Positions 1 through 49,811 of a DNA stretch of 49,811 bases are shown here, one piece after another. The position numbers and the translations under genes are program-made. The notes beneath the pieces are model-generated. The model was not told where the DNA came from. It ran no database searches and saw only the letters and a program-made list of their open reading frames with translations. This DNA is from a virus: the IMG/VR virus record IMGVR_UViG_3300005326_000015; one strand, 5' to 3'. The stretch's first letter is position 1; the number at the start of each line of letters is the position of its first letter.

Positions 1-123
1 AAGATTGTCTTTGAACTGAAGTACTTTCCGGTGCAAGCCTTTATGGACCTGGTTGGAGATGACACTTCCTATGACCCATCAGCCTTGACATTATTGCAAA
101 ATTTATATTCTGCTTTGGCTATT
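1..123. repeat. Terminal direct repeat, copy 1 (identical to 49689..49811)
   Basis: The first 123 nt match the last 123 nt base for base. An ORF reads through the junction, so this fits the overlap of a circular or permuted assembly. Unit length is 49,688 bp. Confidence 0.9.
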
Positions 124-126
124 TGA
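1..126 (+). CDS. 3' end of the wrap-around tail-fibre anchor ORF (same gene as 49419..49811); stop TGA at 124..126
   Basis: The frame KIVFELKYFPVQAFMDLVGDDTSYDPSALTLLQNLYSALAI* continues the ORF that starts at 49419 once the 123-nt overlap is collapsed. Confidence 0.6.
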   Translation, partial: KIVFELKYFPVQAFMDLVGDDTSYDPSALTLLQNLYSALAI

Positions 127-177
127 TTAGATGAAGACGAGGCAGATATTGTTGATATACTTGCGGCCATTTCTGTT

Positions 178-960
178 TTGCAAGGGGTGGATTCTGACCT
201 TGAGGGAGATTTGTTTGCGCTCTCAAGTGAGTTAAACAATGTTCAAGGAGATTTGCAAGGTCAAATCACAGATAACCTACTGCGTTTAGAAACGGCAGAA
301 GATGATATTGACGCTTTGGAAGTCTTGGCAATTACATTGGAAGATGAAATTCCTTCTACCCCTTTACCAAGGGTAGCCGATTTGTTGGGTGCAACAAGCG
401 AGGCAGATATTCTTGGAGCCTTGGCAACGATTAACGCAACGCTTGAGGAAATATCTATTCCACGCTACGACGACATTGTGTTTGAGTTTACACCAACAAG
501 GGTCAACCCCACAACTAGCAAACCTGATTACGACGCAACCAATATTGGGTTACTCTTTCCAAGAAACGACACAAGCGAGGCGATATTCATCACAGTTCAG
601 ATGCCTCATAAATGGAAAGTGGGGTCAACGATTTATCCTCATGTCCATGTGGTTCAAGCATTGAATTTGCAGGCGACCTTCCGAATGGAATATAAGTGGT
701 ACAATATTGGAGACCAAATCCCTGTCTCATGGTCAACCTATGACATGCCGACCTATACCGTGCCTTATACAAGTGGTTCGATAAGTCAAATTATCAAAGG
801 TGATGGCATCAGTGGGGTTGGAAAAGATATTTCTTCTATATTAAAGATTAAGTTGTTTAGAACTGACAATGTGTACACAGGGGACATCCTTGCCGACCAA
901 TTCGATATTCATATCGAGGTTGACGGTTTTGGTTCTGAAACACAGTTCAGTAAAGAATAA
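178..960 (+). CDS. Tail-fibre shaft/tip-like structural protein; start unresolved (frame open from 127, TTG at 178 has no SD)
   Basis: 260-aa ORF with an acidic helical N-terminal region carrying repeated D-x-ADI-L-x-AL-A-x-I motifs, then a beta-rich C-terminal part. It lies in the tail-fibre cluster. No ATG/GTG with an RBS exists between 127 and 600. Confidence 0.6.
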   Translation: MQGVDSDLEGDLFALSSELNNVQGDLQGQITDNLLRLETAEDDIDALEVLAITLEDEIPSTPLPRVADLLGATSEADILGALATINATLEEISIPRYDDIVFEFTPTRVNPTTSKPDYDATNIGLLFPRNDTSEAIFITVQMPHKWKVGSTIYPHVHVVQALNLQATFRMEYKWYNIGDQIPVSWSTYDMPTYTVPYTSGSISQIIKGDGISGVGKDISSILKIKLFRTDNVYTGDILADQFDIHIEVDGFGSETQFSKE

Positions 961-976
961 GAAAGGGGGTTAGCAT

Positions 977-1387
977 ATGGCAACTCTTATAAAAACGATT
1001 AAAGATAGTCTTGGTAATCTTATCGTACCAAGAACAAGAGCCATTGCCGTGACATTGGAAGATAATGTGACGAATGTGGAGCAGGCATTGGCAGGAAAAG
1101 CACCTTTGGTTCACGCGCATGGCGATTTATATTACACAGAGACTGAGGCAAATGCTTTGTTGCTTAACAAAGTGGATAAAGTATCGGGCAAGGGTTTAAG
1201 CACAAACGACTACACAACTACGGAAAAGAACAAAGTAGCGAATGTTCCTGCCGATACAACTACGGCTCTTTCAGGTAAAGCACCTGTGGTTCATAACCAC
1301 GACGATTTATATTACACGGAAACAGAAATTGACACAATGATTGGTGATATTGAGGCAGTCCTCGACACCATTTTAGGAGGTGCTTAA
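977..1387 (+). CDS. Tail-fibre repeat protein
   Basis: RBS GGGGG upstream of ATG. Internal duplication GKAPLVHAHGDLYYTETE / GKAPVVHNHDDLYYTETE (HxH fibre-repeat type). GKGLSTNDYTTTEKNKV motif is typical of Gram-positive phage fibre proteins. Confidence 0.7.
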   Translation: MATLIKTIKDSLGNLIVPRTRAIAVTLEDNVTNVEQALAGKAPLVHAHGDLYYTETEANALLLNKVDKVSGKGLSTNDYTTTEKNKVANVPADTTTALSGKAPVVHNHDDLYYTETEIDTMIGDIEAVLDTILGGA

Positions 1388-1388
1388 T

Positions 1389-2825
1389 ATGTCAGTAGCA
1401 ACAAAATTACAAGCCGTTTATGACGCTATTTCATCCATGAAATCGGCTATCACAAGTAAAGGTCAAGTTCTTACCGATGTTCCCTTGTCAGGATGGGCGA
1501 GTAAAATCAATGCCATTGAGACAGGTGGCGGTATGGAAATAAACGGTCAAACCACAGTAAGTGGAGTAGCAGATGAGGATATTAGTGCGGGGGATGCAGT
1601 TGTAAGATTTGCAAGACCAAATTTTGTAGATAGTCCAAATGATTCTTTATTTTATAGAGGTGCTTATCAAAGATATTCTGCCTTGTCACCATCAGGTAAA
1701 TTTCTTGTAATAGGTGGTGCTCTTTCTACTTATGATACGGTTGTTTACAAAAGAAATTCCAATGAAGGGTTTGATTTCTTTTTCTCTTTTCCATCTACTG
1801 TCTCAGCACTATATTATTGTTTTCTTGATGACTATCGAATATTCGGTAATTTTGCAGGTGTTGGGGCGTCAGTTATGGTCTTTGATGACTCAGGACAGTT
1901 TGTTCATGAGTCACTCTCAACACATGGTATCCCTGAAATTCCTGTTGGTTCAGGTGCATTAAATAGTGTTTTCTCAGATGGCACTGGAAAATATATTCTT
2001 GTTTTTGTTCGTGTTAGTACTTCGACATATTTGAATGGTTTAATTCGTCAAGAAAATGGAAGTTATACACTTTGTCAAAGTACATTACTTTACACACTAT
2101 CTTGGACTTCTAGTACTTCTGCAAATCCTGTTGGTTCGCCTGGCTCTAATGTCTTTTATTGTGCCTGTTCATCAACATCTTTAACAACAACTGGGTATTT
2201 CGTTAGTTTATACGAGGGTTCATTAGAGCGCACGCAAGACTCTTCCGCTCATTCTGATGTAGGTGCCGCTCTTTTCGGTGTTTTCTCAAAAAATGGTCTT
2301 CGCTTTGCGGTTAAGAAGAGACTTATTTCTGACCCTGTTGTTGTTTTGACTAGAACGACTTTAGGGGTTTTACCCACTGTCAAAATCTTTAGTATGCCAT
2401 TGCCTGTGAGTGTCTTCTTTTTCTTGCCGAATGATGATTTAGTTATCTTCATTGAGAGTACTGTCACCGGAACATATCCTAATTTAATCCGTGTTTATAC
2501 TGTCGATGAATTAGGGAACTACGACTCAACAAGATGGTATGAACTTAATATCCCATCAATAAGCAGAACTTCAGCAGGTGCTAGACAGGCGACGATAACA
2601 AACTGTCTTAATTATCTATTTGTTCTGACAGGTACCACCTCCCCATTGGAGTGTTTTAATGTAAGGTTAAATTCTGAAGTGTACTCACTAAGTAAACAAA
2701 GTGGGGACTTGCGTTTTCCTTATAACTTAGCCGACATCGGCTACGCACCGCAAGCCATTGCAAAAGACGCAACAGGCGAGATGGTGTCCATCGCACGGAA
2801 TACGGCATTGTATCCAACAGAGTAG
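1389..2825 (+). CDS. Putative receptor-binding / distal tail protein
   Basis: ATG at 1389 is preceded by TAGGAGG (the ORF-track start at 1380 is a GTG inside the RBS spacer). The N-terminal KLQAVYDAISSMKSAITSKG motif is common in Firmicutes phage fibre-tip proteins. The rest is beta-rich. A terminator follows. Confidence 0.6.
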   Translation: MSVATKLQAVYDAISSMKSAITSKGQVLTDVPLSGWASKINAIETGGGMEINGQTTVSGVADEDISAGDAVVRFARPNFVDSPNDSLFYRGAYQRYSALSPSGKFLVIGGALSTYDTVVYKRNSNEGFDFFFSFPSTVSALYYCFLDDYRIFGNFAGVGASVMVFDDSGQFVHESLSTHGIPEIPVGSGALNSVFSDGTGKYILVFVRVSTSTYLNGLIRQENGSYTLCQSTLLYTLSWTSSTSANPVGSPGSNVFYCACSSTSLTTTGYFVSLYEGSLERTQDSSAHSDVGAALFGVFSKNGLRFAVKKRLISDPVVVLTRTTLGVLPTVKIFSMPLPVSVFFFLPNDDLVIFIESTVTGTYPNLIRVYTVDELGNYDSTRWYELNIPSISRTSAGARQATITNCLNYLFVLTGTTSPLECFNVRLNSEVYSLSKQSGDLRFPYNLADIGYAPQAIAKDATGEMVSIARNTALYPTE

Positions 2826-2846
2826 GGGAAACCCTACTTTTTTATT
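2822..2846 (+). terminator. Rho-independent terminator
   Basis: GTAGGG-gaaa-CCCTAC hairpin followed by TTTTTTATTT; it overlaps the stop codon of the 1389..2825 gene. Confidence 0.7.
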
Positions 2847-3041
2847 TCCTCCAGTTAAAACACAATGAATGAGTTATACGGAGAAAATATGAAAACACTT
2901 AACAAATTGACCTCACTTTTGCGTTGTTGCAGAAATTGATTGATTTTCTTTAGATTTAAGTAAAATATCGCCAAAAGTAAAATGTTGCAGTGTTTCGGAT
3001 AAAATCGAAATTCATCCGTTTTTGGGTAACATTAAAGGTTA

Positions 3042-3070
3042 TTTACTTTGAATAGGCACTATGATATAAT
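3042..3070 (+). promoter_or_regulatory. SigA-type promoter (lysis cassette)
   Basis: TTTACT-N17-TATAAT with a TGa extended -10 (TGATATAAT), about 25 nt upstream of the 3094 gene. Confidence 0.6.
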
Positions 3071-3093
3071 TATACCCGAAAGGGGTGTGACTC

Positions 3094-3336
3094 ATGCCTA
3101 AACAAAAACGAAGCATACCAAAAAATCAAGATGTGACTATGGATGTAAATGACATTGTGCGTCAACTAAGCGCACAATTCTCTGACCAAATTGCTGCTTT
3201 GAACCAGCAGTTGGCAGCCGCGCGCACAGAGGCCAATGTATGGCGAAATCAAGCCGCGCAGTTGGAAGGGATTTTAAGTGTTGTATTGGATGAAATTGAC
3301 GGAAAAGCCGAAGCGGCTGAGGAGGATGTCGAATGA
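3094..3336 (+). CDS. Hypothetical coiled-coil protein (first gene of lysis cassette)
   Basis: 80-aa ORF with RBS GAAAGGGG. Ala/Gln-rich helical sequence. Stop overlaps the next start (ATGA). Confidence 0.55.
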   Translation: MPKQKRSIPKNQDVTMDVNDIVRQLSAQFSDQIAALNQQLAAARTEANVWRNQAAQLEGILSVVLDEIDGKAEAAEEDVE

Positions 3337-3740
3337 ATGAATTTATTGTAAACCTACAAGAGCAACTATTAGGATTGACCCTGATAATGTGTGCTGCCTT
3401 ATTCTTCCAAATTGGCAACATGTTTGCCGGAGCCTATGTAAACAAGGAAGCCTTTGACATTAAAAAGTTCTTTGCTGGATTCAAAGGGGTCGCCATCCTA
3501 TACATCCTGTTTGTATGGCTGACTACCGGAATCACCGCGTTGCCTTATTTACTTGAAATGACCGGATTGATGACGCTTTCTACTGAAATTACAGGAATTA
3601 TTACTTATGCTGCCATTATATTCTACTGGGGCAAATACACGATTGACAGAGCCAAAGACATGGCGGATAAACTACTATTTATTAAAGACTTTCGCAAACC
3701 TGAACTGACTGAAGAACAAAAAGTTGAAGGTATAGGATAA
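3333..3740 (+). CDS. Holin-like membrane protein
   Basis: 135 aa with three hydrophobic segments (LTLIMCAALFFQIGNMFAGAYV, VAILYILFVWLTTGITALPYLL, ITGIITYAAIIFYWG) and a charged C-terminus. It lies immediately upstream of the peptidase gene. Confidence 0.6.
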   Translation: MNEFIVNLQEQLLGLTLIMCAALFFQIGNMFAGAYVNKEAFDIKKFFAGFKGVAILYILFVWLTTGITALPYLLEMTGLMTLSTEITGIITYAAIIFYWGKYTIDRAKDMADKLLFIKDFRKPELTEEQKVEGIG

Positions 3741-4525
3741 TGAATGTCTTCGCCCTTTGGGAAGCCTACTTGACTCAGGGATTCAAAAGCACACATATGG
3801 CCAATGACTACGGATGGATTCGCTTAAATTTAAGTAAACCTCCGGTGTATAGTGTCATGAAAGGTGTGGTCATTGCATCCTATTACAGTTCAGGCGGTGG
3901 AAACATTGTGGCCATTCTTGATGATTCAGGGGACTTCCACTGGTATCAATGGCGCTATGTCCACTTAGATGTTAGGTATGTAAAAATAGGAGACAGAGTG
4001 GATGTCGGACAAGTGATAGGGCTTGGAGGAAACACAGGCACAAACAGTACTGGACCTCACCTTCACATTGAATGTCTGATTGTCCCGAAAGGATACCGTG
4101 CCTTCATTTACGCAGACCGATTGAAGTATGCTGTTGACCCACGCTTCATCATGAGCACGATTCCTGGTCAACCACTGAGAGGAGAACTAATTCAAATGAG
4201 CGTCGTAGATACAAGTCTTTTACCAAAAGCCTTCCCGACCATCACGAACTTGCTACTTCGTAGTTCAACAAGTACAGCCACTTCCTTGAATAAAGTTGGT
4301 GTTTATGTACCAGCATCAGGATTGCCGTTAGCAGGAATTATTGATGTCGCAGGGTTCAAATGGTGTGCCTTGTGGTATAACAATAAAATTGTTTATGCCG
4401 CATTGAAGTACCTGAGAATCGAACCGAATGTCAAAGAAGTCGAAAAAATAGTGGAAGTTGAAAAACCGTTTGGTCCGGTAACGCTTACACAAGGTGATGT
4501 TTCAATCACGATAAAGAAGGGGTAA
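3740..4525 (+). CDS. Peptidase M23-family endolysin with C-terminal (wall-binding?) domain
   Basis: HxxxD (HMANDYG) and GNTGTNSTGPHLHIE motifs are characteristic of M23/LytM peptidases. TAATG overlap with the holin gene. Confidence 0.8.
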   Translation: MNVFALWEAYLTQGFKSTHMANDYGWIRLNLSKPPVYSVMKGVVIASYYSSGGGNIVAILDDSGDFHWYQWRYVHLDVRYVKIGDRVDVGQVIGLGGNTGTNSTGPHLHIECLIVPKGYRAFIYADRLKYAVDPRFIMSTIPGQPLRGELIQMSVVDTSLLPKAFPTITNLLLRSSTSTATSLNKVGVYVPASGLPLAGIIDVAGFKWCALWYNNKIVYAALKYLRIEPNVKEVEKIVEVEKPFGPVTLTQGDVSITIKKG

Positions 4526-4540
4526 TACCCCTTTTCTTTT
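4519..4540 (+). terminator. Rho-independent terminator
   Basis: GGGGT-aat-ACCCC hairpin containing the stop codon, followed by TTTTCTTTT. Confidence 0.65.
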
Positions 4541-4560
4541 GTGCCATAATAGTGTATAAT
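4532..4560 (+). promoter_or_regulatory. Possible promoter for 4600 gene
   Basis: TATAAT at 4555..4560 (also TGcCATAAT at 4542..4550). The -35 is weak (TTTTCT). Confidence 0.4.
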
Positions 4561-4599
4561 ATCCGCAGGGGTACAATGTAACAAGAGGAGCGTGATTCG

Positions 4600-4866
4600 A
4601 TGGACCAAGCAACATATGTAGGCATGTTTATATTCACTGTGGTAACACTTTCAGGGCTATTGGCGGTGTTTGCCAAAATCGTCACAGCGTTTGCAAATGC
4701 CGTGGCAAAATTAGATAATCTTATTCAAAAGTTTGAACTCTCAGATGCAACCAACCGGAGAGAGCACGAAGAATTATTTACGCAACTGGATGCACACAAT
4801 GAGATGATAAAAGAAGCCCAATGGTTTTGTAAATTCCAACATCCTGACCAGCCCCGAAGAATATAG
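4600..4866 (+). CDS. Small N-terminally anchored membrane protein (BhlA/UviB-like holin-type, tentative)
   Basis: 88 aa with RBS GAGGAG. One N-terminal TM segment (VGMFIFTVVTLSGLLAVFAKIV) followed by a charged helical tail. Confidence 0.55.
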   Translation: MDQATYVGMFIFTVVTLSGLLAVFAKIVTAFANAVAKLDNLIQKFELSDATNRREHEELFTQLDAHNEMIKEAQWFCKFQHPDQPRRI

Positions 4867-4877
4867 GGGCTTTTATT
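4850..4877 (+). terminator. Rho-independent terminator
   Basis: AGCCCC-N10-GGGGCT hairpin spanning the stop codon, followed by TTTTATT. Confidence 0.6.
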
Positions 4878-4899
4878 ATGGATTTATATATGATATAAT
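4871..4899 (+). promoter_or_regulatory. Promoter of the Gln-rich protein / giant ORF unit
   Basis: TGATATAAT extended -10 at 4891..4899 (the same 9-mer as at 3062..3070). The -35 is weak. Confidence 0.5.
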
Positions 4900-4927
4900 T
4901 GAACCGTAATCAAAGGAGAGTGATATT

Positions 4928-6064
4928 ATGAGTTATAACTATGGACCTACTATGCTCGCCGACAGTGGCGGATACAGTAATACAACCACGCAAGACCCTA
5001 TGAAAAACTGGTTGCAAGAGCAAATCGACCTACTCATGAGAGGCGGCGGTGGAGGAGGCTCTGCATCGAACTATATGACGAAAGCCCAAGGAATGTTAGG
5101 TCCCTTGGATTTAAGTTCGTTTGAAGAACTTCGCGGTGTCATGAATGACCAGTACAACACCAGCAGCAATTCCTTGCAAAATCAGTACAACACCATGCTT
5201 CAGCAATTAGAAAAAGCAGGCACTCAAAATAAGCAGGCTTTCGGTAAAGGCAGAGCATCCATTATGGAAAACTCATTTGAGCGTGGCCGTGATGCGTTAA
5301 GAGCCTTGTCCTCAAGAGGTATGGCTGCATCCGGACTTCAGCAATTAGGTGATGTTCAGCAACGGATGGAAACAGGCCGTCAGACTTCCGGTTTGGCTGG
5401 TCAATTCTATGATGTTCAGGATAAACTGGCAGACAGCCAGGTCCAGGGTCAACAAAACTATGAGACCCAAAAACAGACCCTTGAGAATTCATTGAATCAG
5501 CAAATGGCTCAATTAAGTGCTCAGGAACTTCAATTCAAAAATTCTTACCAGCAGCAAGTGGCTTCCCTGGCAATGCAGATGCAACAACAGGCAGCGCAGG
5601 CTTCTGCTGCGAAATTAAACAGGGACCTGCAATTATTATCATTAAGACAGCAAATGGAACAAACTGGAGGAGACCCATTGACTGCTCCGGCAAATCAAGG
5701 GGGCATGATGGCTATTGCGATGGAACCTGGAGCAAATGACCTTGTTAAAATTGCTCAATTACAATCACAATTCAACTTGACACCTGAACAGGCAAAGTCC
5801 TACTTAGGTAAAGTTGAGGGACAATTACAACAACAAGTGTACCAGCAGGAATATAGCACCTTAATGAGTGCCGCACGGTCAGGCAAATACACACCATCCC
5901 AAATGAAGGAAATGATAAAAACCCTGAAGGACAGCGGTATTACCTTGAAACCTTCAGATGAATCCATCTTAATATCTATGGTCACTCCGGCAAGTAAAAA
6001 CACAATCGGCGGTGTGACGGACGCTTACGGTTACAGAGAATTGCTGGGGGACCAGTGGAAGTAG
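4928..6064 (+). CDS. Gln-rich coiled-coil protein (putative internal virion / ejection protein)
   Basis: 378 aa with RBS AAAGGAGAG. Contains a GGGGGG tract and long Q/N-rich heptad-like regions. Co-transcribed with the giant ORF. The functional call rests on position and composition only. Confidence 0.55.
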   Translation: MSYNYGPTMLADSGGYSNTTTQDPMKNWLQEQIDLLMRGGGGGGSASNYMTKAQGMLGPLDLSSFEELRGVMNDQYNTSSNSLQNQYNTMLQQLEKAGTQNKQAFGKGRASIMENSFERGRDALRALSSRGMAASGLQQLGDVQQRMETGRQTSGLAGQFYDVQDKLADSQVQGQQNYETQKQTLENSLNQQMAQLSAQELQFKNSYQQQVASLAMQMQQQAAQASAAKLNRDLQLLSLRQQMEQTGGDPLTAPANQGGMMAIAMEPGANDLVKIAQLQSQFNLTPEQAKSYLGKVEGQLQQQVYQQEYSTLMSAARSGKYTPSQMKEMIKTLKDSGITLKPSDESILISMVTPASKNTIGGVTDAYGYRELLGDQWK

Positions 6065-6075
6065 GAGGACATAAC

Positions 6076-9000
6076 ATGTCAAAAATTGATGAACTATTGA
6101 ATCGTTTAGGCCAATCAGCAGCCAAGGGTACGATTGATGCCATCGGACAAACACAGGGGGCGGCTAATAAGTCGCCTCTTTTGGAAGTTCAAAATCAAGT
6201 AGATAACTTAGCAGCGCGTATGCAGGGTTCGGGCATAGACCCGACTCAATTCACAGATACCCGAAACCCTTTAGAAAAGATGTTGAATCTTCGTCCTGAC
6301 CAAAATCTTTTGTTTGACATCTTTGAAGTCATTAACCGTCCTCAGCAAGCCTTGTTTGGAGGAATCCAGCATTTGCAAGAAGGCGGAGATTTTCTAAAAG
6401 GCATGGAACAAGGACTTACAAGGACAGGGGCTGAAGAATTCTCCGGCGGTCAAATCCTCCGTAATATGTTTTCAGGAGGCAAGCGCGAAGATGGCACGAT
6501 GGACTGGACAGACTGGGTTGGTTTTGGGTTGGATGTATTTGCTGACCCTGCTGACCTTGCTTTTCTACCTGTAAGTGCAGTAGCCAATGTCGGACAAGCA
6601 GCAACGAAATTGACAGGTAAAGCATCCACGAAGATGGACAACCTGATTAAAGGTGGCATGGCTGCCTTAGGAAAAACAGATGTAAATACCGTGGCTAAAG
6701 TAGCCAATGTGGCTGATGATGTCATGGATGTCGGAGAAAAGACCATGGCTTCCATGGCTAAAGATTCTTATAAACTAATTCGCGAAGGAGAGAAATTTGT
6801 ATCTCCTACGGATTTAACTATGCGTGCTTTATTTGGCACCGTGTCCTTTGGATTAAAAGGAGCGGACGCTAAGTTGGCTGAACCTTTAATGACGGTTCTT
6901 GGGAAAGCAGAAGACTATGGCAACTTCAAGAAAGTTGTATCTAACTTCTTCAATCAAACGAAAGCCTTCTCAAAGGAAGCCGTGGCTAACATTCGCTTGG
7001 CTTTTGGTGAAGAAGCCTTTGCTAAGAAATACATGTATGAGGCTTTGAAAGCCACCGATGAATTGTTAGAATCCTGGGCCGGACAATTAGGAGTTACACC
7101 ACAGCGCTTGTCAGAAATGATGGGCGAATACTGGTCGGTCACTTCTCCGGAGCAAATGATGAGAGCCTCCGATATTCTGTTAAAACAACGCGGAGCACAG
7201 TTGATTCCTTATTCGGATGAAATGTATGAGAGTTTGAGCAAAATGGTCAACTCAGAGCAAGCCATTGGTGATTTGATGCCTGTCATCGAATTTGAAGGTT
7301 TGTCGTATATTGACCTTCGTAAAATAACCAGGGAAATGGTTGACCAAAGTGCAAAAGAAACTTCGTTGGCTATCCCTAAAATGATTAAACATTTGGATGT
7401 AGATAACATCTCAAAGTATGCAGATATGCCTTTATTTGAGCAAGCATACACGGACTGGTATGTTCAATACCAACGCATGAGAAAAGGTTTATGGTCCATT
7501 CAAGGCTCTGAATTCGGTATGGGTACAGAGTACTTGAGAAATGTGCTAACGGAAGATGCAAGACATGCACTGGCTGAAGTGGATGCGTTGAACCATGTCT
7601 TTGATTTAGGCGGACAGACCACCAACAAGACTATGGGAGACCCGACGCTGTTTGCTGGCCGTAAGTATGGGGCTGACCCGATTACCGCAAGTAACTGGAT
7701 TAAGGCTGAGCGTACTTTAGATACCATGGAGCGTATGGAAAAGGTGTTAGGAGCACGCGCTAAAGTAAGCAATGCTACCGCAGACGCTATTCAAGCGGCT
7801 AAACTTGTTGAAGCCCAAGCCCTTGAAGCAGGAAGTAAGATTAAAATTGACCGTCGTGTCCGTGACCTGTTAGATGAGTTTATGGAAGAAACAGGTGTCA
7901 CCCAAGACATGCTGGATATTTATACCGTTATGATGGAAAACAAACTGGCTAAAACTGAAGTGGGCCGTGACTTGATTCGTCAAGCCAAAGCCGTCGGTTT
8001 AGTTGGAGAAGATGAGAAAATCTTAGATGTGTCTTCTCATCGCTTTACTGTGGGAGAAAAGAGTGGCTCTACCTTAATTGAGACTCTTGACCCTGAAGAC
8101 TATAACCGTTTGGTGTCATTAAAAGCATCAGACCCTAATTTCCAAAGTAAAGTATCGAAAGAAGTTTATAATGCCATCGGCTCTCAACCGATTCCTATGA
8201 AGTTCAAAGATGGTACGGCTTTAACGAAGCAACAGGCCAAAGGTTACAATAAATTGACCACTTGGGTTCAAAGACTAAAAGAACTTCGTGCTCCGACATT
8301 GACAGGGATGAAGTCTGAAGGTATCATGCAGATTGTTGATGACACAGTATGGTCCAAAATTGATGATGAATCCTTGAAGGGTATTGCATACAGAAGCAAA
8401 GTCATTGAAGCCACGGACGATATTGCAGAAGGTTTGACCAGTGTGCCTTTGAAACATGTGGATTTGGAAGAAGCCGCACAAGGCTTGGCCAAAGAACCTG
8501 ACTTCTTAAAGAAAGTTGTTGACAACTTAAACAAGGCCACAAACAACGCATCGTCTGAAGTTGCTTTGGGTGATTTGATTAGCAGACCTGAATCTATTAT
8601 TGACTACGCGCGCCGTGAAGTTTTAAGACAAGCACGCGAACAGTACACATATAGGCAAATGAAGACAGGCATCCAGGAATTACTTGGACGCGCTGCAACG
8701 GATGAAGATATGGCAAGAGCCGTCGCTTTGGCTGAAGCAGGAAAACCTTTGCACCCACGCTTATTTGACCCGAACTTTAACATTTGGCAGCGTACCATCG
8801 ACAATTTGGACGGTGACTTCGCTAAGGCCAAAGAGTTAGGTAAAGGTTTGAAGGATGGCACTTATGACCTCAAGACAGGTAAGAAACTTGACCTTGAAGG
8901 TGATGACAGTTACATGGTGTCCTTTGAGCAATCTTCGGACGCTTACACACCGGAAGAATACAATAAAATTATCAAAGAACTCATGGACGAAACTGGCAGC

Positions 9001-12000
9001 GAAGCCTATTTAGGTGTTTACGGTCAGCCTGAAATCAGTTTTAAGGTGGCTACGGAAGAAGAGGCCATGGCCTTAGCCAAGCGCTTTAATCAAGAATCCA
9101 TTTACTTTAACGGTAGAGTATTAGAGGATGGTACAAAAGTCCCTGCTGACTTGATTATGAATCCGGACTACAATCCTGCAACGAATCAAATTATTCGTGA
9201 TGTTGTGGAAGAAGTCCCTGTAACCAAAGCGCCGGAGCCTATTATCACTCCTGAAGACATTAAAGCACCGGAACCTGTCAAGGCTCCTGAGCCTGCTGCT
9301 CCTGCTGAGAAAACATATCTTGATAAGAAAATTGAACTTGATGAATTTGAGACAAAAGAATTGTCTTCGATAATGAATATCAATAAGCGGGGGACTTCTG
9401 TAAAACCTTTCAGAAAGAAAGTCTTGTCGAAAGACCTTGATGATTATATTGCTAAAGGATTAAGTGATGATGTTGGCGAAGATTCGTTCTTCAGAGCCTT
9501 CAATATTACAGACCATAAAGGGGCAAAAGGACGCTTAGAAGGAAGAGATTATGAACCTTTGACAAAAGCGCAATATGCAGACCGTGGGCTTGAAAAGTAC
9601 ACTCCTTTGAACAGTAACGCCCCAAAACTCAGAGTTGTGGACAGAGAACTGGCACAAAACCATCATGAAATCAAACGCGTACGAAGAGCCATGGAAAAAC
9701 TTGACGCGCAGATGGGTACAAATTATGCCAACACTGGCTTGCTGGGTGAGATTTACAAAGAAGTAGATGAAACAGCCGATGCGTTGGCAAAGATGAAACC
9801 TGAGGGGCATCAGATTTATAAGACAGCCGCAGACAGCAGAGACAAATTAGTTGGTAAACTTCAAAAAGACTTGAAACTTCCTTCTAAAAAATCCGTTGAT
9901 GCGTTGGCAAATGAAACATTAGTTGATAATGCTTTCTCAAACAGCCGTGTAGCCAGTGAGTTGCGACTAAGGGCAGCAGATTATCCTGTTGTTGACTCTT
10001 TCACGATGCGAAGTGAAGTTATGGAAGTGTTGTCTGAAGATGCTTATGCAATGATGACAGGCAACATTTTAAGTAAAGAATTTAATGACCGTTTTGGAAC
10101 CATTGCTGGAAGAACAAACCTAAATACACCTTTCTCAGAAGAAACTCAGACTTACCTTCAAAGATTGTACGATGAGGTTCAAAAAGTTAGACAGGGTTCC
10201 TTCCCTTATGCAAAGTTTATGCAAGATGGTGTACTTGATGAAGAGAGAGCCTTTGAGGCTTTAAATGATTACATGAAGTCTGTCAACGGAATGTCAGTGC
10301 CTGAATTGCAAGAAGAGATGAGAAGGGCTTATAACGCTATTGACGAGATTAAAAGGACAAAATATGACTTGAGACAGGTGCTTGAATCAGAAGAAGCATT
10401 ACAAAATCTTCAAAACACCTATCAAAAAACAAACAACAAGGCCTATCACTATGGTGACTTAGGTATAGGCAGAGATACGACTTTCAAAAATATGGGTAGT
10501 AGCAGAGGCACAGGGCACTTTGGTACAGGCACTTACTTCTTGGGAGAAGAGGCAGCAGAAAGTACAGGCAAAATATCGTCTTATGCAGGCCGCCCTTTGA
10601 ATGAAGTAAACTTTGATGACTATGCTACATTTAAGCCAGCAACAGAAGAAGCAGGATTTGCTTTACATGATGGATTAAAAGAAATCAACGCTGTCAGTGA
10701 CAATGTGCAAAGCATGTGGACTGGCCGACCTTACACCGATGCTGAAGGATGGACCCACTATCCTGAGACGATGCAAATGACAGACCGTGAAATGGCTAAA
10801 ATCGTTAGAGAAGCCATGACCAACGGTAAGTTGAGCACAGACTTGAGTAAAGTTATGGATGATGCCTTAGATTACAACCAACGAGCCATTTCCGCTGGTA
10901 AAATTGATTTATATTATGCTAACTTATTTGATTCATTTGTAGAAGAATTTTCAGAAAAGGGAGCAGACACCTTGAACAGATATTCTGCCTTGCTACCTGC
11001 TAATTTGAAAACTGTGTTCGATGATTTGATTGCAAAGACAAAGGATGGTGTGGCTGAAGTTTCCGACTTTACAGGAAGAGAAGTTGGTGACATCGTAAAT
11101 ATCTTTGAAGGCATGTCGAACATTCATAAAGCCTCCAACAAAGCCTTGAAGAAGTTTGAGAAGGCAGGCTTGCCAAGGATGAACAAGAGCGTTGAAGAAT
11201 TTGTGACTTCCTTGATAGAGACAGTTAAAAAAGGTATGTCAGGCGATGACATGGCTCCGACGGCTTCAACCAATTTCATGAAAATGATTGGCTATGAAGG
11301 TATAGATGTCCGTGGATTGAAAGCATTAGACAACACTACCTACGGCAGCGTTATATACGATGTCAAAAAGGCTGCACAGGAAGCACCGGAAGCGGCTGCT
11401 GTTAAGGTAACACCGGATGACTTCGCTGCTAAAGCACCTGAAAAGGTAACGGAGACTCTGCCGTTTGACTACAACACCAATGACTACAAAGGGACTGTAC
11501 CTGCACGCACCTTAAATGCTCAAAGCAAAAAAGTCACGCTGGCTACTCCTGAAGAGTTTAATGTCATGGAATCCTTGTATAAAAGGTCAGGACGAAGGGC
11601 TTTTGCAGATGACCCTTATGTCTTTGAAAGATTAGTTGCAGGGAAACCTGGCATGAAAATGAAGACTATATTTGAGATTGAGGACACATTAAACAATATA
11701 AATCAAAAAATCAATGAAGGTACGATGAGCCTTACAGAAAAAGAACTGGATGACTTGTACACCTTGATGCAAAAGATTGATGCTGAATTCGGAACGGATT
11801 TGTCCAAACATTCAATACTTTCCAAAAAGAAATTTGATACTTATAACAAACGACTCAGTGACTACAACGCGCAAAAGTTGGCTTCGACACCTAAAGTGGA
11901 CGATTCTGTGGACATCCTGGATGAAGTCACCGGAAAAGCGCCGGAGCCTGAGTTGGATATTAACGCGATGTTCAAAGAGGCTGAGCCTCCAGTTCAAACA

Positions 12001-14139
12001 GCGAAGGCCGTTAACCCTGAATTTGAATATGAAGCATTGAACGACGCAGACTTTGTAACAGACTTGAACGCTAAAGTTCAAATAAATCCATTCGTTGAGA
12101 AGGTTTCCGTGAACCAGGCCACCTTATTCCAGTTCGATGACAAGACAATTCAGAAGTTAGCCGAGCGGATGAGAGCCAAAGGGATATTCACGGAGCAGCA
12201 AATTGCTGATATTACATCTCCGTTGGGTCAGAAGTGGTTAAACAAGTACATTGATGAGCACCACAAAACCGTGTTCCAAGGTACGGAAGCATATATTGAC
12301 AAGACTTTGAAGTGGTTGGATGACACTCAGGCTCAAAAGGTCTTCGAGACATCCGTCACAGCCTCTATGGCCGATTTGATTGAAACCTTGCCAAGAACAG
12401 TACGCTCAGCCAAAGTGTTTGATGCAATACTGTCTCCGTCGGTGGCTGAAATGGGAAGCCCGAACTCACCATTCCAATGGATTGAATTCGAGGATGAACT
12501 GGTCAGCGCTGTTAAAAACGAACAGGGTGAAGTCATTAAAACCATTACCAAAAAGAAGATGCCAAAAGCACCGTTGGGCTTCAAACGGATGTCCAATTCC
12601 CAGGTGCAGGAGTTTATTACAAAGATTGAGCGCTTAAACAATTTCATTCAAAGTGATGAGTTGCTGAGCGTGGCTGACTGGATGAAGAGTCAACTTGCGA
12701 AGAACGCAAAGAACCCAACAGGCCAGTTAGTGATTGAGGCCAATGTGGCGCGGGTGCTTGAGTTGGATTACAACAAAGTATCCGGAGCGTTGCTGAAATT
12801 CGTTGACTTCTCAAACAACTTATTCAAACGAAACAAACTGTTATCCCTTGCCTTCAACATCCGCAACAGCATCGGTATTACGACGAACATGTTCTTGTCG
12901 GGTATGGAGTTTACAGACATTGCGCGCAGTTTTGCAAGGGCAGACAACATCTTCAAACAAGGACCTGAATTGCTGGCCAGGGCTGCAAGAGCCGACATAA
13001 ACACGCTGAGCAAGATATTCAGTCCGGAAGAGATGAAGATATACCAGGCCTATGAAATGTTCATTAAAGGACAGTTCACGCTGCCAAGAACCATAAAGCA
13101 AGCGATTGCGGAAGGTCTCTCCGGCTCAGGGTCTGAGTTGATGGATTTGGATGGAATTAAAAAGGACATCACGAAAAATGCTAAGATGCCTGAATGGCTC
13201 CAAAAGAGCAAGGATGCCCTGGATACTGTGTCGATTGTCAATGGATGGGGAAATGAAACTGTGGATGCTTATGGTCGTATGGCTGTAATGGTGCATGCCA
13301 TGGAAAATCCTGAGTACCTGCAAAAGTTGATGGTCCAGGACCCGATTGCCGCCGTTCGCTTAGCCATGTTTGACCCAAAGAACCTGTCCTCTTATGAGAC
13401 AGAGATTGCCAAGCGGGTCATCCCATTCTATTCATTTACGAAGCAGAACTTAGTCTATCATATGCAAAACCTGCCAAACAATGCGGTCCGCTACAACAGA
13501 ATCCAAAAAGGATTGCGCAGCGCATGGAATGGTATGGGATTAAAACAAGAAGATTTGGAAGCCTACAAACTGGAGCAAATGTATATCCCGATTCCAGGGA
13601 TGTCAGCGGATGGCAAGTACTTCGCCATTAAAGCGAACCTACCACAATCCGACTTCGGCGAATTCTTAGGTAATCCAATTCAACGAGTGCTTGCATCCAC
13701 TTCCCCGCTCATTCGGGCCGGATTTGAAGTGGCAACCAACAAGCAAATATTCACCGGACAGGAAATATCCGAATTCCCTGGTCAGCGCAGCAGCACGATG
13801 CCATTCCTTGATAGGAATACAGAGTACTGGCTGAGCCAAGCAGGGTTGGATGTTCCAATGAAAGGTCTTACCGGATTATACAACGCAGCAACAGGGCAAG
13901 ATGTCCAAGGAGGTCTCATGCAAGCGTCAAACATTATCTCTCAAGGGTCCAAAGAGCAAGGTCAACTAAACCGCGCCTACCAAACTTTAGAGAGATTGCA
14001 ACAAGGTGTCCGCTACCTTAAACAAGAGGAAAAGGACTTACTCAAACTGGCTGAAATAAACAGTCCGACCCCAGCACTGGATGCAGCCCAAAACAAAATG
14101 GATGCACTTATGGCTAAACTAAAAAAAGGCCCCCGATAA
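6076..14139 (+). CDS. Giant multidomain (polyvalent-type) protein, 2,687 aa, with putative ADP-ribosyltransferase-like segment
   Basis: Uninterrupted 8.06-kb ORF. ATG at 6076 lies 6 nt after AGGAGGA (the track start 6055 is a GTG inside the previous gene). Pro-rich KAPEP linkers at 9226..9309, ~11430 and ~11935 suggest domain boundaries. The motif YHYGD..(N22)..GHFGTGTYFLGEE..(N19)..LNEVNF lies at 10444..10614. A bidirectional terminator follows. Confidence 0.9.
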   Translation: MSKIDELLNRLGQSAAKGTIDAIGQTQGAANKSPLLEVQNQVDNLAARMQGSGIDPTQFTDTRNPLEKMLNLRPDQNLLFDIFEVINRPQQALFGGIQHLQEGGDFLKGMEQGLTRTGAEEFSGGQILRNMFSGGKREDGTMDWTDWVGFGLDVFADPADLAFLPVSAVANVGQAATKLTGKASTKMDNLIKGGMAALGKTDVNTVAKVANVADDVMDVGEKTMASMAKDSYKLIREGEKFVSPTDLTMRALFGTVSFGLKGADAKLAEPLMTVLGKAEDYGNFKKVVSNFFNQTKAFSKEAVANIRLAFGEEAFAKKYMYEALKATDELLESWAGQLGVTPQRLSEMMGEYWSVTSPEQMMRASDILLKQRGAQLIPYSDEMYESLSKMVNSEQAIGDLMPVIEFEGLSYIDLRKITREMVDQSAKETSLAIPKMIKHLDVDNISKYADMPLFEQAYTDWYVQYQRMRKGLWSIQGSEFGMGTEYLRNVLTEDARHALAEVDALNHVFDLGGQTTNKTMGDPTLFAGRKYGADPITASNWIKAERTLDTMERMEKVLGARAKVSNATADAIQAAKLVEAQALEAGSKIKIDRRVRDLLDEFMEETGVTQDMLDIYTVMMENKLAKTEVGRDLIRQAKAVGLVGEDEKILDVSSHRFTVGEKSGSTLIETLDPEDYNRLVSLKASDPNFQSKVSKEVYNAIGSQPIPMKFKDGTALTKQQAKGYNKLTTWVQRLKELRAPTLTGMKSEGIMQIVDDTVWSKIDDESLKGIAYRSKVIEATDDIAEGLTSVPLKHVDLEEAAQGLAKEPDFLKKVVDNLNKATNNASSEVALGDLISRPESIIDYARREVLRQAREQYTYRQMKTGIQELLGRAATDEDMARAVALAEAGKPLHPRLFDPNFNIWQRTIDNLDGDFAKAKELGKGLKDGTYDLKTGKKLDLEGDDSYMVSFEQSSDAYTPEEYNKIIKELMDETGSEAYLGVYGQPEISFKVATEEEAMALAKRFNQESIYFNGRVLEDGTKVPADLIMNPDYNPATNQIIRDVVEEVPVTKAPEPIITPEDIKAPEPVKAPEPAAPAEKTYLDKKIELDEFETKELSSIMNINKRGTSVKPFRKKVLSKDLDDYIAKGLSDDVGEDSFFRAFNITDHKGAKGRLEGRDYEPLTKAQYADRGLEKYTPLNSNAPKLRVVDRELAQNHHEIKRVRRAMEKLDAQMGTNYANTGLLGEIYKEVDETADALAKMKPEGHQIYKTAADSRDKLVGKLQKDLKLPSKKSVDALANETLVDNAFSNSRVASELRLRAADYPVVDSFTMRSEVMEVLSEDAYAMMTGNILSKEFNDRFGTIAGRTNLNTPFSEETQTYLQRLYDEVQKVRQGSFPYAKFMQDGVLDEERAFEALNDYMKSVNGMSVPELQEEMRRAYNAIDEIKRTKYDLRQVLESEEALQNLQNTYQKTNNKAYHYGDLGIGRDTTFKNMGSSRGTGHFGTGTYFLGEEAAESTGKISSYAGRPLNEVNFDDYATFKPATEEAGFALHDGLKEINAVSDNVQSMWTGRPYTDAEGWTHYPETMQMTDREMAKIVREAMTNGKLSTDLSKVMDDALDYNQRAISAGKIDLYYANLFDSFVEEFSEKGADTLNRYSALLPANLKTVFDDLIAKTKDGVAEVSDFTGREVGDIVNIFEGMSNIHKASNKALKKFEKAGLPRMNKSVEEFVTSLIETVKKGMSGDDMAPTASTNFMKMIGYEGIDVRGLKALDNTTYGSVIYDVKKAAQEAPEAAAVKVTPDDFAAKAPEKVTETLPFDYNTNDYKGTVPARTLNAQSKKVTLATPEEFNVMESLYKRSGRRAFADDPYVFERLVAGKPGMKMKTIFEIEDTLNNINQKINEGTMSLTEKELDDLYTLMQKIDAEFGTDLSKHSILSKKKFDTYNKRLSDYNAQKLASTPKVDDSVDILDEVTGKAPEPELDINAMFKEAEPPVQTAKAVNPEFEYEALNDADFVTDLNAKVQINPFVEKVSVNQATLFQFDDKTIQKLAERMRAKGIFTEQQIADITSPLGQKWLNKYIDEHHKTVFQGTEAYIDKTLKWLDDTQAQKVFETSVTASMADLIETLPRTVRSAKVFDAILSPSVAEMGSPNSPFQWIEFEDELVSAVKNEQGEVIKTITKKKMPKAPLGFKRMSNSQVQEFITKIERLNNFIQSDELLSVADWMKSQLAKNAKNPTGQLVIEANVARVLELDYNKVSGALLKFVDFSNNLFKRNKLLSLAFNIRNSIGITTNMFLSGMEFTDIARSFARADNIFKQGPELLARAARADINTLSKIFSPEEMKIYQAYEMFIKGQFTLPRTIKQAIAEGLSGSGSELMDLDGIKKDITKNAKMPEWLQKSKDALDTVSIVNGWGNETVDAYGRMAVMVHAMENPEYLQKLMVQDPIAAVRLAMFDPKNLSSYETEIAKRVIPFYSFTKQNLVYHMQNLPNNAVRYNRIQKGLRSAWNGMGLKQEDLEAYKLEQMYIPIPGMSADGKYFAIKANLPQSDFGEFLGNPIQRVLASTSPLIRAGFEVATNKQIFTGQEISEFPGQRSSTMPFLDRNTEYWLSQAGLDVPMKGLTGLYNAATGQDVQGGLMQASNIISQGSKEQGQLNRAYQTLERLQQGVRYLKQEEKDLLKLAEINSPTPALDAAQNKMDALMAKLKKGPR
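12064..12081. repeat. TTGAAC-N6-GTTCAA palindrome (copy in giant ORF, in-frame LNAKVQ)
   Basis: ttgaacgctaaagttcaa; TTG is a codon in the ORF frame. Confidence 0.9.
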
Positions 14140-14150
14140 GGGAGCCTTTT
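14128..14150. terminator. Bidirectional terminator between convergent blocks
   Basis: GGCCCCC-gataa-GGGAGCC hairpin (one mismatch), flanked by an A8 run upstream and TTTT downstream. It sits between the stops of the 6076..14139 (+) and 14153..15043 (-) genes. Confidence 0.6.
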
Positions 14151-14152
14151 CT

Positions 14153-15043
14153 TTATGCCTTCGTTTTACGGAAGGTAGCATTGACATAAGTGGTGCCAGG
14201 TTTGCGGTACATATCCAAGTTCAAGTCAGGATTGTCTAAGGTCAACAAGGCTTCATCCAAGCCTCCTTTACGGAAGACTTCACTGATGGACATGCTGAAT
14301 CCGATGCCACTAAACTTCACATTCTCATAGCGTTCTTTGAACCATTCACTCAAGTCTTTTTCCCTGGCTTCAAGTTCCTTGATTTCCTGCTTCAGTTCAA
14401 ACAGTTCATAGGCTTTTTCTTCAGCCTCTGTGCTGAATTCGGCTTCTTTGATGACAACCCCTTGAGCGTTGTATTTTGAATTGTAAAGTTCAATAAGGTC
14501 ATAAGGGAAGTTTTTATAATCTTCAATACCATTGAGGCAAGCGAACACAAAGTCCACCATTTGCTCCATAAGCCCGATAAGTTCATCGTCGCGGCGAATT
14601 GTCGTGTAGATAGGCTTTCCCTTCCACATCCCGCAAAGCAGCGCCTGAGTGGCCCCTGTGGCCTGCATATAGGCTTGTACTTGAATCGCATAGCCTTTAC
14701 TCTGTGTGAATGGCTCTTGAGCGTTGGAGATTTTACATTCAACGACGGTCATTTCACCGTCGATAATGGCCATACCGTCGGTTTTACAGCGGATGCGTTC
14801 ATCGAAGGCATAGCGCACTTTTTCGTTGCGCTCTCCGATGCTAATTTGAAGTTTGTTCTCAAAGTAGTTGAGAGCACCTTCTTCAAGGAATGTTCCCCAG
14901 TCCATGCGGTCTTGCGCATCCTCTGTGAATTCCTGTTCGTCAATACCTAAATCGAAACGGATTTGTTCGGTTGGTGAATTGAATCCTACACCGAAGTAGG
15001 ACCCCAAACTGGATGCTGTTAGAGTGAATCTTTCTTGTTTCAT
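14153..15043 (-). CDS. YqaJ/lambda-Exo-like PD-(D/E)XK recombination exonuclease
   Basis: 296 aa. The D...ECK signature (KTDGMAIIDGEMTVVECK) and overall layout are typical of YqaJ-type viral exonucleases. An annealase gene is present elsewhere in the same block. Confidence 0.7.
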   Translation of the reverse strand: MKQERFTLTASSLGSYFGVGFNSPTEQIRFDLGIDEQEFTEDAQDRMDWGTFLEEGALNYFENKLQISIGERNEKVRYAFDERIRCKTDGMAIIDGEMTVVECKISNAQEPFTQSKGYAIQVQAYMQATGATQALLCGMWKGKPIYTTIRRDDELIGLMEQMVDFVFACLNGIEDYKNFPYDLIELYNSKYNAQGVVIKEAEFSTEAEEKAYELFELKQEIKELEAREKDLSEWFKERYENVKFSGIGFSMSISEVFRKGGLDEALLTLDNPDLNLDMYRKPGTTYVNATFRKTKA

Positions 15044-15046
15044 GGG

Positions 15047-15301
15047 TTAACCCTCCATTTTCGTTATTTCATAATCAAAGAATAAACGGATGCTCTTCTT
15101 ATTCTTCCCCATCCCGCCATTATGGCCGTGAGGTACTGGCTCTCCAAAATCGACATAATACATATCCATTTCCTTGTAGGCCTCGTATCGGTCTATTTTG
15201 GCAACGGTACCTACCATGTCCTGGTAGATTTCGGAATTAGGTATTGTGAGGTCAGGAGAGGTCACTTTGACTCTATCTCCTACTTTGATGATTGCTGGCA
15301 T
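15047..15301 (-). CDS. Hypothetical small protein (SH3/KOW-like N-terminus?)
   Basis: The start at 15301 (MPAIIKVGDRVKV) follows GGAGGG and overlaps the upstream stop (TAATG). The longer track ORF has no RBS. Confidence 0.55.
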   Translation of the reverse strand: MPAIIKVGDRVKVTSPDLTIPNSEIYQDMVGTVAKIDRYEAYKEMDMYYVDFGEPVPHGHNGGMGKNKKSIRLFFDYEITKMEG

Positions 15302-16290
15302 TATTGCCCTCCTTTCAAGATGGCGGACCATCGTTTGACAATATAGTCATTTTGCGGCTCATACAATGGCAGCCGCTCAGGTGATGTTGGAAAATCTTTC
15401 CAGTCATAATTTCCATGAGGCACTGTTGGGTCATCCGTGAATGGATACCATACCACAGGTGTGCCTAAGGCTTGCGCTTCCAATGTGACCATCCCGAAGG
15501 TCTCAAAGTCACTGAGCATAAACAGGAAGTCTGCATTTCGCATATACGGATAAGGGTTTGCGCGTGGTCCTATAAACAAGGAGCGCTCATGGTTAAGCAA
15601 CTCATCAGGGACATATTGCCACGCGGCTTCGACATGAGGCTCTCCGACAATGACCAGGAATAGGTCTTCTCTTTCATTCAGGATTTCCAAGGCGCGCACC
15701 CATCCTTTTTCCGGAGAGATGCGACATACCATTAGGCCTCTCAAATACCCATCAGGCCACAGGGTCTGTAAACCTTTCATGAGGTCAGGCATGATTTTGC
15801 TTGATTTTCTCATGATGTTATTTACATCTAATATGTTTGGGATGACATGATATTCTGAGCGTGGCACTTCCAAACTGAAGGTCTCATATTGCCATTGACT
15901 GACAAACACTTTAGGCATGTCTTCAAATCCCAACGGTCCTTTTAGAAGACTCCGCGGGCAATGCAGCCAAGCCACTTTTCGGGAGGATGTCACAAACTCA
16001 GAGATGTCTTTCTTGCAGAAGGGTGAGCAGTAAACCAACACATCCACATGCTGCGGCTTCTTGCTGCGCTCTACACGCGTCACTCCTCCCACTCTTCCAA
16101 CTCTATCATGACATAAGCGCTTTGTAAACATAATTTCGTCAAAAACCTTAATCATTTTGTCGTCACCATCCTCATAACAGAGGCTGACATCGAACTCCAT
16201 GGTGTGTAATAGCATCCGTGCCAAATTGTACACCGCCATCTCAACTCCTCCTAAGACTGGCTTAGGTATATAAAACATTATTTTTTCCAT
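15301..16290 (-). CDS. GT-B fold glycosyltransferase (GT1/GT4-like)
   Basis: 329 aa. C-terminal ...FMLSDFETFGMVTLEAQALGTPVV... matches the E-x-FG-x4-EA-x2-G-x-PV signature of family 4/1 glycosyltransferases. Confidence 0.75.
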   Translation of the reverse strand: MEKIMFYIPKPVLGGVEMAVYNLARMLLHTMEFDVSLCYEDGDDKMIKVFDEIMFTKRLCHDRVGRVGGVTRVERSKKPQHVDVLVYCSPFCKKDISEFVTSSRKVAWLHCPRSLLKGPLGFEDMPKVFVSQWQYETFSLEVPRSEYHVIPNILDVNNIMRKSSKIMPDLMKGLQTLWPDGYLRGLMVCRISPEKGWVRALEILNEREDLFLVIVGEPHVEAAWQYVPDELLNHERSLFIGPRANPYPYMRNADFLFMLSDFETFGMVTLEAQALGTPVVWYPFTDDPTVPHGNYDWKDFPTSPERLPLYEPQNDYIVKRWSAILKGGQ

Positions 16291-16620
16291 TTACGCAGCC
16301 TCCTTTGGCTTGAAACATACCATAAATTGTTCATCGGGTTGCTCATCCTGTATGTTTTTATATTTTATATCCGAAAAAGAAACCAAATCGTCATCTGCTA
16401 ATTCAGTTATAACAACATCTGTTCCCTTTCGCCAACACCAATCTTCACCATAATTTGTAGCAACACACTCCCACACACTACCTACTATCAGTTTATCTTT
16501 GCGTGATTCAAATTCAACACGCTCATCTATCCACTTCTTGATAAGATTTTCCTCTTCTTCATTCAAATCAGCAAGGCTCATATAACTTAGAGCCATCTGA
16601 ATCTTTTGATATTCATTCAT
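16291..16620 (-). CDS. Hypothetical protein, paralog of 16613..16996
   Basis: The start at 16620 (MNEYQKIQ) follows GGAGGAG. Shares ESRKDKL(I/V)VGS-W-C-A...F(M/L)(V/L)CF(K/M)PKE with the upstream gene. Confidence 0.6.
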   Translation of the reverse strand: MNEYQKIQMALSYMSLADLNEEEENLIKKWIDERVEFESRKDKLIVGSVWECVATNYGEDWCWRKGTDVVITELADDDLVSFSDIKYKNIQDEQPDEQFMVCFKPKEAA

Positions 16621-16996
16621 CCTTAATCTCCTCCTTCGACTTGAAACGGAGTGGGAAGTGCTCTTTTGGCATAAAGCAGAGCAGGAATTGCTCTTTCTTA
16701 ATGCTTTCATCACTGCTTAAATTAACCCATTGGTCATTCTCTATGTTGGCTATCTTGACAACAGTGCCTTTAATGATAGGAAACCAATCTCCCCAAAACA
16801 CACCTGTGCACTCTGCAATACACACCCATTCGCTACCCACAACCAACTTATCTTTGCGTGATTCAAGTTCGGTTTCTTTGTCAATTAGTTCTTGTAATTC
16901 CATAATTTCTTCTTCATTGTCATTAAATTCCATATCGCCTAAAACTTTATTTGAATCATGTTTCCATTGATTCAATGCCTTTTGATATTTACTCAT
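16613..16996 (-). CDS. Hypothetical protein, paralog of 16291..16620
   Basis: 127 aa. Tandem duplicate (see the paralog). The start is embedded in the GGAGAGTAAAGATGA junction. Confidence 0.6.
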   Translation of the reverse strand: MSKYQKALNQWKHDSNKVLGDMEFNDNEEEIMELQELIDKETELESRKDKLVVGSEWVCIAECTGVFWGDWFPIIKGTVVKIANIENDQWVNLSSDESIKKEQFLLCFMPKEHFPLRFKSKEEIKDE

Positions 16997-17150
16997 CTTT
17001 ACTCTCCTTTTCTTTTACCCAATGCAACTTTTTACCACAATTTGAACAATAATTAGGTTTTGTGGTATCTGTTTCCCATTCGCCTAAATAAACAATTTCA
17101 TCACAATTATTACAATGCCAATCACCACAATTTAAATATGGTTTATTCAT
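16989..17150 (-). CDS. Small zinc-ribbon protein (53 aa; not in ORF track)
   Basis: MNKPYLNCGDWHCNNCDEIVYLGEWETDTTKPNYCSNCGKKLHWVKEKESKDE. It has C-x5-C-x2-C ... C-x2-C, its start lies in a GGAGAGTAAAGATGA junction, and it fills an otherwise empty 150-nt gap. Confidence 0.55.
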   Translation of the reverse strand: MNKPYLNCGDWHCNNCDEIVYLGEWETDTTKPNYCSNCGKKLHWVKEKESKDE

Positions 17151-17508
17151 CTTTACTCTCCTCTTTCCTGGTTTTTATCTGTATGTCATACAGTGCAGGA
17201 TTATCTTTGTGAAACTGGTCCACATTCAACAGTGACAGCGCATTGAATACTACCGCTGCCAAATGGTCTTCGTCCTTCTTTCCCATCATGTATTTGGTCA
17301 AGTGGCGCATCAGGCTGCCTAAGCAGGCCGATTGAGGCTGTCCTAAGCGCCAATTATGATTCCCATACTTTCGTCCTCCTTCTCCGTAAAGAGGCGCTAC
17401 GCGAAGCATGAGGAGGTCATACGGCAGCAATTCCATCTCAGGTTTACCTTCCGCGCTGTCACGAACGGCTCCTGTCACAAATTCTCTTTTCTTTCCGCTA
17501 CTTAACAT
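17143..17508 (-). CDS. dATP/dGTP diphosphohydrolase N-terminal-domain-like protein
   Basis: FVTGAVRD..GKPEMELLPYD..GGRKYGNHNWRLG..LGSLMRHLTKYMMGKKDEDHLAAVVFNAL matches the conserved pattern I recall for this phage nucleotide-hydrolase family. Confidence 0.6.
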   Translation of the reverse strand: MLSSGKKREFVTGAVRDSAEGKPEMELLPYDLLMLRVAPLYGEGGRKYGNHNWRLGQPQSACLGSLMRHLTKYMMGKKDEDHLAAVVFNALSLLNVDQFHKDNPALYDIQIKTRKEESKDE

Positions 17509-17935
17509 TTTTATCTCCTATTGTCCATTTGAACGACATATCTCTTTCCAACATATACTCAATAAATCTTTTCGTATGTGCTACACACACTTTTCCAAAA
17601 ATATAAGTCATATCAAAAGGGACCAGTGAGCGGTCATCTATATAATAGTGTGCGCCTATTTTTCTTGAGTCATTACCAAAAAGCGCAATCTGCTCAGGTA
17701 AATTCTTATTGACGGCATCAAACTCTAAATCAAGCATAAGTTTGCATGCTCGAACGGCTGCCGTAAGATAATCCCCTTCTCTACACGTCCAAAGAATGAC
17801 TTTAATAACACCGTCTCTTCTTAACTTATTCAATGCAAGACCTAAAAGGCGATTTGGAGCACCAAAATCCGGATAATCTCCTTTTTCAAAAAGAGTGCCA
17901 TCAAAATCAACGGCTATAATCAATGGTCTTGTCAT
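17498..17935 (-). CDS. HAD-superfamily phosphatase / nucleotidase-like
   Basis: The start at 17935 (MTRPLIIAVDFDGTLF) follows GGAGGA with an ATGA overlap. DxDGT is HAD motif I. A C-terminal YYIDD motif is present. Confidence 0.7.
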   Translation of the reverse strand: MTRPLIIAVDFDGTLFEKGDYPDFGAPNRLLGLALNKLRRDGVIKVILWTCREGDYLTAAVRACKLMLDLEFDAVNKNLPEQIALFGNDSRKIGAHYYIDDRSLVPFDMTYIFGKVCVAHTKRFIEYMLERDMSFKWTIGDKNVK

Positions 17936-18153
17936 TTTCGTTCCTCCTTCGCTGCTCTGTGGGTAACAGTGATGCGATAATCTACCACACCCCACTCAAC
18001 TTGTGAAGTATGAACGACTTGAATCGTCCTCATGATGTCTTCCACATATGTCTGCATGTCTGCTTTTAATCTCTTCTCAAACAAAGACACAGCCTTGTCA
18101 ATTTCATCTTCCAAAGTAGCAACAATAGTCGCTCTGATGTATTTTTCAATCAT
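17932..18153 (-). CDS. Hypothetical protein
   Basis: 73 aa with RBS GGAGGAG; tightly packed between neighbouring genes. Confidence 0.55.
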   Translation of the reverse strand: MIEKYIRATIVATLEDEIDKAVSLFEKRLKADMQTYVEDIMRTIQVVHTSQVEWGVVDYRITVTHRAAKEERK

Positions 18154-19557
18154 TTACACTCCTCCTTCGACTGTGAGCCGATTCAATATATCTTCATTAA
18201 AATCCATTTTGGATTGAATCATCTTATAGATGCTGTCTTCGATGGTCTTCTCCGTCACCAAGTAATAATACATCGGTACTTTGGTTTGACCGTCTCTGTC
18301 AATCCGTCCCAAGGCTTGCCTAAACTCCAGCGAACTCTCAGGCATACAGAAGTAGATGCAAATGTGACTTCGGTATTGCAGGCCGTCAATGGATTCTCCC
18401 AAGGCCGCGAAGTTACCGATGACCACATCATAATCCGGTTTTTTAATCTCTGCAATTTTGTCCTTCGTGGCACCGCTGATGACAATGTATTTTTTCTTCA
18501 TATGCTCACAAAGTTTGGCCAAGGACTCCCCTTCCACATTGTACTTGTAGAAGATGACCACCGTCTCATCGGTGTTGCTTAAAAACTCCTCCAGCCACTC
18601 CAACTTGATAAGATTGTCTTTATACACCAGTCGCTTCTTGTAAATGTCTGTACCAATCACCACACCTGTACAGAGGGTCTTGCGAGCGATTCTGCGGGCT
18701 GAAAGGTTTGACAGGTCTAATCGTTCGTAAAAGTTCTCTTCGACCAGCCTGGCATAGTTGTGGGGCGCTGGCAGCGTTATACGAATGTGTTGTGGCTCAA
18801 AGTCTCCGAACTTCGCGGTATAATGTCGGGCGAAGGTCCCCAGCAACTCTTCAATCTCCTCTGTGTACTTGTAACCGCTGATAATGCGAATCGGGAAGGG
18901 CATGCCTATCGGTTGAATCTTTTTCTCAATACAGTAACGCTGCTTGAATTCCTCGACGCTCATGTCGTAGTATCCAAGGAATTTTATCTGTGAGAAGTAG
19001 TCAATGTATCCGCCTTTTTCCTTTTGCGTTGGTGTCGCGGTCAGGATGATTTTCCAGGGTGTCTGTATGCCTATGCGTAGTACAGTTTTGGTGACTGCCA
19101 CCGGAGACTTCTTTGAACCTAACTCTTTGATTTTGTGACTTTCATCCACGATGACCGTCCAATTCTCTCCGATATATTTGTACAAGTTCGCGGCCAGTGA
19201 CACGGATTCCAGTGCATAAACTATGCAAGCCTTCTCAGGCCAGTTTTCGTCATAAAGTTCTTCGATATATTGCATTTTGCGTGCGTTGGTCCACTTAGGT
19301 TTAAACTCAATCACATCATAGTCTGTATAATCTTTGATAACTTCCATCCACTGAGGGACCACTTTGGCCGGACAAAGAACCAACAGGTGCTCTGTCGGGT
19401 TATCTTTGACACGCGCTAAACTGGTCAGGGTTTTTCCTGTGCCAGTACCCATAAACAGAGCAATCGCGGGCATGTATTTCAGGTCATCCAAGATGGCCTG
19501 CTGATAAGACCTCAGGCTGATTTCTTTGCGTGGTCTTGTATTTGAATCAATAGCCAT
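18154..19557 (-). CDS. SNF2/DEAD-like superfamily 2 helicase
   Basis: Motif I GTGTGKT, motif II VIVDESHKI and motif VI QALGRIDRDGQ. Confidence 0.85.
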   Translation of the reverse strand: MAIDSNTRPRKEISLRSYQQAILDDLKYMPAIALFMGTGTGKTLTSLARVKDNPTEHLLVLCPAKVVPQWMEVIKDYTDYDVIEFKPKWTNARKMQYIEELYDENWPEKACIVYALESVSLAANLYKYIGENWTVIVDESHKIKELGSKKSPVAVTKTVLRIGIQTPWKIILTATPTQKEKGGYIDYFSQIKFLGYYDMSVEEFKQRYCIEKKIQPIGMPFPIRIISGYKYTEEIEELLGTFARHYTAKFGDFEPQHIRITLPAPHNYARLVEENFYERLDLSNLSARRIARKTLCTGVVIGTDIYKKRLVYKDNLIKLEWLEEFLSNTDETVVIFYKYNVEGESLAKLCEHMKKKYIVISGATKDKIAEIKKPDYDVVIGNFAALGESIDGLQYRSHICIYFCMPESSLEFRQALGRIDRDGQTKVPMYYYLVTEKTIEDSIYKMIQSKMDFNEDILNRLTVEGGV

Positions 19558-19814
19558 TGTAATTGCGCCTCACTCTCTATGATGGCGGCGAAGCCACCTG
19601 CCTCTTGAATGTCATTGATGACTTTTTCTTGCTGCAAAGTGGCTTTCCCTTTTCCATCAGGTCTTTTTAATTCGAGGCCAACAAAGTAACCTCTGTATAT
19701 TGCGATAATGTCGGGAAGGCCAGCAGCCATTCCCATTTGCGTCCGATAATGCCATATGCGGTGCTTATTCAGGTACGCTTGAATCTGCTTGAGCAATTTC
19801 CCTTCAGGTGTCAT
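19512..19814 (-). CDS. VRR-NUC domain nuclease
   Basis: GLPDIIAIYRGYFVGLELKRPDGKGKATLQQEKVINDIQEAGGFAAII fits the VRR-NUC PD-(D/E)XK pattern. Pairing with an SNF2 helicase is typical. Confidence 0.8.
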   Translation of the reverse strand: MTPEGKLLKQIQAYLNKHRIWHYRTQMGMAAGLPDIIAIYRGYFVGLELKRPDGKGKATLQQEKVINDIQEAGGFAAIIESEAQLQWLLIQIQDHAKKSA

Positions 19815-20041
19815 TCTTCTGCATCCAATCCATCGACAAACCCTTCCAAATAGGCCATGGCTTCGACTTTGTGCTCAAACACACGCTCTACCATCTTATG
19901 CCCTTTTCTGAACAAATAGATACGAAAAGGATTCCATTGTGATATGTCGAGTTTTGCGCTTATAGTGATGTGAGGATAGTCTTGATTTATTTTAGCACAC
20001 TCCTCATTGAGGCACTCAAGTTGAGTTATGTAGTTATTCAT
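19811..20041 (-). CDS. Hypothetical protein
   Basis: The start at 20041 (MNNYITQLE) follows AAGGAGA. ATGA overlap with the VRR-NUC gene. Confidence 0.55.
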   Translation of the reverse strand: MNNYITQLECLNEECAKINQDYPHITISAKLDISQWNPFRIYLFRKGHKMVERVFEHKVEAMAYLEGFVDGLDAEE

Positions 20042-20258
20042 TTTCAGGGTCTCCTTGCCTCGCAATACCTGCGTTGGCCCACATAACCACTTCTTCCAGT
20101 TTAGTCAATGCTAAAGCCCGCTCTCTTCCAATAGGCACAACATCGTTGATAAAGTGGGCCAAGCGTCTGCAACGCGTCCTCACTTCTTCAAAAGCCATCT
20201 CATTTTCTTTGACAGGTTTATGATAACTAAACTTATTGTCAATGTCTTCAGGTCTCAT
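20034..20258 (-). CDS. Small helical-hairpin protein with N-terminal FSYHKP motif (possible Acb2/Tad1-hairpin-like nucleotide sponge)
   Basis: The start at 20258 (MRPEDIDNKFSYHKP...) follows GAGGAG with a TAATG overlap. Sequence: ...RCRRLAHFINDVVPIGRERALALTKLEEVVMWANAGIAR. Confidence 0.6.
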   Translation of the reverse strand: MRPEDIDNKFSYHKPVKENEMAFEEVRTRCRRLAHFINDVVPIGRERALALTKLEEVVMWANAGIARQGDPENE

Positions 20259-20602
20259 TATTTTTCTCCTCTTTTCTTTTTGAGCCAATCTACATAACGG
20301 CGCGCATACCAAATCAATTTCTCCATGTCGTTGATAACATCTCCTTTATGGCCCGCGCGGGTCACATACTTAATGATGTTTCCCTTGACAAAGCCAAGGT
20401 ATTCATCAGGTGAAAGCGTCCCTTCGACACAATCAATCACTTCCAATTCTCCTGTATTGTAGTGTGCAGGATGGTCCACACCCACAGAGATATACCCATC
20501 TACTTTAGGGTCATAATCCCAGCGGTCTGTTTTCTTCTTTTCCAAATACTCAAGCCTATCCTTTCTGTATTGCTCTTCAAAAGCGTCTGTTTGACTTCCC
20601 AT
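20258..20602 (-). CDS. DUF3310-like phage protein
   Basis: HPAHYNTGELEVIDCVEG...GNIIKYVTRAGHKG...DMEKLIWYARRYVDWL fits the HY..ie.id / KY..R...K pattern of that family. Confidence 0.6.
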   Translation of the reverse strand: MGSQTDAFEEQYRKDRLEYLEKKKTDRWDYDPKVDGYISVGVDHPAHYNTGELEVIDCVEGTLSPDEYLGFVKGNIIKYVTRAGHKGDVINDMEKLIWYARRYVDWLKKKRGEK

Positions 20603-22690
20603 TTATATTTTCTCCTTTTCCGCCCAGTTTGTTTGGGACATTTCTATTTCACACAGCATCGGGACCCAAGGGATAGTTTTTACTAAGTCCTGCATAATGT
20701 TCTGAATTTGAACTGCAAGGTTCAATTCTGATTCATGTAGAAGGAAAACCAACTCATCGTGGATACTCATAGCGAATTTGGATAACTTTCCACGCAAGAG
20801 TTTAGCCACGGATAATTGTGCTTGTTTAACAATCTCAGCACAGGTCCCTTGAATTCGGTAGTTCGCGCCCTTATAAAAGAAGGAAGGGTCGCTGATGTAG
20901 TAACGACGACCATAAATGTTCGTTGTGTAACCTAAACGGTACAACTCTTTACTTGTGGCCTTTTGATAATTCTTAATCTTCGGGAAGGCCTTATAGTAAC
21001 CTTCGTCCAAGGATTTTGCTGTTTCCTCATCCAAGTCCAACTGTTCAATAATGGCTCCGACACCGCCTCCGTAGTTTTTCAGGAAGTTGGCCATCTTGCC
21101 CCATTTGCGGTACTTCTTAAACTTCGGATGGTCTTTGGTCAGCCACGCGAAGGCATGCAGCGTCGTTTCATCATGAACCTCTGTTGCAATCCACTCTGAG
21201 CCGTCCTCATTGACCCATTCTCCGCTGTTCCAACGCTGAATGTGCTCTAAGTTCTTCGGGTCAAAGTCTTCAAAGGTATCTACGCTCACGCATCCAAAAG
21301 GCATATAGGCGCGGCATAAATTGAAGTCAGGCTCTCCTAACAAAATAGTGTAAAAGGCCTGCACCCTCAACTCCATCTGAGAGTAGTCGAGGAAGGTCAT
21401 TGTATAGCCTTCATCCGTTATGAATGGTTTTCGTGGATGGAATAACTCTGTGGTCTCATCATCCTCATCGGCTAAAAATGGGTCCTTTGGCTGCTGCTGT
21501 AAGTCTGAACTCACGCGGCCTGTCTTCGTTCCTGAATTGTTGATAGTCGTATATAAACGGCCATCGACCATGTTTTTCAATTTACCGTCAATATAAGTAC
21601 CTATCCACTTATCGGCTGTACGAAGGCGACGGATGATTTCAGCCATTTCTTTGGCCTCATCGGAGCCTTGACTCTCACCAATTTTCTTCATGGTCTTCTT
21701 GTCTGCATTTCCTAACATCATCCCAAACTGGGTCTCATAAATCTTTTTAATGACATCATGCTGGCCGGAAGAGAATTCCTTGCCAGTGATTTCTTTCAAG
21801 CGGCCATAGAGTTTCTGCTGGAATTCAATCATCCGCTGTCTTGACTCAAGCAGGTAATCAATATCCATCCTGAACCCGACACGCTCCATGTCTGCCACGA
21901 CGCGTATAAGGTCACACTCCTGATGAAAAATCTCAAAGCCAGGGTCGGTAACTCTTAAAGTAGGCATGGCTCTTTTCAAATATTCCAGCACGATGACAAT
22001 ATCATCCGCTGCATAATTCAGCATCAGCGCTTCTTTTTCCATATAAACATCGTGGAAGTTGGCAGGGCTGTACAATTCATCTATAAACTCAAAATATTCA
22101 TCATACTCTGTTTTGACAAAAGGTACGCGTTTCTGCCAAGCATCCATCACTGGCTTGAAGTTGACTTTCGGATACATCTTTTTGAATTCATCTTTCAAGA
22201 AGTTCCGTTGCGCCTTGTTTATTAAAGTCATGTGATGCTTGATGGAATCCTGTGCTGCTTTTGAATTCTTATCTACATAAGTTGAACCCAATGATTCAAG
22301 ACTCATACCAACTTCAGAGTCCGCATATTCGGTCAGTCGAGCGACGGAAGTACTGTCTGCCAGTCTCACATCCTCCGGAATATCAAATCCAAAGTTCGTG
22401 GTCATGTGCAGGTCAAACTTCGCGTTATGGGCGAACATGTAATCACACTTCGCGGCCATTGCAAACATTGAACTCAATAGTTCAAAAGTAGGCTCAAACA
22501 GGTAAACATACTTATCGAAGCCGAAGGCATAGAGAAACGGACGCGCCACCATGTGATGCAGTCCGTTCGTTTCTGTGTCATAGGCCATGATGGAAGGCAT
22601 GGTTTTGGCGAAGGTCTCATTCGCTTCCTCCATGTCTTTCATGGTCCTGATAACCTTCATTTGGTATTTGAACTTTTGATGTAAAAACAT
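20603..22690 (-). CDS. Family A DNA polymerase with 3'-5' exonuclease domain
   Basis: Exo I YDTETNGL; Pol motif A FLDYSQMELRV; motif B RKWGKMANFLKNYGGG; motif C SIHDELVF. Confidence 0.9.
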   Translation of the reverse strand: MFLHQKFKYQMKVIRTMKDMEEANETFAKTMPSIMAYDTETNGLHHMVARPFLYAFGFDKYVYLFEPTFELLSSMFAMAAKCDYMFAHNAKFDLHMTTNFGFDIPEDVRLADSTSVARLTEYADSEVGMSLESLGSTYVDKNSKAAQDSIKHHMTLINKAQRNFLKDEFKKMYPKVNFKPVMDAWQKRVPFVKTEYDEYFEFIDELYSPANFHDVYMEKEALMLNYAADDIVIVLEYLKRAMPTLRVTDPGFEIFHQECDLIRVVADMERVGFRMDIDYLLESRQRMIEFQQKLYGRLKEITGKEFSSGQHDVIKKIYETQFGMMLGNADKKTMKKIGESQGSDEAKEMAEIIRRLRTADKWIGTYIDGKLKNMVDGRLYTTINNSGTKTGRVSSDLQQQPKDPFLADEDDETTELFHPRKPFITDEGYTMTFLDYSQMELRVQAFYTILLGEPDFNLCRAYMPFGCVSVDTFEDFDPKNLEHIQRWNSGEWVNEDGSEWIATEVHDETTLHAFAWLTKDHPKFKKYRKWGKMANFLKNYGGGVGAIIEQLDLDEETAKSLDEGYYKAFPKIKNYQKATSKELYRLGYTTNIYGRRYYISDPSFFYKGANYRIQGTCAEIVKQAQLSVAKLLRGKLSKFAMSIHDELVFLLHESELNLAVQIQNIMQDLVKTIPWVPMLCEIEMSQTNWAEKEKI
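20708..20725. repeat. TTGAAC-N6-GTTCAA palindrome (in polymerase gene, in-frame LNLAVQ on minus strand)
   Basis: ttgaactgcaaggttcaa. Confidence 0.9.
22468..22485. repeat. TTGAAC-N6-GTTCAA palindrome (in polymerase gene, other frame)
   Basis: ttgaactcaatagttcaa plus the following aag gives 21 nt identical to the reverse complement of the copy at 32104..32121. Confidence 0.9.
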
Positions 22691-22691
22691 A

Positions 22692-23216
22692 CTACTTGTT
22701 CAGCAGTTGCAAGAACTGCTCCAATTCCGTCAAGAACCTTTTTAATTCGTTGGCATAACCTGCCACACCACATACTTGCACTTCTTCATCCAAAGCCTCA
22801 ATGAACTCAGTTGTCAGCCAGTTGGCTGGATTGTAACGCTCATTGTATGCGGTTTCGGGTTTGAAGTTTAAGAATTTCTTTGCTGCTGCATATCTTGACT
22901 CACCCCAAACTAAACCCATCAGAATGACTTCGCGGGCAAAGCGTGTGCGGTCTGTTTTGGCCAACCGACGGATATTAAAGTATTGATTTGAGATTTGGCG
23001 CAAGCGCGCTAAGTCACAGCGTGTGAGCAAGCCAACATATTCAAGAACCTCACTGGCTCTTGCGCTGTACTCACTAAACCAAACATCGTAAATTAGGACG
23101 AACCTCAATTCAAGGATTCGTGGATGGTATTTTAGGTCAGTGATGTCTATGTCATTGACCACGATTCGTGTCATCGGTTTGACTTCGGAATCGTTTAAGC
23201 CTCTATGATTTGGCAT
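22692..23216 (-). CDS. Hypothetical protein
   Basis: 174 aa; strong RBS AAGGAGGA upstream of the ATG at 23216. Confidence 0.6.
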   Translation of the reverse strand: MPNHRGLNDSEVKPMTRIVVNDIDITDLKYHPRILELRFVLIYDVWFSEYSARASEVLEYVGLLTRCDLARLRQISNQYFNIRRLAKTDRTRFAREVILMGLVWGESRYAAAKKFLNFKPETAYNERYNPANWLTTEFIEALDEEVQVCGVAGYANELKRFLTELEQFLQLLNK

Positions 23217-23226
23217 ATTGTCCTCC

Positions 23227-25959
23227 TTATTTCGTTACGCTGTCTATCAGCGTTCCACGACTGTTCGTGGTGATTTTAGTAATTTCAGGGTATAACTTTC
23301 TGAACTTTTCCGTCGGATAGACGGTTTCCATGTCGATGCGCACCAACTTCAATGACACTAACTGGTTAAATATCGGTTTGAATTTGTCTCCCTCTAATCC
23401 GGAGACTGTGGCCAAGTTATTGCGAGAAGTGCGGCTGGACTTGTATAAGAAGTCAAACATGACACTGTTATTCGGATAAAGTTTGTTGACTTCATCCAAG
23501 TCATCCTGAGAGTAAACATTGTAAGCATCGTATTCTTGCTTGTAAGCGTCCAAACGGAAGGCTGGCATCGTGTAAATCTTTTTCATGAACTTCACTAAGT
23601 AGTCAACGATTTCTTTCGTCACGATGACTTTATTGAAGTCTGAGTCGGTATTCATGACCAGCGCAGCCAAGGCCACACTGAATCGTGCCAACTTTTGATT
23701 CGTAGTTACACCGAAGAGTGGAAAATTACACTCAAAGATTTCGTTTAATATTTCTGCCTGCTCCCAAATATAACTCTTAACTCCTTCAGCAAATTCTACA
23801 TGTTCAGGCTGTCTTGTGACAACCCAGCGGGATTTTTCTTCATAAGCCTCTTTTGGTATCTGATGGCCTGTCAATGTCAATTCAAACGGATTCACACGAT
23901 GCTCAATCTTCGGGCAAAGCAGGAAGCCATCATAACGGCTCACATCTTCAGCAGACTTGATTAACTCCATAATGGGAGCAACTCCGTTCGGGAAGGTCGA
24001 GAGGAATCGTGGGTTTCCATTGTCATCATTGATAGGGTTGGATATGGCAATCATACGAAGTCTGCAAGGCACTGTCAGTTCACCTGAGGCGCGTGTCAGT
24101 CGTAGAATACCTGAGGTCCTAATATCGGTCATGGTCTTAATAAAGTCAGGCTTAGCGCCGCTGAATTCTTCCATAACTACTAATCTTTTGTGCTGTCGTG
24201 GGATGGCTCCGATGGTATTGCACCATGCTCCATCCACTTTGTTTGAACCTCCGATGAGGCCCACAGTAGTCGAGGTCTTCAGGGACAAGAAGTGCCCGAA
24301 GTTGTACAAAGAAGTTAACCTAGAAGTGGTCTCCGATTTACCTACTTGAGTGTCACCGAGGATGAATACATCCAAGGCTCCCCTGATACGCTCACCATAA
24401 TCAAACTCCAGTACACTATTGAAAACCATATCGGCCATAAGCCACAGGTCTTTATTTAAGTGTTTGGCAACATGATGTTTTGCGCTTTGGTATAGATACT
24501 CCAGCCGTTGCTCTATTGTCCCTCCAGTATTGAATTGACTGAGCAGGGAGGGTCGTGGAGAGTAATTTTCATCGCTATTGACGGAGACTACATCATAACA
24601 AACTCCAATAATCTCCTGATTTTTGGTCGGGTGATTGAATAAAGCCATGTCCAAGATGTATTCTTTTCCTACATCCAATTTTTTCAATGAGTAAATATCC
24701 ATTGCGCTGCTGGAGCCGTCAAACTCTTTGTCGATGACAACCGCTTTATAAACGGCTATATCATTCAACAAGTCTATTTGAACCGCTGGCTCTTTGACAG
24801 GTACATTCACAAGGGCCAAATAACGCGCCCTGTTGTTGGCTGCTTTGGCATCCACCTCAATGATGTCCAGGATTTTTGCTAATTTCGTGTTTTCCATGAA
24901 CCAAGAGCGCACTTCGCCCTTCATCATGGTTTCATTTTTTGCGTTCGTTTCCTCCGTTTTTGTAACTTTGATGACCGATGGAATCATGTAAGGCTTAGCG
25001 AATTCACTAGTTACTGTGACAAGGCACGAGATGCGTCGCTTCAGTATGTTTTTTGTGAGTGCTTCCTTAATCGTAGTAAATTTCCTGTCATCCTCCTCAG
25101 TAAATTCAAAATGCTTAGGCTCATAGGATAGGAATGTAAGAACATCCCCTTTATATTTTTGGATGTAATCGTAAAAGTCTTCTTTTTCTTCCTTGACAAA
25201 CTCAGCGATGTCAATATATTTAACACTCTTCGCGTATCTTTTCAAGGTCTTTGCAATGTTCTGCATCCCTTTACGGCCTGCCTCATCGTTGTCGTAACAG
25301 ACAACCACTTCCATTCCTTGAAAGGATTCAAGAGTCATGTCGTTAGGCACGGAATTTGCTCCGCCTGTCAGTGTGATGGCATTGAGGCCCAGTTCGCGGG
25401 CCATCATCACATCTTTTTCACCTTCAAGCAGGTAAGTTGTAGTCGTGCGGTCCCAAAGGTCAAAAGGGAATATGTTACCATTTGATGAGCCTTCTTCGGA
25501 CTTCCACTTTGGAGAATTTTGATGTCTGAGGATGTTATAAGAACGAACATCCATCAGGATTTTGTTGTAAAAAATAGGGACTCCAAGGTACTTGCGGCCA
25601 CCATTGATGACAAGTCCTAAGTCCAATAATTCAATCGTGTCATCACTCAATCCCAAGGCCCGCGCAGCGCCAAGCACTTCTCCATCGGCCCATAGGTCCA
25701 TCTTATTTGTTAAGTGCCAATCGTTCCGATGTGTCTGCATATGAACCAGTAGTTTTGAGGCCTCAGCCACAGGGATGTTATTCAGTTTTGCAATAAATTG
25801 CTCTTCCGAACCACCCCATCCACATACATAGCAATAGAAGGTGTTTTTATGAGGATTGATTGATGCGGATGGTCGGGTATCATCATGAAAGGGACAAAGT
25901 ACTTTTACTTCATCCCCTTCAAATTCTACCTCATCGTAATGCTTTTTGAAAAACTCCAT
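23227..25959 (-). CDS. DnaG-type primase (CHC2 zinc finger + TOPRIM) fused to MCM-like AAA+ helicase
   Basis: Zinc finger CPFHDDTRPSASINPHKNTFYCYVCGWGGS. TOPRIM YLLEGEKDV...VVCYDNDEAGRKG. C-terminal Walker A GDTQVGKSE and Walker B LVVMEEF, then TSGILRLTRASGELTVPCRLRMIAISNP, which resembles the MCM/AAA+ core. Confidence 0.85.
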   Translation of the reverse strand: MEFFKKHYDEVEFEGDEVKVLCPFHDDTRPSASINPHKNTFYCYVCGWGGSEEQFIAKLNNIPVAEASKLLVHMQTHRNDWHLTNKMDLWADGEVLGAARALGLSDDTIELLDLGLVINGGRKYLGVPIFYNKILMDVRSYNILRHQNSPKWKSEEGSSNGNIFPFDLWDRTTTTYLLEGEKDVMMARELGLNAITLTGGANSVPNDMTLESFQGMEVVVCYDNDEAGRKGMQNIAKTLKRYAKSVKYIDIAEFVKEEKEDFYDYIQKYKGDVLTFLSYEPKHFEFTEEDDRKFTTIKEALTKNILKRRISCLVTVTSEFAKPYMIPSVIKVTKTEETNAKNETMMKGEVRSWFMENTKLAKILDIIEVDAKAANNRARYLALVNVPVKEPAVQIDLLNDIAVYKAVVIDKEFDGSSSAMDIYSLKKLDVGKEYILDMALFNHPTKNQEIIGVCYDVVSVNSDENYSPRPSLLSQFNTGGTIEQRLEYLYQSAKHHVAKHLNKDLWLMADMVFNSVLEFDYGERIRGALDVFILGDTQVGKSETTSRLTSLYNFGHFLSLKTSTTVGLIGGSNKVDGAWCNTIGAIPRQHKRLVVMEEFSGAKPDFIKTMTDIRTSGILRLTRASGELTVPCRLRMIAISNPINDDNGNPRFLSTFPNGVAPIMELIKSAEDVSRYDGFLLCPKIEHRVNPFELTLTGHQIPKEAYEEKSRWVVTRQPEHVEFAEGVKSYIWEQAEILNEIFECNFPLFGVTTNQKLARFSVALAALVMNTDSDFNKVIVTKEIVDYLVKFMKKIYTMPAFRLDAYKQEYDAYNVYSQDDLDEVNKLYPNNSVMFDFLYKSSRTSRNNLATVSGLEGDKFKPIFNQLVSLKLVRIDMETVYPTEKFRKLYPEITKITTNSRGTLIDSVTK

Positions 25960-25962
25960 GGC

Positions 25963-26475
25963 CTAAGCCGCGGGTTTCAAGTTTCTTACAACATTGCGCG
26001 TTTTATTTTCAGTGGTTTCAAGGCCAGTCTGAGGGTCTCTTTTGGTAAACGGTTTTTCCTCAGTCTCAACAACGATGACAACTTCGCTGCCTAACGCGTC
26101 CTGAAGTTGATTCGGAGCCAATTCTTTCATACCGACGGCATGAAGGAAGGCTGGATAACTCCAAGGCATATTCGGATGTAAGTTAACAAAGTCGAAGATA
26201 ATCGAACCTGCATACTCACCTTCCAAAATTTCATACTTGACCATGGCGGAATAAGTCGTGAAGTTGGATTCCATGGTGAACGCATCCTTGTTGTCCGTGG
26301 TTTTCACTTTACGGAATTTTTCATCGAACTGAAGGACTTTCAGCGAAGGATTGACTTTGGGTTTCCATTCGCCAATTTCCACGATATAAGCCTTATATTC
26401 ACCATTCGGGACCAACTCATACCCGCTTTTATGCTCTTTAGCCTCAACAGGCTTGTTCAAATCTATCATTCCCAT
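25963..26475 (-). CDS. DUF669-like putative ssDNA-binding protein
   Basis: YELVPNGEYKAYIVEI ... YEILEGEYAGSIIFDFVNL matches the pattern of the DUF669 phage family, and it lies in the replication/recombination cluster. Confidence 0.6.
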   Translation of the reverse strand: MGMIDLNKPVEAKEHKSGYELVPNGEYKAYIVEIGEWKPKVNPSLKVLQFDEKFRKVKTTDNKDAFTMESNFTTYSAMVKYEILEGEYAGSIIFDFVNLHPNMPWSYPAFLHAVGMKELAPNQLQDALGSEVVIVVETEEKPFTKRDPQTGLETTENKTRNVVRNLKPAA

Positions 26476-26477
26476 TA

Positions 26478-27152
26478 CTATTTTCCTCCTTTTTTCGTTG
26501 ATGGGTCCATCTTTGTCATTGCCTCAAGCAATTCAGCGATGGTGTCTGTGTCCAATAATAATTGTTTCATGTCCATGACTGTGCCTTTTAAGACGACAAA
26601 CCGCAGGATGCGGATGACATCATCATAACTCCGAGCCATGTAAACATTGTCTTGAAAAGTCGAACCGTATTCTTTGAAAGCAAAGCGATAACCATAATTG
26701 TCAAATTCTTGAAGGATAGGTGATTCATTGATGTTAGGCATGAAGGCATGAATGGCCTCCGAGCGTGCCTGTTTATAGAACCCCTTGACTTTTTCTTCAG
26801 GGACTTGCGGATGCTTCTCTAAATAATAACTTTCCTGAACATAAATGTCAGCAATCAGCGCGTCATAGATGCTATCTGAGGCCTTCTTTATGTCGAAGGA
26901 TTCAACCTCACTTTGGCCCTCAACCAGCGTGCGTGACCAGTCCAAGAAACGGATGAGCAGCAACAGCATATGATGGGTCAACTTGATGGTATGAAAATAC
27001 TGGGTGTGTTTCATGCGGAAGGTCTTTCCGAAGAAACGATGCTCCGTAAAGAATAGTGTGCGAACCCCTACATAGAATTCGTTGGAGATGAGGGCGAGAG
27101 AATATTCGTTCTCACCCACTGTGCGAAATTTTTTGAATAGACGGAATTTCAT
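26478..27152 (-). CDS. Hypothetical protein
   Basis: 224 aa with RBS AGGAGGA; no recognisable motif (no Walker A). Confidence 0.6.
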   Translation of the reverse strand: MKFRLFKKFRTVGENEYSLALISNEFYVGVRTLFFTEHRFFGKTFRMKHTQYFHTIKLTHHMLLLLIRFLDWSRTLVEGQSEVESFDIKKASDSIYDALIADIYVQESYYLEKHPQVPEEKVKGFYKQARSEAIHAFMPNINESPILQEFDNYGYRFAFKEYGSTFQDNVYMARSYDDVIRILRFVVLKGTVMDMKQLLLDTDTIAELLEAMTKMDPSTKKGGK

Positions 27153-27161
27153 AGTGTCCTC

Positions 27162-28040
27162 CTATATCCGATTTTTCAGGCCTGCATGGAATTTGTCAAT
27201 GTCAGGCAATTTTCTTAACTTGTCGCGAAGTACATCGTCGCTGTCCTTGTCAGGCTGGACGGCAAACTTGTAAGTGCGCAGGAAGGCGGGATTGAAGATA
27301 CGCAAAGCGCCCGATAATTTGTCAGGGTCTGCACAGTTCCGAATCAACTGGATGACAGCCTCAACCGTATCGGTTGGCTCAGCCTCCACATGCTCCACTT
27401 CCATTTCTTGAACTTCAGAGTTCAAAGATTCAGGGAGAGGGTCAGAAGCAGCAGCAACATCGACAACTTTATTTGCAGCCTCATTGACCACTTTGATAGC
27501 ATCTACTGTGCGTTGGGTCGCGGTCTTCTTTGCTGTGTTAGGTGCTGGCGGTGTCTCAGGTTTCACATCTTCTTCAAACTGAAGGTCTTTGCCTTCATAC
27601 AATTTCAGGCCAAGGCCAGTCGCGCGAGCCACTAAGCGGGCCTTAGCGCGTTGAAGGGCCTTATTGACCATGTTTTGGTCGAAGTACTTCGGAGCCTCAT
27701 ACTTTTCATTTTGAATCGGGTAAGTCTCCACAAAAGTGCGGCCCATAAAGGTGATTTTCAATTTCACGAAGTTCGCAATGTGTTGAGATATAATCGTATC
27801 TCCTTTGTTAACCGTCGTGATGGTCTCAGCCTGTACATGGACAAAACCGCCCTTTTCATTTTCTACAATTTCAATAACACATTCAGGGTCCTGCATTATG
27901 GCCAATCGTTCCATTGTGGCCCAAGGCAAGTAAGGGTCGTTCTTAAAGTTTTTCTTGATAAACTCTTCGATTGACTTTGATTCAACGGACTTTCCGTTGT
28001 AATTGTCAGTGTAAACCGACAACCAAGTTTTGTTTTCCAT
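27162..28040 (-). CDS. Rad52-like (Sak/Erf-type) single-strand annealing protein
   Basis: The start at 28040 (MENKTWLSVY) follows AAGGAGGAAAA. NKALQRAKARLVARATGLGLKLYEG is the hallmark C-terminal helix/GLGL-LY motif of Rad52-type phage annealases. Acidic tail. Confidence 0.6.
   Translation of the reverse strand: MENKTWLSVYTDNYNGKSVESKSIEEFIKKNFKNDPYLPWATMERLAIMQDPECVIEIVENEKGGFVHVQAETITTVNKGDTIISQHIANFVKLKITFMGRTFVETYPIQNEKYEAPKYFDQNMVNKALQRAKARLVARATGLGLKLYEGKDLQFEEDVKPETPPAPNTAKKTATQRTVDAIKVVNEAANKVVDVAAASDPLPESLNSEVQEMEVEHVEAEPTDTVEAVIQLIRNCADPDKLSGALRIFNPAFLRTYKFAVQPDKDSDDVLRDKLRKLPDIDKFHAGLKNRI
27408..27425. repeat. TTGAAC-N6-GTTCAA palindrome (in annealase gene, in-frame LNSEVQ on minus strand)
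   Basis: ttgaacttcagagttcaa; shares AGAGTTCAAAGATT with the copy at 49103. Confidence 0.9.
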
Positions 28041-28236
28041 CGTTTTCCTCCTTTTTAAGTTCGATGATTTGGGAGAATGTCCCCTCAACTATTTTAACAC
28101 GCATCCCTAAAACTTGCAACTCCTCAATTAGTAGAGGTATTGATTTCGTTTGGTCAGGCGCGACAATGGTATTACCATAATACTTGAGGGATACAATCTG
28201 CCAAGGATGCACTACATTACACTGTTTCTTTTTCAT
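28006..28236 (-). CDS. Hypothetical protein
   Basis: The start at 28236 (MKKKQCNVV) overlaps the upstream gene end. The 35-nt overlap with the annealase start lowers confidence. Confidence 0.45.
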   Translation of the reverse strand: MKKKQCNVVHPWQIVSLKYYGNTIVAPDQTKSIPLLIEELQVLGMRVKIVEGTFSQIIELKKEENDGKQNLVVGLH

Positions 28237-28435
28237 CTGTGACTTCCAGCAAAACCTGACACATGTCAACGATGATTTTTGTCTGCTCACTGGTTAAAAT
28301 CTGAGCCTTGATTTCTTCTCCGTCCTTATAAAAGGCCAAACCAATAATATTTTCCGGATTTTCACTCTCATCCATGACCAGTCTAAAAGACAACTCAATC
28401 AACTTGGGACTACTTGAATTTAATTCTGCATCCAT
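28217..28435 (-). CDS. Hypothetical acidic protein
   Basis: 72 aa; RBS AGGAGGTG lies 7 nt upstream of the ATG. Confidence 0.5.
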   Translation of the reverse strand: MDAELNSSSPKLIELSFRLVMDESENPENIIGLAFYKDGEEIKAQILTSEQTKIIVDMCQVLLEVTDEKETV

Positions 28436-28742
28436 TGATACACACCTCCTCCTTATCCTTCAGTGAAGGATTTTCCATGACATACTGTAAAAGTTGATAC
28501 TTCTTTAATTTTTCTCTTAACAATTCGTTTTCGCGTTCCAGCACTTCACTTTTGTGACTAGCCCAAAACCATTTTTGATAATACTCCATCCTTTTGTCAT
28601 TCTCAGCGGTGTACAGTTTGAAGAACTTATCCGCTCTTTTTTGAAGAGCCTTGTCTGCAAAAAATGCTCCGCCCGCAATTAGAGCCAAAATCATAAGCAT
28701 GATGCAAACAGCCATGAAAAATGCTAACCCATATCTATCCAT
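28410..28742 (-). CDS. Membrane-anchored coiled-coil protein
   Basis: The start at 28742 (MDRYGLAFFMAVCIMLMILALIAGGAFF) follows GGAGGTGGA. One N-terminal TM segment. Confidence 0.55.
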   Translation of the reverse strand: MDRYGLAFFMAVCIMLMILALIAGGAFFADKALQKRADKFFKLYTAENDKRMEYYQKWFWASHKSEVLERENELLREKLKKYQLLQYVMENPSLKDKEEVCINGCRIKFK

Positions 28743-28917
28743 TGTCTTCCACCTCCTTCTTTTTGTCAAAGCGTGCCCGCGACTTCTTGTTTACATACAA
28801 GCGTCGTTTGGTCCTGCCAGTAGCCACATCCACATAAAACTCCCTGTCAAAATCTCTTTGTCGTTGCATTTTCAGCAACTGTTGCTGAATAAACGATGCC
28901 ATGTTACCCATTGTCAT
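28735..28917 (-). CDS. Hypothetical basic protein
   Basis: 60 aa with RBS AGGAGGAAA and an ATGA overlap with the upstream gene. Confidence 0.5.
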   Translation of the reverse strand: MTMGNMASFIQQQLLKMQRQRDFDREFYVDVATGRTKRRLYVNKKSRARFDKKKEVEDNG

Positions 28918-29468
28918 TTTCCTCCTGTCGGTGTAAATGTACCGAACTTTCCTTCCCTGTTCATTCTTGCCAATTCAACTTCGATGTCCTTTTGAACTTC
29001 ATCTTTCAAAAACTGGATGTAGGTCTTATACATATAGTAGCCTTTTTCCAAGTACTCTTTATGATAGTCCATCATAAAATTTGATATCCATGCGCAAGGT
29101 ATCTCCAAATAAATTCCGCTGTTCAAATACAAGTGCGGCCATAAACTGTTATTCACAACCGATGGTCTGCTCTCTAAAAAAGCACCATCATTTTGTACAA
29201 ACCACTGGTCCGCATACTTGTTCTTAATCTGCTGGATGACAACGAATGGGCTAAAACCAGGTCCGCCAATGTAACCCAAGCAGCCATCCTTCAGCCAAAC
29301 TTCTCTCAGGCCAAAGAAGCCATCCTTCAGTACTGACAGTATAAACAACTCCAAGACAAAAACCAAGTCCAAAACATGCGAGCCGTCACGCGCATAGTTA
29401 TTACGCGCAAAACCATCGTCGGTCATCTCAAACACTGGTGTCTCCCCATACAAATTAAAATTTTCCAT
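28914..29468 (-). CDS. Hypothetical protein
   Basis: The start at 29468 (MENFNLYGE) follows GGAAGGAGAAAAAG. Confidence 0.55.
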   Translation of the reverse strand: MENFNLYGETPVFEMTDDGFARNNYARDGSHVLDLVFVLELFILSVLKDGFFGLREVWLKDGCLGYIGGPGFSPFVVIQQIKNKYADQWFVQNDGAFLESRPSVVNNSLWPHLYLNSGIYLEIPCAWISNFMMDYHKEYLEKGYYMYKTYIQFLKDEVQKDIEVELARMNREGKFGTFTPTGGK

Positions 29469-29586
29469 TCTTTTTCTCCTTCCACTCATCCTGAGCCATA
29501 ATCACCAAAGCAATAATCCAAATCCATGCCATCTGTACTAGTATGCCTAATACAAGGCATACCAGCATGATTCCAAAGTTTATCAT
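29455..29586 (-). CDS. Small hydrophobic protein (43 aa; not in ORF track)
   Basis: MINFGIMLVCLVLGILVQMAWIWIIALVIMAQDEWKEKKNGKF. ATGA overlap with the upstream gene; fills an otherwise non-coding gap. Confidence 0.45.
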   Translation of the reverse strand: MINFGIMLVCLVLGILVQMAWIWIIALVIMAQDEWKEKKNGKF

Positions 29587-29822
29587 CGTAAACTTGACTC
29601 CGAGGGATGGAGTTCCCATCCCTTGAACATTTTCTTAAAGACAATGATGTCTTTCAAAGCCAGTGCATAACACTCAAATACATGAAGAAGTTCGGTCCGT
29701 TTTACAAGGATGACATCCGCGTCCTTTTCGTTTGAAAGGCTCTTGATATTTTCTTCAATGATGGCCAAAGTCTCTTCTAACTTTTTTTGAACTTCATCGT
29801 TCAATTCTTCAGTCGTTCCCAT
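29583..29822 (-). CDS. Hypothetical protein
   Basis: 79 aa with RBS AAGGAGGAAC. Confidence 0.55.
   Translation of the reverse strand: MGTTEELNDEVQKKLEETLAIIEENIKSLSNEKDADVILVKRTELLHVFECYALALKDIIVFKKMFKGWELHPSESSLR
29787..29804. repeat. TTGAAC-N6-GTTCAA palindrome (in-frame LNDEVQ on minus strand)
   Basis: ttgaacttcatcgttcaa; a 17/18 near-copy lies at 28992..29009. Confidence 0.9.
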
Positions 29823-30639
29823 TTAGTTCCTCCTTTGAGTTATTGTATTTCCATATCTCAATTCCAAACAAACATTTGCCTTCTGCAATTAGCCGCTGCT
29901 CTTCTTCATCATCCTCAATCATGGATTCCGTTCCGTCAGGCCATAAGGCAAACACAGGCTGTGGCAACTTTTCATTCAAAACCTTCAGCAACTTCGCAGG
30001 CATCACAAACATTCCTGAGTAGTCATAACCGAATTCAATCGAGTCCATAGTAGCCGCAAAGACTTCCAGCCACTGTGAACCGTCAAACGGCTGACCATTA
30101 CGCGTCTGCCAACGATATTCTTCATAAAGATTGAAGGCATCACCGTAACGACGCTCTTTAATGAGGTCTTTGGCCGTCGCAGCCAGCAGGGCCATGTCAT
30201 CGAAGTAAAGATACTTTTGCGTGCGCTCTTCGGATATTCTTGAGATTCTGAACTTTTCCAAGTCTATCTCAGCGGCCTCAGGCTGTATATAATTCGTGAG
30301 CATGATTTTCTCCACTGTAAACTTGTAGTCATAGTACCGTGCCCAAGACTTCGCGTTCATGGTCTTTTGAGACAGTTTCAACTTCAAACTAAAAAGAGTG
30401 TAACGAATTTGGTTGATAATCATGTAAACAAAAATCTGTCGAGTCTGCACATCCTCCGTCGTGTACACCGCAAACTGACCCGCGGATGCGTTTTCATCCA
30501 GCCATTTTTGCACAACCCATGAGGCTGTGTTGATGGCGGAGGTGACTCTAGGATAGTATTCCTCACTGAATATTTTATTCATTTCTTCGTGAACCTGAAA
30601 AGTCATCAGGTGTAGCGGGATAATTGTTTTGTTTTCCAT
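29809..30639 (-). CDS. Hypothetical protein
   Basis: The start at 30639 (MENKTIIPLHL) follows AAGGAGGGC; 276 aa. Confidence 0.6.
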   Translation of the reverse strand: MENKTIIPLHLMTFQVHEEMNKIFSEEYYPRVTSAINTASWVVQKWLDENASAGQFAVYTTEDVQTRQIFVYMIINQIRYTLFSLKLKLSQKTMNAKSWARYYDYKFTVEKIMLTNYIQPEAAEIDLEKFRISRISEERTQKYLYFDDMALLAATAKDLIKERRYGDAFNLYEEYRWQTRNGQPFDGSQWLEVFAATMDSIEFGYDYSGMFVMPAKLLKVLNEKLPQPVFALWPDGTESMIEDDEEEQRLIAEGKCLFGIEIWKYNNSKEELNGND

Positions 30640-30649
30640 AGTGCCCTCC

Positions 30650-31447
30650 TTAATAGGACTCCGCAAGTTCGCGGGTTAAGAAAAAGTGAATACCGCTGGC
30701 ACATTCCTCCCAACGGTTGTCTTCAAAATCATATTTAGGTCTTACAGTCTTGCCAACTTCATAAGCAAAGCGGTCACAGTGCATGGACCATCCTTTATCC
30801 ACACTTACATAATCAGTGTACGGCAAAGCATCCATTGCTGGTTGTAAAATCTCCAGCACAAGCGCCTCCGAGGCCCTGCATTTCAAGGTCGTTGACATAC
30901 TCCGCTGAGCATGCGCAGGTATCAGCAATTTACACAAATAGCCGTCTTCCAATTTCTTCCAAACAATCAGGTCTCCCTCAGGGATGACATTGACAAAACC
31001 GACAGTCTCTTCGTTGATGCCAAAAGGTGTCAAAAATAGACAATCCATAAACCTTGCGTTCGTTCCGACGGCTCCTCCGACATATACATTGTCAAAAGTG
31101 CATCTGTAAAAACGGACTCCGCGAAAATCTGAACCTGTAAACTGAAGGTCTTTGAAAAAGCAATCCACAAAGGTCGCTCCCTTAAAACAGCCCTGCTCAA
31201 AAAACCAGTTTTGCTCAAAATAACACTTCTCAAAATGAGACTCAGGCAAATAATTTGCGTATCCCAAAGGCTCTTCCACGATGCGGGTGTTTTCCAGTTG
31301 GAAACGAAGGCCCTCAGAGTCATTGCGCTTAGGCACAAAGAGGTGATAATGTGCCTCAATCATTGCATCCATTTTTTCCTTCGCGATTTCTGTTAAGACG
31401 GTTTTGGTAAGGTCAGCGCCTTGTGATGTGTTTGATGTGTTAAACAT
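30650..31447 (-). CDS. Pentapeptide-repeat protein with C-terminal globular domain
   Basis: CFKGA TFVDC FFKDL QFTGS DFRGV RFYRC TFDNV has Phe/Leu at every fifth residue over about 9 repeats. The C-terminal domain ends ...CASGIHFFLTRELAESY. Confidence 0.75.
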   Translation of the reverse strand: MFNTSNTSQGADLTKTVLTEIAKEKMDAMIEAHYHLFVPKRNDSEGLRFQLENTRIVEEPLGYANYLPESHFEKCYFEQNWFFEQGCFKGATFVDCFFKDLQFTGSDFRGVRFYRCTFDNVYVGGAVGTNARFMDCLFLTPFGINEETVGFVNVIPEGDLIVWKKLEDGYLCKLLIPAHAQRSMSTTLKCRASEALVLEILQPAMDALPYTDYVSVDKGWSMHCDRFAYEVGKTVRPKYDFEDNRWEECASGIHFFLTRELAESY

Positions 31448-31448
31448 G

Positions 31449-31766
31449 TCAGTCCTCCTTTTGAACTTTTGAGTTCAATAATGGTGATTCATCCAAATAC
31501 TTGAGAATGACGGCTTTGGCCTCATCGCGGTCCTGCGTCATTCGTACTTCCTTCAAAAACTTTTCTCTTTGGTCTGCCTTGATGTAATGGCATAATTGAC
31601 GCGCTGCATCATTGATGGCCTCACAATACCAATAGGCCTCCCATGGTCGATTGACATAATGTGATTTTCCGTGCGCCAGCAGGCCCCATTTCCCTGTGTC
31701 AAAAACTTTAACATGCAAAGTGTTTTTGGCTTTTGTGCGCGTGCTTGTGAATTCAAAGGTAATCAT
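31449..31766 (-). CDS. Hypothetical protein
   Basis: 105 aa. The N-terminus MITFEFTSTRTK resembles the N-terminus of the 34318..34566 product (TAFEFTSTTTT). Confidence 0.55.
   Translation of the reverse strand: MITFEFTSTRTKAKNTLHVKVFDTGKWGLLAHGKSHYVNRPWEAYWYCEAINDAARQLCHYIKADQREKFLKEVRMTQDRDEAKAVILKYLDESPLLNSKVQKED
31461..31478. repeat. TTGAAC-N6-GTTCAA palindrome abutting the SD of the 30650..31447 gene
   Basis: Minus strand reads TTGAACtcaaaaGTTCAAAAGGAGGactgacATG. It also encodes LNSKVQ at the end of the upstream gene. Confidence 0.9.
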
Positions 31767-32092
31767 ACATTCACCAACTTCACATTCTCGTAGCCTTTGA
31801 CAGCATTTACGGCCCTTTGGAGTCGGGCCGTCTGCATGGATTTTATAACATGCTCCAGTCCATTGCTCAAATTGATGAGGTCTTCTTCGGTCATATCAAT
31901 AGCAACGCGGGCATCGGTTTTCGAGATGCGTACATAAGCATAGTCTCCGCCAACCACAGGACTCATATGACTCACAATCAAAACATTGAATAGGTCAACT
32001 CCCACTTTGATTTCTGCTAAACCGTCTTCGTTGGTAACTGTCAAGATATGGTCATACCTTGACATTTCGTTGGTTGATTTTTTGGTTTCCAT
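31763..32092 (-). CDS. Hypothetical protein
   Basis: 109 aa; RBS AAGGAGAAA follows directly after a palindrome copy. Confidence 0.55.
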   Translation of the reverse strand: METKKSTNEMSRYDHILTVTNEDGLAEIKVGVDLFNVLIVSHMSPVVGGDYAYVRISKTDARVAIDMTEEDLINLSNGLEHVIKSMQTARLQRAVNAVKGYENVKLVNV

Positions 32093-32103
32093 AGTTTCTC
32101 CTT

Positions 32104-32121
32104 TTGAACTATTGAGTTCAA
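32104..32121. repeat. TTGAAC-N6-GTTCAA palindrome abutting the SD of the 31763..32092 gene
   Basis: Minus strand reads aatTTGAACtcaataGTTCAAAAGGAGaaactATG. The TGA inside the left arm is the stop codon of the upstream gene. Confidence 0.9.
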
Positions 32122-32888
32122 ATTCTCCTTATCGGTTTCAAAGTCATGTATCTTCGTTGAACAGCGACGGAGGTCACAACACATTCGATGCGGTTGAAAA
32201 CATACGCGTCGGTCAGCGGCTGGTACTCCTTGATTCCTAATACAACTTTATCCTGAGGATTCAGCATCTGTGCAGGGTCATAAAGCACATAAGTTCCTTC
32301 CCGCGTTTCCCTGATGGATTCATAGCCGTTCGGAGCAATGTGATGATGCAGCGCAAACTCCCCAAAAACATTTTCATCCAGTAAATAAGGCAGCAGGGAT
32401 TTCGTGTAATTGTAGCGCTGATTCCTGCTCCATGGCCCATGAAAATAGGCCTCCTGAATTTCATCCTGCTTGTCAGGATGTCTCAGTTCCCTGAAGGTCA
32501 CATAATTCGTACCGTCGTGATGACTCAAGGCGGCCTTGATGTCATAGCGGTCATAGTAAAAACCGCTGTATTCCTCCATAACACGGAAGATGGCGGCCAG
32601 TGATGTGCCCGCAGGCCAAAACTTAATGGCTTTTACGCGGCCATGCCATAAGCCTGCATCCACTAAAGCAACGATGCCATTCGGGATAATGATACCTGAA
32701 AATTCTGCTTTGAGGTCTTCCAACTGGTAGGCCAGCGAATCGTCGATGTACTGAAAAAACGCGGTGTCACTTCGAGACGGCTCAGCATCAGGGTTTCCCT
32801 CCATCTCATTCTCAACATAGGCCGTAAACCAGTCATCCTCATTGATGTCGGAGAATAAATTACTCCATAGTGTTTTTGTGTTTTTCAT
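32118..32888 (-). CDS. Hypothetical protein
   Basis: The start at 32888 (MKNTKTLW) follows GGGGAGA with an ATGA overlap; 256 aa. Confidence 0.6.
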   Translation of the reverse strand: MKNTKTLWSNLFSDINEDDWFTAYVENEMEGNPDAEPSRSDTAFFQYIDDSLAYQLEDLKAEFSGIIIPNGIVALVDAGLWHGRVKAIKFWPAGTSLAAIFRVMEEYSGFYYDRYDIKAALSHHDGTNYVTFRELRHPDKQDEIQEAYFHGPWSRNQRYNYTKSLLPYLLDENVFGEFALHHHIAPNGYESIRETREGTYVLYDPAQMLNPQDKVVLGIKEYQPLTDAYVFNRIECVVTSVAVQRRYMTLKPIRRI

Positions 32889-33097
32889 TTCCATTCTCCC
32901 CATCGTTCGGAGACTTGCTCTTCGGTCAGCGCTCCGTAGGTATAACCCCTGTCGTTGCTGAAAATCACAGGCGCGTTTTCATCCATGTCTTCCAAAATTT
33001 CGATAAGTTCCTTGACGGTCAAGGTCGAGTCGATGTAAATTTGAGACGGCTCATAAGCGGTCCGCTCCGTCGATAGTTGAACAAATTTGCGTTTCAT
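32885..33097 (-). CDS. Hypothetical protein
   Basis: 70 aa with RBS AGGAGGAGC. Confidence 0.55.
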   Translation of the reverse strand: MKRKFVQLSTERTAYEPSQIYIDSTLTVKELIEILEDMDENAPVIFSNDRGYTYGALTEEQVSERWGEWK

Positions 33098-33111
33098 GGT
33101 TGTGCTCCTCC

Positions 33112-33579
33112 TTACAGGATATGGTCCGTCGGGATATGAAAGTTTTCCCCGCGGACGGCTGCTGCTAAATTCGAGATGTAAATGATTTCATCCATGGTCG
33201 GGATGGTCGAGATGATTTTATTGTCATAGTCGGTCAACTGTGCATAGTAGGTGTTAGCCATCAGTGTTCTGAAGGTCTTCGCAGGGTCCACATAGTTTTT
33301 AGCATAGTCGATGTAATAAAACGCGTCGCTGTATGCCTTCCGAATTTGCTTGTAAAGAGTGACTTCATCATCCACTAATTTCAAGGTGGCCAAAACCCCT
33401 TGATAGCCTTGTTCTTCGGCCTTGATTAAAACGACATGCGCAATCAATAACGCGGAGTCTTGCTCCAGCAGCATATTGCGGTCCTTGATAACTTCTGCTA
33501 AACTCTTCAGGTCATCTGTAATCTGAATGATGGGTCTCATACAATAAGTGTATGGTCGTAGTGTTGTTGTTGTGTTCAT
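33112..33579 (-). CDS. Hypothetical protein
   Basis: 155 aa; RBS AAGGAGC follows directly after a palindrome copy. Confidence 0.6.
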   Translation of the reverse strand: MNTTTTLRPYTYCMRPIIQITDDLKSLAEVIKDRNMLLEQDSALLIAHVVLIKAEEQGYQGVLATLKLVDDEVTLYKQIRKAYSDAFYYIDYAKNYVDPAKTFRTLMANTYYAQLTDYDNKIISTIPTMDEIIYISNLAAAVRGENFHIPTDHIL

Positions 33580-33592
33580 TTTTGTGCTCCTT

Positions 33593-33610
33593 TTGAACTC
33601 AATGGTTCAA
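33593..33610. repeat. TTGAAC-N6-GTTCAA palindrome abutting the SD of the 33112..33579 gene
   Basis: Minus strand reads TTGAACcattgaGTTCAAAAGGAGcacaaaaATG. The 18-mer is identical to the copy at 34641. Confidence 0.9.
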
Positions 33611-33640
33611 TTTTGTTATGTCTCCGTTTTGGAGAAAATA

Positions 33641-33663
33641 GAGCGGATTTTTGAGGTCCGCTC
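33641..33663 (-). terminator. Possible intra-operon terminator/attenuator
   Basis: Minus strand reads GAGCGGA-N9-TCCGCTC followed by TATTTTCT, about 11 nt after the SprT-like gene stop. A second small hairpin (TCTCC-N5-GGAGA) follows. Confidence 0.4.
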
Positions 33664-33673
33664 CGTCAGTTAG

Positions 33674-34318
33674 TTATTTTACTTCTTCCTTATCCATTTC
33701 TTCTTCACAGTCTGTGCAAGTCAAGTTAGCATTGACAGCGGCTTTGAATGTGATTCCGCAGGTCGGGCAGGTATATTGATATTGCTCCTTCTTTTTGGCT
33801 TTGGCTTTCATTCCGCTGATTTCTTTTCGAGCGATGGCCATAGGATGGTCCAGTTCCTCAAACATGGCCTGTAATCGTACCAGTAGCGCGTCGGATAATT
33901 TCGTGTGCGCCCATCCATATTTCTTTGATTCTTCCACTTCCAGTCCGACGGCCTCAGCGCCTGCTTTAAAGCGCTTGTTGTGATATGTGCCTTTGCGGCT
34001 GCAATCCTGAATTTTCTCCATGATGTTTTTGAGATGCACCATCTCATGAATCAAAGTTTGCAAGGTGTCGGATAGCGGACGGTCCGTAAACTCCGCGCTC
34101 AAGTTGATTTCATAGGCTCCGCCTTCTTCGTCGCGCCATAACTCCGCTGTGCTGCACCAGCCATAGGCCTGATGCTTGCCGCGTGTTTGTATCGTAACTA
34201 AAACGCGTGCTCCTTCATTTACATTCTTCTGAAAATACGATTCAAAAATTTCGCGGTCAATCTTATAAAAAGCATCATTCAATGTGCGGACAGCCTTCGC
34301 GTAGTTTTCGGATAACAT
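33674..34318 (-). CDS. SprT-like zinc metallopeptidase with C-terminal zinc ribbon
   Basis: HExxH in TLIHEMVHLKN with a downstream GTYHNKRF. C-terminal CPTCG...CTDC ribbon. Confidence 0.7.
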   Translation of the reverse strand: MLSENYAKAVRTLNDAFYKIDREIFESYFQKNVNEGARVLVTIQTRGKHQAYGWCSTAELWRDEEGGAYEINLSAEFTDRPLSDTLQTLIHEMVHLKNIMEKIQDCSRKGTYHNKRFKAGAEAVGLEVEESKKYGWAHTKLSDALLVRLQAMFEELDHPMAIARKEISGMKAKAKKKEQYQYTCPTCGITFKAAVNANLTCTDCEEEMDKEEVK

Positions 34319-34566
34319 TATTTTTCTCCCTTCGTGGCGCGGATAGCAGCGCCTAACAATTTATAAACTTCTTCAGCCTGCTCAATGCTCATGTAAGTGC
34401 TAAAATTCTCATGAACTCCAAAAACTGATTCACCTGTAATCTGAATATACAGGCCTTCAACAAACGGTCCTGAGAACTTAAATGTCTCAGTGCAAAAATC
34501 GGTGGTCGTGGTAGATGTGAATTCAAATGCGGTCTTCGTTTTCTCTTTAATGATAGCCATTATCAT
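34318..34566 (-). CDS. Hypothetical protein
   Basis: 82 aa (start may be the second ATG at 34560) with RBS AAGGAGAAA. TAATG overlap with the downstream gene. Confidence 0.55.
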   Translation of the reverse strand: MIMAIIKEKTKTAFEFTSTTTTDFCTETFKFSGPFVEGLYIQITGESVFGVHENFSTYMSIEQAEEVYKLLGAAIRATKGEK

Positions 34567-34640
34567 TTTCTCCTTCTGCTGTCATCAGCATACTGTTAAG
34601 CATCAGGATGCCTGATGCTCAATGTGTAAAGTGATGACTT

Positions 34641-34658
34641 TTGAACTCAATGGTTCAA
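34641..34658. repeat. TTGAAC-N6-GTTCAA palindrome in the 34567..34662 intergenic gap
   Basis: ttgaactcaatggttcaa. On the minus strand it is followed by an 8-bp stem / 3-nt loop hairpin (GCATCAGG-cat-CCTGATGC, 34600..34618) and then the SD. Confidence 0.9.
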
Positions 34659-34662
34659 TAAT

Positions 34663-35187
34663 CTATTCAGGAAAATTCAATTCAAATTCAGGTCCGTCTT
34701 TGGGTTGCGATTCCATAGACTCATCGAAGGCCTCATCCGTACCGCCTACTGTCAGGCAGCAGGATTGACTCCAGTCATAGATGGCCTGCTGACAAAACAC
34801 GCGGCCCATCGTAAGCGCGGTGTTTGCATCTTTAATCCGTACACTGTGCTCAATGTACATATGGCCGTCTTCAACCCATATTCCGATATAGCGCGGTAAC
34901 TCACCATAGCGCTCACCGACAGTGTTAACAGCAGCAACTTCAATGGCGGCTGTCATGAAAGCATCCAGCAATTTTAAAGTGCTTGCTTGGTCGTTCTGCA
35001 ATGCAATGGCCTCACCAGTATTCGGTAAACTAATCTGAAAGCCATCCATGAAAGTCACTTCTTTAACCGCAATATCTCCGTTGCTCATTTTCTTGACTTC
35101 AATGGTTGCTCCGCCATTGACCATCGCATTGTGCAGCATGTTTGCGGCCATCAGTGATTCGATAATAAATTGTTTTTGAGTTCTCAT
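34663..35187 (-). CDS. Hypothetical protein (first gene of leftward early operon)
   Basis: 174 aa with RBS GGAGAAAT. The motif YIGIWVEDGHMYIEHSV..D...A...G....QQAIYDW recalls a widespread phage/plasmid family of unknown function. Confidence 0.6.
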   Translation of the reverse strand: MRTQKQFIIESLMAANMLHNAMVNGGATIEVKKMSNGDIAVKEVTFMDGFQISLPNTGEAIALQNDQASTLKLLDAFMTAAIEVAAVNTVGERYGELPRYIGIWVEDGHMYIEHSVRIKDANTALTMGRVFCQQAIYDWSQSCCLTVGGTDEAFDESMESQPKDGPEFELNFPE

Positions 35188-35536
35188 AATTTCTCCAGCC
35201 TGCTGAATCTCATCAGCGCGCTCCAGGTCTTTTGTGTAAGCGCGGACGGCCTGTAAAGATGGCCGTTTCGATTTTTAGTGTTTTCGTGCGGATGGTCCAT
35301 TATTCAATCTGTGTCGTGGCGCGCTGTCTCATAGCATTTCGTTGACGCGCTCACAGTCCCTTCGCTGGTCCTCATCCTAATTTTGCATCCAGTCAATCGA
35401 AGGCCTTAGCGCGCTAGATGCTCAGCGCTCATATGCTCCTCAATCCTGTAATACCCGCAATTCCCGCGGAGGCGTTTTCATCATTTTCTGCTGTTAGGTT
35501 AAGCCCTCCCTCAGCCGTTTCCGTCCTGATACCCAT

Positions 35537-35565
35537 ACATTACAGCATCGCTGATAAGGTGTCAA
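35537..35565 (-). promoter_or_regulatory. Candidate early leftward promoter (copy 1 of a duplicated element)
   Basis: Minus strand reads TTGACA-N12-TGCTGTAATGT. The same 23 fixed positions recur at 36342..36370. Confidence 0.45.
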
Positions 35566-35624
35566 CAAAATTTTAACATTTTCTTAAAATATTTTTTTTT
35601 GGAGGCCAAAATAGGCTTTTTGAT

Positions 35625-35767
35625 ATTTTGATAGATGTTCACATAAAATATATTTTTAGAATATAGTTTATGTTCTAAATATATAGAATACCAGTTTTCC
35701 TATCAAAAAAATGAAAACTTACTTTTTATATGTTAGTAAGATAATTATTATTATCATCTATCAAAAT
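35625..35767. repeat. 13-bp inverted repeat pair in AT-rich control region
   Basis: ATTTTGATAGATG (35625..35637) pairs with CATCTATCAAAAT (35755..35767). CTATCAAAA also occurs at 35700. An imperfect palindrome TTAGAATATA-gtt-TATGTTCTAA lies at 35656..35678. Confidence 0.7.
35678..35706 (-). promoter_or_regulatory. Candidate second leftward promoter
   Basis: Minus strand reads TTGATA-N17-TATATT. Its -10 abuts the imperfect palindrome at 35656..35678. Confidence 0.4.
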
Positions 35768-35873
35768 TCCAAAAACAGATTTTTAACCATAAATGAAAAT
35801 AGACCTATTTAGTCCTAATAAGGTGTAATTTTACACTATTGTACTAGTGCAAGTAGTACACTCCCGATAAACC

Positions 35874-35898
35874 AAAAAAAAAGGCCCGAAGGCCTCAG
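35874..35898 (-). terminator. Rho-independent terminator of the 35902..36300 gene
   Basis: Minus strand reads AGGCC-ttcg-GGCCT followed by a T9 run, starting 4 nt after the stop codon. Confidence 0.7.
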
Positions 35899-35901
35899 AT
35901 G

Positions 35902-36300
35902 CTATTGCCAATACGTTCCGTCTCCATGTTTGAGCATGTTTGCCAGTGAATGGCAGCGAATAGGGATACCCGCCACGTGATGCACAGCCGCCATGCTGTG
36001 ACCATCCTGCAAGTTGAGAATAACGCGGTCAGCGCTGTAATTGCCAGCCATACGGCGGAGCGCGTGGCGTAGCGGTGCTTGATGCTTAGCGGATGTGGTC
36101 ATCGAATAGCGGGTATCATTCACCAGCAGGACCAATCCCGCGCCCTGTATCACTGTGAATTCTGCGATACATGTTAAGTATGACATTAGGCGGTTGCCGT
36201 CGGTCCATAGGTTGCCTGTGTGAGAATCAGCCGCGCGACGGTCCATGAATGATGCTACTACTGCTGCATTATCTAATCGTTTCATTGAGATTTTCTCCAT
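35902..36300 (-). CDS. Hypothetical protein in a GC-rich moron (SY-T-IA ... YS-TTS-KHQ motif family)
   Basis: The ORF is open to 36345, but the candidate promoter at 36342..36370 places the transcription start downstream of that ATG. Likely starts are 36300 (MEKISM) or 36285 (MKRLDN, preceded by GGAGA). Motif: NLWTDGNRLMSYLTCIAEF...NDTRYSMTTSAKHQ. Confidence 0.55.
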   Translation of the reverse strand: MEKISMKRLDNAAVVASFMDRRAADSHTGNLWTDGNRLMSYLTCIAEFTVIQGAGLVLLVNDTRYSMTTSAKHQAPLRHALRRMAGNYSADRVILNLQDGHSMAAVHHVAGIPIRCHSLANMLKHGDGTYWQ

Positions 36301-36341
36301 GCGCGCCGCCTGCTGTGAGGCCGTCCGCGTCTTATACCACC

Positions 36342-36370
36342 ACATTACAGCAGGCCCTGAAATATGTCAA
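36342..36370 (-). promoter_or_regulatory. Candidate promoter of the moron gene (copy 2 of the duplicated element)
   Basis: Minus strand reads TTGACA-N12-TGCTGTAATGT, followed by GGTAT-AG-ACGG as in copy 1. Confidence 0.45.
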
Positions 36371-36548
36371 CAATTTTCTTACAATCCTGCTGATATTTCG
36401 TGTGCTGCTGCTGAGCGGCCAAAAAGATGGCGGGGTGGGTTTGATTGCAGTATTCGCACACGCGCGAAGTTGGCCTTATATATAAATAGCAATTCCCTAT
36501 CCCCCACCACCACACAGAAACCCAAACGAAACAACCCAGGGGGTGGGT

Positions 36549-36576
36549 TTGCAAAGGGACTTAATTGTGCTATAAT
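36549..36576 (+). promoter_or_regulatory. SigA-type promoter of the metallophosphoesterase gene
   Basis: TTGCAA-N16-TATAAT with TGc (TGCTATAAT). The -35 overlaps one copy of the GGGGTGGGTTTG direct repeat. Confidence 0.55.
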
Positions 36577-36607
36577 GGACAAGAAAAGGAACCAAGGAGG
36601 AACCCAA

Positions 36608-37822
36608 ATGATTGAACCAAACAACACACTGTTTAGACGAGAAGAGGAATCAGACGACGCTTATATCTACCGGATTTCGGAGAAGCGTGGGATAGACGAA
36701 TACTTACCAGGGTGGAACGCGGTGACGGCTTTCCTGAACGAGCAGATGGGAACACATTACAGTGACTTCTACTTCAGGAAGAAACACAAGGAGTACAAAG
36801 CAGCCTTGCAGAAGGAAGCAGAGAAGATGGTGGATGAAGACGGCGCGAGTATCCTGCTGGACATGAAGCGGGACTTGCTGTACATACAACAGGTCAAGAC
36901 CAGGGATGTGCTGCGTGAGAAGCGGAAACTGTTAAGGGATGAGGCGCGGATAGACGAGTTGCGGGATACGGTCATCCAGGCGGCGGCGAACATGCCGGAC
37001 ATGCAACTGCCGACAGTCATCGGAGAGGTCATGCACGGACCAGGGAACGAGGGCATCCTTTGCATAGGGGACTGGCATTACGGCGGGCAGTACAAGCACT
37101 TTTTGGGAGAGTTTAACATCCAGGTGTTGCAGGACAGGGTAGAGGACCTTTTAGGGAAGGTCATCAAGTATGTGCGCAAACACAACATCACATTGTTACA
37201 TGTTATCAACTTAGGGGACATGATAGATGGGAACATCCATGTCAGCACCAGGGTGCAGGCGGAGAAGGATGCGATAGAGCAAACGATGGGGGTGGCAGAG
37301 TTATTGGCCTGGTTCTTGATGGCCTTACAGAAGGTGGTGCCGAATACGACTTACCGGAGCACATTGGACAACCACAGCCGCATCAATAAGAGTTACTATG
37401 AGCATATAGAGAAAGAGAACTTTGGGCGCATCATTGACTGGTTTATGGAGGAGCGCTTCAAACGGCATAACAGTGGCATCCAGTTACCGAAGGACAATCC
37501 GGATGAGAACATCGGGTACTTCGAGTTGAAGGATGGCAGTCCGGTGGCCTTCGTGCACGGACATTTAGACAAGGTAAACACCGCGTTTCAGAATTTGAGC
37601 AGCGCGCTGCGGGTACAGTTGAAATATGTGTTCTTCGGGCATTATCACCAGGCCAAGATGAAAGAGTTCCAAATGGGTAAAGTCTTCGTGAATGGCAGCC
37701 TTAAAGGGTCGGACTATTATGCCATGGACAACCGCTATTTTGGCACAGCCAGTCAGATGATGATGGTCATGGATGGAGACGACGAATTGGTGTTGGTAAT
37801 GAACTTTGACAGAAAAATCTAG
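36608..37822 (+). CDS. Calcineurin-like metallophosphoesterase with ~140-aa N-terminal extension
   Basis: The ATG at 36608 follows AAGGAGG; the track ORF from 36245 is an antisense-overlap artefact. Motifs GDWHYG, LGDMIDGNIH, LDNHSR, FVHGHLD and FGHYHQ match the MPE/Mre11-type signature set. Confidence 0.75.
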   Translation: MIEPNNTLFRREEESDDAYIYRISEKRGIDEYLPGWNAVTAFLNEQMGTHYSDFYFRKKHKEYKAALQKEAEKMVDEDGASILLDMKRDLLYIQQVKTRDVLREKRKLLRDEARIDELRDTVIQAAANMPDMQLPTVIGEVMHGPGNEGILCIGDWHYGGQYKHFLGEFNIQVLQDRVEDLLGKVIKYVRKHNITLLHVINLGDMIDGNIHVSTRVQAEKDAIEQTMGVAELLAWFLMALQKVVPNTTYRSTLDNHSRINKSYYEHIEKENFGRIIDWFMEERFKRHNSGIQLPKDNPDENIGYFELKDGSPVAFVHGHLDKVNTAFQNLSSALRVQLKYVFFGHYHQAKMKEFQMGKVFVNGSLKGSDYYAMDNRYFGTASQMMMVMDGDDELVLVMNFDRKI

Positions 37823-37834
37823 GTATGCTATAAT
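37806..37834 (+). promoter_or_regulatory. Perfect consensus SigA promoter upstream of the packaging/structural genes
   Basis: TTGACA (37806..37811), a 17-nt spacer ending in TGc, then TATAAT (37829..37834). Confidence 0.75.
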
Positions 37835-37875
37835 GCCTATGTGTTAGATGAATGTTTTCCCTCCTTTCTCGGAAG

Positions 37876-37904
37876 AAGCCCGCTCTTGTGGGCTTTTTCT
37901 GTTT
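37876..37904 (+). terminator. Rho-independent terminator ~45 nt downstream of the consensus promoter
   Basis: AAGCCC-N8-GGGCTT hairpin followed by TTTCTGTTT. Confidence 0.7.
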
Positions 37905-37914
37905 GTGATATAAT
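37886..37914 (+). promoter_or_regulatory. Second candidate promoter overlapping the terminator
   Basis: TTGTGG-N17-TATAAT with TGa (TGATATAAT, the same 9-mer as at 3062 and 4891). Confidence 0.45.
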
Positions 37915-37933
37915 GTCAACGAGGTGATATGAA

Positions 37934-38323
37934 ATGGCGGCAAAAACGACGCTGACGGAACTGATTAAAAAGGACAAGGGGCTGAGTGACGAGCAGAAGA
38001 AGGCTTTCATCTCTATGGCGAACTTGTTCAACTCCAATTTCCGTGAGAACATTCAAAAGACCAGCCTGGAAATGGCTGAAGAAACAGGGATGACCTATGA
38101 TGACTGGAAGGAATTCCTGGAGCATGCTTCGATACGAAATTACATAGATGGCTTCGTAAATGAGCAGATTCGCAAAAAGACGGATGTGCAGTTGCTGGCC
38201 GGAGAGAGAACGCGGGATGCGGCCTCTTTGCGGAAGACACTGAGGGAAGAAGAGAAGGGTGTTGACAACTCGAACTTCATCATCATGCGCATGCCGGAGA
38301 AAGTAGAGTACGAGGATGACTAA
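37934..38323 (+). CDS. Putative terminase small subunit
   Basis: 129 aa with RBS GAGGTGA. Lies immediately upstream of, and overlapping, the large terminase gene. Charged helical protein. The call rests on position only. Confidence 0.5.
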   Translation: MAAKTTLTELIKKDKGLSDEQKKAFISMANLFNSNFRENIQKTSLEMAEETGMTYDDWKEFLEHASIRNYIDGFVNEQIRKKTDVQLLAGERTRDAASLRKTLREEEKGVDNSNFIIMRMPEKVEYEDD

Positions 38324-39938
38324 GAAACTTCAATTCAAAGGACTGGACAGCAATGGCAACCGCCTGTACACCTGCCCTTTATGCAGCAACCGGATGAAAG
38401 TCCAAAAGAACTTGTTTTATGGGAAGTGTGAGATTTGCCAGGCAACGATTATTGACTATACACCGATGCCTCATCAGGTCAACTTTCATAAGTCCAATGC
38501 ACAGTATAAGTTGAATATTGGGGGATTTGGTTCAGGGAAAACGACAGCCAGTTGCGCTGAAATTTCCGACCATATCCTGACTACACCGAACGGAGCCACG
38601 GTAGTCATGGCCCAAACGGTCCAGCAAACGATGAACACCGTCATGAAGGAACTGCTGAAATTCATACCTGAGTGGTTGATAGAGCGCAAAACCGCTTCGC
38701 CGCCACACATCTATATGAAGAACGGCCACGAAATCATGGTGTATGCGTCGGATGACGAAGAGAAATTAAGGTCTTTGTCCCTGACAGCGTTCTATATAGA
38801 GGAAGCATCCAAAGTTGAGTATGAAGTATTTACTCAGTTGCAGTCTCGTTTGAGAAGCAACGCGGGGATGATACACAATGAGGATGGCAGTATCACTTAC
38901 AAATACCTTGGCATCGTATCAACCAACCCTGATGATGGGTGGGTAAGAACCGAGTTCCTGTTACGGTCCGGAAAGATATTCGCAAGTGAAAGTATTGACA
39001 AGTCAGTTTACGAAGGCCTTCGGCCAGTAAAGCGGGAAAAATTCTATCATTCGTTCTTATCTTCATCCAGGGATAACATCATGCTGCCTCCAACATTCAT
39101 TGAGCGGTTGTGTGCAGGTAAACCCTTATCGTGGGTAAGAAAGTATATAGACTGTTACCTGGATGTCAAGGAGGGTGCGGTTTATCCGGAGTATAGTTCC
39201 TGCTTAGTCAATCCGTTTCCAGTTCCGCCCAAGTGGCTGCGAAGTTTCGGATTCGACAAAGGATACAGGGACCCAACCGTATTGTGGTGCACGGCCATTG
39301 ACCCTGCTACCGGAATCGTTTATGCCTACGATGAGTATTATGTAGCGGAACAGACAATAACGACCCATGCACAGGCATTGATTCCGTATGTGGTGCCCTA
39401 CAAGTTGTTCAACAACATTCAGTCTGACCCTTCGATTATAAACAGGAATGAGCGGGATGGGGAATCTTATCAAAGTTACTTCCATCGTGCTTGTGATAAC
39501 CGATTGTATTTGGAACCTGGCAACAATGACTTGTTGGCTGGGATTGAAAAAGTACGCGACTACATGGTCGCAGGTAAGTTGAAAATCTTCCGGACTTTGG
39601 AGAATACGACCAAAGAGGCTTCCTCCTATTTATGGAAAGAATCGAAAACCGGAAAAGAGACCCCTGAGGCTAGAAACAACCATGCCATGGATGCCATGCG
39701 CTACCTGGTCATGGCTTTACCGGATGACCCACATGAACTTCAAGGTCTTGTTTATAAAATGAACGACAGTCATATTCGGACATTTTACAAGGGAGAATGG
39801 GAAGACGATGATGGAACATACACCGCTGGAGGTGTCACTATACTGCAAGGAGGTATAAATGAAAATGGAAGAGAAAGAAATGAACCGTATAATGCAAATG
39901 ATAACCGACATTTCGGAGGCCAACGCTATCTTAAATGA
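38316..39938 (+). CDS. Terminase large subunit with N-terminal zinc ribbon
   Basis: Walker A GGFGSGKT, Walker B-like LTAFYIEEAS, and the nuclease-domain motif NNHAMDAMRYLV. N-terminal CPLCSN...CEIC. Confidence 0.85.
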   Translation: MTKKLQFKGLDSNGNRLYTCPLCSNRMKVQKNLFYGKCEICQATIIDYTPMPHQVNFHKSNAQYKLNIGGFGSGKTTASCAEISDHILTTPNGATVVMAQTVQQTMNTVMKELLKFIPEWLIERKTASPPHIYMKNGHEIMVYASDDEEKLRSLSLTAFYIEEASKVEYEVFTQLQSRLRSNAGMIHNEDGSITYKYLGIVSTNPDDGWVRTEFLLRSGKIFASESIDKSVYEGLRPVKREKFYHSFLSSSRDNIMLPPTFIERLCAGKPLSWVRKYIDCYLDVKEGAVYPEYSSCLVNPFPVPPKWLRSFGFDKGYRDPTVLWCTAIDPATGIVYAYDEYYVAEQTITTHAQALIPYVVPYKLFNNIQSDPSIINRNERDGESYQSYFHRACDNRLYLEPGNNDLLAGIEKVRDYMVAGKLKIFRTLENTTKEASSYLWKESKTGKETPEARNNHAMDAMRYLVMALPDDPHELQGLVYKMNDSHIRTFYKGEWEDDDGTYTAGGVTILQGGINENGRERNEPYNANDNRHFGGQRYLK

Positions 39939-40083
39939 GAAGGTGACGGCTTTAACTGAAAGAGTTGCAGTACTTGAAGGAGAACAGAGTATTGGTGGGG
40001 TTATCTTGGATGGTACTCCTGAATATGTTCGCAAGTATCTTGACGAACAAGGAATAACTAAAGGAGGGATAGTCAATGGATGA
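39859..40083 (+). CDS. Hypothetical coiled-coil protein overlapping the terminase 3' end
   Basis: 74 aa; strong RBS AAGGAGG lies 6 nt upstream. 80-nt overlap with the TerL reading frame. Confidence 0.5.
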   Translation: MKMEEKEMNRIMQMITDISEANAILNEKVTALTERVAVLEGEQSIGGVILDGTPEYVRKYLDEQGITKGGIVNG

Positions 40084-41962
40084 ACTCAATGAGATGAAAT
40101 TTCCGACTTTGGAGGAATACACGGAATTCGCCAAAGCCCAGTCACAAGCCAAACCGTACATCAAAAAGTTCAAAGACGCGTGGCAATTTGTGCAGCGCCG
40201 TTTTGCTGCGCTTAATGAGAACATGGTATTTTACGAAGGCAATCCGTATGAACTGTCCTATTACACTGAGAACAGGCCCTGGGTTGTAAAAATGAACACC
40301 CCTTATGCTTCCTTGGCCATTGACACCCGCACCGCCAGTTTGAAGGCGACGGACTATCGTGGACGCATTTTCCCAATGACTCCGGAGGATAAGGATACGG
40401 TTGAAGCCTTGGAGAACATCCTTCATGATGAATGGGAACGCATGGAAGTCGATAGGAGCATTGATGATGCCATCACCAACTCCGCTGTGGTCCGTGAATC
40501 CTATGCTCACATCTTTTACAACGATGAGAAGAAAATGGAAATCAAGCAACTTGACACGAATAGTGTGCTTATTGACCCAAGAGCGCGAGAATTCAATAAA
40601 GCCCAGTACATTTGTGTGGTGGGTCGGGAAATGATTGAAGTCGTTCGTGAGAAATGGCCAAAATTTGAGCAGTTCTTCCCTGAAAACACAGCGATGTCAC
40701 CGGATGAACGCTCAGAAATCTACTCTCACAATGAATATGACTTCCTTCAGACTGGAATTTTAACCGTCATGACCATCTTTGAGCGCAGAAAAGACCAAAT
40801 TTGGAAAGTTGTGCTGGTCGAAGACTTCCTGGTGGAAGAAAAACACCTCAGTGCGTTGAAAAGATTCCCTGTTGCACAGATGCGATGGGCTAGAATCACA
40901 CAAAGTGCCTATGGAAAATCCTTAATGGACGATATTATAACGCTTCAAAAGGGTATTAACATGATTGACAGCGCGATTGTCAACATTGCCCTGGCTTATG
41001 CTTCGCCTGCTGTGGCCGTTCGCAACGGTTCCGGTGTCAATGCGAAGGTCGTAGCCAAAACGATGGGTGCTCCTGGTACGGTTTACACGGTCAATGGAGA
41101 CCCGAAGACCGCGATTGTCCCGATTGTGCCTCCTCAGATTGATGACAAGATTGTCACGATTAAAAAAGAGATGGAAAACACGATTGACCGCATCGCTGGT
41201 ATCACAAATCCATACTTAGGCTCCATTGGTACCGCCGGAAACACCGCGCAAGGGGCTAAACTGGCTGTCGAACGCGCAAAAATCATTGAAGCCGAAGTTT
41301 TGAGAAACATTTCTGAGTTTGTAGAGACCATTACCATGATTATCATGGATTATGTCGTTCATATGAACGCGGGTGAGGTTGTACAGACAAGAAAATTCTC
41401 AAGTACGGAGTCAATGCCTGAATTTAAGACAAGATATGTCCCTGAAAACGCGAAGGATGCACAATATTCGTTCTATGTCAACCTTGACAAGAAAACTCCG
41501 TATTCCAAAGAGCGTGAGAGGGAACAACTCCTTCAGATTTATCAAATGGAACACCAATATGATGCTCCAGTTAAACTAATCAGCATCCTTGACCTCATTG
41601 GTACTTATGACCTTGAGAATGTGGATGAATTGAAACAAAGGTTCAAAATGTTGGCGGCTCAGAGTGATGAGAAGAAGGCTCAGGTTATTACCGAATTGGT
41701 TGCGCTGACCTCTCAATATCAAATACCTCCGGAAATGGTCCAAGGTGCTGTCATTGAAATCATCTCAGGTGCTCAACAAACACCAGTGTATGACCAGGTG
41801 ATGATGATGTTGGAACAAGTCGGTCAACAGATGGAACAGGAGAAACAAGCATCGCTGGATGACTTGTCGGCTCAAGGTATGGACCCTCAAATGGTGCAGC
41901 AAGCATCTCAAATGCTTGAGCAACAGCAAGGTGGACCATCCATGCAAGACTTAGGAATGTAA
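40076..41962 (+). CDS. Portal protein
   Basis: 628 aa; gene order TerL-portal-scaffold-capsid; Gln-rich acidic C-terminal tail. The call rests on size and position. Confidence 0.75.
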   Translation: MDELNEMKFPTLEEYTEFAKAQSQAKPYIKKFKDAWQFVQRRFAALNENMVFYEGNPYELSYYTENRPWVVKMNTPYASLAIDTRTASLKATDYRGRIFPMTPEDKDTVEALENILHDEWERMEVDRSIDDAITNSAVVRESYAHIFYNDEKKMEIKQLDTNSVLIDPRAREFNKAQYICVVGREMIEVVREKWPKFEQFFPENTAMSPDERSEIYSHNEYDFLQTGILTVMTIFERRKDQIWKVVLVEDFLVEEKHLSALKRFPVAQMRWARITQSAYGKSLMDDIITLQKGINMIDSAIVNIALAYASPAVAVRNGSGVNAKVVAKTMGAPGTVYTVNGDPKTAIVPIVPPQIDDKIVTIKKEMENTIDRIAGITNPYLGSIGTAGNTAQGAKLAVERAKIIEAEVLRNISEFVETITMIIMDYVVHMNAGEVVQTRKFSSTESMPEFKTRYVPENAKDAQYSFYVNLDKKTPYSKEREREQLLQIYQMEHQYDAPVKLISILDLIGTYDLENVDELKQRFKMLAAQSDEKKAQVITELVALTSQYQIPPEMVQGAVIEIISGAQQTPVYDQVMMMLEQVGQQMEQEKQASLDDLSAQGMDPQMVQQASQMLEQQQGGPSMQDLGM

Positions 41963-41966
41963 GAAG

Positions 41967-42000
41967 AAGGCCTCTATGTAAGGGGCCTTTACTTTTCTTT
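41967..42000 (+). terminator. Rho-independent terminator after portal gene
   Basis: AAGGCCTC-N7-GGGGCCTT (8 bp including one G-U pair) followed by TACTTTTCTTT. Confidence 0.65.
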
Positions 42001-42016
42001 CATTTTCATATATAAT
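41988..42016 (+). promoter_or_regulatory. Candidate promoter of the scaffold/capsid unit
   Basis: TTTACT-N17-TATAAT, the same -35 hexamer as at 3042. Confidence 0.5.
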
Positions 42017-42098
42017 ATAGACGATGTAGAAATACAGCACTTTATAGTTCCATGATGTCGTACCGTAGCGACTAAAAACAATTACGCGGGAGGTTAAA

Positions 42099-42929
42099 AT
42101 GGAAAAGAAAGAATACCAAGATGACGCTTTTGAGTCAATAGATGATATTGACAAAGCCTTAGCAGAAGAATTTCCGGATTTGTTTGGTGAACCCGCGGAT
42201 GAACTAGACAAAGACACTCCTGCTAAGACAGTCGAACCTACGGCAGACCCTATCCCAGTACCTGAACCGATTGTGGAAAAGATAGACGAACCCGCAGCAC
42301 CGACAAAACCCACTCAGGAAGACAAGCAAGGACATGCTTTTGCGGAATTACGCAGAAAAGCCGCCGAGACGGAGGCTGCGTTAGCACAGCGAAACGCTAT
42401 TCTTGAATCTATGGCTAAAACCTCAGGGTTTAAGTCAGTCGATGAGTACACTAAGGCTATTCAAGAGAAACTACTTGAAACTGAAGCCAAAGCGAAGGGT
42501 GTGGCACCGGATGTTTATAAGCGGATGACGGCTGTGGAAGCCGAACTTGAGCAACTCCGTGGTGAAAAAACTACGCGAGAAAGAGCAGGTAAACTTGAAA
42601 ACTTCAAATCTTCATTGGACAAGGTTGTCCAACAGTATGGCTTGTCCGACGCGGACAAAGAACTTGTAATTGCTCGTCTTGATGAGCAGAACTACACTCT
42701 TGATATGCTACTTTCAGTACCCCAACCGGATGCACTTATCAGAGGAGTTCTCTTTGACAAGATTGAGGAAAAACTCAAGTTAGCGAAAGCAAGTACACAA
42801 GCCAAAAAATTAGAAGGTGTTGATACGCAAGGTATCAATTCTGCTCAAGCCACTCCGAAGACACTGGACCAAATACTCGATGAGGAAATGCAAGCCTATG
42901 CGAAATCGCGAAACATTGCATTGAAATAA
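42099..42929 (+). CDS. Scaffolding protein
   Basis: 276 aa with RBS GGGAGGT. Acidic N-terminus, then long Ala/Glu/Lys helices. Lies directly upstream of the capsid gene. Confidence 0.6.
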   Translation: MEKKEYQDDAFESIDDIDKALAEEFPDLFGEPADELDKDTPAKTVEPTADPIPVPEPIVEKIDEPAAPTKPTQEDKQGHAFAELRRKAAETEAALAQRNAILESMAKTSGFKSVDEYTKAIQEKLLETEAKAKGVAPDVYKRMTAVEAELEQLRGEKTTRERAGKLENFKSSLDKVVQQYGLSDADKELVIARLDEQNYTLDMLLSVPQPDALIRGVLFDKIEEKLKLAKASTQAKKLEGVDTQGINSAQATPKTLDQILDEEMQAYAKSRNIALK

Positions 42930-42947
42930 AAATAGGAGGTCACAACT

Positions 42948-43994
42948 ATGAGTGATATTAACAAACTGGCAGTTGTACAAGCGAATGGTATTTCGACACA
43001 AGAATACTGGGAGAAACGCTTGTTACGCATGATTGTTCTTGAATCCAAGAACTTTGTATTCTCCACCTTAGGCCGTGAAGTTGATATTCCGGCAAACCAA
43101 GGCACAACGACTTGGAAAACACGCAGATACAACCATTTACCGGTAGGCGACCACAAGTTGGCTGAAGGTACGGCTCCGACGGCTCTGAAGTTGGAAGGCC
43201 AAACTGTAACTGGTACGGTTGACGAATTCGGCGCATTGATTCGCATTACCAACTGGGTTGACGACATCCACATGGACGACATGTTCAAAGTGTATCAACC
43301 GGAATTGGCTCGTCATGCTGCTGAAGTCAAAGAACGCAATATCATGGCTTCGTTCGCTGATGCGTCTGAATACTACTGTGATGCCAGTGGTGCCGTAAAC
43401 ACCGCTAAAACTCAGTTGACAGATGCTGATGTATTGACCATTAAGGATGCTCGCTTGGTTGCATTGACCATGAAGAACTTCCGTCGGAATGGTCATCCGA
43501 AAGCAGGCGGCAAACCGCTGTTGATTGTTCATACGAATGTTATGCAAGACTTGCTTGATGACGACACTCTTGAAAAGAAACTGTTGGTTCCAGGAAACGA
43601 AAACCAAGTCATCAAGATTGGTACCTTGGAAAGATATGTTGCTTACGGTATGACCTTCATGGAAACTTTGATTGCTGAAGTCGAAGCAGTCAACACCGGA
43701 ACAGAGTCTGTTCCGGTTATGCTGAATGTTTATACTTCGTATATGTTGGGTGAAGACCCATATGTAGTCCTGAAATTGAAATCGCTGAAATGGTTCTCCA
43801 AAGGCTTCACGGCTGACAGTGGCGACCCATTGGGCCAAAACGCTCATGTCGGCTATCGCTTTTGGACAGGCGCTAAGGTCATTGACCCTGTTGCTATTAC
43901 AAAAATGTACAGTGCTTCCGCTTACGATTTAGCATACGCTGATGCTACTGCGCTCGCTGCTGATACCTGGGCTGCTCCTGCATCACAAGCCTAA
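42948..43994 (+). CDS. Major capsid protein (HK97 fold; resembles the N4 gp56-type family)
   Basis: 348 aa with RBS TAGGAGGT. The N-terminal pattern ...EYWEKRLLRMIVLESKNFVFSTLGREVDIPANQGTT..W..R...LP....LAEGTAPT fits that capsid family as I recall it. Confidence 0.8.
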   Translation: MSDINKLAVVQANGISTQEYWEKRLLRMIVLESKNFVFSTLGREVDIPANQGTTTWKTRRYNHLPVGDHKLAEGTAPTALKLEGQTVTGTVDEFGALIRITNWVDDIHMDDMFKVYQPELARHAAEVKERNIMASFADASEYYCDASGAVNTAKTQLTDADVLTIKDARLVALTMKNFRRNGHPKAGGKPLLIVHTNVMQDLLDDDTLEKKLLVPGNENQVIKIGTLERYVAYGMTFMETLIAEVEAVNTGTESVPVMLNVYTSYMLGEDPYVVLKLKSLKWFSKGFTADSGDPLGQNAHVGYRFWTGAKVIDPVAITKMYSASAYDLAYADATALAADTWAAPASQA

Positions 43995-44016
43995 TTAAAG
44001 TACACAGGAGGAAATT

Positions 44017-44358
44017 ATGAGTACTAAAAAACCAGCACAAACTGCCATAACGGATGTATCTTCGATGGTTGCTGAAAAGCGTCTTGCTGACAAGAACTAC
44101 ATGAGTGGTTACTCTCAGCGGGTACTGAAGCAATTCAAATCAGAAAAGAGTGTCAAAGTTAGATGCTCGAAGGTATATGCCAATATGATGGGTACGACAT
44201 GGACATTCTTACTGAATACGATTCCGATTACAGTAAGATTCGATGGAACGGTCCAAGAGTTTCCTGAATCAGTTGCTACGCGGCTGCTTGAGAAATTCGC
44301 AGAAGTCACTGAGGCAAATGTGCCAAAAGTCGATGTTGACATAGACATCACAAGATAG
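44017..44358 (+). CDS. Hypothetical head-associated protein
   Basis: 113 aa with RBS AGGAGGAAA. Lies between the capsid gene and a strong terminator. Confidence 0.55.
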   Translation: MSTKKPAQTAITDVSSMVAEKRLADKNYMSGYSQRVLKQFKSEKSVKVRCSKVYANMMGTTWTFLLNTIPITVRFDGTVQEFPESVATRLLEKFAEVTEANVPKVDVDIDITR

Positions 44359-44359
44359 A

Positions 44360-44385
44360 GGCGGGCTATACACCCGCCTTTTTTT
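44360..44385 (+). terminator. Rho-independent terminator after head genes
   Basis: GGCGGG-N7-CCCGCC followed by a T7 run. Confidence 0.8.
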
Positions 44386-44395
44386 ATGCTATAAT
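44367..44395 (+). promoter_or_regulatory. Candidate promoter of the tail gene unit
   Basis: TATACA-N17-TATAAT with TGc (TGCTATAAT). Confidence 0.55.
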
Positions 44396-44413
44396 TACTG
44401 CGAGGTGATACCT

Positions 44414-44830
44414 ATGAACATTAAAGATTTAGTAGCCAGTTCAAATATTTTAACCGATGAGTCCGTATCCAATGCTGACGCGCGTAAATTCTTGAACATG
44501 GCCATTGCAGACATTAACACGACTCTGTTTACGGAGTTGCCCTTTTTCGACACAAATTATGATACCAGTTATACCGCGTTGACCGACAGTTGGCAGTTGA
44601 ATCTTTTGATTCCTTATTGCAACTGGGCTGTCAAAATGAATGATGGTTCCATCACCGAAGCAAGAGAATATCTCCGGATGTACTATGACTCTCTGACAAA
44701 GTTTGAAAGAGTTTACATGAGCATCCTTGCTGAAGAACACCTTGGAACACATACAGGTGCTTATCAAATGGACACTTCAACAGCCATTGACTGGGGATGG
44801 ATGAATGGACGGTTTGGTGGTGGTAAATAA
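44414..44830 (+). CDS. Putative head-tail adaptor/connector protein
   Basis: The ATG at 44414 lies 5 nt after GAGGTGA (the track start 44405 is a GTG inside the RBS). 138 aa. The call rests on position. Confidence 0.5.
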   Translation: MNIKDLVASSNILTDESVSNADARKFLNMAIADINTTLFTELPFFDTNYDTSYTALTDSWQLNLLIPYCNWAVKMNDGSITEAREYLRMYYDSLTKFERVYMSILAEEHLGTHTGAYQMDTSTAIDWGWMNGRFGGGK

Positions 44831-46977
44831 TGGGAAGACAACAAATATTAAGAGGGAATCCTGAGTTAAAGCAGGTTTATATGATGGAAGGGTTCAATGG
44901 TGGTGTCAATGTGACTTTCGCAGATGATATCTTGCCTACGAACTCTTTTCGTGATTTGCAAAACTATGACATCGAAAGTTATGGTGAACTCTCTGCGCGC
45001 AAAGGATTCGGGCTTAACCCAGCCTTGACCATACTATTGTCCGGTCAGTTCGTTGAGAATGAAAACACAGTGTTCTTCACGCTGCTTGACAACGACGAAA
45101 ATGCTTTTTCTTTAATATCCGCAAGCGAATCTTTGAACTCTTACTTACAAAAACAAGTAACACCTAAAGTGTTAAGAACTTTGAAGTTTGACATCACAAG
45201 CGGAGATTTGCGCTGGAAAGTTTACAAATATACTTTAGTTAACACTGGCTTGGTTACAGAAAGTTGGACAGGTACAATTTCAAGTGCAAATTTTGCACAC
45301 GATGGTTTGTTTCCTATCCAAAGCATTAACCAGTTTGGTAAGATTTATTTCACCGCGAACGACACAGGCATGCTGGTATTCGATGCTCAGGCAACAGACC
45401 CCTCAGACCCTATCACTTTCATTGGTGATTTTGGCATATCTATTACCAACTCTGCTTATAAACCAAATGGAGTTGAGGTGCGTAAAGTAGGATTCAATGC
45501 CTTGGGTACCGACCCTTTATCCTGGATTGACAGTTCAAATTTGGTAACAGAATCAATTCAAGGTGTGTTCTTAACCCTTACAGACCGCTCTCCTATCAAA
45601 ATTATCCCAGCAGGGACTGATTTTCAAATCAATATCATTTATACTGGCTCATACAGTGACTTCACCATTACATTTAATGAGTGGTCCACGGCGATTGAGG
45701 CAACTCTCACAAAAAATACGACCCTGACCACAACAGGATTGGCCGTTTATGATGTGACTTTAAGCACTCAGCCGACAAATGAGGCTGAAATTGTCATTGA
45801 ATTCTCTGAGCCAACCATTGAATTGGAGCCTTACTATGATTATTACTATATCGGTCCGGTGCCAGCAGACGCAAAACCAGTAGAAACACTGAATTTAGGT
45901 GAATACAAGATGCTGGAAGTCTATGACCGTGCAGTTTATTACAAGGGAAATGAGATTTGGTTTAGTGAAATTATGCGTTATGACTACATTCCGAACTACA
46001 ATTTCGTGTTATTGCCTTTGGAGCCTTATGATGAAATAACAAAGATACACTTTTTCAGAAGTTCTTACATCGTTTTCACCAAACGGCGCATCTACAAGTT
46101 GTCGGGTTCGTTTGAATACAGTGATTTTAGCCTTACTCCGGTCAATCAGGCCTTGGGCTGCATCGCTCCAAACACCACAGCCGTCGTCGAAAATGAATTA
46201 TTCTTCCTGAGTGACCGTGGACTTCGTTCATTGAAGTCGGATTACTTCAGAGAGGGCCTGGAAAATGTAAAAGAATTCGACCAGGGCATTTGGCCGTTGG
46301 TCAAAATAAGTCCACAGTCCTATGGATTTGTGTACAAGGACCAGTACTTCCTGATGCAAGGTGGTTTGGATGCTCCGGACAATGGAAACATTCGCTTCAG
46401 AGACTTCCCGATGCCTGACCAGGTGAGATATTACTACCGATTTGGGTCATTTATGACTGATTTTTACCCACTTGGTGTCCTACCTGAGTTCATTTTTCAC
46501 GAACAGGGGTATATTCATTCTTTCAAAGATGGAGAGATATTCACTTATGGTCGAAACTTAGGTGATTTTGGGGAGCAAAACCAGTATATAATCGAAACTC
46601 CATCTATCAACTTCGGCTATCCTGTGCATCAGAAGAAAATCAAAGCAGTATTGCTGAAGTGTTCCGGTGGAGAATTGTCACAAAAGGTTCAATTAGATGT
46701 CTTCGCGGATGGTGCAATGGTTTATACCAGCACGATGGTCCCTGTGGACGAAACGGCAGAAGGTACGATTATTTATGAAGACCTTAATGCCACGCTGGAT
46801 GACTCTTTGCTGCCTATCACTATTTACGGCGAAGGCATCAACCGTATGCACACAAAGAAACTTAGAGTTAATACTTCCGGTAAGAACATTGCGGTTCGCC
46901 TGACTTTCATGGAAGGCCAAACAAACGCGGTTCAAGCCATTGGATTCATATGGAAACTCGGAAAAGTGAAGGAGTGA
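44830..46977 (+). CDS. Large tail structural protein (tail tube/nozzle or hub type, unassigned)
   Basis: 715 aa; TAATG overlap with the adaptor gene; beta-rich. No tape measure, sheath or tube genes are present, so this is likely the main short-tail body protein. Confidence 0.6.
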   Translation: MGRQQILRGNPELKQVYMMEGFNGGVNVTFADDILPTNSFRDLQNYDIESYGELSARKGFGLNPALTILLSGQFVENENTVFFTLLDNDENAFSLISASESLNSYLQKQVTPKVLRTLKFDITSGDLRWKVYKYTLVNTGLVTESWTGTISSANFAHDGLFPIQSINQFGKIYFTANDTGMLVFDAQATDPSDPITFIGDFGISITNSAYKPNGVEVRKVGFNALGTDPLSWIDSSNLVTESIQGVFLTLTDRSPIKIIPAGTDFQINIIYTGSYSDFTITFNEWSTAIEATLTKNTTLTTTGLAVYDVTLSTQPTNEAEIVIEFSEPTIELEPYYDYYYIGPVPADAKPVETLNLGEYKMLEVYDRAVYYKGNEIWFSEIMRYDYIPNYNFVLLPLEPYDEITKIHFFRSSYIVFTKRRIYKLSGSFEYSDFSLTPVNQALGCIAPNTTAVVENELFFLSDRGLRSLKSDYFREGLENVKEFDQGIWPLVKISPQSYGFVYKDQYFLMQGGLDAPDNGNIRFRDFPMPDQVRYYYRFGSFMTDFYPLGVLPEFIFHEQGYIHSFKDGEIFTYGRNLGDFGEQNQYIIETPSINFGYPVHQKKIKAVLLKCSGGELSQKVQLDVFADGAMVYTSTMVPVDETAEGTIIYEDLNATLDDSLLPITIYGEGINRMHTKKLRVNTSGKNIAVRLTFMEGQTNAVQAIGFIWKLGKVKE

Positions 46978-46981
46978 TTCT

Positions 46982-49147
46982 ATGAAAATTAAACTAGCGC
47001 CAGGGAGTGGAGGAGAGTATCAACAAGATGCTGCCTCCAACACCCGCCGCAGAGAAATCAGAGCCAAACGCATTACGGACGGTTCCCTTGAGGAAGCGTT
47101 CTTTCTGCTTCAACCGGACAACATCACACAATCCGTGTTTAGCACTCCTGCTTGGGACAGTTTTGCCAGCAGCAAAGAAAACACCGTAGTTCGCAGCGCC
47201 ACAGAGCCTGTGACAAAAACGATGAATATGTTGTGGATGGACACTTCGGCTGTGCCTAACATTTTGAAAAGATGGGATGGCAGCCAATGGGTGTTAACTT
47301 CGTTTGACCAGGCAAGTATTGAAGCAACGGCGAATTCTATTGCGTCAACGGTTGTATCTACTGTACAAATCGGTGGTGAAAACTTTGTAAAAAACGCAAG
47401 TTTTGGAAACGGTGTTATAAATTGGTCAGGTTCAGGAACACTCATTGACACGGCTGTCGGTTTGTCCGATACAAACAGTTGCAAATTATTAGGTTCAGTC
47501 GCGGCAGTGTATCTTTTACAAGATGTTTACCCTGTCCCTTTACCTGGAAAAAATATTGATTTAGTGACCTCTGCTTATGTGAAAAGTGTAAGTGTCGTTC
47601 GGGGTGCAACAAATCCATTGATTTGCCTTCGTGTTCAGTACCATTACACGGACGCAACTTTTGTTGATTATTTTTCTGAAGAAGTCATGAACGGAACAGA
47701 AGATTGGAAGAGATTGCAAATCGTGCAAAAGACTGACCAAACAAAGACTATATCCAAACTCCGTATATTCTTGTACGCAAGGGACTTTGCAGGTACTCTC
47801 TATTACGACGATGTACAAGTGGAATATGGAAATAAAGCAACTTCATTCGGTCTTTCAATGACTGAATACTCTCAAATTTTGCAGACTGCTAATGAGATAG
47901 TTCTTGCTGTCGGTACTGTCAAAGGTGGCCAGGACTCAATTATTCCTTACACACAACAGACCTGGGTTCAAGGAGGCATTGACGGAACAGGTATAAATAT
48001 TGCAGCCACAGGAAGACTGCGCTTGATTGACTATGTGACTGTGGAACCTTTGACGGATTATGTATTCAAAAAGAGCAGCAACTGTGAAACGGCGGTTTAT
48101 TGGTACAACTCCTCGAATGTTATTGTAGGAGTTAACGGCTGGATAACTCAAAATGAATTTAAGATAAATTCTCCTGCAACAGCAGTTAAAATGAGAATTT
48201 CGTTCCGTAAGAGTGCAGCAGAGCCTGTTATTACGGTTGCCGAGATGCCTAACTACCAAATAACCGGAAGCAGAGCCACACGCTTTTTATCCGGTGCACG
48301 ATACATCTTTGATGACACAAGTTTTAGAATTAGGAATGTCGCTGGAACTGATGTTTTGACGGCAGACACAGATGGAAACTTACTTGTCACTAACTTAATG
48401 CGCGTAGGTGCCACACCAAACGCAGGTTTAAACGGTGCAGGTACAGGTGGAACGACCATAAGAATGTGGGCCGGAGCAGCAACTCCTGTAACCAGCGCGG
48501 ACTTCTATGTACGCGATGATGGTTATATGAAAGCATCCAGTGGTCTAATTGGTGGATGGTCTATTTCTTCCACGGCCTTGGCTAAAGGAAATTTAAGTTT
48601 GAGTGCTTCCGGAACTAACGGAACCATCTCGATGGGTGGAGCAACCTTAACCTCTAATGCTTCAGATACAATTACCTTGACAGGTGCTCTGCTATTTGCA
48701 GGTAGTCCTGGGGCCTCTAACGGTGGATTTAATGCAGGAACTAATATTACAACAGCCACAACGCGCTTGAATTACAGTGGTTACTTATACGCGGTTGGTT
48801 TAAGATATGGAGCAGGCGGAAACAGTTCATACTCAGATGTCCGAATGAAAGAAGATATTGAAACCTTAGGCATGTTCAAGGCCACAGACTTCATTATGGC
48901 TTTGTCTCCAAAACAGTTTAAATTCATTGACAGGGCCGAAGACAAATTGACCTATGGATTGGTGGCTCAGGAAGTTGAAGCCGCCATTAAAAAAGTCGGT
49001 TTACCTCCGCTGTCTCTGCTTCGTGTACCTTACGAAGATGATGAATACTATGGGTTGGATTACTCTCAATTCATTGCTCCGTTGATTGCAGCAGTACAAT
49101 TATTGAACGCAAGAGTTCAAAGATTAGAAGGAGGATTTGCATGGTAA
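46982..49147 (+). CDS. Tail fibre/spike with carbohydrate-binding module and C-terminal S74-type intramolecular chaperone
   Basis: The N-terminal LWMDTS..PNILKRWDGSQWV motif is common in Gram-positive phage tail proteins. A CBM-like segment runs GENFVKNASFGNG..W ... YYDDVQVEYGN. The C-terminal SDVRMKEDIETLG ... YGLVAQEVEAAI is the auto-cleaving chaperone signature. Confidence 0.8.
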   Translation: MKIKLAPGSGGEYQQDAASNTRRREIRAKRITDGSLEEAFFLLQPDNITQSVFSTPAWDSFASSKENTVVRSATEPVTKTMNMLWMDTSAVPNILKRWDGSQWVLTSFDQASIEATANSIASTVVSTVQIGGENFVKNASFGNGVINWSGSGTLIDTAVGLSDTNSCKLLGSVAAVYLLQDVYPVPLPGKNIDLVTSAYVKSVSVVRGATNPLICLRVQYHYTDATFVDYFSEEVMNGTEDWKRLQIVQKTDQTKTISKLRIFLYARDFAGTLYYDDVQVEYGNKATSFGLSMTEYSQILQTANEIVLAVGTVKGGQDSIIPYTQQTWVQGGIDGTGINIAATGRLRLIDYVTVEPLTDYVFKKSSNCETAVYWYNSSNVIVGVNGWITQNEFKINSPATAVKMRISFRKSAAEPVITVAEMPNYQITGSRATRFLSGARYIFDDTSFRIRNVAGTDVLTADTDGNLLVTNLMRVGATPNAGLNGAGTGGTTIRMWAGAATPVTSADFYVRDDGYMKASSGLIGGWSISSTALAKGNLSLSASGTNGTISMGGATLTSNASDTITLTGALLFAGSPGASNGGFNAGTNITTATTRLNYSGYLYAVGLRYGAGGNSSYSDVRMKEDIETLGMFKATDFIMALSPKQFKFIDRAEDKLTYGLVAQEVEAAIKKVGLPPLSLLRVPYEDDEYYGLDYSQFIAPLIAAVQLLNARVQRLEGGFAW
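49103..49120. repeat. TTGAAC-N6-GTTCAA palindrome (in tail-fibre gene, in-frame LNARVQ)
   Basis: ttgaacgcaagagttcaa. Confidence 0.9.
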
Positions 49148-49422
49148 AAGAGCATTACAACCACTGGTTGCCAAAATTGTTAAACGCGGAAGGTGTGACT
49201 TTAGGTAGTCACATCTTCTATTACGATGATGATGTGTCTTACCGCACCTTTACTCATGAGATGGTGCATGTTGAGCAGTACCGGAAATACGGAGTGCCTT
49301 TATTTTTGCTGATTTATGTGGTACACTATGTAATAGGAAGGCTGAAGGGGTTGTCCCACGATGAAGCCTATCGTAACATTTGCTTTGAAAAAGAGGCATT
49401 TGAAAAGGAGGTAAAAGAATGA
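49141..49422 (+). CDS. Small HExxH zincin, DUF4157-like
   Basis: AEGVTLGSHIFYYDDD..SYRTFTHEMVHVEQYRKYG matches the G-x-T-x-G-x-x-I-x-F ... HE-x-x-HV-x-Q pattern of DUF4157 metallopeptidase-like domains. 93 aa, overlapping both neighbours. Confidence 0.6.
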   Translation: MVKEHYNHWLPKLLNAEGVTLGSHIFYYDDDVSYRTFTHEMVHVEQYRKYGVPLFLLIYVVHYVIGRLKGLSHDEAYRNICFEKEAFEKEVKE

Positions 49423-49811
49423 AAAATTTGAAATTTATTTGTGTGGATAGCCGCCTTGAAATCACTCCTCAATATGAGACAGAAAACGCTGCTTCTCAGA
49501 TTGTTGTGGACTTCACCGGAGCCGGAGTGGACACTTGGACAAAATGGGTCAATATCGAAACAGGTGATGGTACTGGAGTGCCTATCAGTTTAGGAACTGG
49601 TGTAATATGCAGTACACCTATTTTGGCTGCATGGCTGAAAAAGGGACGGACAAAATTGCAGGCTTATGCTATCGGACCATCCAGTGAAAAGATTGTCTTT
49701 GAACTGAAGTACTTTCCGGTGCAAGCCTTTATGGACCTGGTTGGAGATGACACTTCCTATGACCCATCAGCCTTGACATTATTGCAAAATTTATATTCTG
49801 CTTTGGCTATT
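49419..49811 (+). CDS. Tail-fibre anchor domain protein (BppU N-terminal-like, tentative); runs off the window end and continues at 1..126
   Basis: The ATG at 49419 lies 8 nt after AAGGAGG, with an ATGA overlap with the upstream gene. There is no stop before 49811. 131 aa in total once joined to 124..126 (TGA). It is not in the ORF track because it is truncated by the window. Confidence 0.65.
   Translation, partial: MKNLKFICVDSRLEITPQYETENAASQIVVDFTGAGVDTWTKWVNIETGDGTGVPISLGTGVICSTPILAAWLKKGRTKLQAYAIGPSSEKIVFELKYFPVQAFMDLVGDDTSYDPSALTLLQNLYSALAI
49689..49811. repeat. Terminal direct repeat, copy 2 (identical to 1..123)
   Basis: Direct comparison of both ends of the window. Confidence 0.9.

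Follow-up and report, generated by a model that had tools for sequence, protein, structure and literature searches.

Why a consensus promoter should run into a strong terminator almost at once, directly upstream of the packaging genes of a phage, is the question raised by this locus. It lies in a viral DNA stretch of 49,811 nucleotides (IMG/VR record IMGVR_UViG_3300005326_000015), which was analysed as a whole and is called here the window. The original prediction offered two readings of the locus, namely an arrangement of the lambda PR'-tR' type, in which the late genes depend on an antiterminator, and a discrete small RNA. In our study, the promoter (P1) and the terminator were found to be present at the predicted place and were no chance match. 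The unit was predicted to produce, most likely, a small non-coding RNA. That it is a stand-alone small-RNA gene, set into the terminator-promoter junction that heads the packaging genes, is a proposition for which we hold the scales to be even. The features of the locus are given in Table 1.

Table 1. Position, strand and description of the features at the P1 locus
Feature	Position	Strand	Description
Exonuclease-unit promoter	36548..36576	+	TTTGCA-17-TGcTATAAT; one of six TGNTATAAT sites
Metallophosphoesterase/exonuclease gene	36608..37822	+	phrog_284, YonJ_N-type
P1	37806..37834	+	TTGACA-17-TGcTATAAT, consensus sigma-70/sigma-A promoter; TTGACA 37806-37811, 17-nt spacer, TG 37826-27, TATAAT 37829-37834
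Predicted small non-coding RNA	37841..37904	+	~58-64 nt; start from the -10 position, end from the U-tract
CU tract TTTTCCCTCCTTTCT / UUUUCCCUCCUUUCU	37855..37869	+	Unpaired; includes CUCCUUUC, the motif common to the relatives' RNAs
Intrinsic terminator	37870..37904	+	14-bp hairpin (core 37878-37893) and U-tract
P2	37886..37914	+	TTGTGG (37886-91)-17-TGaTATAAT (37906-14); nested in the terminator 3' arm and T-tract
terS SD GAGGTGA	37921-27	+	
terS-like gene	37934-38323	+	Named from position only; 3' end overlaps the TerL start (38316)

P1 was the only site with a 12/12 promoter match on either strand of the window, and its earlier description as the best promoter therefore stands. At the base composition of the window, 0.001-0.003 TGn-extended 12/12 sites are expected by chance. 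The -35 element was located within the final codons of the upstream exonuclease gene (stop codon 37820-37822). This gene had been listed as a 525-aa ORF at 36245-37822, of which the true start is the ATG at 36608. The promoter of the exonuclease unit was found to be arranged in the related locus L208 as it is in the window. When the whole window was scanned for mini-units, in which a promoter is followed by a terminator within 170 nt, P1 and its terminator formed the only strong unit; the remaining two matches were 10/12 sites in an AT-rich region.

The terminator ranked first in the window. Its 14 pairs contained the core GCCCGC/GUGGGC and the loop UCUU, followed by UUUUUCUGUUU, and the hairpin began 29 nt past the predicted P1 start (about 37841). 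The claim of a strong terminator shortly past P1 was thus confirmed, with the onset of the hairpin corrected to this distance. Folding of the 66-nt transcript gave -22.8 kcal/mol (z = -4.9; 0 of 200 shuffles were as good), and nucleotides 1-29 of the transcript remained unpaired. The CUCCUUU(C) of the CU tract was likewise unpaired in the folded RNA, and the CUCCUUUC that it includes has the same sequence as the 3' end of the 16S rRNA of Firmicutes. On the plus strand of the window, CTCCTTTC was present here and in one further copy, which is the complement of the SD of a minus-strand gene, and at no other place. No credible Rfam match was obtained for the whole window at the gathering score, for 37700-38050 at E <= 10 or for the loci of eight relatives at E <= 1; the best match, isrB, scored 19 bits, whereas its gathering score is 35.

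Some other roles of the region were considered and rejected. A leader peptide could be read from the 21-codon ORF MNVFPPFSEEARSCGLFLFVI (37848-37913), which spans the hairpin but has no SD. It has no counterpart across the motif in the related loci L143 and L142, in which a frame-by-frame reading of both strands gave no ORF spanning the motif. A minus-strand gene was rejected as the complement AGAAAGGAGGG is followed by no start codon, in the window and in L137, L142 and L143. The CGCUCUU of the hairpin loop resembles the boxA of lambda and not the Firmicutes form, is buried in the stem, and was treated as a chance resemblance.

Of 54 related terS-bearing loci, at least 19 contained a promoter-RNA-terminator unit with CTCCTTT(C) ahead of the terS-like gene. 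In these units, CUCCUUUC was located a few nucleotides 5' of the terminator, on the strand of terS. The window matched the relatives in layout: CUCCUUUC was near the terminator, the unit was upstream of terS and, past the terminator, the next promoter was nested. Ahead of the motif, 14 of the 16 relatives' RNAs that were folded formed a closing helix of 6-14 bp, which was kept across at least six different sequence versions. The motif was 75-100% unpaired in 14 of 15 of the relatives' RNAs. In one subfamily, 97.5% of the cells paired against 28-52% in slid controls. The discrete RNA of ~55-60 nt with an anti-Shine-Dalgarno tract, put forward in the original prediction, gained support from these analogous units with their unpaired CUCCUUUC.

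The closing helix, formed by the 5' and 3' parts of the relatives' RNAs, encloses a domain with a second CCUCC, whereas the window RNA has 29 unpaired nucleotides and no such body. A covariance model (R1), built from six relatives' RNAs, found its own subfamily and L196, and neither the window RNA nor the second subfamily; MAFFT gave no consistent alignment between the RNA subfamilies. Because the window RNA is devoid of the helical body and is not detected by R1, its homology with the relatives' RNAs is unproven and the motif is possibly convergent. A putative link between them would be drawn from motif, position and architecture. The relatives that also bear the exonuclease gene were found in four states at this site: a terminator and a promoter (L208), a promoter only (L212), no gap (L210 and L213) and an RNA unit (L194). 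In L194, the closest of them, the promoter overlaps the stop codon and is followed by a short RNA and a terminator, as in the window; this RNA stands at the same place, is without the CU motif and differs in sequence. The P1-RNA unit thus appears to be accessory and dispensable in close relatives. No DNA match was found in cultured phages, and the best TerL match in the protein database was 56% identical. A first TerL-based scan of the genome collection gave no match, and the closest cultured phages, the Paenibacillus phages API480 and SV21 (TerL 38.5% identical), contained no comparable unit.

The unit of packaging and head genes likely has P2 as its promoter. P2 is one of six TGNTATAAT extended -10 promoters, all six of which were found on the plus strand and in intergenic positions (1.7 expected), each heading a plus-strand unit. 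A terminator-like hairpin was present within 220 nt upstream in five of the six. P2 and the promoter at 44387 have a common geometry, TATAAT-N6-GAGGTGATA-ATG. A second, weaker promoter nested in the terminator had been noted before; the promoter is indeed there, but its minor status was not upheld, since it belongs to the six-promoter set. Terminator-promoter cassettes are a general grammar of this genome. The terS-like gene downstream of P2 was conserved in the 54 related loci, and its product had no protein-family match.

In the small-RNA reading, the consensus signals suggest that the RNA polymerase of the host, carrying the primary sigma factor, would start near 37841 and stop at the hairpin. 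The released RNA of ~60 nt would have a 5' arm of 29 nt without structure, followed by a stable hairpin at the 3' end. The exonuclease mRNA, made from its own promoter, would end at the same terminator, and this sharing would give the layout of a small RNA that lies in a 3' UTR and is made from an internal promoter. Judging from the repeated pattern of promoters, the packaging and head genes would be driven by P2 independently of read-through from P1. The function is the least certain step. The working part may be the CU tract, which is unpaired and agrees with the anti-Shine-Dalgarno tail of 16S rRNA. It may pair in trans with purine-rich AAAGGAGG-type ribosome-binding sites, on mRNAs of the host or of the phage, and reduce the translation of these mRNAs. 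If such masking is true, AAAGGAGG-type sites would be repressed selectively compared with GAGGTGAT-type sites.

A genome-wide duplex scan for targets of the RNA gave no outlier, and none of 55 ribosome-binding sites stood out against shuffled controls. The best partner among the phage ribosome-binding sites was that of the gene starting at 31447 (-25.6 kcal/mol), which was equalled or bettered by 31% of the 5'-shuffled controls. Module-specific silencing as a clean model was rejected because the seed bound the early-module and late-module SDs equally (p = 0.33). A wider effect, in which the RNAs mimic the 16S 3' tail CCUCCUUUCU, compete with ribosomes for AAAGGAGG sites and shut down host, perhaps also early phage, translation, is improbable in our opinion. 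Structural-gene mRNAs would escape from it because their sites extend into a GGUGAU part, for which the genuine 16S tail is the only pairing partner. The one number in favour of such mimicry is a post hoc difference: the 16S tail beat the RNA seed by 2.55 kcal/mol on plus-strand SDs against 0.25 on minus-strand SDs (p = 0.001). The RNA would here be made from the strongest promoter of the genome.

Several other explanations were weighed against the small-RNA reading. In an arrangement of the lambda PR'-tR' type, P1 would be a constitutive late promoter, and the terminator would keep the packaging and head genes shut off as long as no phage antiterminator had modified the polymerase at or near P1. 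Read-through of the later terminators at 41966, 44357, 2819 and 4515 is also implied. Such an arrangement agrees with a strong promoter and a close, strong terminator directly upstream of late genes, with the several further terminators within the plus-strand module and with the numerous early ORFs that have no known function. A small RNA and antitermination can moreover coexist, since the product of lambda PR'-tR', the 6S RNA, is itself stable and Hfq-bound (bioRxiv 10.1101/2024.10.31.621285). However, each terminator in the module has a promoter of its own downstream, and five of these promoters contain TGNTATAAT, so that read-through is unnecessary; P2 itself separates the terminator from terS. 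The gene that precedes P1 encodes an exonuclease and not a regulator. As the original prediction had remarked, no Q-like or RinA/ArpU-like regulator is recognisable: matches to Q, RinA, ArpU, Ltr or sigma factors were absent from the 41 ORFs scanned (33 of the 36 predicted on the minus strand and eight on the plus strand), with uneven coverage, most ORFs having been compared with one or two of the three libraries Pfam, PHROGs and NCBIfam. The product of 22692-23216, which had been named as a candidate antiterminator, gave no match in Pfam, PHROGs, NCBIfam or PDB sequences, and nothing pointed to it. It was set aside, and its location between the DNA polymerase and primase genes suggests a replication role. 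A -10-like TANNNT pause element, looked for in the first ~25 transcribed nucleotides, is also not clear: the window has TAGATG, with no T at position 6. Some relatives contain TAGGGT or TAGTGT, the bases of which are also part of the closing helix. No gene was found to be conserved beside the RNA unit of the relatives, and the nearest exonuclease-bearing relatives contain a bare terminator-promoter junction or no gap. With P2 in the six-promoter set and no Q-like match among the ORFs scanned, we consider the lambda-type arrangement very unlikely. The structural genes would be divided among several units, with a host-type extended -10 promoter ahead of each, and a new antiterminator need therefore not be sought.

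The unit may also be punctuation only, with P1 boosting or insulating the module boundary or leaking read-through into terS, and with the short RNA as a functionless by-product. We regard this as rather unlikely. It would fit the usual occurrence of terminator-promoter cassettes throughout this genome, the variation of the unit among exonuclease-bearing relatives, including the different sequence of the L194 RNA, and the target search without result. Nevertheless, an identical 8-nt motif occurs at the same place in the RNAs of at least 19 relatives, which are otherwise unalignable between subfamilies; it is unpaired in 14 of 15, and compensatory changes maintain the closing helix. A by-product RNA is not expected to retain motif and helix. 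The CU tract might instead act in cis, in the 3' UTR of the exonuclease mRNA or in read-through transcripts, by sequestering a ribosome-binding site of the same molecule or binding a protein that tunes termination. The tract does lie within the exonuclease 3' UTR and 5' of terS, the leader paired around the terS start in a 120-nt read-through model (z = -3.1), and a second small unit of the relatives carries ACCACC, complementary to the terS SD GGTGGT. We nonetheless find a cis role hard to credit: the pairing of the tract with the terS ribosome-binding site was weak (-7.0 kcal/mol, one of the poorest values for any gene), the core GC stem has no competing alternative antiterminator fold, and two terminators and two promoters separate the motif RNA from terS in the relatives. 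That CTCCTTTC is a DNA-level operator for a protein controlling the next downstream promoter is the least credible explanation. The next transcription start follows the motif at ~55 nt in the window and at ~75 nt in the relatives, as might suit an operator, but the motif consists of one asymmetric 8-mer, and its distance from the promoter varies. It is moreover conserved together with a compensating RNA helix, always on the transcribed strand, and unpaired in 14 of 15 of the relatives' RNAs.

Since comparable units stand before the packaging genes in at least 19 related uncultured phages, the CU-motif RNAs probably represent a new family of phage small RNAs, rather than a late-gene switch of the lambda type. 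[quoted passage not shown] The locus would add a small-RNA family of uncultured rumen and gut phages, recognisable by an anti-Shine-Dalgarno motif and a location ahead of the packaging genes, both conserved, and also, in the relatives, by a helix with compensatory change. If the RNA truly competes with ribosomes for their binding sites, a new route of host takeover would be added as well.

Among known systems, the small RNAs of the RsaE/RoxS type in Firmicutes are short, have their own promoter and terminator and contain unpaired C/U-rich motifs complementary to the Shine-Dalgarno sequence. The window RNA resembles them in these respects, and the relatives' RNAs contain two motifs, as RsaE does. 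Unlike them, it is phage-encoded, has no Rfam sequence or structure match, and carries as its motif an exact copy of the 16S tail, CUCCUUUCU, rather than CCCC. DapZ and MicL are 3'-UTR small RNAs with an internal promoter. As in these, the promoter at the locus overlaps the end of the upstream coding region, and the terminator would be common to the small RNA and the parental mRNA; DapZ and MicL are, however, Hfq-dependent enterobacterial RNAs. In lambda-type modules, the gene of the Q-family antiterminator is usually located immediately upstream of the late promoter. The locus differs from the PR'-tR'/Q system in the absence of a Q-like match among the ORFs scanned and of a clear promoter-proximal pause element, in the independent P2 between the terminator and the late genes, and in being arranged in a way that is dispensable in close relatives.

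The put RNA of HK022 mediates processive antitermination. The conAn2 of Gram-positive plasmids is described as a large RNA element with a protein as its partner in action (PMC8191782). As with put and conAn2, an RNA element of the unit follows a strong promoter and precedes the first terminator of a long operon, and the structured RNAs of the relatives could in principle act as such antitermination elements. The window RNA, in contrast, offers only 29 unstructured nucleotides before the hairpin, and a promoter follows every terminator. With lambda PR'-6S-tR' the locus shares a strong constitutive promoter, a close intrinsic terminator with the late genes next, and a short transcript, predicted here; the lambda 6S RNA is 194 nt long and Hfq-bound (bioRxiv 10.1101/2024.10.31.621285). 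Another lambda RNA, PreS (LPR1), has its 3' end at an operon terminator, base-pairs with host mRNAs and activates dnaN translation via Hfq in E. coli (bioRxiv 10.1101/2024.10.31.621285). The window RNA has no sequence relation to PreS, but like PreS it is predicted to be a phage small RNA that ends at an operon terminator.

The predicted promoter P1 was found to be the only site in the window, on either strand, that matched the promoter consensus at all 12 positions; 0.001–0.003 such sites were expected from base composition. Its -35 hexamer overlapped the last codons of the exonuclease gene, which ends at 37822. The terminator that followed was top-ranked in the window and began 29 nt past the predicted start (~37841). 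On folding, the 66-nt P1 transcript gave -22.8 kcal/mol (z = -4.9) with its first 29 nt unpaired, and when the whole window was scanned for a promoter followed by a terminator at most 170 nt away, the P1 unit was the sole strong case. P1, its terminator, the CU-rich tract of its RNA and the second promoter, P2, all agreed with the original prediction. The heptamer CGCTCTT (37882–37888, terminator stem and loop) matched lambda boxA at 7 of 8 positions and was dismissed as a chance match.

Predicted features of the window and of the region past the exonuclease gene in related loci
Feature	Position	Strand	Description
+ strand module	36.5–49.8 kb, continuing from position 1 to 14.1 kb	+	exonuclease, terS-like gene, TerL, portal, head and tail genes
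Replication module	14.1–36.3 kb	-	polymerase, primase, helicase, RecE-like gene, Sak-like gene
Metallophosphoesterase/exonuclease gene	36608–37822	+	phrog_284, YonJ_N type; own TGcTATAAT promoter 5'
P1	37806–37811 (TTGACA), 37826–37834 (TGcTATAAT)	+	consensus promoter match, 17-nt spacer
CU tract	37855–37869	+	UUUUCCCUCCUUUCU, within unpaired first 29 nt of P1 transcript
Terminator	from 37870	+	14 pairs, GCCCGC/GUGGGC core, UCUU loop, then UUUUUCUGUUU
P2	37886–37914	+	TTGTGG-17-TGaTATAAT, extended -10 promoter; TGaTATAAT from 37906
TGNTATAAT sites	3062–3070, 4891–4899, 36568–36576, 37826–37834 (P1), 37906–37914 (P2), 44387–44395	+	extended -10 sites
Hairpins preceding TGNTATAAT sites	2819, ~4851, 37870, 44357
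L194	802–1117		TGaTATAAT overlapping exonuclease stop, then ~60-nt RNA and terminator, then two more such units
L208	3' of exonuclease stop		terminator, then TGgTATAAT
L212	3' of exonuclease stop		TGaTATAAT only
L210, L213	3' of exonuclease stop		14–15 nt gap

The window was essentially a whole phage genome of ~49.8 kb. The closest cultured phages were the Paenibacillus larvae phages API480 and SV21 (TerL 38.5% identical), and the uncultured relatives, 46–48 kb contigs binned with rumen Clostridia and Bacilli, showed 45–60% TerL identity over the aligned stretch. The + strand module was closed by a single ORF of 2694 aa (6055–14139). A mechanically called ORF at 36245–37822 was rejected as too long for the exonuclease, the true start being the ATG at 36608 after a Shine-Dalgarno (SD) sequence and promoter; its surplus 121 N-terminal codons overlapped the minus-strand ORF 35902–36345. 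The ~700-nt non-coding stretch between the divergent modules (35200–35900), GC-rich at 35200–35560 and very AT-rich at 35570–35870, contained promoter-like sites on both strands in its AT-rich part and could be the site of early promoters or of an origin. The 74-aa product of 20034–20258 (minus strand) matched the Acb2/Tad1 hairpin domain (Pfam E = 3.6e-18) and is likely a sponge for cyclic-nucleotide immune signals.

The sequence TGNTATAAT occurred six times in the window against 1.7 expected, each time intergenic and on the + strand, and five of the six sites lay 0–220 nt 3' of a terminator-like hairpin. At the junction past the portal gene, a hairpin at 41966 was followed by a similar promoter without the TG. 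P2 and the 44387 promoter shared the layout TATAAT-N6-GAGGTGATA-N5/6-ATG (37909–37936, 44390–44416); their mRNAs would begin nearly at the SD and have very short leaders. Since promoters stand behind hairpins across the + strand module, the structural genes appear to form separate units that each have a host-type promoter, and the module looks like a chain of units driven by host promoters. On this view P2 would be the normal promoter for terS to portal, the exonuclease unit would normally finish at the 37870 hairpin, and P1 is an extra piece.

In all relatives bearing the exonuclease, this gene was the first on the + strand past the divergent region, and what followed it varied. L194, the closest of them, resembled the window in that its first promoter overlapped the stop codon, and its short RNA differed in sequence; the second L194 RNA carried an SD-like AGGAGAAAG directly 5' of its terminator. 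From this variable arrangement, the P1-RNA unit appears to be optional, inserted where a terminator meets a promoter, and not a fixed control point of the late genes.

The 129-aa product of the terS-like gene (37934–38323, named by position) had homologues, 28–46% identical, immediately before TerL in the 54 loci retrieved. Roughly half of the loci had no space for a promoter-terminator unit before terS (gap below 50 nt in 19 of the first 47), and ~30 contained one to three tandem promoter-RNA-terminator units, the next promoter being nested in the T-tract of each terminator. In at least 19 loci one such RNA (106–151 nt) contained CTCCTTT(C); in L164 it lay 1.4 kb 5' of terS. Folding of 16 CU-motif RNAs revealed in 14 a closing helix of 6–14 bp, in which the 5' end paired with a segment ending 1–25 nt before the motif. 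The helix was formed by at least six different sequence pairs, such as GUUAGGGUAA/UUACUCUAAC, GUGUAUG/CAUACAC and GGUAUUAAG/CUUAAUACC, and enclosed a domain with a second CUCC or CCUCC. The terminal motif, 3–15 nt 5' of the terminator stem, was fully unpaired in 12 of 15 RNAs and 75–100% unpaired in 14 of 15. In one subfamily 97.5% of cells paired, against 28–52% with slid partners, and compensatory changes were found at three terminator pairs. Frame-by-frame reading of L143 and L142 found no ORF across the motif on either strand, and an Rfam search of the relatives' loci gave no family match. Five loci (L139, L141, L176, L179, L191) carried a second conserved RNA of ~80 nt just 5' of the terS promoter, with ACCACCAAAAAC before the terminator GGAAUAG...CUAUUCC; its ACCACC was complementary to AAGGUGGUGA, which is the SD of terS in these phages. 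No counterpart of it was found in the window.

The window RNA shared with these RNAs the exact 8-mer CUCCUUUC (extended in the window to CCCUCCUUUCU), unpaired directly 5' of the terminator, as well as its same-strand location 5' of terS and the nesting of the promoter that follows. Elsewhere on the window + strand the 8-mer occurred a single time, where it is the complement of the SD of a minus-strand gene; its chance of falling within ~15 nt of the 37870 hairpin was ~2e-4 from base frequencies. The helical body was absent from the window RNA, and a covariance model of six relatives' RNAs retrieved only their own subfamily and L196, and neither the window RNA nor the second subfamily. We regard the window RNA as a minimal version that has motif and location in common with the relatives' RNAs and may share ancestry with them. 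We consider the P1 unit to be real and a member of a recurrent, undescribed class of small transcription units in phages.

Directly visible in the sequence are consensus start and stop signals, a CU tract predicted to be accessible, a motif conserved in analogous RNAs and a separate promoter for the downstream genes; the anti-SD function is an inference. An RNA of ~60 nt would be made from P1 and released at the terminator, the same RNA may also come from the 3' end of the exonuclease mRNA, and its CU tract would pair with purine-rich ribosome-binding sites. The tract is identical to the terminal bases of Firmicutes 16S rRNA (...CACCUCCUUUCUA). Perfect 10-nt complements were found at two SDs, that of the portal gene (40076) and that of the gene which starts at 15301. 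Compared with shuffled controls, no ribosome-binding site was exceptional as a partner, and mean pairing with the RNA was the same for the SDs of both modules. The best duplex partner, not significant, was the ribosome-binding site of a 265-aa protein with pentapeptide repeats and DUF5758 (30650–31447, minus strand). Among all predicted gene starts, GGUG was found in the SDs of 6 of 20 + strand genes versus 4 of 35 minus-strand genes; + strand SDs often reached GGTGAT, and minus-strand genes mostly had AAGGAGG. Mean pairing with the 16S tail was -12.9 kcal/mol for + strand SDs versus -10.9 for minus-strand SDs. Structural-gene SDs, which reach into GGUGAU, paired better with the 16S tail than with the RNA in a post hoc comparison, a weak hint that would fit a competition model.

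The original prediction offered two readings, a lambda PR'-tR'-like antitermination of the late genes and a discrete small RNA. The lambda module requires a Q-type factor, normally encoded beside PR', and late genes without a promoter of their own. In the window, however, the gene next to P1 encodes the exonuclease, P2 separates the terminator from terS, each terminator further on has its own promoter behind it, and no regulator family was found among the 41 ORFs scanned; moreover, the relatives manage without the P1-RNA unit. Antitermination by RNA alone, of the put or conAn2 type, requires a structured RNA, which the window RNA is not; it is not supported for the window and is possible for the longer RNAs of the relatives. 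The small RNA is the better of the two readings, and lambda-type antitermination is disfavoured. The P1 element is small and in vitro tests would be easy, though the phage is uncultured. In lambda itself the 6S RNA is an Hfq-binding RNA with a few partners, and therefore the small-RNA and antitermination readings need not be mutually exclusive in general.
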